A stretch of DNA of 64,000 nucleotides from Shigella phage ESh17. Positions 1 through 64,000 of this stretch are shown here, one piece after another. The notes beneath the pieces are model-generated. The model was not told the origin of the DNA. It ran no database searches and saw only the letters and a list, made by a program, of their open reading frames with translations. The position numbers were made by a program, and so were the translations under genes. How positions within the stretch are numbered: the stretch's first letter is position 1; every line of letters starts with the position of its first letter. The DNA lies in sequence record ON528727; one strand, 5' to 3'.

Positions 1-2122
1 ATGGTGTAGAGATACGAGTATCGTCGACGCCTGCGTCGAATTCAACTTGTGTAGCAATTTCAGCTATACCACTTAAACTTTCAGTTGCTCTACGGTCATT
101 TAAAGTTTTAGGAGTGACTGCACGAGTATAATCAGTTCCTGCATTAACTTCACTTTGCGTAGCAATTTCAATTAAACCAATTCTTCCATCAGTTGATGTC
201 TTTTTATGTAACGTTTCTGGCGTTACAACCGCATTTGCCCATCCTTCTTGGCTTTGTCCAGCAATTACTTCGCTTTCAACTGCTAAAATTACTGCACCTT
301 GTTGTGTTGGAGTAGCTTTATACTGATCCAGAGCTTTAGGCGAAACAACTAAATTATTAGTGTTTTTATTATAAACGTTTGTACCATTTAATTCACGACT
401 AGAAGCTGGAGTAGCTCCTGCGGTAGATACAAAGGTTACAATACCAGATAATGATTCAGAACCCTGACGAGCTTGAAGCTTTTTAGGAGTGATGATTGTA
501 GTATCATCAGTACCTGCATTAGTTTCCTGTTGCGTAGCAATTTCAGCAACACCTCTGCGAGTTTCTGTAGCAGTTCTTTCATTCAGCTTTTTAGGAGTGA
601 TGATAATATCATCAGCAAAAGAGAATGTGGTGTTCTGATTCACTTGAGCAGTTGTTGCTATTCTTGCGATACCTCTACGAGTTTCTGTAGCAGTACGGTT
701 AGCTAATGTTTCTGGAGTAATTGCTAATTCTTTTTGTGGAGAATTTTCTAAATCGGCATTAGCTTGAGCTTGTGTAGCTAAAGCAATTACGCCTAATCTT
801 GCTCTAGTAGAATCATTCAAAGAGTCTACTCTTTCTACGGTTGGAACGTTTTGTTGTACAACCCAGTATTTTCCATCAGAATCTTCTATATAAGCAAGTT
901 GTAAAACTGGAACATAATTAGTTTCACCGTTAAAAACTAATTCTTGAACAGTTACCCATTTAGTTTCAGGCGGATATTCTGAACGTTTTGGGAATTGCAG
1001 CAATTGAACTGAAGAAGCAATTTTATCTTCACCGGCAGCTTTGATTTTAACTGTTTGTCCTTTTCTCATGTAATTCATGGAAATTTTAACAGTATCACCA
1101 ACGGAGATATTAGTAGGAAGCTGAAGCTCAATTGTTTGAGTTGTTCCGTTATTCGCACCAAATACCATAACTTCTTCGTTTGGACGAATATTAGAATTAG
1201 TCGTTATAATGCGTAAACGTGCTTTACTATCCCCGTCAAACAATCTCCACAATTTCTCATTATCATCAAACATCAAGAAACCGTCAATCGATGTACGGCC
1301 TTCAATGGAATGAGTTCCAACTTCTTGCACTGAAGTCGTTTCATCGTATGTAGTAACAATTGTATGATAAAGTGGATTCAGTTTATCTAAATCAACGAAA
1401 TTAATAATATCGCCATGATTAGCAAATCTCGGAAGTTTAATATTTATCGGTGCAGCAGAAGTAAATCTACGTACGATAAAATCGTTGGATTGCGCTTGAT
1501 AAGTATTCGCTGGTGTTACAACTACAGCTTCTCTGCTATAATCAGCTACATACATTTGCCACAGACGATTACTAAAAATTAAAACTAACTGTGACTTTGG
1601 ATGAGTCATTAGTACTGAACGTACTTGCTCGCCTCTGAAGTTTACAATACTTTGCACTGGAGCTACAATTAAAACTTGGTTAACTCCAGGTTTTCCTCCA
1701 ATGTCTTGGAGAACGATAGTATCACCGTCAATTGGAGTAGATGGTAAAGTAAATGTAATATCATTACCAGCTGCAGTGTTAACCGAAATAGCTTCACCGG
1801 ATTTTAATTGATATGAACCAGATGAGACTGTAATCCAGTTAGCATCGGTACGTAATGCTCTCCAGCGTCCACTATTAAAAGCTCCTGCCGGTTTTGGAAT
1901 ATCATTTATAGCAGCCCAAAAGCGGTTATCATAAATGATTACAAAATCTTTTAAATATCCACGAGTTGGATCGTATTGTTGAACTGTGTTTTCTTGAATT
2001 AGGTAATCAACGTTAACACCGTCAGTTCCTACGGCACGATCAGCTAAAGCTACGTTGATTATTTTATCGCCACCTGCGTCCAGACCATCTTCTGCTCTGA
2101 ACTTTCTTTTAATCTCGGCCAT
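1..2122 (-). CDS. 34: Long tail fiber proximal subunit gp34, N-terminal part (gene runs off window start)
   Basis: Minus-strand ATG (complement of 2120-2122) translates MAEIKRKFRAEDGLDAGGDKIINVALADR, matching T4 gp34 N-terminus; not in ORF track because it has no in-window stop; internal repeats. Confidence 0.85.
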   Translation of the reverse strand, partial: MAEIKRKFRAEDGLDAGGDKIINVALADRAVGTDGVNVDYLIQENTVQQYDPTRGYLKDFVIIYDNRFWAAINDIPKPAGAFNSGRWRALRTDANWITVSSGSYQLKSGEAISVNTAAGNDITFTLPSTPIDGDTIVLQDIGGKPGVNQVLIVAPVQSIVNFRGEQVRSVLMTHPKSQLVLIFSNRLWQMYVADYSREAVVVTPANTYQAQSNDFIVRRFTSAAPINIKLPRFANHGDIINFVDLDKLNPLYHTIVTTYDETTSVQEVGTHSIEGRTSIDGFLMFDDNEKLWRLFDGDSKARLRIITTNSNIRPNEEVMVFGANNGTTQTIELQLPTNISVGDTVKISMNYMRKGQTVKIKAAGEDKIASSVQLLQFPKRSEYPPETKWVTVQELVFNGETNYVPVLQLAYIEDSDGKYWVVQQNVPTVERVDSLNDSTRARLGVIALATQAQANADLENSPQKELAITPETLANRTATETRRGIARIATTAQVNQNTTFSFADDIIITPKKLNERTATETRRGVAEIATQQETNAGTDDTTIITPKKLQARQGSESLSGIVTFVSTAGATPASSRELNGTNVYNKNTNNLVVSPKALDQYKATPTQQGAVILAVESEVIAGQSQEGWANAVVTPETLHKKTSTDGRIGLIEIATQSEVNAGTDYTRAVTPKTLNDRRATESLSGIAEIATQVEFDAGVDDTRISTP

Positions 2123-2156
2123 TCTCCCGGGCTCCTATTGTGTTTTCAATAATAAG

Positions 2157-2164
2157 TATTTATA
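2157..2164 (-). promoter_or_regulatory. Late promoter TATAAATA for gene 34
   Basis: TATTTATA on plus strand about 35 bp upstream of gene 34 start. Confidence 0.65.
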
Positions 2165-2167
2165 CTT

Positions 2168-2197
2168 GTTTACTTTAAGATTCGGATGGTATATAAT
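2168..2197 (+). promoter_or_regulatory. Early-type promoter (GTTTAC -35, TATAAT -10) for rnh
   Basis: GTTTAC then about 18 nt then TATATAAT; divergent from gene 34 late promoter. Confidence 0.5.
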
Positions 2198-2226
2198 AAA
2201 AATCTCACTAATTGAACGAGGTTCAT

Positions 2227-3144
2227 ATGGATTTAGAAATGATGCTGGATGAAGATTACAAAGAAGGAATCTGCTTAATTGACTTTAGTCAAATTGCGCT
2301 TTCAACTGCTTTGGTAAACTTTCCAGATAAAGAAAAAATTAATTTATCAATGGTTCGTCATTTGATATTGAACTCAATTAAGTTTAATGTCAAAAAAGCA
2401 AAAACTCTTGGATACACTAAAATTATATTGTGTATTGATAACGCGAAATCTGGATACTGGCGTCGTGATTTTGCTTATTATTATAAGAAAAACCGTGGAA
2501 AAGCACGAGAAGAATCTACTTGGGACTGGGAAGGTTATTTTGAATCCAGTCATAAAGTTATAGATGAATTGAAAGCTTATATGCCATACATTGTTATGGA
2601 TATTGATAAGTATGAAGCAGATGACCACATTGCTGTTCTTGTTAAAAAGTTCTCTTTAGAAGGACATAAGATTTTAATCATTTCGTCGGATGGTGACTTT
2701 ACACAGCTTCACAAATACCCAAATGTTAAGCAATGGTCACCGATGCACAAGAAATGGGTTAAAATTAAAAGCGGTTCTGCTGAAATTGACTGTATGACTA
2801 AAATCCTTAAAGGCGACAAAAAGGATAACGTTGCTTCAGTTAAAGTACGATCTGACTTTTGGTTTACCAGAGTTGAAGGTGAACGAACTCCTTCAATGAA
2901 AACTTCAATCGTTGAAGCTATTGCTAATGACCGTGAGCAAGCTAAGGTGCTTCTCACAGAATCTGAATATAATCGTTATAAAGAAAATTTAGTTCTAATT
3001 GATTTTGATTATATTCCTGATAATATTGCTTCAAACATTGTGAATTACTATAATTCATATAAATTACCACCTCGTGGCAAAATTTATTCATATTTTGTAA
3101 AAGCGGGTCTTTCTAAATTAACTAATAGCATTAATGAATTTTGA
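2227..3144 (+). CDS. rnh: RNase H (5'-3' exonuclease/flap endonuclease)
   Basis: Protein MDLEMMLDEDYKEGICLIDF... matches T4 RNase H; start moved from track TTG 2212 to first ATG after GAGG. Confidence 0.95.
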   Translation: MDLEMMLDEDYKEGICLIDFSQIALSTALVNFPDKEKINLSMVRHLILNSIKFNVKKAKTLGYTKIILCIDNAKSGYWRRDFAYYYKKNRGKAREESTWDWEGYFESSHKVIDELKAYMPYIVMDIDKYEADDHIAVLVKKFSLEGHKILIISSDGDFTQLHKYPNVKQWSPMHKKWVKIKSGSAEIDCMTKILKGDKKDNVASVKVRSDFWFTRVEGERTPSMKTSIVEAIANDREQAKVLLTESEYNRYKENLVLIDFDYIPDNIASNIVNYYNSYKLPPRGKIYSYFVKAGLSKLTNSINEF

Positions 3145-3152
3145 GGTGAATA

Positions 3153-3422
3153 ATGGCTAAAAAAGAAATGGTTGAATTTGATGAAGCTATCCATGGCGAA
3201 GACTTGGCTAAATTTATTAAAGAAGCATCTGATCATAAACTGAAAATTTCCGGTTATAATGAACTGATTAAAGATATTCGAATTCGTGCCAAAGATGAAC
3301 TTGGCGTTGATGGTAAGATGTTTAATCGTCTGTTAGCTTTGTATCATAAAGATAACCGTGATGTGTTTGAAGCTGAAACTGAAGAGGTAGTTGAACTTTA
3401 TGACACAGTTTTCTCTAAATGA
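3153..3422 (+). CDS. dsbA: dsDNA-binding protein DsbA (late transcription enhancer)
   Basis: 89 aa ORF, SD GAGGTG, position between rnh and 33 as in T4. Confidence 0.85.
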   Translation: MAKKEMVEFDEAIHGEDLAKFIKEASDHKLKISGYNELIKDIRIRAKDELGVDGKMFNRLLALYHKDNRDVFEAETEEVVELYDTVFSK

Positions 3423-3738
3423 TATTCGTCCGGTCGATGAGACCGGTCTTTCAGAAAAAGAACTTTCAATTAAGAAAGAAAAGGATGAAATTGCAAAGCT
3501 TCTTGACCGCCAAGAAAATGGATTTATTATTGAAAAAATGGTAGAAGAGTTTGGAATGAGTTATCTTGAAGCTACAACAGCATTCTTAGAAGAAAATTCT
3601 ATTCCTGAAACTCAATTTGCTAAATTTATTCCTTCGGGTATAATTGAAAAAATTCAGTCAGAAGCTATTGACGAAAATCTTTTACGTCCTTCTGTTGTTC
3701 GTTGTGAAAAAACTAATACATTAGATTTTCTATTATGA
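3400..3738 (+). CDS. 33: Late transcription coactivator gp33
   Basis: 112 aa from first ATG (track starts at TTG 3391); MTQFSLNDIRPVDETG; overlaps dsbA end as in T4. Confidence 0.88.
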   Translation: MTQFSLNDIRPVDETGLSEKELSIKKEKDEIAKLLDRQENGFIIEKMVEEFGMSYLEATTAFLEENSIPETQFAKFIPSGIIEKIQSEAIDENLLRPSVVRCEKTNTLDFLL

Positions 3739-4388
3739 TTAAACTCCGCATGCCTGCTGGTGGTGAAAGATATATTGATGGTAAATCAGTTTATAAATTA
3801 TACTTAATGATAAAACAACATATGAATGGAAAGTATGATGTAATTAAGTATAATTGGTGCATGCGGGTGTCTGATGCCGCTTATCAAAAGCGAAGGGATA
3901 AGTATTTTTTCCAGAAGTTATCAGAAAAATATAAATTAAAGGAACTTGCTTTAATCTTTATAAGCAATCTGGTTGCTAACCAAGATGCTTGGATTGGTGA
4001 CATCTCTGACGCTGATGCACTTGTGTTTTATCGTGAATATATCGGACGCTTAAAGCAAATTAAATTTAAGTTTGAAGAAGATATTCGCAATATTTACTAT
4101 TTTAGTAAAAAAGTTGAAGTTTCTGCTTTTAAAGAAATCTTTGAGTATAATCCAAAAGTTCAATCAAGTTATATTTTTAAACTACTTCAATCGAATATAA
4201 TTTCGTTTGAGACGTTTATCTTGCTTGATTCGTTTTTAAATATAATCGATAAACATGATGAACAGACTGATAATTTAGTCTGGAATAATTATTCTATAAA
4301 GTTAAAGGCTTATAGAAAAATTTTAAATATTGATTCACAGAAAGCTAAAAGTGTTTTTATTGAAACTGTGAAATCTTGTAAGTATTAA
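3735..4388 (+). CDS. 59: Helicase loader gp59
   Basis: 217 aa MIKLRMPAGGERYIDGKSVYKLY..., ATGA overlap with 33. Confidence 0.93.
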   Translation: MIKLRMPAGGERYIDGKSVYKLYLMIKQHMNGKYDVIKYNWCMRVSDAAYQKRRDKYFFQKLSEKYKLKELALIFISNLVANQDAWIGDISDADALVFYREYIGRLKQIKFKFEEDIRNIYYFSKKVEVSAFKEIFEYNPKVQSSYIFKLLQSNIISFETFILLDSFLNIIDKHDEQTDNLVWNNYSIKLKAYRKILNIDSQKAKSVFIETVKSCKY

Positions 4389-4396
4389 TTGCTTAT

Positions 4397-4404
4397 TATA
4401 AATA
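4397..4404 (+). promoter_or_regulatory. Late promoter TATAAATA upstream of gene 32
   Basis: TATAAATA immediately after gene 59 stop, adjacent to a TTGCTTAT MotA-like box. Confidence 0.5.
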
Positions 4405-4421
4405 GATTATAATTATCTCAC

Positions 4422-4487
4422 TGACCAGCTATGAGGTCATACATCGTCATAGCACCAACTGTTAATTAAATTAAAAAGGAAATAAAA
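4422..4487 (+). promoter_or_regulatory. 32: Gene 32 translational operator: leader pseudoknot plus A/U-rich gp32 binding region
   Basis: Interleaved stems TGACC...CTATGA...GGTCA...TCATAG (4422-4452) then TTAATTAAATTAAAAAGGAAATAAAA before the ATG. Confidence 0.7.
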
Positions 4488-5396
4488 ATGTTTAAACGTA
4501 AATCTACTGCTGAACTCGCTGCACAAATGGCTAAACTGGCTGGAAATAAAGGTGGTTTTTCTTCTGAAGATAAAGGCGAGTGGAAACTGAAACTCGACAA
4601 TGCGGGTAACGGTCAAGCAGTAATTCGTTTTCTTCCGTCTAAAAATGATGAACAAGCACCATTCGCAATTCTTGTAAATCACGGTTTCAAGAAAAACGGT
4701 AAATGGTATATTGAAAACTGTTCATCTACCCACGGTGATTACGATTCTTGTCCAGTATGTCAGTACATCAATAAAAATGATTTGTACAACACTGACAATA
4801 AAGAATACGGTCTTGTTAAACGTAAAACTTCTTACTGGGCTAACATTCTTGTTGTAAAAGACCCAGCTGCTCCAGAAAATGAAGGTAAAGTATTTAAATA
4901 CCGTTTCGGTAAGAAAATCTGGGATAAAATCAATGCAATGATTGCAGTTGATGTTGAAATGGGTGAAACTCCGGTTGATGTAACTTGTCCGTGGGAAGGT
5001 GCTAACTTTGTACTGAAAGTTAAACAAGTTTCTGGTTTTAGTAACTACGACGAATCTAAATTCCTGAATCAATCTGCGATTCCAAACATTGATGATGAAT
5101 CTTTCCAGAAAGAACTGTTCGAACAAATGGTTGACCTTTCTGAAATGACTTCTAAAGATAAATTCAAATCGTTTGAAGAACTGAGCACTAAGTTCAGTCA
5201 AGTTATGGGAACTGCTGCTATGGGTGGTGCCGCAGCAACTGCTGCTAAGAAAGCCGATAAAGTTGCTGATGATTTGGATGCATTTAATGTTGATGACTTC
5301 AAAACAAAAACTGAAGATGATTTTATGAGCTCAAGCTCTGGCAGTTCATCTAGTGCTGATGACACGGACCTGGATGACCTTTTGAATGACCTTTAA
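4488..5396 (+). CDS. 32: Single-stranded DNA-binding protein gp32
   Basis: [24 protein letters not shown]..., acidic Ser/Asp-rich C-terminus, upstream pseudoknot leader. Confidence 0.97.
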
Positions 5397-5418
5397 TAGA
5401 TTATATTACTAATTAATT

Positions 5419-5444
5419 GGGGACCTCTAGGGTCCCCTTTTTTA
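5419..5444 (+). terminator. Intrinsic terminator after gene 32
   Basis: GGGGACC-tctag-GGTCCCC followed by TTTTTTT. Confidence 0.75.
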
Positions 5445-5468
5445 TTTCAAAAATTTTTTCACAAAACG

Positions 5469-5498
5469 GTTTACATCCTTGTCCTTCCATGGTACTAT
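5469..5498 (+). promoter_or_regulatory. Early promoter
   Basis: GGTTTACA, 18 nt, TACTAT. Confidence 0.5.
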
Positions 5499-5541
5499 AC
5501 AACTATCGGCAATACTGCTGATGATTAAAGAGGAAAATAAT

Positions 5542-5769
5542 ATGGCTAAAGTTGATATTGACATCGTTGATTTTGAATATATCGAAGAAATTATTCGTAA
5601 TCGTTATCCTGAACTTAGTATCACAAGCGTGCAAGATTCTAAGTTTTGGAGTATTCAAATCGTTATTGAAGGTCCTCTTGAAGACCTCACCCGCTTTATG
5701 GCTAATGAGTATTGTGATGGTATGGATTCTGAAGACGCAGAATTTTACATGGGACTGATTGAACAATAA
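5542..5769 (+). CDS. Hypothetical early protein (frd.3 position)
   Basis: ORF with SD AAGAGG 9 nt before ATG 5542; track ORF starts at TTG 5479 upstream of the likely transcript start. Confidence 0.5.
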
Positions 5770-5776
5770 TTATCAA

Positions 5777-5798
5777 GGGGCTATTTGATAGCCCCGTT
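5777..5798 (+). terminator. Hairpin after frd.3-position ORF
   Basis: GGGGCTAT-ttga-TAGCCCC then GTT. Confidence 0.5.
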
Positions 5799-5815
5799 AA
5801 ACTGAGGAAATCAAA

Positions 5816-6202
5816 ATGGAAGTTGGAAAAACTTATATCATTAACCCTTTATTTAAAAATGACTTTGCTAACGAGTGCCGTTGCAATGTAATGATGCTAA
5901 ATTTAATAGAGAAGCACGGACCTAGTTTTGTTGTAGATGAAATGGAAAGTGATGATTGTGCTGGTGAATGTGTGGTACGTGTAACTATGGAAGATGGCAC
6001 TAAATACATGGCGGGTGGCCCACTTGAGACGTATTTTGAGATTTACTCTGAAGAATTCAAATACTTTACTGAGGTAACTTTAGAAAAGCCTCAATCCGCT
6101 AATGAAGGTATAGTTTCTGGCGTAACAAAAATTCACTGCATTGTTGACGAAAACAATGTAGATGAAATCATTGAACTTTTGCGAAAAACTTTCAAAAAGT
6201 AG
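5816..6202 (+). CDS. Hypothetical early protein, Cys-rich (frd.x position)
   Basis: 128 aa ORF, SD GAGGA, follows terminator hairpin. Confidence 0.6.
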   Translation: MEVGKTYIINPLFKNDFANECRCNVMMLNLIEKHGPSFVVDEMESDDCAGECVVRVTMEDGTKYMAGGPLETYFEIYSEEFKYFTEVTLEKPQSANEGIVSGVTKIHCIVDENNVDEIIELLRKTFKK

Positions 6203-6231
6203 TTTACAACAGGGTAGTAGTGTGATACTAT
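6202..6231 (+). promoter_or_regulatory. Early promoter with dyad symmetry AGGGTA/TACCCT around the -10
   Basis: GTTTACA, spacer, TACTAT; inverted repeat 6211-6216/6232-6237. Confidence 0.5.
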
Positions 6232-6259
6232 TACCCTATCAACTACTGAGGAGAATAAA

Positions 6260-6502
6260 ATGAGATTACAACGCCAGAGCATCAAAGATTCAGAAGTTAG
6301 AGGTAAATGGTATTTTAATATCATCGGTAAAGATTCTGATCTCGTTGAAAAAGCTGAACATCTTTTACGTGACATGGGATGGGAAGATGAATGCGATGGA
6401 TGTCCTCTTTATGAAGACGGAGAAAGCGCAGGATTTTGGATTTACCATTCTGACGTCGAGCAGTTTAAAGCTGATTGGAAAATTGTGAAAAAGTCTGTTT
6501 GA
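6260..6502 (+). CDS. Hypothetical early protein
   Basis: 80 aa ORF with SD GAGGAG, own early promoter upstream. Confidence 0.6.
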   Translation: MRLQRQSIKDSEVRGKWYFNIIGKDSDLVEKAEHLLRDMGWEDECDGCPLYEDGESAGFWIYHSDVEQFKADWKIVKKSV

Positions 6503-6511
6503 GGAAATATA

Positions 6512-7332
<821 letters not shown>

Positions 7333-7334
7333 AA

Positions 7335-7744
7335 TAACGCGTGGCGGAAAATATGAATTTTAATTATTACCCTATTCTATTAGAAAAAGACGCGAAACAG
7401 CCAAAGTGGCAGGGTCCTCAGTTTATTAAAGGTGTCTATCAATTAGTAGTTCCTAAAGACAAGATTTATAGCAGTTGTTTCACTGAATCCGCTTGCAGTA
7501 TTTTCGGTAATAGTTCTCCGTATTGGAATTTTGACATAAAGCTGGATAGAAATATCGATATTTGGTTGAAAGCTATGGATATTGGTAATATTACGTTTGA
7601 TGAGAATAATTATCATATTATTGGTCGCTTTTCCAAACGCGGTAAAGAATTATATTTCACGCCTGAAATTGAGAGAAAATTTGATGCTAAACCGTATTGA
7701 TTATTAGCTTCATAAAATGTATTATAATTTATATAAGGTACTAA
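7335..7744 (+). other. Inserted segment between frd stop and td start, flanked by 8 bp direct repeat AAATGAAA
   Basis: frd TGA is overlapped by ATG AAA TAA (td start remnant) at 7329-7337; identical ATG AAA begins intact td at 7745. Confidence 0.6.
7353..7700 (+). CDS. Hypothetical protein encoded on an insertion at the frd/td junction
   Basis: 115 aa from first ATG (track starts at GTG 7341); no recognisable motif; flanked by duplicated AAATGAAA. Confidence 0.55.
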   Translation: MNFNYYPILLEKDAKQPKWQGPQFIKGVYQLVVPKDKIYSSCFTESACSIFGNSSPYWNFDIKLDRNIDIWLKAMDIGNITFDENNYHIIGRFSKRGKELYFTPEIERKFDAKPY

Positions 7745-8605
7745 ATGAAACAATACCAAGATTTAATTAAAGACATTTTTGAAAATGGTTATGAAACCGA
7801 TGACCGAACAGGCACAGGAACAATTGCTTTGTTCGGTACTAAATTACGCTGGGATTTAACTAAAGGTTTTCCTGCAGTAACAACTAAGAAGCTCGCCTGG
7901 AATGCATGTATTGCTGAGCTTCTATGGTTTATTTCCGGTTCTACCAATGTTAATGATTTACGTCTTCGCACTCATGGTAGTCTTATTCAAGGTAAAACTA
8001 TTTGGGACGATAACTATGAAAACCAGGCTAAAGACCTAGGATATCATAGTGGTGAACTTGGTCCAATTTATGGAAAACAGTGGCGTGATTTTGGCGGTGT
8101 AGACCAAATTATAGAAGTTATTGATCGTATTAAAAAACTGCCAAATGATAGGCGTCAAATTGTTTCTGCATGGAATCCAGCTGAACTTAAATATATGGCA
8201 TTACCGCCTTGTCATATGTTCTATCAATTTAATGTTCGTAACGGATACCTTGACCTCCAGTGGTATCAACGTTCGGTAGATGTTTTCCTCGGTCTTCCAT
8301 TTAATATTGCATCATATGCTACGTTAGTTCATATTGTAGCTAAGATGTGTAATCTTATTCCGGGAGATTTGATATTTTCTGGCGGTAATACTCATATCTA
8401 TATGAATCACGTAGAACAATGTAAAGAAATTTTACGTCGTGAACCTATGGATTTATGCGAATTGCAATTAAAATTTCCAGATGAATTTGATGAATGGGAC
8501 ACAGAGTCGCAGGTATTTTGGTTGAGTCAATTCGCAAAGCCGCATAATTTTGTTCTTAACAACTATGAATCACACCCTCCTATTAAAGGAAAGATGGCGG
8601 TGTAA
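7745..8605 (+). CDS. td: Thymidylate synthase (uninterrupted, no intron)
   Basis: 286 aa [26 protein letters not shown]... with PCH active-site motif; continuous ORF. Confidence 0.97.
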
Positions 8606-8625
8606 TTTTATTATTGCGAGGATAT

Positions 8626-8889
8626 ATGATTTTACGATTTAAAGATACTTCTGGCGTTGTTCTTTTTACACTTCCTAACCCAAGCGAGTTAGAAGTTCCA
8701 GGACCAGAACAGCCTATTACCATTTATGGTAAAAAATACTATACTCATAAAATGACTCGTGAGTATTTTGATAATAAAATTTCCACAGTTAAAACTTCTT
8801 CCGATTGTTACTATGATATTACTGTATTAACGGAAAAACAATATGACGAATTATTCCAGCGTGGGCCGTCTATGCCGGGTAGTGAATAA
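8626..8889 (+). CDS. Hypothetical protein (nrdA.2 position)
   Basis: ORF from first ATG after GAGG (track TTG 8614). Confidence 0.5.
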
Positions 8890-9169
8890 ATACAAATCCG
8901 ACTTTGATGTTAATATTCACCGTGGTACATTTTGGGGAAATTACGTCGGTAAAGATGCTGGCAGCCGGGAGGCTGCCATTGAATTATTCAAAAAAGATTT
9001 TATACGTCGAATTAAATCCGGAGAAATAACTAAAGCACATTTAGAGCCTTTACGTGGAATGAGGCTAGGATGCACATGTAAACCAAAGCCGTGTCATGGT
9101 GATATAATAGCTCATATAGTTAACCGATTGTTTAAAGACGATTTTCAAGTTGAGGACTTATGCAATTAA
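8843..9169 (+). CDS. Hypothetical protein with CxC...CHG cluster (nrdA.1 position)
   Basis: 108 aa ORF overlapping previous ORF by 47 nt; alternative GTG start at 8882. Confidence 0.5.
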
Positions 9170-11424
9170 TTAATGTTATCAAAAGTAGTGGTGTTTCTCA
9201 GAGCTTTGACCCGCAAAAAATTATTAAAGTTTTATCTTGGGCAGCTGAAGGAACATCAGTAGATCCTTATGAATTATATGAAAACATTAAATCTTATCTC
9301 CGTGATGGAATGACAACTGATGATATTCAGACTATTGTCATTAAGGCTGCTGCGAATTCTATTTCGGTTGAAGAACCTGATTATCAATATGTAGCTGCAC
9401 GCTGTTTAATGTTTGCTCTTCGTAAGCATGTTTACGGGCAGTATGAACCGCGTTCATTTATTGACCATATTTCTTACTGTGTAAATGAAGGTAAATATGA
9501 CCCTGAATTATTGTCAAAATATTCAGCAGAAGAAATTACATTTTTAGAATCAAAAATTAAGCACGAGCGGGATATGGAATTTACTTATTCCGGGGCGATG
9601 CAATTAAAAGAAAAATATCTAGTTAAAGATAAAACCACTGGTCAAATTTATGAAACTCCACAGTTTGCGTTTATGGCTATTGGAATGGCACTGCATCAAG
9701 ATGAACCTGTTGATAGATTAAAACATGTTATCCGTTTTTATGAAGCAGTATCAACCCGACAGATTTCATTGCCAACTCCTATTATGGCTGGTTGTCGTAC
9801 TCCGACTCGACAGTTCAGTTCATGTGTTGTTATTGAGGCAGGAGATTCGTTGAAGTCTATCAATAAGGCTTCCGCTTCAATTGTTGAATATATCTCTAAA
9901 CGCGCTGGAATTGGTATTAATGTTGGTATGATTCGTGCCGAAGGTTCTAAGATTGGCATGGGTGAAGTACGCCATACTGGTGTTATTCCTTTTTGGAAAC
10001 ATTTTCAGACTGCAGTTAAATCATGTTCACAGGGTGGAATTCGTGGCGGCGCTGCTACTGCTTATTATCCTATTTGGCATTTGGAAGTTGAAAATCTTCT
10101 CGTTTTGAAAAATAACAAAGGCGTAGAAGAAAACCGCATCCGTCATATGGATTATGGTGTTCAGTTGAATGATTTGATGATGGAACGATTTGGAAAGAAC
10201 GATTACATTACTTTGTTCAGTCCGCATGAAATGGGTGGCGAGCTTTATTATTCTTATTTTAAAGACCAAGACCGTTTCCGTGAATTATACGAAGCAGCAG
10301 AAAAAGACCCTAATATTCGTAAAAAGCGTATTAAAGCCCGTGAACTATTTGAATTGCTCATGACTGAACGTTCAGGAACAGCAAGGATTTATGTACAGTT
10401 CATTGATAATACGAATAACTATACTCCGTTTATTCGTGAAAAGGCACCTATTCGTCAAAGTAACTTGTGCTGTGAAATTGCTATTCCAACAAATGATGTG
10501 AATAGCCCTGATGCTGAAATTGGGTTGTGTACTCTCTCTGCATTTGTGTTGGATAACTTCGATTGGCAAGACCAAGATAAAATTAATGAATTGGCAGAAG
10601 TTCAAGTTCGTGCTCTTGATAATCTTTTGGATTACCAAGGATATCCAGTTCCTGAAGCAGAAAAAGCTAAAAAGCGTCGAAACCTTGGTGTAGGTGTTAC
10701 TAACTATGCAGCTTGGCTGGCAAGTAACTTTGCTTCTTATGAAGATGCTAACGATTTAACACATGAACTATTTGAGAGATTACAGTATGGACTCATTAAA
10801 GCATCCATTAATCTCGCCAAAGAAAAAGGACCTTGCGAATATTATTCAGACACTCGTTGGTCTCGAGGCGAATTACCTATCGACTGGTACAATAAAAAGA
10901 TTGACCAAATCGCAGCTCCAAAATACGTTTGTGACTGGTCGTCGCTGCGGGAAGACCTTAAGCTCTTTGGCATCCGTAATAGCACATTATCAGCACTTAT
11001 GCCATGTGAGTCATCTTCCCAAGTTTCTAACAGTACAAACGGTATCGAGCCTCCACGTGGACCAGTCTCTGTTAAAGAATCAAAAGAGGGCTCCTTTAAT
11101 CAAGTCGTGCCCAATATTGAGCATAACATAGACCTCTATGATTATACATGGAAATTAGCTAAGAAAGGTAATAAACCTTATCTTACGCAGGTAGCTATTA
11201 TGCTGAAATGGGTTTGTCAATCAGCTTCGGCGAATACATACTATGACCCGCAGATTTTTCCAAAAGGAAAGGTTCCAATGTCAATAATGATTGATGACCT
11301 TTTGTATTTTTGGTATTTTGGCGGAAAAAATTTCTATTATCATAATACCCGTGATGGTTCTGGTACTGATGATTATGAAATAGAAACTCCAAAAGCTGAA
11401 GATTGTTCATCCTGTAAATTATGA
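9160..11424 (+). CDS. nrdA: Aerobic ribonucleotide reductase large subunit
   Basis: 754 aa, ATP-cone N-terminus and class I RNR catalytic core. Confidence 0.97.
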   Translation: MQLINVIKSSGVSQSFDPQKIIKVLSWAAEGTSVDPYELYENIKSYLRDGMTTDDIQTIVIKAAANSISVEEPDYQYVAARCLMFALRKHVYGQYEPRSFIDHISYCVNEGKYDPELLSKYSAEEITFLESKIKHERDMEFTYSGAMQLKEKYLVKDKTTGQIYETPQFAFMAIGMALHQDEPVDRLKHVIRFYEAVSTRQISLPTPIMAGCRTPTRQFSSCVVIEAGDSLKSINKASASIVEYISKRAGIGINVGMIRAEGSKIGMGEVRHTGVIPFWKHFQTAVKSCSQGGIRGGAATAYYPIWHLEVENLLVLKNNKGVEENRIRHMDYGVQLNDLMMERFGKNDYITLFSPHEMGGELYYSYFKDQDRFRELYEAAEKDPNIRKKRIKARELFELLMTERSGTARIYVQFIDNTNNYTPFIREKAPIRQSNLCCEIAIPTNDVNSPDAEIGLCTLSAFVLDNFDWQDQDKINELAEVQVRALDNLLDYQGYPVPEAEKAKKRRNLGVGVTNYAAWLASNFASYEDANDLTHELFERLQYGLIKASINLAKEKGPCEYYSDTRWSRGELPIDWYNKKIDQIAAPKYVCDWSSLREDLKLFGIRNSTLSALMPCESSSQVSNSTNGIEPPRGPVSVKESKEGSFNQVVPNIEHNIDLYDYTWKLAKKGNKPYLTQVAIMLKWVCQSASANTYYDPQIFPKGKVPMSIMIDDLLYFWYFGGKNFYYHNTRDGSGTDDYEIETPKAEDCSSCKL

Positions 11425-11475
11425 TATAATTTGACTCACGGACGAGTCACCAACTATTAACTAAGCGGAAAATTT

Positions 11476-12654
11476 ATGAGCACAGTTTTTAATACAAATC
11501 CAGTTGATGTTTTAAAAGAACCTATGTTTTTTGGTTCAGGTCTTGGTATTGCGCGTTATGATATTCAACGTCATAAAGTTTTTGAAGATTTAACCGAAAA
11601 GCAATTATCATTTTTCTGGCGTCCTGAAGAAGTAAACTTGATGATGGATGCTGCACAGTTTAATAAGCTTCCTCAGTATCAGAAAAATATTTTTACTAAT
11701 AATCTGAAATATCAATCACTTTTGGATAGCATTCAGGGTCGTGCGCCGTCTGCTGTACTTATGTCATTAATTTCAGACCCAAGCCTTGATACATGGGTTG
11801 CTACGTGGACTTTTAGTGAAACTATTCACAGCCGTTCATATACACATATCATGCGAAATCTTTATACTGATCCATCGAAGGTGTTTGATGAGATTGTATT
11901 AGATGAAGCTATTATGAAACGTGCTGAATCCATTGGACGTTATTATGATGATGTTCTGATTAAAACTCGTTATTGGGAAAACGCTAAAGCTGATATCAAA
12001 TACCAAAAAGAAATTAATGCAGACGAAGACGTTATTGAAGATGCTATTGAGCATGAGACATATTGGAAGCATGAGCTAATGAAATCTCTTTACCTCTGTT
12101 TGCATGTAATCAACGCATTGGAAGCTATTCGTTTTTATGTATCTTTCGCATGTACCTTTAACTTCCATAAAAACATGGAAATCATGGAAGGTAATGCCAA
12201 GATTATGAAGTTCATTGCGCGCGATGAGCAACTTCACCTTAAAGGCACTCAATATATTATTCGTCAGCTTCAATCCGGTACTGATGGTGATGAATGGGTT
12301 AAAATTGCTCAAGAGTGTGAACAAGAAGCAGTTGATATTTTCATGGAAGTTAACCGCCAAGAAAAAGATTGGGCGGTTCATTTATTTAAAGATGGCGATG
12401 TTCCTGGATTAAATACAAATAGCATGTGGAGCTTTATTGATTACTTAACTGTATCTCGTATGAAACAGTGTGGTCTTCCATGCCCAATTACCGATGCTCC
12501 GGTTAAACATCCATATCCTTGGATTCGTGAATATCTTAATTCTGATAATGTTCAATCCGCGCCACAAGAAGTAGAACTGTCATCTTATCTTGTTGCACAG
12601 ATTGATAATGATGTTGATGATAAAGTTATGATGAGTTTTAAAAAATATTTTTAA
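11476..12654 (+). CDS. nrdB: Aerobic ribonucleotide reductase small subunit (uninterrupted)
   Basis: 392 aa MSTVFNTNPVDVLKEPMFFGSG..., continuous ORF. Confidence 0.96.
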   Translation: MSTVFNTNPVDVLKEPMFFGSGLGIARYDIQRHKVFEDLTEKQLSFFWRPEEVNLMMDAAQFNKLPQYQKNIFTNNLKYQSLLDSIQGRAPSAVLMSLISDPSLDTWVATWTFSETIHSRSYTHIMRNLYTDPSKVFDEIVLDEAIMKRAESIGRYYDDVLIKTRYWENAKADIKYQKEINADEDVIEDAIEHETYWKHELMKSLYLCLHVINALEAIRFYVSFACTFNFHKNMEIMEGNAKIMKFIARDEQLHLKGTQYIIRQLQSGTDGDEWVKIAQECEQEAVDIFMEVNRQEKDWAVHLFKDGDVPGLNTNSMWSFIDYLTVSRMKQCGLPCPITDAPVKHPYPWIREYLNSDNVQSAPQEVELSSYLVAQIDNDVDDKVMMSFKKYF

Positions 12655-12659
12655 GGAGT

Positions 12660-12678
12660 GGGCCGCAAGGCCCATTTT
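12660..12678 (+). terminator. Hairpin/terminator between nrdB and denA
   Basis: GGGCC-gcaa-GGCCC then ATTTT, just before denA ATG. Confidence 0.5.
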
Positions 12679-12681
12679 ATT

Positions 12682-14269
<1,588 letters not shown>

Positions 14270-14272
14270 GCT

Positions 14273-14326
14273 GTTTACAAGTCCCTCGTGTTGTGTTATA
14301 GTAGTCTTACTGACATAACATGAGGA
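14273..14326 (+). repeat. 54 bp promoter/leader cassette, copy 1 (upstream of alc)
   Basis: GTTTACAAGTCCCTCGTGTTGTGTTA...TTACTGACATAACATGAGGA nearly identical to 29620-29673. Confidence 0.7.
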
Positions 14327-14330
14327 CTTT

Positions 14331-14837
14331 ATGATGGATTTGCAGCTTATTACTACTGAAATGGTCGTTGAAGCATACGGTGATACTACAGATGGGATTT
14401 CTGTATTCAAAGGAAATCGTCGAGTTGGATATATCACCGATCTTAAGAAAGATTTAGCTAAGCAAGTCAAGCGGAAAACGACCATTAAAGAATATCGAAA
14501 TCGTCGTCTTGAGCAAGCTCGTGATATGCTTCCTGATGCGGTTGAAGAGATGAAAGTCTTTTTAGAAAATCAACTCGCTAAGTATGATTGTGATGTGTTC
14601 ATTAATCAGACTCAACCTAATGTTCATATTAACAACTGTAAATGCTATATCATCGTTAATCCTTTAACGGGAAAACATCGTCTTGGAATTAGTAATCCAA
14701 ATCGTAGCGCATCGGATATGGCAGAAGATGTTGAGGCATGCTTTAAAATTTCTAAATCTCCTGCTGAACATCATATTTTAATTAACGGTCTTTCTCAAGA
14801 CGATATTATAGAGGTTATTAAAACTTTATGCAATTAA
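14331..14837 (+). CDS. alc: Alc, inhibitor of host transcription on cytosine DNA
   Basis: 168 aa ORF at alc position between rnlA and pseT cluster; recalled T4 Alc size about 167 aa. Confidence 0.75.
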   Translation: MMDLQLITTEMVVEAYGDTTDGISVFKGNRRVGYITDLKKDLAKQVKRKTTIKEYRNRRLEQARDMLPDAVEEMKVFLENQLAKYDCDVFINQTQPNVHINNCKCYIIVNPLTGKHRLGISNPNRSASDMAEDVEACFKISKSPAEHHILINGLSQDDIIEVIKTLCN

Positions 14838-15181
14838 GTAATACGACAGCAGGTTTGCTATTACTTGTAATAGTATTTGGCGGAACATCTATTATTTTAA
14901 AAAATAAGGTAGAAAGATTAGAAACATCGGTTACTGAAATTACAAAAACGGCCAATGAAAACGCCTTAGCATTAAATAATTTGCGAATTCAGTATAATTA
15001 TATTGATGCGATGAATAATAAAAATCGTGAGGCAATTGCTGCTATTGAGCGTGAAAATGAAAAACTGCGCAAAGACGCAAAGAAGGCGGATGTGGTGGCT
15101 CATAAGCCAGGATTGGTTGAAAAACAAATCAACAACTCCTTCAACAAGTTCGCAGAAGACATCCAGGACCTTTCTAAATGA
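14828..15181 (+). CDS. Hypothetical membrane-anchored coiled-coil protein (pseT.3 position)
   Basis: N-terminal hydrophobic segment LLLLVIVFGGTSIIL then charged helical region. Confidence 0.6.
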   Translation: MQLSNTTAGLLLLVIVFGGTSIILKNKVERLETSVTEITKTANENALALNNLRIQYNYIDAMNNKNREAIAAIERENEKLRKDAKKADVVAHKPGLVEKQINNSFNKFAEDIQDLSK

Positions 15182-15477
15182 TTAAACTATCAGCAGTAAT
15201 ATTATCTATTGGTCTTCTAGTTGGTTGTTCTACAAAGCCTCTAGAAGTAAAGAAAGAAACAGTTCATCCTAATTGGCCTGTACAAATAAAGTCATATGAC
15301 GAAGCTAAACTATCTTGGCAAGTTAAAGTTATCGATGGTAAAGCTTGGGTCGGTATGCCATTTGAAGATTCTCAGGAATTTCGTATTTGGCTTAATGATG
15401 TAAAACGATATGTACATGACCAGAAAACTATGATATGCTATTATCGTCAAGAGTTAAAAGAGGATAAATGTAAATGA
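15178..15477 (+). CDS. Hypothetical lipoprotein (pseT.2 position)
   Basis: Signal peptide with lipobox LLVGC. Confidence 0.6.
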   Translation: MIKLSAVILSIGLLVGCSTKPLEVKKETVHPNWPVQIKSYDEAKLSWQVKVIDGKAWVGMPFEDSQEFRIWLNDVKRYVHDQKTMICYYRQELKEDKCK

Positions 15478-15701
15478 TTTCATGGCATCAATTTGAACAT
15501 CTCAAAGGATTGATTTATGAATCCGAGATGGCTGCAATGATTTATGGACGCCAGATTCAGCGGTTAGAATCTTTACCTCCAACTAATGATGTTTTATTAG
15601 CTCAATCACGTGCTAATCTCAAAAATGAATATCAAAATAAGTGGGGTAAAGCATCTAAAGACCTGTATGATTATATTCAATCATTGGTTGAGGAAAAATA
15701 A
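15474..15701 (+). CDS. Hypothetical protein
   Basis: 75 aa ORF, ATGA overlap with upstream gene. Confidence 0.55.
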   Translation: MISWHQFEHLKGLIYESEMAAMIYGRQIQRLESLPPTNDVLLAQSRANLKNEYQNKWGKASKDLYDYIQSLVEEK

Positions 15702-16908
<1,207 letters not shown>

Positions 16909-16909
<1 letters not shown>

Positions 16910-17106
16910 TGGCTTTGCACCATGAAACTTGGGCTATTATTATTGTAAATAGTGGTTTAGTCGGTACTAGTAATGGACAATTTTGTGTATTCACTAGTGA
17001 AATCAGAGCATGGGAGGAATGTCTTAAATTAAGAGAAAAGAATCCCGATGTTGAACTAACAGTAAAGAAAACTAAACTGCCTTTACCATGGAAAACTTAT
17101 GAATAA
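16909..17106 (+). CDS. Hypothetical protein (cd.x cluster)
   Basis: ATG overlapping pseT stop (TAATG); track ORF begins at 16879 inside pseT. Confidence 0.5.
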
Positions 17107-17299
17107 CCTAGAAAAGATTTATCGTCTTTGTGATAAAATTGAAAAAGAAAAGAAATATCTATTTTGTCTATGGCCTATTGTTAACGGAAGATTAGGCCTA
17201 GATGTTCTTGATTATGAAACAGAAGACAAAGTAGATGGTTCAACTTTTGATAATGCATTGGATGTTATTGATTGGCTTGAAGAAAATTATGTGAGGTAA
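17099..17299 (+). CDS. Hypothetical protein (cd.x cluster)
   Basis: 66 aa ORF overlapping neighbours. Confidence 0.5.
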   Translation: MNNLEKIYRLCDKIEKEKKYLFCLWPIVNGRLGLDVLDYETEDKVDGSTFDNALDVIDWLEENYVR

Positions 17300-17301
17300 A
17301 T

Positions 17302-17577
17302 ATGTTTCCGACTTATTCTAAAATCGTAGAAGTAGTGTTTAGCCAAATTATTGCTAATAATATGTTTGAAAAGCTTGATAACGCAGCCGAGCTTCGAATT
17401 CATGCTCAAGTGACTCATGTATTGAACACTTTGCTTCCAGACCAGGTGGATTCTATTGCAATTACGCTATATCCAGGTTCCGCGCATATCATTGTTGTAT
17501 TCGGTCTTGATGCTGAGTTAGTTATCAAAGGCGACATTCGTTTTGAATCGCAGACAGCAGAATTCAAAGCAATTTAA
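17302..17577 (+). CDS. Hypothetical protein (cd.x cluster)
   Basis: 91 aa ORF, SD GAGG. Confidence 0.55.
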   Translation: MFPTYSKIVEVVFSQIIANNMFEKLDNAAELRIHAQVTHVLNTLLPDQVDSIAITLYPGSAHIIVVFGLDAELVIKGDIRFESQTAEFKAI

Positions 17578-17579
17578 TA

Positions 17580-17609
17580 GTTTACTTTACGGTAGAGTTG
17601 TGATATTAT
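17580..17609 (+). promoter_or_regulatory. Early promoter with dyad symmetry GGTAGAG/CTCTACC
   Basis: GTTTACT, 18 nt, TATTAT; inverted repeat 17591-17597/17612-17618. Confidence 0.5.
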
Positions 17610-17638
17610 AGCTCTACCAAACAAATGAGGAAAACAAA

Positions 17639-17878
17639 ATGCTGCTAAGTGAAAAACCAATTACTGTTAAAGAATTCCAAGAAAAAGTTAAACTATTTGC
17701 GCAGGAATTAGTAAATAAGGTTTCTGAACGATTTCCTGAAACATCGGTTCGTGTTATTACCGAAACTCCTCGTTCAGTATTAGTAATTGTGAATCCAGGT
17801 GATGGCGATCAAATATCGCATCTTAAATTGGATTTTGATGGATTAGTTGAAGCACAAAGGGTGTATGGCGTACTATGA
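17639..17878 (+). CDS. Hypothetical protein (cd.x cluster)
   Basis: 79 aa ORF downstream of early promoter, SD GAGG. Confidence 0.55.
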   Translation: MLLSEKPITVKEFQEKVKLFAQELVNKVSERFPETSVRVITETPRSVLVIVNPGDGDQISHLKLDFDGLVEAQRVYGVL

Positions 17879-18213
17879 TGAATTTAACTGATATAATTGA
17901 TAATTGTCTTGAAAATGATGCTGGCGATCATAGAGCGCTTGATTCTGAAACAGCACAGTTCATTAGAATAACTTTAATGAATGATACTCTGGTGAATAGT
18001 ATTCATCCTTCTGTGTATGATGCTATTATTGTGACGAAGTATCCAGTTGAGCTTCACAAAAAGATGGTTGGCGCAATTTTTATTGATAAGAAAAACCGCT
18101 TTAAAGATGGGCAGAATATAATTAGTTCTGTTATTAAAAGTATAACTAAACTTCGTCACGAAATTTATCGTGTTGAAACTGCTAAATCTGCTTATCTGGT
18201 GATTATGAAATGA
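17875..18213 (+). CDS. Hypothetical protein (cd.x cluster)
   Basis: 112 aa ORF, ATGA overlaps on both sides. Confidence 0.55.
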   Translation: MMNLTDIIDNCLENDAGDHRALDSETAQFIRITLMNDTLVNSIHPSVYDAIIVTKYPVELHKKMVGAIFIDKKNRFKDGQNIISSVIKSITKLRHEIYRVETAKSAYLVIMK

Positions 18214-18791
18214 AAGCGAGTACAGTACTTCAAATTGCATATTTAGTATCACAGGAATCAAAATGTTGCTCCTGGAAGGTAGGAGCAGTAATTGAAAAGA
18301 ATGGACGTATTATTTCTACTGGGTATAATGGTTCCCCAGCAGGGGGTGTGAACTGTTGTGATTATGCTGCTGAGCAAGGTTGGTTGTTGAATAAGCCTAA
18401 ACACACTATCATTCAAGGTCATAAGCCTGAATGCGTATCATTTGGTTCAACTGATCGTTTTGTTTTGGCGAAAGAACATCGTAGCGCTCACTCTGAATGG
18501 TCGTCTAAAAATGAAATTCATGCTGAACTAAATGCAATTTTGTTTGCTGCACGAAATGGTTCTTCTATTGAAGGTGCTACTATGTATGTAACACTTTCTC
18601 CTTGCCCAGATTGCGCAAAAGCAATAGCTCAATCTGGTATTAAAAAGCTGGTTTATTGCGAAACATATGATAAAAATAAACCTGGCTGGGATGATATTCT
18701 GCGAAATGCAGGTATTGAAGTGTTTAATGTTCCTAAGAAAAACTTGAATAAGTTAAATTGGGAAAATATCAACGAATTCTGTGGTGAATAA
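18210..18791 (+). CDS. cd: dCMP deaminase
   Basis: 193 aa with zinc-binding deaminase motifs HAELNA and PCPDC. Confidence 0.95.
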   Translation: MKASTVLQIAYLVSQESKCCSWKVGAVIEKNGRIISTGYNGSPAGGVNCCDYAAEQGWLLNKPKHTIIQGHKPECVSFGSTDRFVLAKEHRSAHSEWSSKNEIHAELNAILFAARNGSSIEGATMYVTLSPCPDCAKAIAQSGIKKLVYCETYDKNKPGWDDILRNAGIEVFNVPKKNLNKLNWENINEFCGE

Positions 18792-19027
18792 TGAAATTTC
18801 GTTTGGTAAAGCTTACAGCAATTAGTTCTTATTCTAACGAGAACATCTCATTTGCTGTAGAGTATAAGAAATATTTTTTCTCTAAATGGAAACAGTATTA
18901 TAAAACTGATTGGACTAGTATTGATAGACCGTATAGTTGGAAATCTGATTTAGAAAAATGCCAAAAATTACTTTCCACCCTTAAAGAACGTGGAACAACT
19001 CATATTAAAACTGTAATAGGTAAATAA
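18791..19027 (+). CDS. Hypothetical protein (31.2 position)
   Basis: 78 aa ORF, TAATG overlap with cd. Confidence 0.55.
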   Translation: MKFRLVKLTAISSYSNENISFAVEYKKYFFSKWKQYYKTDWTSIDRPYSWKSDLEKCQKLLSTLKERGTTHIKTVIGK

Positions 19028-19336
19028 ATGAAACTGACAACTGAGCAGAAAGTAGCAATTCGTGAAATTTTGAAAACTAAACTGTCCATGGGTGTTTCAA
19101 ACGTAGTTTTTGAAAAGTCTGACGGTACTATTCGTACTATGAAAGGTACTCGTGATGCAGACTTTATGCCAACCATGCAAACTGGTAAATTGACTGAATC
19201 TACTCGGAAAGAATCTACTGACATGATTCCAGTATTTGATGTTGAGCTTGGTGCGTGGCGAGGTTTTTCTATTGACAAATTGATTTCCGTTAATGGTATG
19301 AAAGTTGAGCATTTGCTTCAATTTATTGGTAAATAA
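19028..19336 (+). CDS. Hypothetical protein (31.1 position)
   Basis: 102 aa ORF. Confidence 0.55.
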   Translation: MKLTTEQKVAIREILKTKLSMGVSNVVFEKSDGTIRTMKGTRDADFMPTMQTGKLTESTRKESTDMIPVFDVELGAWRGFSIDKLISVNGMKVEHLLQFIGK

Positions 19337-19392
19337 ATGCTTTAAGAATTATTTGTTATTATTAATTCATCTGTTAACAAAAAGGAAAAACG

Positions 19393-19728
19393 ATGTCTGA
19401 AGTACAACAGCTACCAATTCGTGCTGTCGGTGAATATGTTATTTTAGTTTCTGAACCTGCACAAGCCGGTGATGAAGAAGTTACAGAATCAGGACTTATT
19501 ATCGGTAAACGTGTTCAAGGTGAAGTTCCTGAACTGTGTGTAATTCACTCTGTTGGTCCTGATGTTCCTGAAGGTTTCTGTGAAGTTGGTGATTTGACTT
19601 CTCTTCCAGTTGGTCAAATTCGAAACGTTCCACATCCTTTTGTAGCTCTGGGTCTTAAGCAGCCAAAAGAAATTAAGCAAAAATTCGTTACCTGTCACTA
19701 TAAAGCTATTCCGTGTCTTTATAAGTGA
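19393..19728 (+). CDS. 31: Co-chaperonin gp31 (GroES analogue)
   Basis: 111 aa [29 protein letters not shown]... Confidence 0.92.
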
Positions 19729-19875
19729 TATAAATAATAATATGAATTGGGTGTCGGAATAATAAGTTAACCGAACAATTCTATGTGGTAGTCTACAACT
19801 GAGAGATCTGTCGAAAGAAGATGAAATTCAGAAGAACGTGACTACCGAGTTTTAATCTCTAACGAGAATTTTTAA

Positions 19876-20124
19876 ATGATTAAACAATTACAACACGCTC
19901 TTGAACTGCAACGAAACGCATGGAATAATGGTCACGAAAACTATGGCGCATCTATTGATGTTGAAGCCGAAGCTCTTGAAATCCTGCGTTATTTTAAACA
20001 TCTGAATCCTGCTCAAACTGCATTAGCTGCTGAGCTTCAGGAAAAAGATGAACTTAAATATGCTAAGCCTCTGGCTTCTGCTGCACGAAAAGCAGTTCGT
20101 CACTTTGTGGTAACACTGAAGTAA
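19876..20124 (+). CDS. rIII: rIII lysis-inhibition accessory protein
   Basis: 82 aa MIKQLQHALELQRNAWNNGHENYG... Confidence 0.88.
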   Translation: MIKQLQHALELQRNAWNNGHENYGASIDVEAEALEILRYFKHLNPAQTALAAELQEKDELKYAKPLASAARKAVRHFVVTLK

Positions 20125-20368
20125 TTTATTGGAGATTCACTGCCTTAGTGTGAGCTAAAATCGAGGAGCCGTCGAACTGTCTGATTAATGATTTGCGAAT
20201 CATTATAGTTTTAAGACCCCGGCAGTTTTACGGTGTACCTCTTGAATGTGAATGATGACGGGTTTATGGTTATCCTGTCGGTAAATATACAAAACCTAAG
20301 TACCCCCTTGAGGGCTTGCGCAGGCAATGCCAATAAGTCCTGCATTTTCATTTAAAAGAGAATTTATA

Positions 20369-20545
20369 ATGGCAAAACAAGTTAAAGCAAAGAAAGCAGT
20401 TGAAAAGAAAGTTGGTGATTCTAAACGCGCTGGCTACAAGCGTGGGTCGAACTCTCGTATCAATCAAACTGTTGAGAAGATCATGCGCCGAGCACGTGCG
20501 GTTCTTCGAGATGATGCTTCTCGTTTTGGTAAGCAGAAAGCATAA
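20369..20545 (+). CDS. Small highly basic hypothetical protein (30.9 position)
   Basis: 58 aa MAKQVKAKKAVEKKVGDSKRAGYKRG..., followed by strong terminator. Confidence 0.5.
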   Translation: MAKQVKAKKAVEKKVGDSKRAGYKRGSNSRINQTVEKIMRRARAVLRDDASRFGKQKA

Positions 20546-20550
20546 GTTGA

Positions 20551-20574
20551 GGACTCCTTCGGGAGTCCTTTTTT
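20551..20574 (+). terminator. Intrinsic terminator after 30.9-position ORF
   Basis: GGACTCC-ttcg-GGAGTCC then TTTTTT. Confidence 0.8.
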
Positions 20575-20598
20575 ATTTTCCAAAGATTGCATAAAGTT

Positions 20599-20628
20599 GT
20601 TTACAGTATAGTTCCTTTGTGATAGTAT
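20599..20628 (+). promoter_or_regulatory. Early promoter
   Basis: GTTTACA, 18 nt, TAGTAT; CCTTTGT 20614-20620 is complementary to ACAAAGG at the SD. Confidence 0.5.
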
Positions 20629-20655
20629 TATCTTACACAAACAAAGGAGAATAAA

Positions 20656-21024
20656 ATGAAAATCAATCTTAACTCATACATCAAAGGTAAAGATCACGAC
20701 GGCTATAAAGCTATCGAAACTAAAGAACTTCAGTGGCACTTATACAAAGAACAATTTGAATTTGTAAGTTGCATGACTCCTGAAGGTCCTTCTGATGATT
20801 TCTCTTGGAAAATAATGTTAACTAACTTTTTTACTGGAGATACATACGAATTGAAAACTTTGATTATTGGTAAAATTCGTTGTGAGACTTATGAAGATAA
20901 AGAAACTGGTTACTCTGAAGATGTTACGTGGTATCAAAATGGTCGTATTACCGCTGACCTCTTGATTGAAAAAATGAAAGCCAAAGGTGAATTAAATTTA
21001 GATAATTGGATTAAAGTTGCATAA
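20656..21024 (+). CDS. Hypothetical protein (30.x cluster)
   Basis: 122 aa ORF, SD AAGGAG, early promoter upstream. Confidence 0.55.
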   Translation: MKINLNSYIKGKDHDGYKAIETKELQWHLYKEQFEFVSCMTPEGPSDDFSWKIMLTNFFTGDTYELKTLIIGKIRCETYEDKETGYSEDVTWYQNGRITADLLIEKMKAKGELNLDNWIKVA

Positions 21025-21028
21025 AATA

Positions 21029-21058
21029 GTTTACTTTGGTACAGGATATGATATTATA
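21029..21058 (+). promoter_or_regulatory. Early promoter with dyad symmetry GGTACAGG/CCTGTACC
   Basis: GTTTACT, 17 nt, TATTAT; 8 bp inverted repeat 21038-21045/21061-21068. Confidence 0.5.
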
Positions 21059-21093
21059 TACCTGTACCGCAATTAAACATCTTGGAGAATAAA

Positions 21094-21459
21094 ATGAACT
21101 ACATCAACTTTGAACGTAAATATGTTTCTAATGGTATTGCAGGTTCTATTGATACTATCTGCCTTTGGAAACATCAAAATGGATCAGTATGCGAAATTGA
21201 ACAGTATATGACTCCTAACTACGTTTATATGCGATTTGAAAATGGAATCACGGTTTCAATCACAATGGAAGGTTCAAACTTCAAAATCGCTCTGGATGAT
21301 GATTTTCGTCAACGTGATTTAGGGACTCATCCTTGCTGGAATGGTGCTAATCGCAAGCTTTTGGTTAAAACTTGGATTCGTCATATTCTGAGTAATAGAG
21401 CTAAACCTGAGCATCTTGAAGCAATCTTTGATGTAGTTCTTAACGAATTTGATATTTAA
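21094..21459 (+). CDS. Hypothetical protein (30.x cluster)
   Basis: First ATG after SD GGAG (track TTG 21082). Confidence 0.55.
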   Translation: MNYINFERKYVSNGIAGSIDTICLWKHQNGSVCEIEQYMTPNYVYMRFENGITVSITMEGSNFKIALDDDFRQRDLGTHPCWNGANRKLLVKTWIRHILSNRAKPEHLEAIFDVVLNEFDI

Positions 21460-21469
21460 AATAAAATGA

Positions 21470-21489
21470 GGGGCTTCGGCCCCTTGCTG
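21470..21489 (+). terminator. Hairpin, weak terminator
   Basis: GGGGC-ttcg-GCCCC then TTGCTG. Confidence 0.45.
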
Positions 21490-21500
21490 AGGAAAATACT

Positions 21501-21788
21501 ATGTTTATGACTACTTATTTTGATACTCGTAAAAACTTCTGTGAAGTGGTTTTCTCTAAGGCGCCTAAAGACCTTCCTGCTCATTTGCAACCTACCAGCG
21601 AATCGATTAAAAACTACGTTAATGTAGTATGTCCTTTAGAGTTCCGTACTGTAAATGGGCGCGATACTTTAGCTATCACTAAACTCAATCGTGAAATTGA
21701 CATTGACCCTTCAATTGCGCGCGAAATTAATATCTCTGATATTGGCGGCGGTAATGTTAAATCGCACGGTTTTCAGATGAGGTTCTAA
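21501..21788 (+). CDS. Hypothetical protein (30.x cluster)
   Basis: 95 aa ORF, SD GAGGA. Confidence 0.55.
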   Translation: MFMTTYFDTRKNFCEVVFSKAPKDLPAHLQPTSESIKNYVNVVCPLEFRTVNGRDTLAITKLNREIDIDPSIAREINISDIGGGNVKSHGFQMRF

Positions 21789-21985
21789 TGAAATTCTTTT
21801 TAGGTCAAACTGTTGAATTAAAGGGAGTTGGTATACCTGGATTAATTTCTAAGGTTCTACCTCCATTTAAATGGAGTGGTATTCAAATAAAAGAGGCTTA
21901 TATTGTTTCCTGGGTAGATGGAAATGAAGACCTTCGTATGGGCGATGAATTATCTCCTATTTACGGATTAAAGGAATTAGTATGA
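21788..21985 (+). CDS. Hypothetical protein (30.x cluster)
   Basis: 65 aa ORF, TAATG coupling. Confidence 0.5.
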   Translation: MKFFLGQTVELKGVGIPGLISKVLPPFKWSGIQIKEAYIVSWVDGNEDLRMGDELSPIYGLKELV

Positions 21986-22188
21986 ATATAATTAATAAGA
22001 TTTTTGGAATTCAGTACATTAAGGTCACATATAAAGTAACAGATAAAAATCCATATACTGATGAACACGAAGAACCACGAGTTGAGTCTATTATATTAGA
22101 AAAGGACCCTAACTGGCCAGTTGAATTTCGTCTTCCTTGCTATGGTCATTGGGCTGATGTTGAAATTATAAGCATTGAAAATGTCTGA
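21982..22188 (+). CDS. Hypothetical protein (30.x cluster)
   Basis: 68 aa ORF, ATGA coupling. Confidence 0.5.
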   Translation: MNIINKIFGIQYIKVTYKVTDKNPYTDEHEEPRVESIILEKDPNWPVEFRLPCYGHWADVEIISIENV

Positions 22189-22639
22189 GTTAGAGATTAG
22201 AAGCAATTTTAGGTGGCCATCATGTGCATTAAGTAATTTCGCCCAATGGCCTTTCGTTATGGATGGTATTCAATTTGGAGGTCTTGAAGGATTCCTCCAA
22301 GGGTGCAAGGTGAAAAATGTTGAACAACAACGTCGTATATTTGGGTTATCCGGGCTTGCCGCCCAACAAGCTGGAAGGTCTTATGCTAGAGCTCAGGACC
22401 GTGGGACCCTCTTCTGGCTTGGAGTTCCATTTTCAAGATACTCCCCAGCGTGGAAAGAATTATACACAAATGCATATTTTGAAGCAGCGATCCAAAATAG
22501 GGGCTTTCGCGATGCATTACAAGCCTCGAAAGGAAAAGTTTTGAAGCACAGCATGGCTAGTGGTCTAACAAAAGATGATACAATACTAACCGAAGCTGAA
22601 TTTATTGATGTGTTAAACCTATTAAGAGACTCTCTATGA
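22181..22639 (+). CDS. NADAR/YbiA-like (DUF1768) protein
   Basis: LSNFAQWPFVMDGIQFGGLEGFLQ resembles the YbiA motif FSNFAAWPIKVDG...HYFQ; first ATG used (track TTG 22175); locally GC-richer by eye. Confidence 0.55.
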   Translation: MSELEIRSNFRWPSCALSNFAQWPFVMDGIQFGGLEGFLQGCKVKNVEQQRRIFGLSGLAAQQAGRSYARAQDRGTLFWLGVPFSRYSPAWKELYTNAYFEAAIQNRGFRDALQASKGKVLKHSMASGLTKDDTILTEAEFIDVLNLLRDSL

Positions 22640-23499
22640 AGCCTACTATTTTAACTGATATTGATGGAGTATGTTTAAGCTGGCAATCAGGTCTTCCTTA
22701 TTTTGCTCAGAAATATAATCTTCCGTTAGAACATATTTTAAAAATGATCCAAGATGAGAAATTTATTTCTCCAGGTAAACTATTTAATTGTGATGAAGAA
22801 CTTGGCGTCAAGTTAATTGAAAAATACAATCGTTCAGATTTTATTCGTTACTTGTCTCCGTATAAAGATGCTCTGTGTGTAATTAACAAATTAAAAGAAG
22901 ATTATAATTTTGTAGCTGTTACAGCATTGGGTGATTCTATTGACGCTCTGTTGAATCGTCAATTTAATTTGAATGCTCTTTTTCCTGGTGCCTTCTCAGA
23001 AGTAATGATGTGTGGTCATGATTCTTCAAAAGAAGAGTTATTCAAAAAGGCAAAAGAGAAATATAACGTAATTTGTTATATTGACGATCTTGCTCACCAC
23101 TGCGATCATGCGAGTGAAATATTAAATGTTCCGGTTTATTGGATGGCTCGAGGAGAGCGTGACAATATTCCAAAAACTGCGCAGCGAGTTTATACATGGA
23201 ATGATGTAGAAAATAAGCTTTTTTCACCGAAGGAAAATAAAGAAAGTTTTGATAGTGAAAAAGCTATAAAAGATGTAATTGAGAAGATGGTTAAAAACGA
23301 TTCTTTTCGTTGGAACACTACCTGGAGAACTCCTGGATTTAATCCGTATAATCCATATTATACACATCCATATAATCCATATTATACACACCCGTATCAT
23401 ATGAATCCATTCCATACGTGGAGTTATACTAAGCCTGGTGATGCAGGGTATTTTAATAGATTTACTAGTGGTGATAATATTTTCCAAGGAGCATTCTAA
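22636..23499 (+). CDS. HAD-superfamily phosphatase/nucleotidase-like protein with C-terminal NPYYTHPY repeats
   Basis: N-terminal ILTDIDGV (HAD motif I); C-terminal tandem Pro/Tyr repeats. Confidence 0.6.
   Translation: MKPTILTDIDGVCLSWQSGLPYFAQKYNLPLEHILKMIQDEKFISPGKLFNCDEELGVKLIEKYNRSDFIRYLSPYKDALCVINKLKEDYNFVAVTALGDSIDALLNRQFNLNALFPGAFSEVMMCGHDSSKEELFKKAKEKYNVICYIDDLAHHCDHASEILNVPVYWMARGERDNIPKTAQRVYTWNDVENKLFSPKENKESFDSEKAIKDVIEKMVKNDSFRWNTTWRTPGFNPYNPYYTHPYNPYYTHPYHMNPFHTWSYTKPGDAGYFNRFTSGDNIFQGAF
23350..23397 (+). repeat. 24 bp tandem repeat, 2 copies, encoding NPYYTHPY
   Basis: aatccatattatacacatccatat followed by aatccatattatacacacccgtat, in frame within the HAD-like ORF. Confidence 0.7.
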
Positions 23500-23768
23500 T
23501 GTTTGTCGTTCACACTATTTATGAAAATGAAGGTAATACTACACGTGATTATGGTCACGTAAATCAATTTTTTAGATGCAATCCAGAATTCCGAGCTCAA
23601 AAAGACGAACGAATTTTTAAAAAATGTGTAGAGCAAGGTTTCATTTATATCAAGCACTGGATGCAAGGAAATAAAGTTAGAACTACATATCATAGGTCTT
23701 TGACTGAGCTTAATGATGAATTGATTTATAATAGAGCTGTAAACCAAACTCTAAAGGATGAACAATGA
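23499..23768 (+). CDS. Hypothetical protein (30.1 position)
   Basis: 89 aa ORF, TAATG/ATGA coupling. Confidence 0.55.
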   Translation: MFVVHTIYENEGNTTRDYGHVNQFFRCNPEFRAQKDERIFKKCVEQGFIYIKHWMQGNKVRTTYHRSLTELNDELIYNRAVNQTLKDEQ

Positions 23769-25228
23769 TTCTTAAAATTCTGAACGAAATAGCATCTATT
23801 GGTTCAACTAAGCAGAAGCAAGCAATTCTTGAAAAGAATAAAGATAATGAATTGCTTAAACGAGTATATCGTCTAACTTATTCTCGTGGGTTACAGTATT
23901 ATATCAAGAAATGGCCTAAACCTGGTATTGCTACCCAGAGTTTTGGAATGTTGACTCTTACCGATATGCTTGACTTCATTGAATTCACATTAGCTACTCG
24001 GAAATTGACTGGAAATGCGGCAATTGAAGAATTAACTGGATATATCACCGATGGTAAAAAGGATGATGTTGAAGTTTTGCGTCGGGTGATGATGCGAGAC
24101 CTTGAATGCGGTGCTTCAGTATCTATTGCAAACAAAGTTTGGCCAGGTTTAATTCCTGAACAACCTCAAATGCTGGCAAGTTCTTATGATGAAAAAGGCA
24201 TTAATAAGAATATCAAATTTCCAGCCTTTGCCCAATTAAAAGCTGATGGAGCTCGGTGTTTTGCCGAAGTCAGAGGTGATGAATTAGATGATGTTCGTCT
24301 TTTATCACGAGCTGGTAATGAATATCTAGGATTAGACCTTCTCAAAGAAGAGTTAATCAAAATGACCGCTGAAGCCCGCCAGATTCATCCAGAAGGTGTG
24401 TTAATTGATGGCGAATTGGTATACCATGAGCAAGTTAAAAAGGAGCCAGAAGGCCTAGATTTTCTTTTTGATGCTTATCCTGAAATTAGTAAAGCTAAAG
24501 AATTCGCCGAAGTAGCTGAATCTCGTACTGCATCTAATGGCATCGCCAATAAATCTTTAAAGGGAACCATTTCTGAAAAAGAAGCACAATGCATGAAGTT
24601 TCAGGTCTGGGATTATGTACCGTTGGTAGAAATATACGGTCTTCCGGCGTTTCGTTTAAAATATGATGTACGTTTTTCTAAACTAGAACAAATGACATCA
24701 GGATATGATAAAGTAATTTTAATTGAAAACCAGGTAGTAAATAACCTAGATGAAGCTAAGGTAATTTATAAAAAGTATATTGACCAAGGTCTTGAAGGTA
24801 TTATTCTCAAAAATACCGATGGATTGTGGGAAAATGCTCGTTCAAAAAATCTCTATAAATTTAAAGAAGTAATTGATGTTGATTTAAAAATTGTAGGAAT
24901 TTATCCTCACCGTAAAGACCCTACTAAAGCAGGTGGATTTATTCTTGAATCAGAGTGTGGAAAAATTAAAGTAAATGCTGGTTCAGGCTTAAAAGATAAA
25001 GCTGGTGTAAAATCGCATGAACTTGATCGTACTCGCATTATGGAAAACCAAAATTATTATATTGGAAAAATTCTAGAGTGCGAATGCAACGGTTGGTTAA
25101 AATCTGATGGACGTACTGATTACGTTAAATTATTTCTTCCGATTGCGATTCGTTTACGTGAAGATAAAACTAAAGCTAATACATTCGAGGATGTATTTGG
25201 TGATTTTCATGAGGTAACTGGTCTATGA
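23765..25228 (+). CDS. 30: ATP-dependent DNA ligase
   Basis: 487 aa MILKILNEIASIGSTKQKQAILEKNKDNELLKRVYRL..., adenylation motif KADGAR. Confidence 0.97.
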   Translation: MILKILNEIASIGSTKQKQAILEKNKDNELLKRVYRLTYSRGLQYYIKKWPKPGIATQSFGMLTLTDMLDFIEFTLATRKLTGNAAIEELTGYITDGKKDDVEVLRRVMMRDLECGASVSIANKVWPGLIPEQPQMLASSYDEKGINKNIKFPAFAQLKADGARCFAEVRGDELDDVRLLSRAGNEYLGLDLLKEELIKMTAEARQIHPEGVLIDGELVYHEQVKKEPEGLDFLFDAYPEISKAKEFAEVAESRTASNGIANKSLKGTISEKEAQCMKFQVWDYVPLVEIYGLPAFRLKYDVRFSKLEQMTSGYDKVILIENQVVNNLDEAKVIYKKYIDQGLEGIILKNTDGLWENARSKNLYKFKEVIDVDLKIVGIYPHRKDPTKAGGFILESECGKIKVNAGSGLKDKAGVKSHELDRTRIMENQNYYIGKILECECNGWLKSDGRTDYVKLFLPIAIRLREDKTKANTFEDVFGDFHEVTGL

Positions 25229-25413
25229 AAGCTTACTTAGAAACAATTGTCATTGCTCAAAAAGAAGGTGGAGATGTTTCTACTTCTGTATCACAAGTCA
25301 TTCTCGAATTTGTAGATGCATATGCTTATAATAAATTCACAGAAACATTTGATGCCTATGAAAAAGGTCCAAAGTTTGAAATATATCGTACTCTCTTACC
25401 ACTAGATTACTAA
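25225..25413 (+). CDS. Hypothetical small protein between ligase and alt
   Basis: 62 aa ORF, ATGA overlap with ligase, followed by hairpin. Confidence 0.5.
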   Translation: MKAYLETIVIAQKEGGDVSTSVSQVILEFVDAYAYNKFTETFDAYEKGPKFEIYRTLLPLDY

Positions 25414-25434
25414 AGGCCTTCGGGCCTTTAATTT
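25414..25434 (+). terminator. Hairpin/terminator before alt
   Basis: AGGCC-ttcg-GGCCT then TTAATTTT. Confidence 0.5.
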
Positions 25435-25442
25435 TATAAATA
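25435..25442 (+). promoter_or_regulatory. Late promoter TATAAATA for alt
   Basis: TATAAATA about 24 bp before alt ATG, after a terminator hairpin. Confidence 0.6.
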
Positions 25443-25465
25443 GAATAAACACTAGAGAGGATATG

Positions 25466-27559
25466 ATGGAACTCATTACAGAATTATTTGACGAAGATAC
25501 TACTCTTCCGATTACAAACTTAAATCCAAAGAAGAAAATACCGCAAATTTTTTCAGTTCATGTTGATGACGCAATTGAACAACCAGGCTTTCGTTTATGT
25601 ACCTATACATCTGGAGGTGATACTAATCGCGATTTAAAGATGGGCGATAAAATGATGCATATTGTTCCTTTTACATTAACTGCTAAAGGTTCAATTGCTA
25701 AATTAAAAGGTCTCGGTCCAAGCCCAATTAATTACATCAATTCAGTTTTTACTGTTGCAATGCAAACGATGCGTCAGTATAAAATTGATGCCTGCATGCT
25801 CCGTATTCTTAAGTCTAAAACTGCTGGTCAAGCTCGTCAAATTCAACTTATTGCTGATAGACTTATCCGCAGTCGTTCAGGTGGCAGATACGTCCTTCTT
25901 AAGGAACTCTGGGATTACGATAAAAAGTATGCATATATTCTTATACATCGCAAAAATGTATCACTAGAAGACATTCCAGGAGTTCCGGAAATTAGTACCG
26001 AGCTCTTTACTAAAGTTGAATCGAAGGTCGGTGATGTTTATATCAATAAAGATACTGGAGCTCAAGTAACTAAAAATGAGGCAATTGCAGCATCTATTGC
26101 GCAAGAAAATGATAAACGTTCTGACCAAGCTGTAATCGTTAAAGTTAAAATTTCACGTAGAGCAATTGCGCAAAGTCAATCATTGGAATCTTCTAGATTT
26201 GAAAGTGAATTATTCCAGAAGTATGAATCTACCGCAGCTAATTTCAATAAACCTGCTACCGCTCCTTTAATTCCCGAAGCAGAAGAAATGAAGCTTGGAA
26301 TTAATTCGTTAGCTTCTAAAACTAAGGCAGCAAAAATTATTGCCGAAGGAACTGCGAATGAACTTCACTATGACTATAAATTCTTTTCAAAAAGTGAGGT
26401 TGATGAAGTTTCAGAAAAAATTAAAGATGTAATTTTTAACGCAATCAAAAATGAACCAACTACTTCAATAAAATGTTTAGAGAAATACGCAGCAGCTGTT
26501 AATAAATTCTTTGAAGAATATAAAGATAATTGGCTTGATAAACATAATAAAACTCGTAAAGGGCAACCAGATGAAGTCTGGGGAGAAATAACTAAAAATG
26601 CATGGAATGCAGCAAAAACTAAATTCCTCAAACGAATGATTTATAGCTTTTCTGGAATTGGTGCTGGTCCAATGATTGATATTACTATTGCCCGTGATGG
26701 TTCTAAATATACTCCATCACAAAAGCGAGGTATTAGAGAATATTGTGGTTCAGGATATACAGACATTAATAATCTTCTTTTAGGTCGTTACAATCCAGAA
26801 CGATATGATGTAATGAGTGAAAAAGAAATTGAATCTGCTATAAATAATTTAGATTCAGCTTTTGAAAATGGTGACCGCATACCGGAAGGCATTACAGTTT
26901 ATCGTGCTCAAAGTATGACTGCTCCTATATACGAAGCACTAGTTAAAAATAAAGTGTTCTATTTCAGAAATTTTGTATCTACTTCTTTAACTCCTATCAT
27001 TTTTGGACGTTTTGGAATTACACATGCTGGTATTGGTCTTTTAGAACCAGAAGCTCGCAATGAATTAACAGTTGATAAAAATGAAGAAGGAATAACTATT
27101 AATCCAAACGAAATAAGAGCGTATAAAGAAAATCCTGAATACGTTAAAGTTCAAATAGGATGGGCAATTGATGGAGCTCATAAAGTTAATGTTGTATATC
27201 CAGGAAGTCTCGGAATAGCAACAGAAGCCGAAGTTATTCTACCGCGCGGATTGATGGTCAAAGTTAATAAAATAACTGATGCTTCTAATAATGACGGAAC
27301 CACGTCTAATAATACAAAACTCATTCAAGCTGAAGTTATGACCACCGAAGAACTCACCGAATCGGTAATTTATGACGGTGACCGTTTAATGGAAACCGGC
27401 GAAGTAGTTGCAATGACAGGTGATATTGAAATAGAAGACAGAGTTGACTTTGCATCATTTGTTTCATCAAATGTTAAACAGAAAGTAGAATCATCTCTTG
27501 GAATTATTGCGTCTTGCATAGATATTACAAACATGCCTTACAAGTTCGTTCAAGGATAA
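25466..27559 (+). CDS. alt: Alt ADP-ribosyltransferase (head-packaged, injected)
   Basis: 697 aa MELITELFD..., ART motifs TVYRAQS, FVSTSL, EAEVILPRG; late promoter upstream. Confidence 0.9.
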   Translation: MELITELFDEDTTLPITNLNPKKKIPQIFSVHVDDAIEQPGFRLCTYTSGGDTNRDLKMGDKMMHIVPFTLTAKGSIAKLKGLGPSPINYINSVFTVAMQTMRQYKIDACMLRILKSKTAGQARQIQLIADRLIRSRSGGRYVLLKELWDYDKKYAYILIHRKNVSLEDIPGVPEISTELFTKVESKVGDVYINKDTGAQVTKNEAIAASIAQENDKRSDQAVIVKVKISRRAIAQSQSLESSRFESELFQKYESTAANFNKPATAPLIPEAEEMKLGINSLASKTKAAKIIAEGTANELHYDYKFFSKSEVDEVSEKIKDVIFNAIKNEPTTSIKCLEKYAAAVNKFFEEYKDNWLDKHNKTRKGQPDEVWGEITKNAWNAAKTKFLKRMIYSFSGIGAGPMIDITIARDGSKYTPSQKRGIREYCGSGYTDINNLLLGRYNPERYDVMSEKEIESAINNLDSAFENGDRIPEGITVYRAQSMTAPIYEALVKNKVFYFRNFVSTSLTPIIFGRFGITHAGIGLLEPEARNELTVDKNEEGITINPNEIRAYKENPEYVKVQIGWAIDGAHKVNVVYPGSLGIATEAEVILPRGLMVKVNKITDASNNDGTTSNNTKLIQAEVMTTEELTESVIYDGDRLMETGEVVAMTGDIEIEDRVDFASFVSSNVKQKVESSLGIIASCIDITNMPYKFVQG

Positions 27560-27562
27560 ATC

Positions 27563-29620
27563 ATGGAACTTATTACAGAATTATTTGACGGCGCTTCGGC
27601 GCCGGTTGTTAACTTAAATCCTAAGCATAAAATACCACAAATTTTTGCTATTCAAGCCGGTGAAGAAAGCGTGCTTCCTGGATTTAGATTTTGTACATAC
27701 ACCTCTGGCGGTGATACGAATAAAAACGTTAAGCCAGGCGATAAAATGATGCATATCGTAATGATAGGTGTCAACGAGAAATTATCGCTGGTTAAGCTTA
27801 GAAACTTGGGTGGAAATCCAATTGGCGTCATTAATGCTGTTTTTGATACTGCTCTTCAAACAATGAAACAGTATAAAATTGACGCATGCCTATTCCGCGT
27901 ACTAAAAAGTAAAACAAATGGCGCTGCTCGTCAAATGCAAGTTATTGCTGACCGTTTAGTACGTACTAAAGGAGCAGGTCGATATGTTCTTTTAAAGGAA
28001 ATCTGGGACTATGATAAAAAGTATGCATATATTATGGTTTACCGTAAAAATGCCAATTTAGAAGACATTCCAGGTGTACCTCCTATTTCAACTGAGTTAT
28101 TCACAAAAGTTGAATCGAAGGTCGGTGATGTTTATGTAGATGTTAAAACAGGTAATGCTGTTCCTAAAGCTGTCGCTGTTGCTGCTTCTATTGCTTTAGA
28201 AAATGATAAGCGCACGGATCAAGCTGTTATTCAAAAAACTAAAATTAGTCGTCGATTAGCAGCACAAGCTCAATATTCTACTGTCGATGCTTCACTTCAG
28301 GGTGATAGCTTCGCTGCTAAGAAATATCAAGAGTTTGAATCTAAAGTTCCGGTATATAAAGCAGAAGGTCCGATGAACTCTGGCGTTATCCAGATTGGTT
28401 CAAACTTCAGCAAAGGAGCTATCGGTGGTATGAGGAGTGCTTCTCGTTTTAAATCTAGCGATTATGAACTAGAAAACTTCCGAAATCATATTGCATTGGC
28501 CCATGCACGTTTACGTGATCCATCTATCAAGTTGCAGAGCGATATAACATATCAAGGTTCTCAAGAATATTTAAAGAATAAAGAATTCTTTGATTATAAA
28601 ACTGATAAAATTTTAAGCGATCTTGCTGACATTAATATTTCTAATAGCTTTGATGTTATTAAGAAAATTATTAATGATTTAGTTAAAGGTTCTAAAGCTA
28701 CGCCAGATGAAAAGACAGCTATTATTCAATTTGTCATGAATGGCATTTATAAATTGATTAATGAATCTGCTGCCCAGGCATATGAATATGCAAGCACCGA
28801 AGTAACTCCAAAAGGATTAACTCAGGCTGAGTCTGATGTAATTGAAGATTATTGTGCAGATTCATATGTTGAAATGAACTCGTTCCTCTTGGGTAAACCA
28901 GATTCTACCCGTGAAGAATACATGGAACGAGCTATTAAACACATCGAGACAATGGATTCTGCATTCGCTAAAGGTTCAGTTCTTCCTCCAGGAACTACGC
29001 TTTATCGTGGACAAGAAGTTACTTTTAAAACTTTACGTCATAATATTGAAAACAAAATGTTCTATTTCAAGAACTTTGTATCCACGTCGCTTAAACCAAA
29101 CATCTTCGGTGAGCATGGTAAAAACTATATGGCTCTAGATGATTCCGGTGCAGTATTTTCTGGTGAAGGAGAAGGTTCTGTTGATGCTGAAGATTTAATG
29201 CATATGGGTAGTCACTCTGCTTATGCGAATGAAGACGCTGAAACTAGCGTAGGTATGGTAATTAAAGGGGCTGAGCGAATCAAAGTTATCGTTCCAGGTC
29301 ATTTATCAGGATTTCCATCAGAAGCTGAAGTTATTTTACCGCGTGGAATTTTGCTGAAGATTAATAAAGTGAGCACGTACATGATGAAAGAAACTGCTTA
29401 TAATAAGTATCTAATCGAAGGCACAATCGTTCCTCCTTCTGAACAATTAGAAGAATCGGTATATGATGGCGATCATCTAATGGAAACTGGTGAAGTTCGT
29501 CCAATGGCTGGGTTTAATCAATTCCTTGTAGAAGAATCAAAAGAAGAGGAAAACGAAGTTTCTCAAATCTTGGCTTCTTTGGTTAACATCAACGGAATGT
29601 CTAAAAAGTTCAAGATGTAG
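27563..29620 (+). CDS. Alt-like ADP-ribosyltransferase paralogue
   Basis: 685 aa; same N-terminus MELITELFD and same ART motifs (TLYRGQE, FVSTSL, EAEVILPRG), divergent middle region. Confidence 0.8.
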   Translation: MELITELFDGASAPVVNLNPKHKIPQIFAIQAGEESVLPGFRFCTYTSGGDTNKNVKPGDKMMHIVMIGVNEKLSLVKLRNLGGNPIGVINAVFDTALQTMKQYKIDACLFRVLKSKTNGAARQMQVIADRLVRTKGAGRYVLLKEIWDYDKKYAYIMVYRKNANLEDIPGVPPISTELFTKVESKVGDVYVDVKTGNAVPKAVAVAASIALENDKRTDQAVIQKTKISRRLAAQAQYSTVDASLQGDSFAAKKYQEFESKVPVYKAEGPMNSGVIQIGSNFSKGAIGGMRSASRFKSSDYELENFRNHIALAHARLRDPSIKLQSDITYQGSQEYLKNKEFFDYKTDKILSDLADINISNSFDVIKKIINDLVKGSKATPDEKTAIIQFVMNGIYKLINESAAQAYEYASTEVTPKGLTQAESDVIEDYCADSYVEMNSFLLGKPDSTREEYMERAIKHIETMDSAFAKGSVLPPGTTLYRGQEVTFKTLRHNIENKMFYFKNFVSTSLKPNIFGEHGKNYMALDDSGAVFSGEGEGSVDAEDLMHMGSHSAYANEDAETSVGMVIKGAERIKVIVPGHLSGFPSEAEVILPRGILLKINKVSTYMMKETAYNKYLIEGTIVPPSEQLEESVYDGDHLMETGEVRPMAGFNQFLVEESKEEENEVSQILASLVNINGMSKKFKM

Positions 29621-29673
29621 TTTACAAGTCCCTCGTGTTGTGTTACAATAGTTTTACTGACATAACATGAGGA
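29620..29673 (+). repeat. 54 bp promoter/leader cassette, copy 2 (after alt paralogue)
   Basis: Same sequence as 14273-14326 with a few substitutions; -10 here is TACAAT. Confidence 0.7.
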
Positions 29674-29680
29674 ACACAAA

Positions 29681-29971
29681 ATGAAATCTTCTTTACGCTT
29701 TTTAGGTCAAGAACTTGTAGTTGAAGGCGTTATTCCTGCTGATAACGCTTTTAATGAAGCAGTTTATGATGAATTTATCAAAATTTTTGGAACAGATAAA
29801 AAGTTCGGAATTTTTCCTTCTGAAAATTTTTCAAAGCCAGAGCAGACTGAAAGCATTTTCCAAGGTGTAGTAACAGGTAAATTTGAGTCAGAAGCTCCGG
29901 TAAAAATTGAAGTTTATATTGAAGACAGTTTAGTTGCTTCAGTTGCTGCTTTTATTTCATTCCGTAAATAA
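29681..29971 (+). CDS. Hypothetical protein with own early promoter
   Basis: 96 aa ORF, SD GAGGA, convergent with gene 54. Confidence 0.55.
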   Translation: MKSSLRFLGQELVVEGVIPADNAFNEAVYDEFIKIFGTDKKFGIFPSENFSKPEQTESIFQGVVTGKFESEAPVKIEVYIEDSLVASVAAFISFRK

Positions 29972-29977
29972 AAATAT

Positions 29978-29995
29978 GGGGACCGAAAGGTCCCC
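29978..29995. terminator. Bidirectional terminator between convergent 96-aa ORF and gene 54
   Basis: GGGGACC-gaaa-GGTCCCC with A/T-rich flanks on both sides. Confidence 0.7.
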
Positions 29996-29999
29996 ATTG

Positions 30000-30965
30000 T
30001 TATATTGCTCCTAATATTTTACTTTGCGAATTGACAATTCCCGTCATAGTATTAATGTTTGAAATGCTTCCCGCAGTTCCTCCTAATCTACTAAGTCGTG
30101 AAAGCGAATTAGATAGTCCAGTAACACCTCCACTATTTCCGAGAACGCTTTGAATGCCATTTATAGCAGCAGATTCAAGCCACTCAAGCGCAGCTTGTCT
30201 ATCAACCGACCCAGCCTGCATGACTCTATACGCAAAAGTAACATCAAATGTAGTTATTTGGTTATCTCCATCATATGATAGCTCAGGAGCGCTCACTGAC
30301 ACTGGAATGCATCCGGTGAACATCACTGCAGTATGAGGTAATCCATTACGAGCATGAAGATTAACCTGAATATCTGCCTCAACATCTTGTGGCAAAGCAC
30401 GCAGTCCAGTTACTGGGTCTTGAACAGCGTTAACCCAGTCTTGCATTGCACGATAGTTACAAGCTTCTGAATCCATTCTAAATGAAATAACCAAAGGGTC
30501 TAATTCTCTCCCAGTTATACGAATATTAGGAGAGTTATAGTTCCAGTCAGTTTCATAGGATAATCTATTCTCTGGCATTTTTACAGAGTATATCATCAAT
30601 CCAGATGAATTATATGCCATATTAAAGAAGTCAATTAAATATGTACCAACTGTAAATGAACCCAATAAACTTTGAACTGTACGTTGACTCATGGCACCAA
30701 TAAGATATTTACTAACCCCTGATTTTCTTATCAGTTTTTGTGTGCCAGCAGTAATTAGCGTGGTAATTCCCTGATTAATATCGCCTTGAGTCAATCCTAA
30801 CCAATCTGAATTTAGACCCAAGTTATTATAAGAAAAGTTGCTAATTGAACTTATCAACGAAGAGCTTTTAGTTGATGGAGTTGTCGCAAAAACGCAGCTA
30901 AACATATTATTACGTTGAAAATCTGCGTTTATTGCTTGATTATTAAATTCCTCTAAAGAATACAT
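30000..30965 (-). CDS. 54: Baseplate tail-tube initiator gp54
   Basis: 321 aa, position and size as T4 gp54. Confidence 0.9.
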   Translation of the reverse strand: MYSLEEFNNQAINADFQRNNMFSCVFATTPSTKSSSLISSISNFSYNNLGLNSDWLGLTQGDINQGITTLITAGTQKLIRKSGVSKYLIGAMSQRTVQSLLGSFTVGTYLIDFFNMAYNSSGLMIYSVKMPENRLSYETDWNYNSPNIRITGRELDPLVISFRMDSEACNYRAMQDWVNAVQDPVTGLRALPQDVEADIQVNLHARNGLPHTAVMFTGCIPVSVSAPELSYDGDNQITTFDVTFAYRVMQAGSVDRQAALEWLESAAINGIQSVLGNSGGVTGLSNSLSRLSRLGGTAGSISNINTMTGIVNSQSKILGAI

Positions 30966-32059
30966 TAAAAAGTCCCCGCATATAAAGAAGCACGGTTTAA
31001 CGTGATAATTTCTCTCATAGTAATCTCAAGAGTAAATGTACTAGGGAGGTTTGGAGCAATAGCTAATCCGTTAAAGTTACCATTAGGCGTTTTATCAAAT
31101 CTGATGCTCTGTATTTGGCATGGACCAAATATTTCCGTTTTTCCATCAAACTTAGATGTTGCGCCAAAGTTTTTCACCATCCAAATTGTCGGGTTTGAAA
31201 CTACTAAAACGTTAGTTAAACTTGATGTCATTTTCTCAAATAGTGTTTTATTTTTAGCTGCGTCTTCCGGAGATAAAGGTTCAATTAACGTAGAACGATA
31301 CCAATCATCTAAATACCCCTTTATTTCAGCAGCATATTGAGATTTACCAGTTTCACCATAAGAAAAATAGTTAAAATATTGATAGATATTAATAATAGCC
31401 ATCAAATCTTCTGTTGAACGTGGAGTCAAATCCCATGTAAACACTTTAGTTCTATTCTCAGCACCACCATACATACTTCTGGCTGTCGTATAAATCTGTT
31501 CATTATTATCAGCCATTATACCTTGTGTTATACTTTCCAGTGCCCCAAACACTGCAGTTGAAGCAATATTACTTAACACACCAGTAGCAGTACCTCCGCC
31601 TCTGCTGATAAGACTTTCTTGAACATCATTAAATCTGTGTGATGATGTATCAACATCAGATTTAGATCTCGGTAAAAGAATGTTTGCGACAGGAGCTTTA
31701 CTTATTGTTCCTGAATTGTTATTTGATATTAATCCATTTGATAGTTTTGATACTGTACTACTAATAGTGTTTCTAGCTGTACTTAAAATACTCGAAGATG
31801 AAGAAGAGTAGTTAGATCTCATCGATCTAAGACTTCCAGAATCCCTAGATGACATATTGTATGCAGTAAATAATAATCCATTCTTATATAGATCTGTTAC
31901 CTGGAAGTCCCCTGTAGTGTCATTACCACTAGCACGCCCAGTTGGAAACTGGGCAGTGTATGTTTTAGTTGCTACTTCTGATTTAGTACTCTGTCCGGCT
32001 GAAATTTTCTCACCGGACTTTTTAATTAAATCAGCAGTTATTTCTTTAACAATTGCCAT
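30965..32059 (-). CDS. 48: Baseplate tail-tube cap gp48
   Basis: 364 aa MAIVKEITADLIKK... Confidence 0.9.
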   Translation of the reverse strand: MAIVKEITADLIKKSGEKISAGQSTKSEVATKTYTAQFPTGRASGNDTTGDFQVTDLYKNGLLFTAYNMSSRDSGSLRSMRSNYSSSSSSILSTARNTISSTVSKLSNGLISNNNSGTISKAPVANILLPRSKSDVDTSSHRFNDVQESLISRGGGTATGVLSNIASTAVFGALESITQGIMADNNEQIYTTARSMYGGAENRTKVFTWDLTPRSTEDLMAIINIYQYFNYFSYGETGKSQYAAEIKGYLDDWYRSTLIEPLSPEDAAKNKTLFEKMTSSLTNVLVVSNPTIWMVKNFGATSKFDGKTEIFGPCQIQSIRFDKTPNGNFNGLAIAPNLPSTFTLEITMREIITLNRASLYAGTF

Positions 32060-32067
32060 ATTATTCC

Positions 32068-33840
32068 TTAATTAACTCCAGTCGCATCAAATACACCAGG
32101 AGCAGTCGTGCTCGTTACGGGTGTCATATTATGAACGACAGTATTTTTCTTAATAACATTATTAGTATTATTGATTGAAGGAGATGCTTGTTGAACAGGA
32201 GCTTGCTGTGCTTTGTTCTTTTCTATTACCTGGACTTGTTTTGCTTCTGGCGATTTAGCAGAAGTTTCAGGTTTGGCATTAGGCTGATTTTTCTTGAGCT
32301 CTTGATAAGTAGCATCAATTTTAGAAAATCTAGCAGCAAGTTCTTTTTTAACTGCCGGTGAATTATTTAAATCCGGGTCATCCATTCGTTTTTTAAGGTC
32401 TTCATAAGCAGCTTCAACTGATTTAACCGTTGAGTCTTTACTCATATCAGCCGAATCAGCATATTTTTCAAAACGAATCATCGCGGCCCGAGCTTCATTA
32501 GCCTTCATTAAAGCATTTTTTCTTTCTTCAGGTGAAAGTTGCTTTAATTTTTCTTCTTCTGCTGCACGTTCTTCGTCGGTAGTTAGTGCTTCTTTATTAT
32601 CAACCCCACGAATCCAATTAGATGCACGAGTTTTCCAATTAGCAATTTTATCTAATCCTTTTGCTATCGGACCAAGGTCTCCGTTCATTCGTTTATCTTG
32701 ATAATTTGCAACTTTTTCCTGGTCTTCTTTATTGAGAGATGCTCCAGTAGAATTTTGGAAATTTTCTAATGCTCTTCCTTCTACTTCATCAGCAGTATCC
32801 TTCATACCAGGAATGACTCGAAGAATTGCTGCAGATAATTTAGCCATACCTAATTGAATAAGTTCACCTAAATTAAAAAGAACACTTCCGAGTCCTTCAA
32901 CAATAGCTGCTGTCAATCCACCCCAATCTCCCGCTTCCCAAAGTTGTTTAATTTTATCAATAGAATCAAAGATGCTCTGTAATAAAGGACCCCATGTTCC
33001 GGTTTCGCTAGAGAATTTAGTAAAGTTGCCACTATATAAATCCCAGGCTTTTGAAAATTTATCTGACCAGTATTTAAAATGAACCATCAACAGGTCTATT
33101 CCAACAACAACAGCCAATATCATTGCAGTCATTTTAGCAGCTTCAATAGCAGCACTGACGGTGTACTTAAATAGCATGCTTGATATTTTATCAGTAATTG
33201 AAATGGATTTTTTAAATCCAAAATCAACAGTCTTCGTTAATTTATCTAAAGCTTGAGATAATTTTAAGTTAAATGCTTCTTTTTTCTGTTTTTCTTCTGG
33301 CGATTCTTGTTTGGGTTCAACTGGCTGAGGGGTAGGGAAAAAATCAGCGTCAGGATCATTATTAACTGCTTCAGGGGCCGGTAATAAAGGACCCACAGAT
33401 TCAGCTGTATCATCCTCAACAACTTTAACAGGAATAGCATTTTCGACTACTGCTAAACTCGTTCCAGTCTGTTGAATTCCAGCTGTCTGAATTTTTTGTT
33501 CTAATAAACTCGTTAATTTATCTAATTTGCTTCCGAGTGATTCGCCTATTTCTTTATTGATATTATTGCCAATTTCAACAGTTTCGGCAATTAACTCAGA
33601 ACCTGCGGTAGTATCACTCACTGCGCTTTCTACGTTGTCAATTGCTCCAACTATTTCATTCGATTTTTCTTCGACAGTTTGAGCTATTAATTCAGAGGCA
33701 GCTTGAGCATCATCTAATTTTGTAGAAATGTTATTAAGACCAGATAAAGTATTAGAAGCGGATTTAGCCGCTTCCTGTGTTGGTTTATTATCTGAAATAA
33801 CTTTTCTACGCATCGTTTGCATTTCTTGTGGCTTTTTCAT
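32068..33840 (-). CDS. 29: Baseplate hub / tail length protein gp29
   Basis: 590 aa, size and order as T4. Confidence 0.9.
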   Translation of the reverse strand: MKKPQEMQTMRRKVISDNKPTQEAAKSASNTLSGLNNISTKLDDAQAASELIAQTVEEKSNEIVGAIDNVESAVSDTTAGSELIAETVEIGNNINKEIGESLGSKLDKLTSLLEQKIQTAGIQQTGTSLAVVENAIPVKVVEDDTAESVGPLLPAPEAVNNDPDADFFPTPQPVEPKQESPEEKQKKEAFNLKLSQALDKLTKTVDFGFKKSISITDKISSMLFKYTVSAAIEAAKMTAMILAVVVGIDLLMVHFKYWSDKFSKAWDLYSGNFTKFSSETGTWGPLLQSIFDSIDKIKQLWEAGDWGGLTAAIVEGLGSVLFNLGELIQLGMAKLSAAILRVIPGMKDTADEVEGRALENFQNSTGASLNKEDQEKVANYQDKRMNGDLGPIAKGLDKIANWKTRASNWIRGVDNKEALTTDEERAAEEEKLKQLSPEERKNALMKANEARAAMIRFEKYADSADMSKDSTVKSVEAAYEDLKKRMDDPDLNNSPAVKKELAARFSKIDATYQELKKNQPNAKPETSAKSPEAKQVQVIEKNKAQQAPVQQASPSINNTNNVIKKNTVVHNMTPVTSTTAPGVFDATGVN

Positions 33841-34370
33841 TCAAATAATCCAATAATATTGCCAATTCCGGTTATTGGACCATTAGGGCCAGGAATTGCT
33901 AAAGTTGTAGAAATATCATTTGCCCATTTTAAAACAAATGCTGGCATCTCAAGAAAATTAATTTCTTTAACTTCATCATTGATCTTAAGCAAGCATTTGG
34001 ATAACATATCGCTTACAGTTAAAAATTGTTCAAATTTTCCAGGAGGTCTAAAATAAAATGTATTTCCTTGGTATTGAAATTCCAATCTTTGGCATACATA
34101 AACGTCATTAATATCATAAGTATAACCATCTATTTCTTTACGAGATTTAATCTTTCCATTAAATTCTAGCAAATGAATAGAAACGAAATCAACTTCTGCC
34201 GGTGATAAATTTGGACAAATAGAATCAATAAGAAGCTTTAAATTTTCATCAGGACCTTTAACATCTTTTAAAATGTTATAATGTTTAAGACCCATCTTAG
34301 GAATAGAAACTTCTTTATTACTTATCGGAAGAACTACTTTCTTCAGTGGTAGTATCAGTTTTAAATTCAT
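33837..34370 (-). CDS. 28: Baseplate hub distal subunit gp28
   Basis: 177 aa from internal ATG ([11 protein letters not shown]); track ORF extends 14 codons further into gene 27. Confidence 0.8.
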
Positions 34371-35490
34371 TTTTAACCTTAACTGGGTCGATTGTTTCCA
34401 GTTTCGTTGCATTAGTGAACATGTAAAGATGAGTTACGGAATTATTATTTGATAATTCGTGAATAACTTCATCAACGTAAAATTCTGTTTTAAATTGGTT
34501 TTTACTATCATTAAAAATAATTTTAACGCCAGGAGTCAAGTTAAAATTACCGACAGTAGAACATTTAGCATAGCCATCATATTGCGCCATAGTCTGAAGA
34601 CGAATAGCTTCTTCATATCCATTTCTATAAGTCATTTCAGAATAAGCACCTGACCTTGACACTACAATAGAGTTTTCACCCTTTCCTGTAGTAATCATTG
34701 GCAGTGAAGAATCTAAAAACGAATGAGCATAGATAGTAGCATTTTTCATTGGATCACGTTTATGCGGGTTTGATTTAGTCAACCAAACAAAATCATATGC
34801 TAATGGATATTTCAATTCTTGGACGAATTGACCTATTAAAGTTGGCTCACCTACAATCATTGGATATGGTTCTTGATTTATCATCATATCATAGTCCATC
34901 ATGTTAACTCCCATGATGTCTTGCCACACAAATACAAATTTGTCACTTCCTACAGCTAGAGCAACTTCTCTTACATAGGACAAATAATTTTCAAATGTAC
35001 TAGTCCATGGAATATCAGGAACATAAGCATTTATAGCATTTATTGCTGGAGTTAATAATGTGCGGTCTTGATAAATGACACCAAGCATTTCTTTTATAGA
35101 TTCACCTGCATCAGGGAAAAATGGTCTACCAAATTTAAGATTTTCTATAGAATGAATAGTTCCCAATTCAATAGCAATGATGTTATCGCCTTTTGAATCT
35201 ACTGACACGGAAAAATGCTTGCATCCATAAATTCGTGTTTTAACATTATTAATATCGTTTGCATTAGCTACAGAAATTTGAATTATTTCATTTCCATCCA
35301 TTTTTGTGTGGATATTTTTAGAATCATAAAACTGCAGCATTCCTTCATTTCGTCCATAAAGAGAATCCCGCATAGTTAATGTGGTAATAGTAGCAGCTAA
35401 TTCAACAAATCTATTATTACTCCAAGCGTCGTAGCTATCAAATAATTTAACGCTGAGATTTGGATATCCGGGGCGTTGCAACATACTCAT
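34318..35490 (-). CDS. 27: Baseplate hub subunit gp27
   Basis: 390 aa, order 51-27-28-29. Confidence 0.9.
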
Positions 35491-36239
35491 TATTGTTTAT
35501 CCTTCTCAATCAGTTTTAATACGAATCCGCGCTCGGCAGGAATCATTTTCATTATTGAATTTAAGCTATAATTACTTTTTACGAGTGTGTGATTAATTTG
35601 ATAAAAAGTAAATATCTCATCTGGGTTAACTAATAGCTTAAACACGTCTACTATATCAGTGTATTTTTTAATGTACTTATTACAGCATGACATATGTAGA
35701 GTTAAATTAATAGGATTCATTGCATCGAGAATTTTTTCTAATGTTTCTATCTCGATGGCGTCAACTAGTTCTATTTGACTGGACTCGCTAATTTCCTTCC
35801 AATCATACCATATTTCATCTACTTGAACAGAATGAATATTTTCAGTAATCATCTTTGCTTTATTTTCATAAAACTCAGAAGGAAACTTTAATTTAATTTT
35901 AACATTAGCTACATCAAAAACAGGTTCCTTTAATTCTTTTTGATATATTTCAAATGGAACTGTCTTTTCTTTTTTACATTTTGGACATACAAATGTGACC
36001 GGTACTTTAGTTTTACCTATTGACCCTACAAATACCTGCAAAAATATAAATGGTTGCCAAGTCTTCGGATAGTCTCCAAAATAATCGGCAATTAAATCAG
36101 CAATTATTTCTTTTTGTTCTTGTGGTGACCGATGTTCTATATCGTTTCGAACTAACAAAAAATCTCGATAATCTTCTACCGTAAATGGTTTAAAACGATG
36201 AACACCATCTGGTAATTTACAACGAATAATGTTTGCCAT
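35490..36239 (-). CDS. 51: Baseplate hub assembly protein gp51
   Basis: 249 aa MANIIRCKL..., Cys cluster. Confidence 0.88.
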
Positions 36240-36256
36240 AGATGCTCCTTTTATTC

Positions 36257-36268
36257 TATTTATAAATA
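36257..36268. promoter_or_regulatory. Bidirectional late promoter TATTTATAAATA between divergent genes 51 and 26
   Basis: Overlapping TATAAATA on both strands, 18-22 bp from each start codon. Confidence 0.65.
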
Positions 36269-36289
36269 TGATAAATAAAGGAGCTAAAT

Positions 36290-36916
36290 ATGTATGAATA
36301 CAAATTTGATGTGAGAGTTGGTTCTAAAATAATCAATTGTCGCGCATTCACGCTTAAAGAATATCTAGAACTTATTACTGCCAAAAATAATGGTTCCGTA
36401 GAAGTAATTGTTAAAAAGCTAATCAAAGACTGCACAAATGCAAAAGATTTAAACCGCCAAGAATCAGAACTATTGTTGATTCATTTATGGGCACATTCTC
36501 TTGGTGAAGTTAATCACGAAAACTCCTGGAAGTGCACCTGTGGAACTGAAATACCAACCCATATAAATCTATTACATACACAAATAGATGCACCAGAAGA
36601 CCTCTGGTATACACTGGGTGACATTAAAATTAAGTTCCATTACCCTAAAATTTTTGATGATAAAAATATAGCCCACATGATAGTATCATGTATAGAAACG
36701 ATTCACGCTAACGGGGAAAGCATTCCAGTTGAAGACTTAAATGAAAAAGAACTGGAAGATTTATATTCTATCATCACAGAGTCAGATATTGTAGCTATAA
36801 AAGATATGCTTTTAAAACCTACTGTTTATTTGGCTGTTCCAATTAAGTGTCCAGAGTGTGGAAAAACCCATGCTCATGTAATAAGAGGACTCAAAGAATT
36901 CTTTGAGCTATTGTAA
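36290..36916 (+). CDS. 26: Baseplate hub subunit gp26
   Basis: 208 aa [11 protein letters not shown]..., divergent from 51. Confidence 0.88.
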
Positions 36917-37314
36917 TGGCAAATATTAATAAGCTTTATTCTGACATTGACCCAGAAATGAAAATGGATTGGGACAAAGACGTTTCTAGATCCCTTGGAT
37001 TAAGGTCAATTAAAAATAGCCTTTTGGGAATTATTACAACCAGAAAAGGGTCAAGGCCATTTGACCCAGAATTTGGATGCGATTTATCTGACCAACTTTT
37101 TGAGAATATGACTCCTCTTACTGCTGACACGGTTGAGCGTAATATCGAAAGCGCGGTAAGAAACTATGAGCCACGTATTGATAAATTATCAGTTAATGTG
37201 ATACCGGTTTATGATGATTATACTCTGATAGTAGAAATACGCTTTTCGGTCATCGATAATCCTGATGATATTGAGCAGATAAAACTGCAACTGGCTTCCA
37301 GTAATAGAGTATAA
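36916..37314 (+). CDS. 25: Baseplate wedge subunit gp25
   Basis: 132 aa [22 protein letters not shown]... Confidence 0.93.
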   Translation: MANINKLYSDIDPEMKMDWDKDVSRSLGLRSIKNSLLGIITTRKGSRPFDPEFGCDLSDQLFENMTPLTADTVERNIESAVRNYEPRIDKLSVNVIPVYDDYTLIVEIRFSVIDNPDDIEQIKLQLASSNRV

Positions 37315-37340
37315 TGCTTCACGTATAAACGTGGTATAAT
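37315..37340 (+). promoter_or_regulatory. Middle promoter (MotA box TGCTTCA plus -10 TATAAT) for uvsY
   Basis: TGCTTCA immediately after gene 25 stop, 13 nt, TATAAT. Confidence 0.6.
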
Positions 37341-37380
37341 GAATCTAAGTCCATCCAATAACAATTGAATAGAGAACAAT

Positions 37381-37794
37381 ATGAAATTAGAAGATCTTCA
37401 AGAAGAATTGAAGAAAGATGTGTTTATAGATTCGACTAAATTACAGTATGAAGCAGCTAATAATGTGATGTTATATAGTAAATGGCTTAATAAGCATTCA
37501 AGTATTAAAAAGGAAATGCTTAGAATTGACGCGCAAAAGAAAGTTGCTCTTAAAGCTAAATTAGACTACTACTCGGGACGAGGAGATGGTGATGAATTTA
37601 GTATGGATCGTTACGAGAAATCAGAAATGAAGACAGTTCTATCAGCTGATAAGGATGTTTTAAAGGTTGATACCTCGCTGCAGTATTGGGGGATTTTATT
37701 AGATTTCTGTAGTGGAGCTCTTGATGCTATCAAATCACGCGGATTTGCTATTAAGCATATTCAAGACATGCGGGCATTTGAGGCTGGAAAATAA
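37381..37794 (+). CDS. uvsY: Recombination mediator UvsY
   Basis: 137 aa MKLEDLQEELKKDVFIDSTKLQYEAANNV... Confidence 0.95.
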   Translation: MKLEDLQEELKKDVFIDSTKLQYEAANNVMLYSKWLNKHSSIKKEMLRIDAQKKVALKAKLDYYSGRGDGDEFSMDRYEKSEMKTVLSADKDVLKVDTSLQYWGILLDFCSGALDAIKSRGFAIKHIQDMRAFEAGK

Positions 37795-38018
37795 TGAGAT
37801 ATAGCATTGATGATGCTTTTAATTATGAAGAAGAATTTGAAACTGAGATTCAATTCTTAATGAAAAAGCATAATCTTAAGCGTCAGGATATTCGTATCCT
37901 GGCCGACCACCCGTGTGGTGAAGATGTCCTTTATATTAAAGGAAAATTTGCCGGATATCTTGATGAATATTTTTATTCTAAAGATATGGGCATTGATATG
38001 CATATGAGAGTTATATAA
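37794..38018 (+). CDS. Hypothetical protein (uvsY.-1 position)
   Basis: 74 aa ORF, ATGA overlap with uvsY. Confidence 0.6.
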   Translation: MRYSIDDAFNYEEEFETEIQFLMKKHNLKRQDIRILADHPCGEDVLYIKGKFAGYLDEYFYSKDMGIDMHMRVI

Positions 38019-38046
38019 ATAGATATATAATTTAGAGGAGACAATC

Positions 38047-38214
38047 ATGTCAGATAAGATTTGCGTTGTCTGTAAAACTCCAATCGATTCTGCATTGGTT
38101 GTTGAAACAGACAAAGGTCCTGCACATCCTGGGCCTTGTTATAATTACATTAAAGAACTACCAGTTTCAGAAAGTTCGGAAGAACAATTAAATGAAACGC
38201 AACTTTTGCTATAG
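38047..38214 (+). CDS. Small Cys-rich hypothetical protein (uvsY.-2 position)
   Basis: 55 aa ORF (below track cutoff) MSDKICVVCKTPIDS...PGPCYNY; SD GAGGAG and TATAAATA upstream. Confidence 0.45.
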   Translation: MSDKICVVCKTPIDSALVVETDKGPAHPGPCYNYIKELPVSESSEEQLNETQLLL

Positions 38215-38237
38215 TGTGACCTTTAGTCTATAGTTTT

Positions 38238-38266
38238 GGCCCTTCCTTTTTGGTTGGGCCTTTTTT
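38238..38266 (+). terminator. Terminator after uvsY operon
   Basis: GGCCC...GGGCC stem followed by TTTTTT. Confidence 0.5.
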
Positions 38267-38269
38267 AAT

Positions 38270-38500
38270 TTAAAAGCTTTCTTCTACTTCATCGTCTGAA
38301 TCTTCTAATTCAGCTCTTTTTCCTGCCAAAGCATCTCTGACTGAGATGTCATCAGTATCTTTTAATTCAGTTTCTTTAACTCTTTTCTTATAATAAGCTT
38401 CAAGTTCTTCTAAACCTTCTAATGTTTGACAAGAGGCAATTTTACCCATAAATTCATCAATAGAAGCTTCATAAAGAAATTGTTTAAATTCTAGTAACAT
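38270..38500 (-). CDS. uvsW.1: UvsW.1 small protein
   Basis: 76 aa from first ATG (track starts at TTG 38512). Confidence 0.7.
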   Translation of the reverse strand: MLLEFKQFLYEASIDEFMGKIASCQTLEGLEELEAYYKKRVKETELKDTDDISVRDALAGKRAELEDSDDEVEESF

Positions 38501-38525
38501 CTTTTTCTCCAAAGGGCCGAAGCCC

Positions 38526-40034
38526 TTATAAATTAACTGTTTTCATTACGTAATTAAATTTTTCATCTGCGTAGCGCTGAATACGATCAATGCCGTGTTT
38601 TAAAAGATAGTTTAAATGAACATATTTCTTTTTCGTATTAGCAGATTTTGGCTTAACACCACAATCATCTATGAGGTCCCAGACTGTTGCTATTGTCTTA
38701 GAACCATGCTTACGTAATACACGACCGATTGTTTGTAATACAATGATTTTTGATTTAACACCATGCGCTAAAACAACGTGATGCAGATTTTTAACTGAAA
38801 TACCAGTAGAAAATACACCATAACTAGCTACTATAATTATTCCTTTACCATTTTCAGCTAAGGTTTTCATTATATTGCGGGTTTCGGTATCAACTTCCCC
38901 TGATACGTAATAAACTTTATCGTACTCATTTTTAATTAAATCGAAAATAGCTTTACCATGTGATACATGTTTAAACATGACAAAAGCGTTTTCATCTTTT
39001 TGCGCAAGCTTAATAGCTAATTTAGCGATCCATTTATTTCTTTTACTAAGCCCCGTAATAATTTTTATTTCTTCTTGATAAGTTTTTCCCTTTAATTTAG
39101 TAGTGAACTCATCGGGATAGCGAAGAAAAATACTATTAATTTTTAGCTCAGTTACTTGTCCATCTTCCATTAACTTAGAAGTCGTTACTGGCTTAAATAT
39201 TTCACCAAACATTCCAACATACTGCATGATATTGGCTTTGCCATCACGTAATGAACCAGATAGACCAAATTTGAACATGCAGTTATTTAAACCTGATATG
39301 ATGGATGAAATACTTTTTCCTGTAGCAAGATGACATTCATCATTCATCATCATTCCAAACTGTGAGAACCATTCTTTCGGTTGTTTTACTACAGTTTGCC
39401 ATGTACCAACAACGACTGGTGCATCATTTTTATATTTATCATCTTTTGATGCTCCGCCACCAATTTTCTTTATCATTGCATGACTGAATAAACGATAGTC
39501 AACGAAGTCATCAGCCATCTGAGTTGTCAGAGCAGTTGTTGGAACAATGATAAGAATTTTGCCTTCATAATTTTCCAAATAATATCGCGCAAGCAAAGCT
39601 TGAATTAAAGATTTACCAGCGGATGTTGGAAGATTAAGAATTCTACGACGATTAACTAATCCTTCGAACACTGCATCTTTTTGATACCAGTGTGGTTCAA
39701 TTCTTTTATTTCCTGAATAGATTTCTAATTTAGAAAGCCATTCATCAAAATCTTTTCTTGATAATTCTTCTTTTTCGTTAATTTGTGGGTCAATCCAGGC
39801 TTTATAGCCAAAGTTATCACAGAACTTTTTAATTTGCCCGACTAAGCCGAATGGAAGAAGACGATTATAATCTAAAAGACGGATTCGTCCATCCCAGTTG
39901 CCATATCTGAAGCGAGGATTAAACCTATATCCATCGGCCTCAAACGAAAAGAAATCTCTTAATTCGTGGAACGTGCTCTCTTCACAATCGATGCGTACAT
40001 GGCTGAAGTCGTGAAAATGTACTTTAATATCCAT
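38526..40034 (-). CDS. uvsW: UvsW DNA/RNA helicase
   Basis: 502 aa, SF2 helicase motifs (PTSAGKS, DECH). Confidence 0.93.
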   Translation of the reverse strand: MDIKVHFHDFSHVRIDCEESTFHELRDFFSFEADGYRFNPRFRYGNWDGRIRLLDYNRLLPFGLVGQIKKFCDNFGYKAWIDPQINEKEELSRKDFDEWLSKLEIYSGNKRIEPHWYQKDAVFEGLVNRRRILNLPTSAGKSLIQALLARYYLENYEGKILIIVPTTALTTQMADDFVDYRLFSHAMIKKIGGGASKDDKYKNDAPVVVGTWQTVVKQPKEWFSQFGMMMNDECHLATGKSISSIISGLNNCMFKFGLSGSLRDGKANIMQYVGMFGEIFKPVTTSKLMEDGQVTELKINSIFLRYPDEFTTKLKGKTYQEEIKIITGLSKRNKWIAKLAIKLAQKDENAFVMFKHVSHGKAIFDLIKNEYDKVYYVSGEVDTETRNIMKTLAENGKGIIIVASYGVFSTGISVKNLHHVVLAHGVKSKIIVLQTIGRVLRKHGSKTIATVWDLIDDCGVKPKSANTKKKYVHLNYLLKHGIDRIQRYADEKFNYVMKTVNL

Positions 40035-40036
40035 AA

Positions 40037-40654
40037 TTATGCCTTACTAAATTTGCCTTTAGAATCTCTTTTCATGAGACGACCTTTAATAAATCCGTCG
40101 GGAATAATACCGTCTGGTTGTATTAATTTATTTATTGCACCATTATTGACCCAAAAAGTTCCTGTGGTAGTTGGTTTGACTTTACATCCTTTTCTGGACT
40201 TTCTATTAGGATGAACCATCCCTTTTACAAATCCTTCTGGAACAAGTTCTCCAGGTTTAATAAAAATATTTTTAGTTCCATTAGTGTAACAAGTTGTACC
40301 TAATACCGTGCCCGGTGAGTTTTCAAATCTCTTAGCGGAAGATTCTTTCATCTTTGCTATAACCTCTGTAGTCATAACAATTCCACCAATTCCACCAGGT
40401 TTCATATTATAATAATTTTTGCTTTTTATTATTTCAGGAGTTATAATTTCTTCTTCATACATGTACGCTTCTTCGGAAGTTTTAAACTCTTTTAGTATTG
40501 TTCTAGAGAAATTGTTTTCACCATATTTCTTTATAGCCTGCTGAATTGCCTTACCGGAACCAAGGTAACCATCATTCAAGTCATCAGTAGAGTGTTTTCC
40601 TATATACTTTTTACCATTTATTAGATTTGTTGTTTCATATACAAAGTGGTACAT
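40037..40654 (-). CDS. segE: GIY-YIG homing endonuclease, SegE-like
   Basis: 205 aa MYHFVYETTNLINGKKYIGKHS (GIY-YIG motif); sits between uvsW and inh/hoc where T4 segE lies. Confidence 0.82.
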   Translation of the reverse strand: MYHFVYETTNLINGKKYIGKHSTDDLNDGYLGSGKAIQQAIKKYGENNFSRTILKEFKTSEEAYMYEEEIITPEIIKSKNYYNMKPGGIGGIVMTTEVIAKMKESSAKRFENSPGTVLGTTCYTNGTKNIFIKPGELVPEGFVKGMVHPNRKSRKGCKVKPTTTGTFWVNNGAINKLIQPDGIIPDGFIKGRLMKRDSKGKFSKA

Positions 40655-40682
40655 ACTATTTTCCGAGTAATAAATATATCTA

Positions 40683-40690
40683 TATTTATA
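40683..40690 (-). promoter_or_regulatory. Late promoter TATAAATA for segE
   Basis: TATTTATA on plus strand 29 bp upstream of segE start. Confidence 0.5.
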
Positions 40691-40703
40691 CTGAGGAAAT
40701 ATT

Positions 40704-41384
40704 ATGATAGATAAAGATTATATTGCAGAGCTGAAGGCTCTTGATGATAACAAAGAAGCTAAAGCTAAATTAGCTGAATATGCTGAACAGTTTGGTATAA
40801 AGGTCAAAAAGAATAAATCTTTTGATAATATCGTTGTTGATATTGAAGAAGCCCTCCAGAAGCTCGCTAGTGAACCTATGCCAGAGACTGATGGGTTATC
40901 TATTAAAGACTTAATTGATGCTGCTGATGCTGCAGAGGGATTAAAATATGACGATGAAGAAGTCAATCCAGAAGCAGCACTTCTGATTGATTCTCCGGTT
41001 AAATCTGACATTAAAATTGAAGTAGTAGAAACGGATAAAATTCCTGAAAATACCGATGTTTTGATTGAAGATACTCCTTTTGTTGAAGAAAAATTTGAAC
41101 AGGCTGTAGCTGAAATTATTGAATCTGAAAATCCGTCTGTATTTACTCTTCCGGAAAACTTTAGCCCGAATCTTCAGTTGATTGGAAAAAATCCAGGATT
41201 CTGTACTGTTCCTTGGTGGATTTATCAATGGATTGCTGAAACTCCGGATTGGAAATCTCACCCAACAAGTTTTGAGCATGCGTCAGCACACCAAACTTTA
41301 TTTAGCTTAATTTACTACATTAATCGTGACGGATCAGTTCTAATTCGTGAAACACGTAATTCTTCTTTCGTAACATTAAAATAA
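40704..41384 (+). CDS. inh: Inh, inhibitor of prohead protease gp21
   Basis: 226 aa acidic ORF between segE and hoc; position as T4 inh. Confidence 0.75.
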   Translation: MIDKDYIAELKALDDNKEAKAKLAEYAEQFGIKVKKNKSFDNIVVDIEEALQKLASEPMPETDGLSIKDLIDAADAAEGLKYDDEEVNPEAALLIDSPVKSDIKIEVVETDKIPENTDVLIEDTPFVEEKFEQAVAEIIESENPSVFTLPENFSPNLQLIGKNPGFCTVPWWIYQWIAETPDWKSHPTSFEHASAHQTLFSLIYYINRDGSVLIRETRNSSFVTLK

Positions 41385-41393
41385 GGATAATTT

Positions 41394-42524
41394 ATGACTT
41401 TTACAGTTGATATAACTCCTAAAACGCCTACTGGAGTTATAGATCAGACTCAGCAGTTTACTGCTACACCCAGTGGTCAAACTGGAGATGGACCTATTAC
41501 ATATGCTTGGACTGTAGACGACGCTCCGCAGGAAGAAACGTCAGCAACTTTTAGTTATGTACTAAAAGGACCTGCCGGTCAAAAAACTATTAAAGTAGTT
41601 GCAACAAACCCAGTTCCAGATACTGATGCTGAAACAGCAGAAGCTACTACAACTATCACAGTTCAAAATAAGACACAGACAACTACTTTAGCTGTAACTC
41701 CTGATAGTCCTTCAGTTGGAGTAATTGGAACCCCAGTTCAATTTACTGCTGCCTTATCTTCTCAACCAGTTGGAGCGTCTGCTACGTATCAATGGCACGT
41801 TGACGGTTCTCCTGTAGGCGAAGCAACTTCTGCTACATTCAATTACACTCCTACCACAAGTGGAGTAAAAAGAATTAAATGCGTAGCCCAAGTAACTGCT
41901 GAAAATTACAATGAAAAGGAAGTTACTTCGAATGAAGTATCATTAACAGTTAATAAGAAGACAATGAATCCACAGGTTACATTGACTCCTCCTTCTATTA
42001 ACGTTCAACAAGATGCTTCGGCTACATTTACTGCTAATGTCACTGATGCACCAGAAGAAGCACAAATTGCTTATTCATGGAAGAAAGATTCTTCTCCCGT
42101 AGAAGGATCAACTAATGTGTATACCGTTGATACGTCATCTGTTGGAAGTCAAACTATTGAAGTTACTGCTATCGTTACGGCAACTGATTATGATAGTAAA
42201 ACTATTACAGCAGAAGGTCAAGTTCAAGTGACTGATAAAGTTGCTCCAGAACCAGAAGGTGAATTACCTTATGTTCATCCTCTTCCACACCGTAGCTCAG
42301 CTTACATCTGGTGCGGTTGGTGGGTTATGGATGAAATCCAAAAAATGACCGAAGAAGGTAAAGATTGGAAAACTGATGATCCAGATAGTAAGTACTACTT
42401 GCATCGTTACACTCTTCAGAAAATGATGAAAGACTATCCAGAAGTTGATGTTCAAGAATCACGTAATGGATACATCATTCACAAAACTGCTTTAGAAACT
42501 GGTATCATCTATACCTATCCATAA
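41394..42524 (+). CDS. hoc: Hoc, highly immunogenic outer capsid protein
   Basis: 376 aa with repeated Ig-like segments. Confidence 0.9.
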   Translation: MTFTVDITPKTPTGVIDQTQQFTATPSGQTGDGPITYAWTVDDAPQEETSATFSYVLKGPAGQKTIKVVATNPVPDTDAETAEATTTITVQNKTQTTTLAVTPDSPSVGVIGTPVQFTAALSSQPVGASATYQWHVDGSPVGEATSATFNYTPTTSGVKRIKCVAQVTAENYNEKEVTSNEVSLTVNKKTMNPQVTLTPPSINVQQDASATFTANVTDAPEEAQIAYSWKKDSSPVEGSTNVYTVDTSSVGSQTIEVTAIVTATDYDSKTITAEGQVQVTDKVAPEPEGELPYVHPLPHRSSAYIWCGWWVMDEIQKMTEEGKDWKTDDPDSKYYLHRYTLQKMMKDYPEVDVQESRNGYIIHKTALETGIIYTYP

Positions 42525-42530
42525 TCATAA

Positions 42531-42550
42531 GGGGCTTCGGCCCCTTTTTT
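42531..42550 (+). terminator. Intrinsic terminator after hoc
   Basis: GGGGC-ttcg-GCCCC then TTTTTT. Confidence 0.8.
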
Positions 42551-42613
42551 CATTTTGAAAGCACACAAAACACAATCAGAAAATGGTGTATATAATGGCA
42601 CCAACTCGATAAC

Positions 42614-42829
42614 ATGAGATTGATTATGAGAACTGAGGTTGTGGTGTTTACTCTTCATGAGTCTGGAAAGTCATTCATTGAAATTGCTCGTGAATTAAAC
42701 TTACAGGCGAAAGAAGTGGCTGTATTATGGGCTCGAGCTATGACTGCTAAGAATAAATTTGAAACTCGAGAAAAAGTTGTCTATAGAAAAAGACATATCA
42801 ATAAAAAGGTGAAAAATGGAACAGTATGA
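42614..42829 (+). CDS. Hypothetical small protein, possible helix-turn-helix
   Basis: 71 aa ORF; ESGKSFIEIARELNL resembles an HTH. Confidence 0.45.
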   Translation: MRLIMRTEVVVFTLHESGKSFIEIARELNLQAKEVAVLWARAMTAKNKFETREKVVYRKRHINKKVKNGTV

Positions 42830-43094
42830 TCTTTATGAAAATGAATCTTTTGCTAATCAATTACGTGAAAAAGCATTAAAAAGTAAACAGTTTAAGCTAG
42901 AGTGTTTTATTAAAGATTTTTCAGAACTTGCTAATAAAGCAGCTGAACAAGGTAAAACATATTTTAGTTATTATTGTACTGCTCGCGATAAATTGATTAC
43001 TGAAGAAATTGGTGATTGGCTGAGAAAAGAAGGATTCAGCTTTAAAGTCAATAGTGATCAGCGTGATGGTGATTGGTTAGAAATTACATTTTGA
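42816..43094 (+). CDS. Hypothetical protein (24.2 position)
   Basis: 92 aa ORF. Confidence 0.55.
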   Translation: MEQYDLYENESFANQLREKALKSKQFKLECFIKDFSELANKAAEQGKTYFSYYCTARDKLITEEIGDWLRKEGFSFKVNSDQRDGDWLEITF

Positions 43095-43103
43095 GGATTA
43101 ATT

Positions 43104-44108
43104 ATGTTTAAAAAGTATAGCAGTCTTGAAAATCATTACAACTCTAAATTTATTGAAAAACTTTACAGCTTGGGATTGACTGGCGGCGAATGGGTAGCTC
43201 GTGAAAAGATTCACGGCACAAATTTCTCGTTGATTATTGAGCGTGATAAAGTGACTTGCGCTAAACGTACTGGACCGATTCTTCCTGCTGAAGATTTCTT
43301 CGGTTATGAAATTATTTTAAAGAATTACGAAGATTCTATTAAAGCTGTCCAAGAAATTATGGAAACTTCAGCTGTTGTGACTTATCAAGTTTTTGGCGAA
43401 TTCGCTGGACCTGGCATTCAGAAGAATGTTGATTATGGCGATAAAGATTTTTATGTATTTGACATTATTGTCACTACCGAAAGTGGTGATGTAACTTATG
43501 TTGATGATTACATGATGGAATCGTTTTGTAATTCATTTGGGTTTAAAATCGCTCCACTTTTGGGTCGTGGTAAATTTGAAGATCTTATTAAACTTCCAAA
43601 TGATTTGGATTCTGTTGTTCCGTCTTATAATTTTACCGTAGATAATGCAGGTTTAATTGACGCTAACAAATGTGTTTGGAAAGCTGAAGCCAAAGGCGAA
43701 GTATTTACCGCTGAAGGATATGTATTGAAACCTTGCTATCCTTCTTGGCTGCCTAATCGCAATCGTGTAGCCATCAAATGCAAGAATTCTAAATTTAGTG
43801 AAAAGAAAAAGTCTGATAAGCCTATTAAAGCTAAAGTTGAACTGTCAGAAGCTGATAACAAATTGGTGGGGATTTTAGCTTGTTACGTTACACTAAACCG
43901 AGTAAATAACGTTATTTCTAAAATTGGCGAAATTGGTCCAAAAGATTTTGGAAAGGTGATGGGACTAACTGTTCAAGATATTTTGGAAGAAACTTCTCGT
44001 GAAGGTATTACTCTAACTCAAGCGGATAATCCTTCTTTGATTAAAAAGGAATTAGTTAAAATGGTACAAGATGTACTTCGTCCGGCTTGGATTGAATTGA
44101 ATTGGTAA
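43104..44108 (+). CDS. rnlB: RNA ligase 2
   Basis: 334 aa with nucleotidyltransferase motif I KIHGTN. Confidence 0.93.
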
Positions 44109-44120
44109 GTTAAATAAAAA

Positions 44121-44142
44121 GGGACCGAAAGGTCCCTTTGTT
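44121..44142. terminator. Bidirectional terminator between convergent rnlB and gene 24
   Basis: GGGACC-gaaa-GGTCCC with T-rich tract on both strands. Confidence 0.75.
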
Positions 44143-45426
44143 TTATTCATCAATGATAATTTTTGGTAGCTTAACACCTAATAAAACAGACAAATCTGAA
44201 CGACCCGCCATTTTATCCATGTCTCCACCATCAATTACTCTTGCTTCTTTTTCATCTTTTGCTACGGTGTAAGGATTTGCAGATAAAGCATATCTAACTA
44301 ATAAACCGATAGACGGTTGCAAGCTTTCTGGATCAACAACAACTTTAAATGCACCTACATGTTCAGGGTCATCTAAGTCGAGACCTTCTGTATACGGAGC
44401 ATAGAAAATTGATCCAACAATTTCTTTTTCACCGATATTTTCTACTACGCCAACGATTACATAATCTAATGGGCTGTTAGTATCGCAATAAAGTGGTAAA
44501 CCATTAGCTAAAAACCCATAGGCATTTTGTGAAAGATATTTATCATCTTCTGGTTTATGTTTTAACCAACCTGATGCAGCAAGAATCGCGGCGGCACGAG
44601 CAGAAGCTACACAGAACGTTGCTGTATAAGTTGATTCTTTTTGGATATGCGAAACCATTTCACATACCATTCGGTATAATGAACGACCAGCTTCAGGAGC
44701 AGATGCATAACTCAAATCAATGAATCCGGTATCAGTAATTCCTGTAACTTTATAGCGTTTTGACACTGTAATCAAAGACTGCAGAATATCTTTATTGATT
44801 TCATCTGCCATTTCAGTTGCAAGCAAATCTTCTAAGAAATTAGGAGCATCGAATCCATTTGCTTCTAAATCTTGCGCTAATTCAACTGTGATGCCAGTTT
44901 TAAGTTTACGAGATTTAACCGCGGTTTGCCATTTATTAATCTGGAATCTAGCATCCGCAATTTCACTATCAGAGCTTTCAAATTTGCTTGTTACTGCAGC
45001 ATCAGAAAATAGACGAACCTTTAAAAGAACGATTGCAATCTGAAGAGCTAATTCTAAATCGCTTTCTTCAATATCAGCAAATGGTGTATCTTCTAATACT
45101 TTATAAACGATATTATTATATTTGAATAAATCGCCTTTATTGAGAGTTAATTTAGACTCTTCTGTTAATTCTGTGATTTGTTCTCGGTCTACGTATCCAG
45201 CTTCGCCAGCGTAAGTAGCACCAGTTTTAAATGTAAATTCATTGTCTGGGTTAAGGTATTTGATACCATAAAAAGCAGCAACAGGTTGATTAGTTCTTTG
45301 TGTTGCTACAATGTCAGAATATATTAATTTAGTGGTAGCGCGAGTCAAAGCAACGAGATTTGGGCGACCGATTGAGTTGCTATTCGTTGTGGTTGATTCG
45401 CGCAGAAGTTCGTTGATTTTAGCCAT
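44143..45426 (-). CDS. 24: Head vertex protein gp24
   Basis: 427 aa, paralogue of major capsid protein. Confidence 0.93.
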   Translation of the reverse strand: MAKINELLRESTTTNSNSIGRPNLVALTRATTKLIYSDIVATQRTNQPVAAFYGIKYLNPDNEFTFKTGATYAGEAGYVDREQITELTEESKLTLNKGDLFKYNNIVYKVLEDTPFADIEESDLELALQIAIVLLKVRLFSDAAVTSKFESSDSEIADARFQINKWQTAVKSRKLKTGITVELAQDLEANGFDAPNFLEDLLATEMADEINKDILQSLITVSKRYKVTGITDTGFIDLSYASAPEAGRSLYRMVCEMVSHIQKESTYTATFCVASARAAAILAASGWLKHKPEDDKYLSQNAYGFLANGLPLYCDTNSPLDYVIVGVVENIGEKEIVGSIFYAPYTEGLDLDDPEHVGAFKVVVDPESLQPSIGLLVRYALSANPYTVAKDEKEARVIDGGDMDKMAGRSDLSVLLGVKLPKIIIDE

Positions 45427-45453
45427 TGCGCTTTCCTTTTGGTTTATATGATT

Positions 45454-45461
45454 TATTTATA
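45454..45461 (-). promoter_or_regulatory. Late promoter TATAAATA for gene 24
   Basis: TATTTATA 28 bp upstream of gene 24 start. Confidence 0.6.
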
Positions 45462-45478
45462 CCATAAAAACAACTAAA

Positions 45479-45494
45479 GGGACCCGAAGGTCCC
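45479..45494 (-). terminator. Hairpin after gene 23
   Basis: GGGACC-cgaa-GGTCCC between gene 23 stop and gene 24 late promoter. Confidence 0.5.
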
Positions 45495-45509
45495 TTAAAT
45501 CGTCAAAGA

Positions 45510-47075
45510 TTAGATACCTTTAACATATACACGGCGGAAGTAAGCGTTTTTACCAAGGCTATTCAGAATAGAAGGCATACCGCTTTGGATGCGAGAAGCC
45601 GGAGCCTGAGCAGCGGATTCTGCAAATGGGTTGATACCGATACCGTAACGAGTTTTGAATCCCATTACTGGTTGGAAGTTCTTCGGATCGGAACCACGCA
45701 GCGGAGTCAGCGCTACATATGGAGCGTAGTAAATACCAGCATCCATTTCGTTCGGACCTTTATAACCTACAGTGAAATAATCCTGTTTAGCATACTGGTC
45801 GATATATACGCGGTATTTACCACCCAGAACACCAGCAAATACTGACTTGGTAGTATCAGTGTTAAAGCCGGTAGCCAGACCCTGTGCAGCATAAGAAATG
45901 CCGGTATCAACTGAAGCCAGAACGTTAACTACGTTACGGGAAGCGATAATGAAGTTACCTTCACCACGACCGGTCTGACGAGCAATTTCAACTGCTTCTT
46001 TGTCAATCTGGAACAACAGAGCTTTAAAGGATTCACCCGCCCAGCGAGCACCACGAATATCAATCGGATCCTGGAAGTCAAATACACCAGCTTTAGAACC
46101 CGGAGTCAGGGTCATACCAGATTTACCAACCTGTGCGGAGTAGTTAATCCAATCAACAACTTCACGGTTGATTTCTAGCATGATTTCGGTAGCCAGAATA
46201 CCAGACAGTTCAGCATCAGCATCCATACCGTGAACAGCGCGGAGGTCTTGTGCTAATTCGATAGAGTAAGCAGCTTTCAGCTGGCGAGATTTAGCTTCGA
46301 TAACTTGTTTATCGATACGGAAGCCCATTTCATTCCATGGGTTATCGGTAGAACCATTGAAACCTTCCTGAAGTTCAGCGATAGAAGTAGCCATGCCTTC
46401 AGCGATTTCTACCAGTACACCAGCTTCCATTTGTTTCTTAACTTCGGCATCTAATTTAGCAGCATCAGTCGCACCAGCATCAATTGTTACTACAGCGGAA
46501 GCTTGCAGATATACAGTGCCAGTTTCCTGGAAGAAGTGAGAATAGATGTCACCTACAACGGTTTGTGTGCTAGCAGCCAGAGCTGGGAATTTCTTAGCAG
46601 CACCCTGACCAGAGAACATTGCATCTGGACCATACATTGGGTGGAATGCTTCTTTAGCACCGGCAGCCACTGGGTCTTTACCATATACTGCGCGCAGTGC
46701 GAATACCTGGCCAGTCGGGCTGTTCATCGGCTGAACACCACAAATATCGAAAGCAATCAGGTTAGGAATAGCACGACGTACCATACCCATAACAGCTGGG
46801 CCAATCTGGGTTACTGCGCCAGAAGTCTGACCTGCAGCGATGTTAGTAGCATTGTAACCATGGTCACCGCCGATTTCAGCTTCTGTTAAGAAAGAACCAA
46901 ATGCCTGAGCAATTTTTTCGTCTTTATATTCCGGAGCTGTCTGGAAATCTTTTTCCTGGTTTTCAAAGATTTTAGCGATAATCGCTTGTTTGCTATTAGC
47001 AATTTCCGGTAAACCTTCACCTTCCAGTAATGGCTTCCATTTGTTCAAAAGTTCAGCTTTAGTTTTGATAGTCAT
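45510..47075 (-). CDS. 23: Major capsid protein gp23
   Basis: 521 aa MTIKTKAELLNKWKPLLEGEGLPEIANSKQAIIAKIF... Confidence 0.97.
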   Translation of the reverse strand: MTIKTKAELLNKWKPLLEGEGLPEIANSKQAIIAKIFENQEKDFQTAPEYKDEKIAQAFGSFLTEAEIGGDHGYNATNIAAGQTSGAVTQIGPAVMGMVRRAIPNLIAFDICGVQPMNSPTGQVFALRAVYGKDPVAAGAKEAFHPMYGPDAMFSGQGAAKKFPALAASTQTVVGDIYSHFFQETGTVYLQASAVVTIDAGATDAAKLDAEVKKQMEAGVLVEIAEGMATSIAELQEGFNGSTDNPWNEMGFRIDKQVIEAKSRQLKAAYSIELAQDLRAVHGMDADAELSGILATEIMLEINREVVDWINYSAQVGKSGMTLTPGSKAGVFDFQDPIDIRGARWAGESFKALLFQIDKEAVEIARQTGRGEGNFIIASRNVVNVLASVDTGISYAAQGLATGFNTDTTKSVFAGVLGGKYRVYIDQYAKQDYFTVGYKGPNEMDAGIYYAPYVALTPLRGSDPKNFQPVMGFKTRYGIGINPFAESAAQAPASRIQSGMPSILNSLGKNAYFRRVYVKGI

Positions 47076-47093
47076 TTGTGTTAACCTTTAAAA

Positions 47094-47903
47094 TTAGAAA
47101 CGAGATGCGACTTTCGCATATACACTTACAATATCTTCTGCACCCTGTGCAGCTTTATCTTCTACAGCTTCAGTGACGAAATTCAGTCCGGCTGCTTCAG
47201 TATCAGGAGTATTTATACTCTCAGTAATAGTGCTTTCATCTTTATTAGATTTCTTCACCATTTCTACGATTGCACTCAATTTACTTGAGAATGCATCTGA
47301 ATAATCCATACCTTCGACCAGAGCAGAGACTTTTTCTTTTTGAGACTCAGTCAGATCTTTAGTACTTTCGCTCAATGCCACTTCACGCTGCACATAATTG
47401 ATATATGCGTCACGCTTATTGAGTTCTTCGAACAGACGAGCTGATTCTTCTTTATGTTCTTGCAGCTCTTCTTCCATTTCAGCTACAACATCAACTGATT
47501 CTTCTGGAACAACAACGTTGTGTTCAACAAAGAGCTCTTTTAATCCACCAAGCATGGATTCAAACAGTTCGGCTTTGATGCCTTTATCAACTGCTAATTT
47601 ATTTTCAGCGAGCCATTCTTTCGCAAGATGGTCAATGAATTTAGAAGCTTGCTCAGCGATTTTCTTCTCAGCTTTTTCTTCGGCTTCTTCTTTATTTTTT
47701 TCTACTTCTTCTTCTGCTTTTTCAGCAATTTTAGCGATATGAGATTCAGCTAATTTAACGGCGTGCTGCTTGACGGTAGCTTCGAATACAGTGCCGAAAG
47801 TTTCTTTTGCTTCCGGAGAAATATTAACTGATTCGAAAATACTATCAAGAGCAACGGAAGCATCAATTTTCTGCGCTTCGGCAATCAGTTGTTCTTTAAG
47901 CAT
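47094..47903 (-). CDS. 22: Prohead core scaffold protein gp22
   Basis: 269 aa, Glu/Lys-rich helical. Confidence 0.92.
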   Translation of the reverse strand: MLKEQLIAEAQKIDASVALDSIFESVNISPEAKETFGTVFEATVKQHAVKLAESHIAKIAEKAEEEVEKNKEEAEEKAEKKIAEQASKFIDHLAKEWLAENKLAVDKGIKAELFESMLGGLKELFVEHNVVVPEESVDVVAEMEEELQEHKEESARLFEELNKRDAYINYVQREVALSESTKDLTESQKEKVSALVEGMDYSDAFSSKLSAIVEMVKKSNKDESTITESINTPDTEAAGLNFVTEAVEDKAAQGAEDIVSVYAKVASRF

Positions 47904-47930
47904 TTTGTAGTCCTGTTGTTTAGATAATAA

Positions 47931-47938
47931 TATTTATA
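47931..47938 (-). promoter_or_regulatory. Late promoter TATAAATA for gene 22
   Basis: TATTTATA 28 bp upstream of gene 22 start, overlapping gene 21 stop. Confidence 0.6.
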
Positions 47939-48572
47939 ACGCTTTTTTCATGGCCTCTGCGAGAGCCATATAGGCGTCATCGGCACTTGTATCGGCTTCC
48001 GCCGTCTGTGATTCGGTAATTTCCTTAGGAGTTACCCATGCATCTGGAGCACTTGGACCCCATACTGCATCAACACCTACAGTTAATTTGAATCCTTCGT
48101 TTACGATACGATAACCTTTATTTGTGTCAGTCAATGAACCTAATCCACGAGAAGAAACTCCTGGAATCCATCCGGCACGAATATTAGCTGCTAATTTATC
48201 TCCAGGACCATGGTCACCTTCAATAACACGAGCTCGTCCGTATACGTCATTTCCTTTCCACCACATATCTTCTATAATGATAGCGGCTTGCATCGGGTCA
48301 ACATTAGCGCGTGGAGGATGATTTAATTCTCCGAGAGCTTGTTTAGTTAAAACTTGCTCATTAATATAGTCTTTTACCGCTTTTTCTAATATGCGTTTTG
48401 GATAAAGACGTTTATTTCTATTGACGACTTCCGCTTGCATGAATATTCCTTCGATGTATAAACCTGGTTTTAAACCTAAGTCTTTTCCATCATGAGATTC
48501 AAGCATTGGTACGCCATCAATAATTTCGCCAGGTTGACCCCAAGTTTCAATTAGTAATTGGGGTTCATTCAT
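47934..48572 (-). CDS. 21: Prohead core protease gp21
   Basis: 212 aa [20 protein letters not shown]... Confidence 0.93.
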   Translation of the reverse strand: MNEPQLLIETWGQPGEIIDGVPMLESHDGKDLGLKPGLYIEGIFMQAEVVNRNKRLYPKRILEKAVKDYINEQVLTKQALGELNHPPRANVDPMQAAIIIEDMWWKGNDVYGRARVIEGDHGPGDKLAANIRAGWIPGVSSRGLGSLTDTNKGYRIVNEGFKLTVGVDAVWGPSAPDAWVTPKEITESQTAEADTSADDAYMALAEAMKKAL

Positions 48573-48997
48573 TAGCTTAATCCTAATGCTTTACGGCGTT
48601 TAAGAGCTTTTTTACGCTTACGCTGAGCACGAGATTGACCTGCTGGATTGGCAATCTTCGTTTTGGTAGCTTTGCGAGCAATTTGTCTACGTTTTGCTTT
48701 AGACAGCCCGGTGGTTTGAAATGCATTACGTTCACGCGTCTTGCGGTCTTTAGTACGTGTAATTTCACCACGGGCGGAAACATGTTTAACGATAAATTCA
48801 TTTAGCGGCATATTTTCATTAATAGAAGCTAATGCAACCGCTAAATCAGTTTCATCATCAAGCATATTCTCGACAATTGTATTTATATCGTCTTTATTTA
48901 AAGCAGAAGACAATTCGTCAAAGCGACCCTGTGCTTCAGGAATAAGTGCTTCGACATTCTCGAGAACTAATTCATGAGTTTCAGGGATCAGAAGCAT
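48572..48997 (-). CDS. 68: Prohead core protein gp68
   Basis: 141 aa with basic C-terminus. Confidence 0.8.
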
Positions 48998-49244
48998 TAT
49001 TCATCATCCTCGTCTTCGTCATCTTCATCAGAGTCTTTGTCTTTTTTGTCGTCTTTATCATCACTATCTTCGTCTTCGTCATCATCCTCGTCATCAGGTT
49101 CTTCACCTTCGATTAAGAAATTACGAGCGATAGCGATTTTTTCTTCTTTAATTAAATCAATCGTTCTTGCAGCCATGGCTTCAGCAAATAATTTACGAGC
49201 GGCTACGAGGTCGTTTGATTTAATAGCTTCAATTAAACCTTCCA

Positions 49245-49245
<1 letters not shown>
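48997..49245 (-). CDS. 67: Prohead core protein gp67
   Basis: 82 aa with poly-acidic C-terminal tail. Confidence 0.8.
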
Positions 49246-50896
<1,651 letters not shown>

Positions 50897-50902
50897 TTCA
50901 TT

Positions 50903-51394
50903 TTATTCCCAATAATCGAGAGCAAGAGTTACTTCAAATGTTTGGATTTCATTGTTTGAATCCCAATCTAATTGAAGTTCACCCACGTTAGTAGGCCACA
51001 GACCTTTAATTTCAATTTCTTTTGTTACTGTTTTAGCGTCACGAGCATATTGACGAACGATAGCGCTCTTTTTATACTCTGCAGGTTTTCCACCAGTAAT
51101 TTCGTTTCCTTGCCCCGCAGCAATGCTTTGCCAATCAACGAACTTCTGGCGAGCATCATGAGCTTCATCGTTCATTACTGTAACAGTCCAGTCATCGAAT
51201 GTACGATCGCCTGCTACGTTAATTTTACGGTTCATAAATCCGACTGGAATTTTTTCTACAATACCAGCTGGTAGAGCAGTAGCTTTACATTGGAACGTAA
51301 AATTTTGTCCAAGATAAGAAATTTCTACTTGGAATAAGTTAGGTCGAGCAAAATCACCAGATTCAAACGCTCGTGTTACATCATCTACAAACAT
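50903..51394 (-). CDS. 19: Tail tube protein gp19
   Basis: 163 aa MFVDDVTRAFESGDFARPNLFQVEISYLG... Confidence 0.95.
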   Translation of the reverse strand: MFVDDVTRAFESGDFARPNLFQVEISYLGQNFTFQCKATALPAGIVEKIPVGFMNRKINVAGDRTFDDWTVTVMNDEAHDARQKFVDWQSIAAGQGNEITGGKPAEYKKSAIVRQYARDAKTVTKEIEIKGLWPTNVGELQLDWDSNNEIQTFEVTLALDYWE

Positions 51395-51408
51395 ATTAGC
51401 CTCTGTAG

Positions 51409-51416
51409 TATTTATA
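51409..51416 (-). promoter_or_regulatory. Late promoter TATAAATA for gene 19 (second copy at 51468-51475)
   Basis: TATTTATA 15 bp upstream of gene 19 start. Confidence 0.55.
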
Positions 51417-51476
51417 TCCCTATGTTTAACCTAGGGCATATAGAATTAAAGAATTAAGGATATAGTGTATTTATAT

Positions 51477-51494
51477 GGCCTGCCGAAGCAGGCC
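51477..51494 (-). terminator. Hairpin after gene 18
   Basis: GGCCTGC-cgaa-GCAGGCC between gene 18 stop and gene 19 late promoters. Confidence 0.45.
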
Positions 51495-51510
51495 TTTAGA
51501 ATGCACCGTA

Positions 51511-53490
51511 TTAACCTGCAAGACCAGTTAACTCATCGAAATCTGCACCAGTAGCAGTTGCTACGAAGTTTAAGGTAATGTAGTTAATGCTTCTAGCCGG
51601 TTGGATGTAGAATGTTGCAACAAACTCATTTCTATCAATTACTGACGGAGTATTATTTGTTGTATCGCAAACTACACGATATTCATAAATTCCACCGAGA
51701 GCTTTAATTCCCTGCAAGTATTGGGCAGTTTCTGTGCGGAATGATGAACGAGTAAACGCGTTGTTTAATTCGAACAAACGATATTTTGAACTACGTCCGA
51801 TATTCGTTTTCAACATATTAAACAGACGACGAACGTTAATACGATCAAATGGAGAAGGAACAGAAGTAGCTGTTTTATCACCATACAATACGTAACCATC
51901 ACCACCTGTACCAGTTACTGGGTTGATAGCTTCTTGGTATAAACGGTCACGCTGAGCCTGGCGAGTTTCAATAGCAAGTTTAATAACGTTCAAAATTTGG
52001 CCACGATTATAACCAGCTGGAGACATCCAAGTCTGAGATACGTTATCAGTTCTTGCGCATAAACCAGCAATATCAGCTGCTAATGGAACCCAACGATTCA
52101 CATCATTATATTTGTCATACTGATATTTGTAGTTGCCGTCGATTGCTGCATAGGTTGAACTGATATTAAAATTATTATCAGTGTATGAACCTGCTGCAGT
52201 TCTCCAATTGACTAAGTTATCAACAGCACGAGTTACAGGAATTCCAACTACAGTTTCGCGCGGAGGAGAACACAATACTAAGCAATCTTGACGAGCATCC
52301 CCGATTGAAACAACATGTTTTTGGACAGTAGATGCTGTTTCTAAAGATTCACCGGCACAAGAACCCGCAATAAACAGTTGAACGTCAACAGATTCACGGT
52401 CAGCAAAAAAGTCCCAAGCTTCCATCAAATCTCCTGCTGTTACTTCAGCATTTGATGATAATCCACCAGACAGAGTTAAAATTCCAGAGAAGCCTTCTGG
52501 CCAGTTTTGTGCAGTTGCAAAAATATATTCTGAACCACCTTTTGCGAAAAAGTCATCGATATAGATGTTACTATCGTAAATATCTTTTTCACCACGCTTA
52601 GTTGAAAGAACAACGCTTTGAACAATAGCATCATTACGACGAACTATAATAGCATACTGTGAATCAGTTTGTGGTCCATATCCAAACACTGCTTTAGCAG
52701 TAGATGCACGAGTACCACCGCCCGGATAAATTGGGAGTAATGCAGAAGCTCCTTTTGCGTAGTCAGCTTTAGATACAATTTCAATTTCAATTTTATCGCC
52801 TAATTCGCCTGGATAAAGAGCTACTACTCCTGGAATTCCGTATTTTTCGAGATTTGCTTGAAAGTCAACCGCTGTCATAGCAGCTTCAGCATTTTCAATT
52901 TCAGCTAATAAAATACCAGAATCAGTAATAATTTTTCCAAGAGTTATTACTGCGGCTAAACCAGAGGAAGACGAAGAAATTTCTGCAGTCCAGTTAGAAC
53001 CTAATGTTGGGTATTCACCGACTTCTTTAGCTTTAGCGATAATTTTTGCAGTAGGAATATTAATTTTCTTAATTTTTCCATCTGCGTCTACTTCAGTAAT
53101 TTTACCTTCAGTTTCAATATCATCTGAAACATATTTGACCGTGATTTTATCTCCAACTGCATAGTTACTACCTGGGGTAGAAATTGTGTATTCAATATTA
53201 CCAGCAATCGGAGATGAGTTTTTAGCGGTATCTCTATCAACAGCACGAACTACTCGTAAGTCATTTCCGTACTGTAAGAAATTCATCGCAGACATAAAAT
53301 AGTCAGCAGTTTCAGCGGTTGGTTGACCAAAAGTATTAACTAAATCTACTTCATTTGTAACCTGTTTAATCTGAAAAGCAGGACCCCACTGGAATTTACC
53401 GGCCAAAGCTGCTGTACCAGTAGAGTTATTAACCACGGTGCTTTGAACCGTAGTTTCTTTGAGCTCAATGCCCGGAGATAATAAAGTCAT
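51511..53490 (-). CDS. 18: Tail sheath protein gp18
   Basis: 659 aa MTLLSPGIELKETTVQ... Confidence 0.97.
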   Translation of the reverse strand: MTLLSPGIELKETTVQSTVVNNSTGTAALAGKFQWGPAFQIKQVTNEVDLVNTFGQPTAETADYFMSAMNFLQYGNDLRVVRAVDRDTAKNSSPIAGNIEYTISTPGSNYAVGDKITVKYVSDDIETEGKITEVDADGKIKKINIPTAKIIAKAKEVGEYPTLGSNWTAEISSSSSGLAAVITLGKIITDSGILLAEIENAEAAMTAVDFQANLEKYGIPGVVALYPGELGDKIEIEIVSKADYAKGASALLPIYPGGGTRASTAKAVFGYGPQTDSQYAIIVRRNDAIVQSVVLSTKRGEKDIYDSNIYIDDFFAKGGSEYIFATAQNWPEGFSGILTLSGGLSSNAEVTAGDLMEAWDFFADRESVDVQLFIAGSCAGESLETASTVQKHVVSIGDARQDCLVLCSPPRETVVGIPVTRAVDNLVNWRTAAGSYTDNNFNISSTYAAIDGNYKYQYDKYNDVNRWVPLAADIAGLCARTDNVSQTWMSPAGYNRGQILNVIKLAIETRQAQRDRLYQEAINPVTGTGGDGYVLYGDKTATSVPSPFDRINVRRLFNMLKTNIGRSSKYRLFELNNAFTRSSFRTETAQYLQGIKALGGIYEYRVVCDTTNNTPSVIDRNEFVATFYIQPARSINYITLNFVATATGADFDELTGLAG

Positions 53491-53518
53491 TTTTAATCCT
53501 CTTTAATATGCTTTAATA

Positions 53519-56659
<3,141 letters not shown>

Positions 56660-56700
56660 GATTTCTCCTAATCTGGGCTTTAATTAGTTTATAATATTTA

Positions 56701-58402
<1,702 letters not shown>

Positions 58403-58414
58403 TTAAAATCCTTT

Positions 58415-58430
58415 GGGGCCTTGCGGCCCC
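58415..58430 (-). terminator. Hairpin after wac
   Basis: GGGGCC-ttgc-GGCCCC between wac stop and gene 13 start. Confidence 0.5.
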
Positions 58431-58433
58431 ATG

Positions 58434-59897
58434 TTATGCTGGTGATAAAAAGGTAGAAAGCAATACCCATTCGCCGTCTTTACGAACGTAAGCTTGGCCA
58501 TCTTTTGGAGCTTCAGGAATATAACCTGCTTCTTGGAGAGCTTGAACATCGCCTTGTAAAGAAGATATATTGCCTTTAGCTGTATTCACTTCTTGTGTAA
58601 CTGATGCAATGTTGGTTTCGTTAGCTTTTATTGAATTGGTTAATCCGCGTTCTTCAACAGTTGAACCATTTGGGTTAGTTCCATTTACTAAAGTATTTAA
58701 CGCTACAACTTGCCCTTTAATTCCTGTGCTGTTATTACCAATCTCTACTTGTAGGTTTTGAACATCGTTATTCAAGCCTGAAACAGAAGTTTCAATTGTA
58801 GAAACTCGGTTTAAAAGAGACCCAGGAGGAGAAGGTTGTCCACCGCTAGAATCAGTTCCAACAATTTGGTTTAACCACGAAACATTCGCTCTTAAACCAG
58901 ATGAAGTGTTTTCACCGACGATTCCATTTAAAGATTCGATTGAAGTTGTATTATCTTTGATTTGGCCTTTAATACTCGAAGGAATATCATCTGAACCAAT
59001 AGAAGTTTCAATAACGGTTAAACGCTGTTTAATACCTCCACTTTGATTTAGCTCTAAATTAATAGATGCAATATTATCAGTGTTTGTATTAACACTAGTA
59101 ATAATCGAATTATTTCCTGGATATCCTATTGAGGTCTTAATAGCACTAATGTCAGACTCAACTGTTGTCTGTTTAGTGTCAATTTCATTTAAACGACTAT
59201 AAACGTTCTGTGAAAATGATGGTGGTTTCGGTCCAAGCTCTTCGCGAAGATTACCAACTTCAATAGTCAAAGAACCTACATCAGATTCAATAAATTTTGT
59301 TTCTAATTCACTTAAACGTATTCCCTGTGAAGTAATGACATCAGTATTATTAATAATGCGATGCTTCATTCCACTACTAGGATTTCCTACAACAGGAAGA
59401 CCATTAATATCTTGACCGGTGTATTGTCCAAGTTCACGCTTTATCCACAGTAAATCATTTCTGATTGTTCTGTATACAGAGTTGGCCTCGGAGTTAAATG
59501 GACCAATATCAGCAAGAATGTTGTCAACAGTACTATTAGTTCCATTTAATATTTCTGTATGTTCACTGGTTAGCGTTTTGAGGTCAGAAATATCCTTTTT
59601 ATTGATACTTATTTGCGCTAAAGCTTCAATATCACCAGATACATCTAAGATGCCCTGGATGGTTTTAATATCACTATTTGCGGTTTCTAAAGATGTTTTA
59701 AGTATTCCAATGTTTTTATCAAGAACTTCAACATTTCTTAGTACAGAAACTGTAGGTCTATTCATTGAACCTTCGCTTCCATACTGTGTGTCAGCTCCTA
59801 ATATTTCTTCGCCGTTTTTAATCCAGGAAATGCGGCTCTGGCCCTCCGCAGGAGGGCCGTCAACGAATGGTAAGTCATTCAGTACAATATCTGTCAT
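58434..59897 (-). CDS. wac: Fibritin (whisker antigen control)
   Basis: 487 aa coiled-coil with C-terminal foldon [27 protein letters not shown]. Confidence 0.94.
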
Positions 59898-61477
59898 TCT
59901 TTTACCTTAATTATGTAGTTTAAAGAAATGTTCCATGGACGTGTTTCATTTCCAATTAATTCAGGACGATTTAATGTATATTTGGAATTTCGTTGTGATG
60001 CCGGGTCAATTTCATATCCGTCATTGGTGAAGTATGAACGGTTATCCCAGTCAAGTCCTTTACGTGTACCAACAAAATTTGATCTACGGGTATTACCGAA
60101 TGCTCCAGAATCATCATGCTCACCAAATCCGCCAGCATGTTTATGATAAGACATCTGTTGTTTCTGTACTTCACCAACATATCCACCAGTACAACCTACA
60201 CCTAATCTAGGCTTACCAAACTGGTCATTACCATTAACATTTGGATTTGTTAAGTGAGAGCCACGACCAGAGCCGCGAACAAAAAGACCGCGCATATCAG
60301 GTAATCCAGGATTTGATGAACTTCCGCCATATCTTGTTCCAATTCTAGAAGCATATAATGGACAATCTGATGCTGAAACAGTTCCGCCATGGCAAAAACG
60401 CCAAGCATCACTAGGAAGACTATCAGCGGCCCACATCATAATAGCTCCGACAGGAATGGTTCTATCAATTTCATTTTGTGTTACGACACGCTTACCTTGA
60501 ATATAACCACCGGTCATGTTAACTGTTCCGGTAATATTTGCTCCACCTGAAGCTATCGTGAGCGTATTATTAATGCGAAGTGTTCCATTAATCGTTTGAC
60601 CACCTCTTTGGTGGATAACATCAGCATTCCAAGCTAGTGCTGATGAAGCATCACCTCCACTCTGTGAGCCGGCAGTTGTAGTTAATTTAACTACGCCTCT
60701 CATTGACGTTGTAGAACCACGACCATTAAGAGTTGCGCCAGTAACCGCAACAGAAGCATTATTAGAGTTAACTTCTGATTGTGTTCCTAATTTAATTACG
60801 CCTTTATATTCTTCAGTAGCAGATGAATTCATAAACGTATAAGGAGAAATTGCATAGCCTTCTCTTAAAGTTCCCTGACGAACCTGCGCTACTGTTGCTA
60901 ATTGAACAACACCTTGGTCCGATTCAGTAGCTGTGGTTTCAGAAGGAGCAATTTGCGCAATTAATTTAATAGCTAACTGCTGTGTTTTTAATGGAGTCAT
61001 TGCAGTAGTATCATCTGCACCAGCTAATGCTTGCGGTAGAGATGAAATTTTAATAACACCATTCGAGGATTCAGTTGAAACTCGTGTTTCAAACGCATTA
61101 TTAAGAGCAACAGTAAATTTAGCTGGAGTTATAGAAGATTCATTATTAACTCCGGCAATGGCTTCATCATTGGTTGAATATCTTGTTAATCCGTAAACAG
61201 TTTCAGTTGCGTTTGGATATGATAATCTTGTTGCCAACGTTGCTGGTGTAACTGCTTTGGTATTATTAGTTCCATCTATAACTTCCTGTTCAGTGGCAAG
61301 AAATAAAATTCCCTTTGTTGTTGACGATGCATCAGGAACTCCATTTACGCCAGCAGGAGAAATGGCTGCTATAGCAGCCTGAACATCAGTAATCTCTGGT
61401 GGAAAATTCGTATCGGTAGGATCAAATTTTACATAACGAGATTCATTAGAAACGTGTTGATATGTATTATTACTCAT
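59894..61477 (-). CDS. 12: Short tail fiber gp12
   Basis: 527 aa. Confidence 0.93.
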
Positions 61478-62133
61478 GCTGTTCTCTCAAAATGATAAAA
61501 TACTGTAGGAGTCTGCTGATTATCTAAAGTTACAGTTTGTGCGCCTAATAAATTCCATGTACCATAGCCAGGTTTAGACTCAGAAATAATTTCCTGCGAA
61601 ATAGTTATTCCATATGTAGAATATGTGCTTAATACATGTTTTTGATTATCTAAATAAGTAACTTCTAATTTACTACCATCTGTTGGATGGTCTTTATATG
61701 AGTTGATAGCAGTAAATGACGCAATAGCTTCTTGAAGGGCAACACGAACTTTTGCAACAAACTCAATTGCCGTCATTCCAGTTGTTGCTGAAACTGGAAG
61801 ACCAAATACTAATACCGTAACAGGAGAACCCGGAGGAAGAGAATCGTCTGTTACAGTTCCAGAAAATGCCCAATAATCAGTTTGAGAAACACCCTCAGGA
61901 GAAACACCAGTTTTATTAGTAATAATTGTACCAACGTCTTTTATAGAAAAATTATGAACGTCATTAATAGCTGATTCTACGTTTGGTTCATAAAATCCTT
62001 TTGCTAATTGAGAAATTGTCACTGACCCAACTGATTGACGATTCATTACATCTATATTACCAGCTTTAGGTCTAAAACCAAGAAAATCGGCTAAGCGGGA
62101 AATAACTCCCGCTTTATTATTAAGTAAACTCAT
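61474..62133 (-). CDS. 11: Baseplate wedge subunit gp11
   Basis: 219 aa from ATG overlapping gene 10 stop ([13 protein letters not shown]); track ORF has 6 extra codons. Confidence 0.9.
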
Positions 62134-63941
62134 TATGCAATCCTTATCCAACGATAAACTGTAATATATGGTTGAATGTTAGTTATTGATGTTGGCGGAG
62201 TGTGAGTAGAGTTAGTAGATGCTTTAGCTTCACGGTATTTAGTGTAAATTGGACCGGATTCATCTGGATCGTATTGACACCCACCAACAATGACTGATCC
62301 ATTTTCATCAACTATTAGAACTTCTTCATCTGTTTCAGTTGCAGGAAGATTAGCATTTTCCAATGTAACAGAAGTAGAACCACCTGTTCCACCTGCAGTA
62401 TGCGAAGGATTTCCGCCAGAATCTAAATCGTTGTTATTTAGAGCAAAATTCGGATCCGAAATATCTTCATTCCATCCAACTAAAACTTTTCCTTGCCCAA
62501 ATAATTTCCATGAGCCGAATCCCATATATGTAACAGGGTTGTTTGGATTAACAGCGTTTTCATATATAGTTCCAATAGGATAAATCGTATCAAAGATATT
62601 TGAAACAGCATTAAATTCGCGTTGATAAGATTGAACTGCTTCTACATTTGGCCAACCAATTTTATCAAAGTCTGTTAAATTTACATCACCGGAAATATCT
62701 ACTCCTGGTCCTTGCGATACATAGAGATTATCAGTTTCATCAATAATCTCATCTTTCGTTAATAATGTACCCAAATCATTATTAAACCAGGTGATATTGA
62801 TAATGTCACCATGCTCAAATACTCTATCGAAATGTAAAATTTCCGGTATGCCGTTTTCATCAGTTTCAACTGAATAATCGGTATGAGATTGTTCCCAAGT
62901 TCCACCTAAAACAGAGCATTCTACTTCATCGTCTGAATCGGCACCAACACAATGAAATAATGGCATTCCAACTGTGCCAGCCAATTCCTGCAAAATCCCG
63001 TTAAAACGAACCTCAAGAGAGTTAGGATTAATAGGTTCTCCTGGAATTAATCCAAAAGCAGAAAATGGAATTGATTTCATTGTTGATAAATCAGTAACGT
63101 AAATGCTTCCTTCTAAAGAAGTTTTTGACGTTAATTTTGAATCTAACACTCTAATTTGACGTCTTGTATATGAACTTCTCCACTGTGATACGCCATCCAT
63201 AAATGTTTCAATTTGAACAGTATCACCAATATTACAAGGCTGTCTTAATCGAATATTAAATCCATCAAGAGGAACTAATTCACCTTCGTTTTCGCCCGGA
63301 GAGCCAAAATCGCTGTTTTCACTAAATACATCGCCGTAATACAATTCGTTACCACGATGTTTTACTCTGATGTTATTTACATTATAACTAGTTCCACGGA
63401 AAACATCTAAAAAGTCTGTTTGTCCTTGGACTTCGACTAAAAATTCTTTACGAGCTACATTACTAATGTCTGAACTGGTAATTTTGTCAATTTGTTTATT
63501 TTTGACATATTCCCAACGTCCTGGAGCACAATACACTAGTTCTAAATCGCTGAATTGAACATTAATTTCAACTGGTACTGCAGACCCTTTAATCGTATCG
63601 CCGGAAGCAGCTACTAGTGTAACTGGGTTGACGTTCCACGTAGCAAATACGTCTCTAGCTCTAATTACCTTGTTGTAATCATTAACTGTACCCTTTGGAA
63701 GATTTATAGTCACTCTTCCAGAAGATGTATTAATAGCGTATGATTTTCCCCATTCTGCTGTTAATGTTTGTCCTGATGAAGCATTATAAGTTTTCCAGGC
63801 ACCGGCTGAATATGGAACATCACCATCACCGAGTTCATAATAAAGCTCATCAAAGTTTTCATTTATTTTTATACCACCTTTACGCAGGTAGTCACCGGTA
63901 CCATCATCAACAACATTACCGATATTAATATTTTGTTTCAT
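62133..63941 (-). CDS. 10: Baseplate wedge subunit gp10
   Basis: 602 aa. Confidence 0.93.
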
Positions 63942-64000
63942 TATTGAGCCACCCCGATTTTCTGCGTAGCGATAACTTTAACTGCTGCTCTCATACCGAC
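63942..64000 (-). CDS. 9: Baseplate wedge protein gp9, C-terminal end (gene continues beyond window)
   Basis: Minus-strand frame ending in TAA at 63942-63944 adjacent to gene 10 start; encodes ...VGMRAAVKVIATQKIGVAQ. Confidence 0.65.

Follow-up and report, generated by a model that had tools for sequence, protein, structure and literature searches.

A repeated early-promoter cassette at alc and alt.-3 in T4-like phages carries a predicted hairpin that may hide the Shine-Dalgarno sequence on read-through RNA

The early promoters of phage T4 form a UP/-35/TGn/-10 class and have extra consensus besides the -35 and -10 hexamers (Hinton 2010, PMC2988021). In T4-like phages, promoter-early stem-loops (PeSLs) have also been described (Arbiol et al. 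2010, PMC2839356; Comeau et al. 2014, PMC4122927). Their definition takes in stem-loops that overlap the -10 and lie between an upstream stop codon and a downstream Shine-Dalgarno sequence (SD) and ATG (PMC2839356). One stem-loop of RB49 lowered lacZ expression to a degree similar to rrnB T1 (PMC2839356), and PeSLs have been reported for the PST/T4 pair, with the promoter TTTACW-N17-TAYWAT (PMC4122927). Their describers regard the stem-loop as a terminator or attenuator, placed for PST just upstream of the promoter, and have proposed PeSLs as a substrate for homologous exchange. A second set of hairpins is found at the T4 genes e, soc, 49 and I-TevI, where the SD and/or AUG are buried in long transcripts and a promoter inside the hairpin gives rise to a translated RNA without the 5' arm (PMC3014915). 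At gene e, relatives are predicted to keep similar leader structures, with a late promoter in the same place (PMC3014915).

The cassette described here is of a known kind, being PeSL-type with the hairpin logic of T4 e and soc. As in PeSLs, it is repeated at several loci, conserved beyond the hexamers, and contains a stable stem-loop that overlaps the -10. It was studied in a window comprising the whole analysed stretch of 64,000 nucleotides from Shigella phage ESh17 (record ON528727), a Tequatrovirus sequence that is 99.9% identical to Shigella phage ESh18. The two loci contain the following features:

13145..14269, + strand: rnlA (gene 63), whose transcripts would enter copy 1
14273..14326, + strand: cassette copy 1 (alc), -35 through SD, from sequence searches and its position between the rnlA stop and the alc ATG
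14334..14837, + strand: alc, inhibitor of host transcription (Pfam PF17527, E=4e-91), the gene driven by copy 1
27563..29620, + strand: Alt paralogue (alt.-2), 685 aa, whose transcripts would enter copy 2
29620..29673, + strand: cassette copy 2 (alt.-3), -35 through SD, from sequence searches
29681..29971, + strand: alt.-3, DUF5498 (Pfam PF17602, E=1e-64; PMC11618068), the gene driven by copy 2
29976..29997, no strand: bidirectional terminator-like hairpin that closes the alt.-3 unit against the convergent gene 54

The original prediction of near-identical 54-bp units at these two places was correct. They are direct repeats, both on the + strand, identical at 51 of 54 positions, and each spans from the -35 GTTTAC to the SD GAGGA. 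All three differences fall in the -10/+1 zone, where copy 1 has TATAGTagtC and copy 2 has TACAATagtT. A repeat finder returned the pair as family D6, with 94% identity and a separation of 15,347 bp. Further copies were sought in the window with up to three mismatches; exactly two sites were recovered and no third, and the same search gave no match in 100 dinucleotide-preserving shuffles. Similarity ends abruptly on both sides of the cassette, and the flanks are specific to each locus (...ggatactaagct / ctttatgatgg for copy 1 and ...gttcaagatgta / acacaaaatga for copy 2). Copy 1 follows the rnlA stop (14269) and precedes the alc start (14331/14334), while the first base of copy 2 is the last base of the Alt paralogue stop codon, with alt.-3 (29681) downstream. 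The driven genes had been described as unrelated, in agreement with the absence of detectable similarity between the Alc and Alt.-3 proteins. Rfam gave no match, neither at gathering score across the entire window nor at E<=1 around copy 2.

The promoter part of the cassette, together with a late-promoter-like motif upstream of copy 2, consists of the following:

14274..14302, + strand: sigma-70-type early promoter of copy 1, TTTACA/17-bp spacer/TG/TATAGT, 10/12 consensus match
14309, + strand: putative transcription start of copy 1, placed 36 nt beyond the G of GTTTAC
25435..25442, + strand: late-promoter-like motif TATAAATA just upstream of alt, motif match only
29621..29649, + strand: sigma-70-type early promoter of copy 2, TTTACA/17-bp spacer/TG/TACAAT, 10/12 consensus match
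29656, + strand: putative transcription start of copy 2, on the same basis as for copy 1

The promoter scan found an extended -10 (TGn) in both copies, and the geometry of copy 1 is that of T4 early promoters. What the cassettes have in common with that class is the GTTTAC -35, the 17-bp spacer, the TG of the extended -10 and the TAnnnT hexamer, as well as a place directly ahead of early genes, on the strand that is transcribed early (PMC2988021). Where an A/T-rich UP element would lie, upstream of the -35, both loci have the closing part of a reading frame; an A-rich run stands about 20-45 nt upstream in copy 1, and copy 2 is only moderately A-rich there. The placement of the two putative transcription starts, which correspond to about 136300 (copy 1) and 123057 (copy 2) in T4, follows the T4 record, which names the early promoter Pe133295 and in which GTTTAC is found at 133331. 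The TATAAATA motif at 25435..25442 is a possible source of late read-through RNA reaching copy 2, and this motif is absent from inside the cassette in both copies.

In each copy, the promoter spacer is complementary to the copy's own leader, and the two arms are as follows:

14284..14298, + strand: 5' arm of copy 1, CCTCGTGTTGTGTTA, anti-SD in the promoter spacer, sharing its last 2 nt with the start of the -10
14311..14325, + strand: 3' arm of copy 1, TGACATAACATGAGG, holding the SD GAGG (14322-14325)
29631..29645, + strand: 5' arm of copy 2, CCTCGTGTTGTGTTA, anti-SD in the spacer
29658..29672, + strand: 3' arm of copy 2, TGACATAACATGAGG, holding the SD GAGG (29669-29672)

The hairpin arm noted in the cassette by the original prediction is present, though it had been missed that both arms lie inside the cassette, that they enclose the -10 and that the SD is paired. 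The predicted fold of the read-through RNA reaches -27.4 kcal/mol (z -4.0) for copy 1 and -24.3 kcal/mol (z -4.05), with a 15-bp stem, for copy 2, and no shuffled sequence folds as well as the read-through RNA of either copy. In both copies the predicted hairpin has the -10 in its loop and the SD in its 3' arm, with all four SD bases paired. The inferred +1 stands 2 nt before the 3' arm, and RNA started there is without the 5' arm; its predicted fold is weak, at -2 to -4 kcal/mol.

Under the mechanism that we propose, CCTCGTGTTGTGTTA in the promoter spacer would act as an anti-Shine-Dalgarno element by pairing with the leader and SD stretch TGACATAACATGAGG. An upstream-started RNA would contain both arms, arriving at copy 1 via rnlA and at copy 2 via alt and the Alt paralogue, late transcripts included, and would form the 15-bp hairpin, which holds the -10 hexamer in its loop and conceals the SD. 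RNA from the cassette's own promoter, starting about 36 nt after GTTTAC, would carry the 3' arm alone, and its SD would be free because the 5' arm is missing. Judging from these predicted folds, the hairpin within the cassette probably masks the ribosome-binding site of transcripts begun further upstream, and it is likely that alc and alt.-3 would be translated only from their own immediate-early transcripts and remain silent on the read-through message. Overall, the best explanation, with a probability of about 0.6, is an early promoter with an SD-hiding hairpin that moved as a unit from alc to alt.-3 and whose loop variants are still exchanged. At T4 e, soc, 49 and I-TevI, a late promoter (TATAAATA) lies inside the hairpin and it is early or middle RNA that stays silent, whereas the internal promoter of the cassette is an early sigma-70 promoter. 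In the cassette, the promoter spacer doubles as the 5' arm, the timing runs the opposite way, and the hairpin is a prediction.

The stem-loop could instead be a PeSL terminator or attenuator that insulates the downstream gene, with the repeat serving mainly as a recombination linker for module shuffling. The PeSL definition does fit stem-loops over the -10, and both the effect of the RB49 stem-loop on lacZ, comparable to that of rrnB T1 (PMC2839356), and the PeSLs reported for PST/T4 (PMC4122927) speak for such a role. However, neither hairpin shows the signature of an intrinsic terminator: the terminator scan made no call at either of them, and there is no U-tract, the tails 3' of the hairpins being ACUUUAUG in copy 1 and AACACAAAAUG in copy 2. 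Here the stem encloses the -10, and its 3' arm ends on the SD in every lineage, which would be needless for a terminator. Variable gene content beside both copies (an Alt paralogue truncated in T4; a 351-bp tandem duplication at alc in phage G28) would suit a linker, but the T4 alt.-2 deletion is internal to the ORF, with the cassette not at its junction, and the G28 duplication copies the flanks too. The excision/mini-circle route described for PeSLs is not viable here because the copies lie 15 kb apart across essential genes, and only conversion-type exchange is plausible. We regard the terminator or linker role as unlikely.

Translational coupling, in which a ribosome finishing rnlA or the Alt paralogue melts the 5' arm and briefly exposes the SD, is very unlikely; it would make translation of the downstream gene dependent on that of the upstream one instead of silencing it. 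The upstream stops lie only 11-15 nt before the 5' arm, and that of copy 2 overlaps the first base of the cassette, but a terminating ribosome reaches at most the first bases of the 15-bp stem. Coupling also leaves the promoter inside the hairpin unexplained, and the stop-to-arm distance is not conserved across genera. Independently of coupling, some opening of the hairpin by a ribosome that terminates at this distance of 11-15 nt from the 5' arm is conceivable, which counts against sequestration.

At least four other genera retain the pairing of spacer and SD at alc, with arms of different sequence. Among 23 distinct alc promoter-leaders from several genera, 18 have the whole four-base SD paired to the spacer (z -3.5 to -8.0), and the differing arm pairs are CTCCATTTGG/CCAAATGGAG, CCTCATTTTGTTG/CAACAAAATGAGG, CTCCTCAG/CTGAGGAG, CCTCATCAG/CTGATGAGG, CCTCGTTTGT/ACAAACGAGG and CTCCTCAT/ATGAGGAG. 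The alc spacer joined to its own leader folds at a mean of -17.4 kcal/mol, versus -10.0 +/- 3.4 kcal/mol for cross-lineage combinations. Covariation was counted with a script of our own, with slide and swap controls and the register anchored on the proposed structure; 109 of 117 cells were paired, against 44-57 when the 3' partner was slid and 81 +/- 4.8 when arms were swapped among lineages (maximum 98 in 2000 trials). A MAFFT alignment was rejected as the basis for this count, given that the arms stand in different registers among lineages. Pairs 5-9 at alc occur as two to four standard pair types. The anti-SD is missing from the alc promoters of Mosigvirus and of three further lineages, and the device is therefore dispensable.

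The same inverted repeat might act in DNA, as a cruciform, an open-complex hairpin or a protein-binding palindrome, and so tune or shut off the early promoter. Outside Tequatrovirus, the arms of most lineages are perfect Watson-Crick palindromes without sense-strand bias, which leaves room for a DNA-level role in those lineages. The shut-off mechanism of T4 early promoters is still unknown (PMC2988021), and of the 39 T4 segments running from early promoter to ATG, 21 have folds with z below -2, most of these hairpins enclosing the -10. Yet the arms differ between promoters and genera, so a common binding protein is unlikely, and the SD takes part every time, which speaks for RNA. Tequatrovirus arms contain three G.U pairs, which make the sense strand more stable than the antisense by 7-9 kcal/mol in the two window-type copies and by 5 kcal/mol in variant L042. 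The idea that such a strand bias proves a role in RNA was set aside, since the bias holds in Tequatrovirus only and not in other genera. Overall, a role in DNA appears highly improbable.

The alt.-3 promoters of Dhakavirus, Gaprivervirus and Mosigvirus have orthologous flanks and the leader end ACATGAGGA in common, together with a different spacer that lacks the anti-SD. The alt.-3 copy was probably converted from alc, because the pairing is kept at alc across genera and is absent at alt.-3 in these three; these outgroup genera suggest that the direction of transfer was from alc to alt.-3. The unit would be native to alc and would have replaced an older alt.-3 promoter in the Tequatrovirus ancestor, probably as a short gene-conversion patch bounded by motifs that both promoters had, GTTTACAA and ACATGAGGA. 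Leaders may also have been exchanged in a Dhakavirus-like phage, whose alc leader agrees with that of WG01 alt.-3 along 27 nt.

The duplication is by no means confined to this phage and recurs in about 500 Tequatrovirus records. Specifically, the same pair occurs in 499 phage records, T4 included, with 995 places in all; these pairs were taken from a phage collection, and a scan of IMG/VR gave only 7 loci. Each listed record has two copies, except two partial records with a single copy and phage G28 with three, where the third arose by the local tandem duplication at alc. Tequatrovirus variants mostly keep the pairing, with changes from G.U to A-U (L042, T2), from U.G to U-A (T4 alt.-3) and from C-G to U.G (T2), and the DalCa alt.-3 copy has two pair-breaking changes. 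Four loop haplotypes are present at both loci, in different phages, and all five polymorphic loop sites have the same derived allele at both loci. These common loop variants suggest continuing gene conversion, by which the copies would still swap them through non-crossover recombination. Recurrent mutation at a few unconstrained positions could account for part of the shared loop alleles.

In T4, the two copies are identical at 53 of 54 positions, the closest of 741 early-promoter pairs, for which mean identity is 26.2/54 (sd 4.9) and the next-best pair reaches 49/54. Other near-identical T4 promoter families stand at 49/54 and 46/54. The generic early-promoter class covers only about 26 of the 54 common positions, and the identical spacer and leader are peculiar to the alc/alt.-3 pair. 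That the resemblance is merely generic consensus or chance has next to no probability: early promoters do have additional consensus (PMC2988021) and their mean identity over 54 columns is already 26/54, but the pair (53/54 in T4, 51/54 in the window) lies more than 5 sd above that mean, at the top of the 741 pairs, and agrees at 41 of 42 non-hexamer positions versus a mean of 15.5, with none in 100 shuffles. The 741-pair comparison refutes the generic consensus, and since the similarity goes far beyond it, the original reading as cassette duplication or transfer stands.

Duplication alone is an expected feature of T4-like genomes. The pair offers a clean natural case of a full expression unit (promoter, translational switch and ribosome-binding site) copied between unrelated genes, which bears on regulatory rewiring in phage genomes and on the design of insulated expression cassettes. 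If the hairpin works as proposed, it would help to explain how T4 limits the synthesis of some early proteins, Alc, RegB and Alt.-3 among them, to the first minutes of infection although upstream promoters go on transcribing their genes. Some of the additional and so far unexplained consensus within early-promoter spacers would then be accounted for as well. Quite tentatively, and with more doubt than confidence, the arrangement may be a general T-even device: an early promoter with an anti-SD spacer, whose gene would be translated only from its own immediate-early RNA and be silent on delayed-early, middle and late read-through, as a mirror of the e/soc switch. It would be kept at alc by compensatory change in at least five genera, be alike at about a dozen T4 early promoters (that of regB included), and move between loci as a whole unit through short conversion events, of which alc to alt.-3 would be one.

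The two copies had also been proposed as substrates for inversion or deletion of the intervening DNA. Inversion is impossible because the copies are direct, not inverted, repeats. A crossover between them would delete or duplicate about 15.3 kb containing gene 30 (DNA ligase) and gene 31, and no such product was seen in the genomes examined. Both genes are essential in T4, and a 15-kb duplication would exceed the headful capacity. The T4 homology break near 29601 was considered as a deletion junction at the cassette and rejected; it is an ORF-internal deletion that has shortened the Alt paralogue in T4 and kept its last codons (KKFKM*).

The 54-bp promoter and leader cassette lies at two places in the window, a Tequatrovirus sequence with 99.9% identity to Shigella phage ESh18, on the strand that corresponds to the early-transcribed strand of T4:

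14273-14326, + strand: copy 1, between rnlA (gene 63) and alc
29620-29673, + strand: copy 2, whose first base also closes the stop codon of the full-length Alt paralogue (alt.-2); alt.-3 follows

The sequence of the two copies, GTTTACAAGTCCCTCGTGTTGTGTTA[T/C]A[G/A]TAGT[C/T]TTACTGACATAACATGAGGA, is identical at 51 of 54 positions. They are direct repeats and the repeat finder returned them as a single two-copy family with a spacing of 15,347 bp; no other site in the window came within three mismatches, and 100 shuffles gave none. Identity runs from the G of GTTTAC to the A that follows GAGG, with unrelated sequence on either side, and the Alc and Alt.-3 proteins are likewise unrelated. The near-identical cassettes described at two distant loci before unrelated genes are confirmed. 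The pair is not specific to ESh17: the 54-mer matched 499 phage records at 995 places in total, nearly all of them Tequatrovirus with two places each, T4 included. The alt.-3 gene is non-essential, and variants with a C-terminal extension allow T4 to escape the CmdTAC defence system (PMC11618068).

The resemblance is not that of the generic early-promoter consensus alone, the outcome that would have spoken against the original prediction. We assembled the T4 genome (L010-L013), took 39 early-promoter candidates (GTTTAC, N17-18, TAnnnT, then Shine-Dalgarno (SD) and ATG) and scored identities across 54 anchored columns for all 741 pairs. Identity averaged 26.2 (sd 4.9), with a 99th percentile of 42.6, while the T4 alc/alt.-3 pair, at 53/54, was the highest of all (next best 49, 46 and 44); without the two hexamers it scored 41/42 versus a mean of 15.5. 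Judging from the runner-up pairs, the T4 genome carries near-identical promoter cassettes as a general habit. Distant pairs of this kind (49/54, 46/54, 42/54 and so on) are 70696/27080, 166807/53943, 146875/55384, 2458/50973 and 20612/57990, and some also share about 30 nt of A/T-rich upstream sequence.

Each copy scores as an extended -10 promoter of the sigma-70 type (TTTACA, 17-bp spacer, TG), the -10 hexamer being TATAGT in copy 1 and TACAAT in copy 2. The spacer CCTCGTGTTGTGTTA is complementary to the leader TGACATAACATGAGG, and RNA across the whole cassette is predicted to form a stem of 15 bp, three of them G.U pairs, whose loop holds the -10 and whose 3' arm includes the SD GAGG (-27.4 kcal/mol for copy 1, -24.3 for copy 2, z about -4; none of 200 shuffles folded as well). 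In the T4 record one early promoter is called Pe133295, and its GTTTAC is at 133331; by this spacing, transcription should begin 36 nt past the G of GTTTAC. In the window the start would fall at about 14309 for copy 1 and 29656 for copy 2, in each case 2 nt ahead of the 3' arm. RNA from around these positions is predicted to fold weakly (-4.2 and -2.2 kcal/mol), leaving the SD open. No Rfam family matched the cassette.

To compare the hairpin, orthologues of the rnlA-alc junction were taken from further genera of the Tevenvirinae, and these yielded 23 distinct alc promoter-leaders. In 18 of them all four SD bases pair with the promoter spacer (z -3.5 to -8.0); the arm sequences vary among lineages.

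Hairpin arms at alc (5' arm / 3' arm)
Karamvirus: CTCCATTTGG / CCAAATGGAG
Lineage L028: CTCCGTTTAG / CCAAACGGAG
Lineage L029: CCTCATTTTGTTG / CAACAAAATGAGG
Lineage L035: CTCCTCAG / CTGAGGAG
Jiaodavirus: CCTCATCAG / CTGATGAGG
Lineage L043: CCTCGTTTGT / ACAAACGAGG
Dhakavirus WG01: CTCCTCAT / ATGAGGAG

The spacer-leader duplex energy averaged -17.4 kcal/mol within a lineage versus -10.0 +/- 3.4 across lineages. In the structure-anchored register, 109 of 117 cells held standard pairs; sliding the 3' partner gave 44-57, and swapping arms among lineages gave 81 +/- 4.8 (at most 98 in 2000 trials). Because the proposed structure guided the choice of register, the count is biased in its favour; the swap control carries the same bias, and its values are still exceeded. 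Pairs 5-9 each occur as 2-4 standard pair types. Arm variants in Tequatrovirus mostly preserve pairing (G.U to A-U, U.G to U-A, C-G to U.G), and the DalCa alt.-3 copy carries two pair-disrupting changes. At alc, the spacer stretch complementary to the SD (anti-SD) is absent in Mosigvirus and three other lineages, which have a small hairpin within the spacer instead. No early promoter was recognisable before alc in VR7 (Gaprivervirus, L053); there (3511-3744), an Alc N-terminal-like ORF (ORF243c) lies between rnlA and alc, preceded by the terminator-like GGGGTGTACAAGCCCC+TTCTTTCT and not by a GTTTAC promoter.

The reading that we favour for the hairpin is translational insulation, in which read-through RNA would hide the SD and promoter-proximal RNA would expose it. 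Read-through into copy 1 would come from delayed-early or middle transcripts via nrdB, denA and rnlA, and the terminator scan called no terminator between rnlA and alc; for copy 2, likely sources include late transcripts from the TATAAATA motif just before alt. A hairpin with an internal promoter that hides the SD is established for the T4 genes e, soc, 49 and I-TevI (PMC3014915), which share the geometry of the cassette, but their internal promoter is late and that of the cassette is early. The cassette also has the structure that defines the promoter-early stem-loops (PeSLs), reported for a T4/PST pair (PMC2839356, PMC4122927), and belongs to the T4 early promoter class (PMC2988021); it thus falls within known kinds, and in the phage that has been studied best. 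A rival reading is translational coupling via the hairpin. Another is a DNA-level role of the inverted repeat: the hairpin is biased to the sense strand in Tequatrovirus only, which leaves room for such a role elsewhere. The describers of PeSLs took the stem-loop for a terminator or attenuator; the hairpins of both copies lack a U-tract, and the scan called neither of them terminator-like.

Among the 39 T4 early promoter-to-ATG segments, 21 fold with z < -2 (mean z -2.7), most hairpins enclosing the -10. Upstream sequence pairs with three or more of the four SD bases in 14 segments, and the partner is the promoter spacer in about a dozen, among others 166807, 130310 (window 20599), 65413, 62797 (regB), 53943 and 8218 on the T4 early strand. 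Window equivalents of folding segments lie at 6202, 17580, 20599 and 21029. As far as the accessible literature shows, covariation-backed spacer-SD pairing at early promoters may be new, as may its predicted extension beyond alc and alt.-3; a conserved PeSL-type promoter/anti-SD/SD cassette common to these two genes is of ordinary to modest interest.

The flanks of the alt.-3 promoter in Dhakavirus (WG01), Gaprivervirus (VR7) and Mosigvirus (p000v) are orthologous to those of the window, and in WG01 the Alt-like ORF has the same terminus (...KFKM*). All three alt.-3 promoters have GTTTACAA, and their leaders end in ACATGAGGA, after which comes ATGAAATC; the spacer between these anchors is a different one (..CACAAGGATGTG..) that lacks the anti-SD. 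The anti-SD design occurs widely at alc, and the non-Tequatrovirus genera compared lack it at alt.-3. The simplest history would be a short conversion patch from alc to alt.-3 in the ancestor of Tequatrovirus, with the -35 and SD motifs common to both promoters as its borders. The proposed cassette duplication or transfer is borne out by similarity above the promoter consensus, and outgroup alt.-3 promoters without the anti-SD suggest the direction from alc to alt.-3. What looks like a second, independent exchange is seen in a Dhakavirus-like IMG/VR contig (L041, 1115-1211), whose alc leader equals the WG01 alt.-3 leader (L018, 840-936) over 27 nt, while the alc leader of WG01 itself differs.

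Nine genomes were read at both loci, with single-locus reads from others. Most variation falls between the -10 and about +1, which is the loop; arm changes are confined to T2, DalCa, the T4 alt.-3 copy and a Tequatrovirus variant (L042).

Loop haplotypes (-10 and next 4 nt) by locus
TATAGT-AGTC: alc in the window and T4; alt.-3 in T4 and DalCa
TATAGT-AGAC: alc in DalCa; alt.-3 in RB6
TATAGT-AATC: alc in PinkRuby and T2; alt.-3 in PhiZZ6
TATAAT-AATC: alc in G28; alt.-3 in T2

At all five polymorphic loop sites the two loci have their derived allele in common, a pattern that ectopic gene conversion produces and that suggests it here; recurrent mutation at few free positions is the weaker alternative. 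As the repeats are direct, the inversion once envisaged is excluded, and crossing over would remove or duplicate a 15.3-kb stretch with gene 30 (DNA ligase) and gene 31. In standard T4 genetics both genes are essential, and a 15-kb duplication exceeds headful capacity. The genomes examined showed no crossover product. Overall, the original prediction was confirmed as an observation and partly right as an interpretation.

Two rearrangements were considered, and in neither is the cassette the junction. In Escherichia phage vB_EcoM-G28 (L021, 2300 and 2651), 351 bp spanning the rnlA 3' end, cassette and alc 5' end are duplicated in tandem, giving a truncated Alc fragment, then full alc, and three cassette copies in the genome; the duplication takes in the flanks. 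The truncation of the Alt paralogue in T4, where only an N-terminal remnant (alt.-1/alt.-2) joined to its last codons persists, is internal to the ORF. In the window, alt (25463-27559) and the full-length paralogue (27563-29620) stand in tandem, with DNA 71-73% identical in several blocks (families D1, D2, D4 and D17). The late-promoter-like TATAAATA (25435-25442) lies 21 nt before the alt ATG, directly behind a terminator-like hairpin (25411-25430), and would fit late production of Alt for packaging in the phage head.

Downstream of alt.-3, a bidirectional terminator-like hairpin separates it from convergent gene 54; this is the first copy (29969-29994) of a GGGACCGAAAGGTCCC motif repeated at 44111-44136 and 45469-45494 (family D10). 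A 65-aa ORF of the gene-30.x cluster has an N-terminus (MKFFLGQTVELKGVG) similar to that of Alt.-3 (LRFLGQELVVEGV); their DNA is 71% identical over 34 nt (21796-21829 versus 29698-29731), which may reflect distant paralogy or chance.

Follow-up and report, generated by a model that had tools for sequence, protein, structure and literature searches.

A segE-type free-standing homing endonuclease gene between uvsW and inh in Shigella phage ESh17

SegE of phage T4 is an active, mobile, free-standing GIY-YIG homing endonuclease whose gene is inserted between inh and uvsW and whose target is uvsW (Edgell et al. 2010, Table 1, PMC2988022). In T4 × RB30 crosses, SegE homing is almost 100% efficient; it requires an intact segE and homology, and the flanks of the gene are co-converted (PMC2330249). 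Cleavage by T4 SegE has been reported on RB30 and RB52 DNA (PMC2988022, PMC2330249), but these two papers place the cut differently, one within uvsW and the other in the intergenic spacer. The T4 SegE study of Kadyrov et al. 1997 is considered here as cited in these papers. Promoters embedded within such endonuclease genes favour retention of the genes (Edgell et al. 2010, PMC2988022).

Two further groups of T4 enzymes are relevant to SegE. SegA, SegB, SegC, SegF and SegG are likewise free-standing GIY-YIG endonucleases with intergenic genes that are optional in T-even phages and are co-inherited with flanking markers, but they have their own loci and their own targets. I-TevI, from the td intron of T4, resembles SegE in its catalytic fold, in the Tyr/Tyr/Gly/Glu/Asn positions and in the arrangement of an N-terminal nuclease and a C-terminal DNA-binding part. 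However, the two proteins are only about 25% identical, their C-terminal regions are unrelated in sequence, and I-TevI resides in an intron, which SegE does not.

Here we analysed a 64,000-nucleotide stretch of the Shigella phage ESh17 genome (record ON528727), referred to below as the window. A preliminary description of the window had proposed a segE-like gene between uvsW and inh, and our results support this identification: the ORF is an orthologue of T4 segE. It differs from T4 segE at 8 nucleotides (98.8% identity), has the same locus and orientation, and belongs to a different Tequatrovirus phage.

The segE gene and its locus

In the ORF list, segE is a 205-aa minus-strand frame that runs from ATG to TAA, with the stop codon included in its coordinates (Table 1). 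T4 SegE has the same length. The length and strand agree with those given in the preliminary description, and the GIY-YIG N-terminus quoted there, MYHFVYETTNLINGKKYIGKHS, is matched exactly in the translation. The interval 40035–40703 comprises the entire gap from the uvsW start (40034) to the inh start (40704) and is wider than the segE ORF itself, whose stop codon is separated from the uvsW start by 2 nt. With the Pfam family PF19835 (SegE_GIY-YIG) the translated protein scores 37.6 bits, above the cut-off of 25, and it matches PHROG 314, annotated ‘homing endonuclease’, at E = 9e–44; a chance ORF can thus be dismissed. The Tequatrovirus Shigella phage ESh18 (ON528728.1) is 100% identical in this region, and its record annotates the ORF as ‘homing endonuclease’.

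Table 1. Coordinates of segE, its neighbours and associated sequence features in the window
Feature	Position	Strand	Basis or remark
uvsW	38526–40034	–	502 aa; flanks segE
Recoded uvsW 5′ end (nt 1–136), probable SegE target/immunity region	39899..40034	–	identity profile, exact counts
segE insertion relative to the empty site	40032..40666	–	635 nt replace 19 nt ATGGTATTTAGACATGACT; ESh18/T4/RB27 alignment
segE coding sequence, 205 aa	40037..40654	–	T4 SegE 202/205; PF19835 37.6 bits; ON528728.1 annotation
AAGG, Shine-Dalgarno-like, for uvsW	40042..40045	–	in last segE codons; 7 nt before uvsW ATG
C-terminal putative DNA-binding region, two motif copies	40076..40300	–	repeat in translation, predicted hairpins
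AATAAATA within segE 3′ part	40129..40136	–	one mismatch to late consensus; 94 nt upstream of uvsW ATG
N-terminal GIY-YIG catalytic domain, ~residues 1–95	40370..40654	–	AlphaFold, I-TevI fold match, conserved residues
AATAAATA, candidate divergent late promoter, inh/hoc	40669..40676	+	one mismatch; 27 nt upstream of inh ATG
T4-type late promoter TATAAATA	40683..40690	–	exact; 28 nt upstream of segE ATG
inh	40704–41384	+	226 aa; flanks segE
hoc	41394–42524		neighbour on the + side, next after inh

The gene is positioned between inh (hoc.1) and uvsW and is co-oriented with uvsW. Beyond inh the order continues with hoc, 24.3, 24.2 and rnlB, and on the other flank uvsW is followed by uvsW.1, uvsY.-2, uvsY.-1, uvsY and gene 25. 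Gene order at the segE locus is identical in T4, T6, RB14, RB3 and others, in line with the earlier suggestion that segE lies between conserved genes as in T4. In T6 (AP018814.1; locus 1338–2030) an extra gene for a 230-aa ‘homing endonuclease’ is found between uvsW and uvsW.1; in the window these two genes are only 13 nt apart (38513–38525), with no such endonuclease gene (38512–38526). segE itself appears in the T6 record under the wrong label, ‘tail tape measure protein’.

A more distant relative of the protein occurs in Yersinia phage MHG19, a member of Tevenvirinae outside Tequatrovirus (OQ331036.1; locus segment 2530–3180). This SegE-like protein (WCZ66372.1) is also encoded between uvsW and inh, and its first 22 residues are nearly identical to those of the window protein, but it is longer (216 aa), shares 41% identity overall, and has diverged in its middle and C-terminal regions. 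The C-terminal divergence suggests a different target specificity, and the shared position suggests an old link of this endonuclease lineage to the locus, with DNA-binding specificity changing over time.

The window is without several of the homing endonuclease genes of T4, a phage that carries segG at 59/32, mobE at nrdA/nrdB and segD at 24/23 (PMC2988022). The corresponding gaps in the window are ~100 nt between genes 59 and 32 (4388–4488), 51 nt between nrdA and nrdB (11424–11476) and 83 nt between genes 24 and 23 (45426–45510), and the segG, mobE and segD sites thus look empty; nrdA and genes 32, 23 and 24 were identified by ORF size and synteny only. Both td (286 aa, 7745–8605) and nrdB (392 aa, 11476–12654) are uninterrupted. 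In T4 these two genes have introns with I-TevI and I-TevIII. Among the window sites checked, segE appears to be the sole gene of this kind.

Catalytic and putative DNA-binding parts of SegE

In an alignment with T4 SegE, which the preliminary description had named as a check, 202 of 205 residues are identical, without gaps (E = 2e–154). The three substitutions relative to T4 SegE (I75L, E97D and T120K) are conservative, and none of them touches a conserved column when 50 full-length homologues are aligned. A database search with SegE returned 1412 homologues, many of them with PF19835, PF01541 or the NUMOD3 (PF07460) DNA-binding motif. The window protein itself scores 20.9 bits with the generic GIY-YIG model PF01541, under the cut-off of 22.6, although many of its homologues do carry this domain. 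Its GIY and YIG motifs are recognizable as FVY (residues 4–6) and YIG (residues 17–19), with the superfamily being defined by a spacing of about 10–11 residues between the two.

Ten positions are invariant in the 50 homologues (Y6, Y17, G19, Y30, G32, S33, G34, N83, G87 and G88), and H21 and E67 are close to invariant, E67 being conserved in at least 90%. A profile search of PDB sequences returned I-TevI as its sole match and aligned Y6, Y17, G19, E67 and N83 of SegE with Y6, Y17, G19, E75 and N90 of I-TevI. Equivalents of the catalytic Glu (E75) and of the conserved Asn (N90) are therefore present, and at the conserved Tyr/Tyr/Gly/Glu/Asn positions, all of them intact, there is none of the disruption of catalytic residues that was to count against the identification. 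In the profile alignment Arg27 of I-TevI stands opposite a gap of 9 residues. The SegE family shows a deletion or rearrangement of this region and instead carries an invariant Y.GSG motif; K20 and the near-invariant H21 are candidates for the corresponding residue.

An AlphaFold model built on the alignment of 50 homologues has a mean pLDDT of 85, with values of 94–98 for residues 1–80. The three best PDB fold matches of the model are the I-TevI catalytic domain, with entries 1mk0 and 1ln0 (probability 1.00, target-normalised TM 0.62, E = 2e–3, 96 columns, about 25% identity). I-TevI was thus reached by profile and fold searches and not by single-sequence phmmer, which against PDB gave chance-level matches only (a phage tail tube protein, E = 0.015) that we disregarded.

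The C-terminal half of SegE contains two copies of a motif, NG..N..I.P....P.GF.KG (residues 119–146 and 165–193), each of them a predicted beta-hairpin (strands E121–132 and E167–178). Conserved residues in this region among the 50 homologues are G165, W168, G172, G191 and R192, and a PHROG of HNH endonucleases is matched at its C-terminal end by residues 154–199. NUMOD3 was not detected by Pfam in the window protein at E ≤ 1, though homologues carry it, and for this reason the repeat is left unassigned to NUMOD3. The two copies fit a modular DNA-binding region, which would be their probable role.

The empty site and the promoters of the spacer

The full segE interval is present at 97.7–100% identity in 166 phage records, T4, T6, RB3 and RB14 among them, and segE is conserved over its full length in these records. 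About 339 further records match just the 37 nt that adjoin inh, at 100% identity. In a more sensitive search that included the flanks, segE was found at full length in 162 of ~500 records with Tequatrovirus-level flank identity. About one third of Tequatrovirus records thus carry segE, a fraction that is approximate because the database is redundant (RefSeq/GenBank duplicates, T4 laboratory strains).

Comparison of segE and its flanks across these genomes reveals a presence/absence polymorphism with a constant difference of 616 nt: in every segE-less Tequatrovirus sampled the matched span is 1085 nt, versus 1701 nt with the gene. From inh through ...TATAAATATAGATATATTTATTAC the sequences of ESh18, T4 and RB27 are identical; at that point 635 nt in the segE-carrying phages stand against 19 nt in RB27. 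The 635-nt insertion contains the segE leader, the segE ORF and the uvsW start codon. The precise empty site in segE-less relatives agrees with the earlier description of seg genes as optional.

The same description had credited segE with its own late promoter. The T4-type late promoter sequence TATAAATA is indeed located upstream of segE, as it is in T4, and is overrepresented in the window (18 matches versus 8.8 ± 3.1 expected; none of 100 shuffles reached 18). It is not segE's own, however: TATAAATA with identical flanks is found in the 50-nt uvsW–inh spacer of the segE-less phages RB27 and Lutter, where uvsW follows it directly, and the depositors of the Lutter record (MT682714.1) marked it as a promoter on the minus strand. 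We therefore rejected the possibility that TATAAATA arrived together with segE. The comparison identifies TATAAATA as the resident late promoter of uvsW, captured by segE, and since empty sites share it, segE lies between the resident uvsW promoter and uvsW.

On the other strand of the spacer, the plus-strand AATAAATA facing inh has a counterpart annotated as a promoter at the matching position in Lutter. Together, TATAAATA (–) and AATAAATA (+) form a near-palindromic divergent pair (40669–40690), each element 27–28 nt from its start codon in this segE-carrying genome. The pair is 100% identical in segE-less phages, and both of its members are annotated promoters in Lutter.

Within the segE 3′ part, the second AATAAATA is a candidate embedded promoter for uvsW, and the AAGG in the last segE codons may serve as the uvsW Shine-Dalgarno sequence. 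A scan for terminator-like sites between segE and uvsW found none, and segE and uvsW are probably co-transcribed. Such an arrangement agrees with that described by Edgell et al. 2010 (PMC2988022). Neither the segE coding sequence nor its upstream region showed a MotA-box-like middle promoter. A sigma-70 promoter scan returned fewer sites than shuffles predict and is uninformative on early or middle expression.

The recoded uvsW flank and the proposed homing of segE

We compared the window with four segE-carrying and six segE-less relatives by sliding identity over 100 nt. In both groups identity is 95–100% across uvsW, inh and their neighbours, with the exception of the first ~136 nt of uvsW. 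In this block (39899–40034) identity is 97–99% to segE-carrying phages and 70–81% to segE-less phages. Exact counts against five segE-less phages give 33–36 differences per 136 nt (24–26%), versus 2.0–3.5% in the remaining 1373 nt of uvsW (Fisher test, P-value ≤ 2e–16), while among segE-carrying phages the block differs by just 1.5–2.2%. The differing codons comprise 21 synonymous and 5 non-synonymous changes, and the empty allele has one extra codon. T4 has the same recoded uvsW 5′ end as the window.

Variation was also observed elsewhere in the profile. Among relatives otherwise 95–100% identical, hoc (41400–42300) ranges from 51 to 99% identity per 100 nt, with Salmonella phage SG1 lowest, and the rnlB block (43200–43700) is 79–87% identical to the compared phages, Lutter excepted (100%). 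These patterns reflect mosaic exchange that is unrelated to segE.

The segE-type block was found at ≥95% identity in 157 records and adjoins segE in all of them (157/157); the RB27-type block, at the same threshold, was found in 325. Three segE-less phages are mosaic: UFV09, SHFML-11 and PD112 have the empty-type sequence near the site and the segE-type sequence from ~nt 80, 100 and 115 of uvsW, respectively. These mosaics would fit partial conversion tracts or a former loss of segE. The linkage of the recoded block to segE appears to fit a target-site or immunity block and co-conversion, and together with the varied mosaic breakpoints it is the expected trace of variable-length co-conversion tracts. 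The same linked flank and few mosaics lend indirect support to the localised gene conversion proposed in the preliminary description and, in this indirect way only, to a possible recombination hotspot, as it also claimed.

A fourth mosaic departs from the linkage. Escherichia phage SCS4 (ON506924.1) encodes a SegE protein identical to that of ESh18 and has an empty-type uvsW block immediately after the uvsW ATG (locus segment 1500–1671), the sole such combination among 158 records. The SCS4 and ECML-134 records are equally long (166,783 bp), so that SCS4 arose either by natural recombination or as a chimera during assembly. As a single record it could be an assembly artefact; if it is real, the donor may be protected by the insertion on its own, and the recoded block may then be dispensable for self-protection.

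Due to the published homing of T4 SegE and the near-identity of the protein and the locus, one would expect the same mechanism for the window gene, its cleavage and homing being carried over from the T4 literature. Late transcription of segE would start from TATAAATA, the promoter that would drive uvsW in segE-less phages. In a mixed infection, SegE would cut the DNA of a segE-less relative at or beside the uvsW start; the break would be resected and then repaired by the phage recombination machinery on the segE-carrying template. segE and its flanks would thereby be copied into the recipient, that is, intronless homing with co-conversion. The uvsW start of the donor would be shielded twice, by the insertion, which takes the place of 19 empty-site nucleotides, and by the mostly synonymous recoding of the first 136 nt, the latter being a presumed protective role. 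Only tentatively do we consider the alternative, which SCS4 would imply, that the recoded block is a hitch-hiking co-conversion tract, with SegE cutting near its own insertion site and the 19-nt replacement sufficing for protection. If true, SegE would resemble intron-encoded enzymes in cutting near its insertion site, unlike other Seg enzymes.

The gene very probably encodes a free-standing homing endonuclease, with nuclease and DNA-binding parts and homing as in T4, and three other readings were weighed against this one. Some records label the segE orthologue ‘group I intron endonuclease’, and SegE does match TIGR01453, the model of that name, but weakly: its 33.7 bits fall far short of the 56.05 that the model requires. 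No Rfam intron family was matched in 38000–42000, even at E ≤ 1, and the uvsW and inh ORFs are uninterrupted, with segE inserted in the intergenic spacer. The gene is free-standing and outside an intron; the lack of an intron match in Rfam and the TIGR01453 score below cut-off exclude the intron-encoded reading, to which we assign next to no probability. The sole sub-threshold Rfam match, to a Listeria sRNA within hoc, was taken as chance.

Expression signals of uvsW raise the question of whether segE could be a domesticated or decaying remnant that no longer cuts and is kept for these signals and for the position of the promoter. segE contains both the AAGG that resembles a Shine-Dalgarno sequence for uvsW and a near-consensus AATAAATA, embedded promoters of this kind would favour retention, as noted above for Edgell et al. 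2010, and segE alleles are only 3–9 nt apart, too few differences to demonstrate purifying selection by themselves. However, only three non-conserved positions separate the protein from the reportedly active T4 enzyme, all six compared segE copies are full length without an internal stop, the 41%-identical MHG19 homologue at the same locus retains the catalytic-domain motifs, and about two thirds of the relatives express uvsW without segE. Decay or domestication is hence unlikely, with only a slight chance of being correct. An active SegE, in turn, might be mainly a weapon between phages that acts by marker exclusion to the benefit of its carrier, with the same biochemistry as in selfish homing. 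The literature ties Seg endonucleases to T2 and RB30 marker exclusion (PMC2988022, PMC2330249), and the uvsW 5′ allele of segE-carrying phages is linked to segE almost perfectly; against this, the consistently co-inherited flank is small (~136 nt), and on sequence data such a role is indistinguishable from selfish homing. We regard it as possible but doubtful.

segE is an already known gene and the source record is already annotated, and the finding matters mainly for correct annotation, leaving the understanding of such elements unchanged. The comparative data could serve specialists as a natural set for mapping SegE recognition determinants and co-conversion tracts. The recoded ~136-nt block might be an immunity module that is transferred together with segE, and the mosaics might map SegE recognition.
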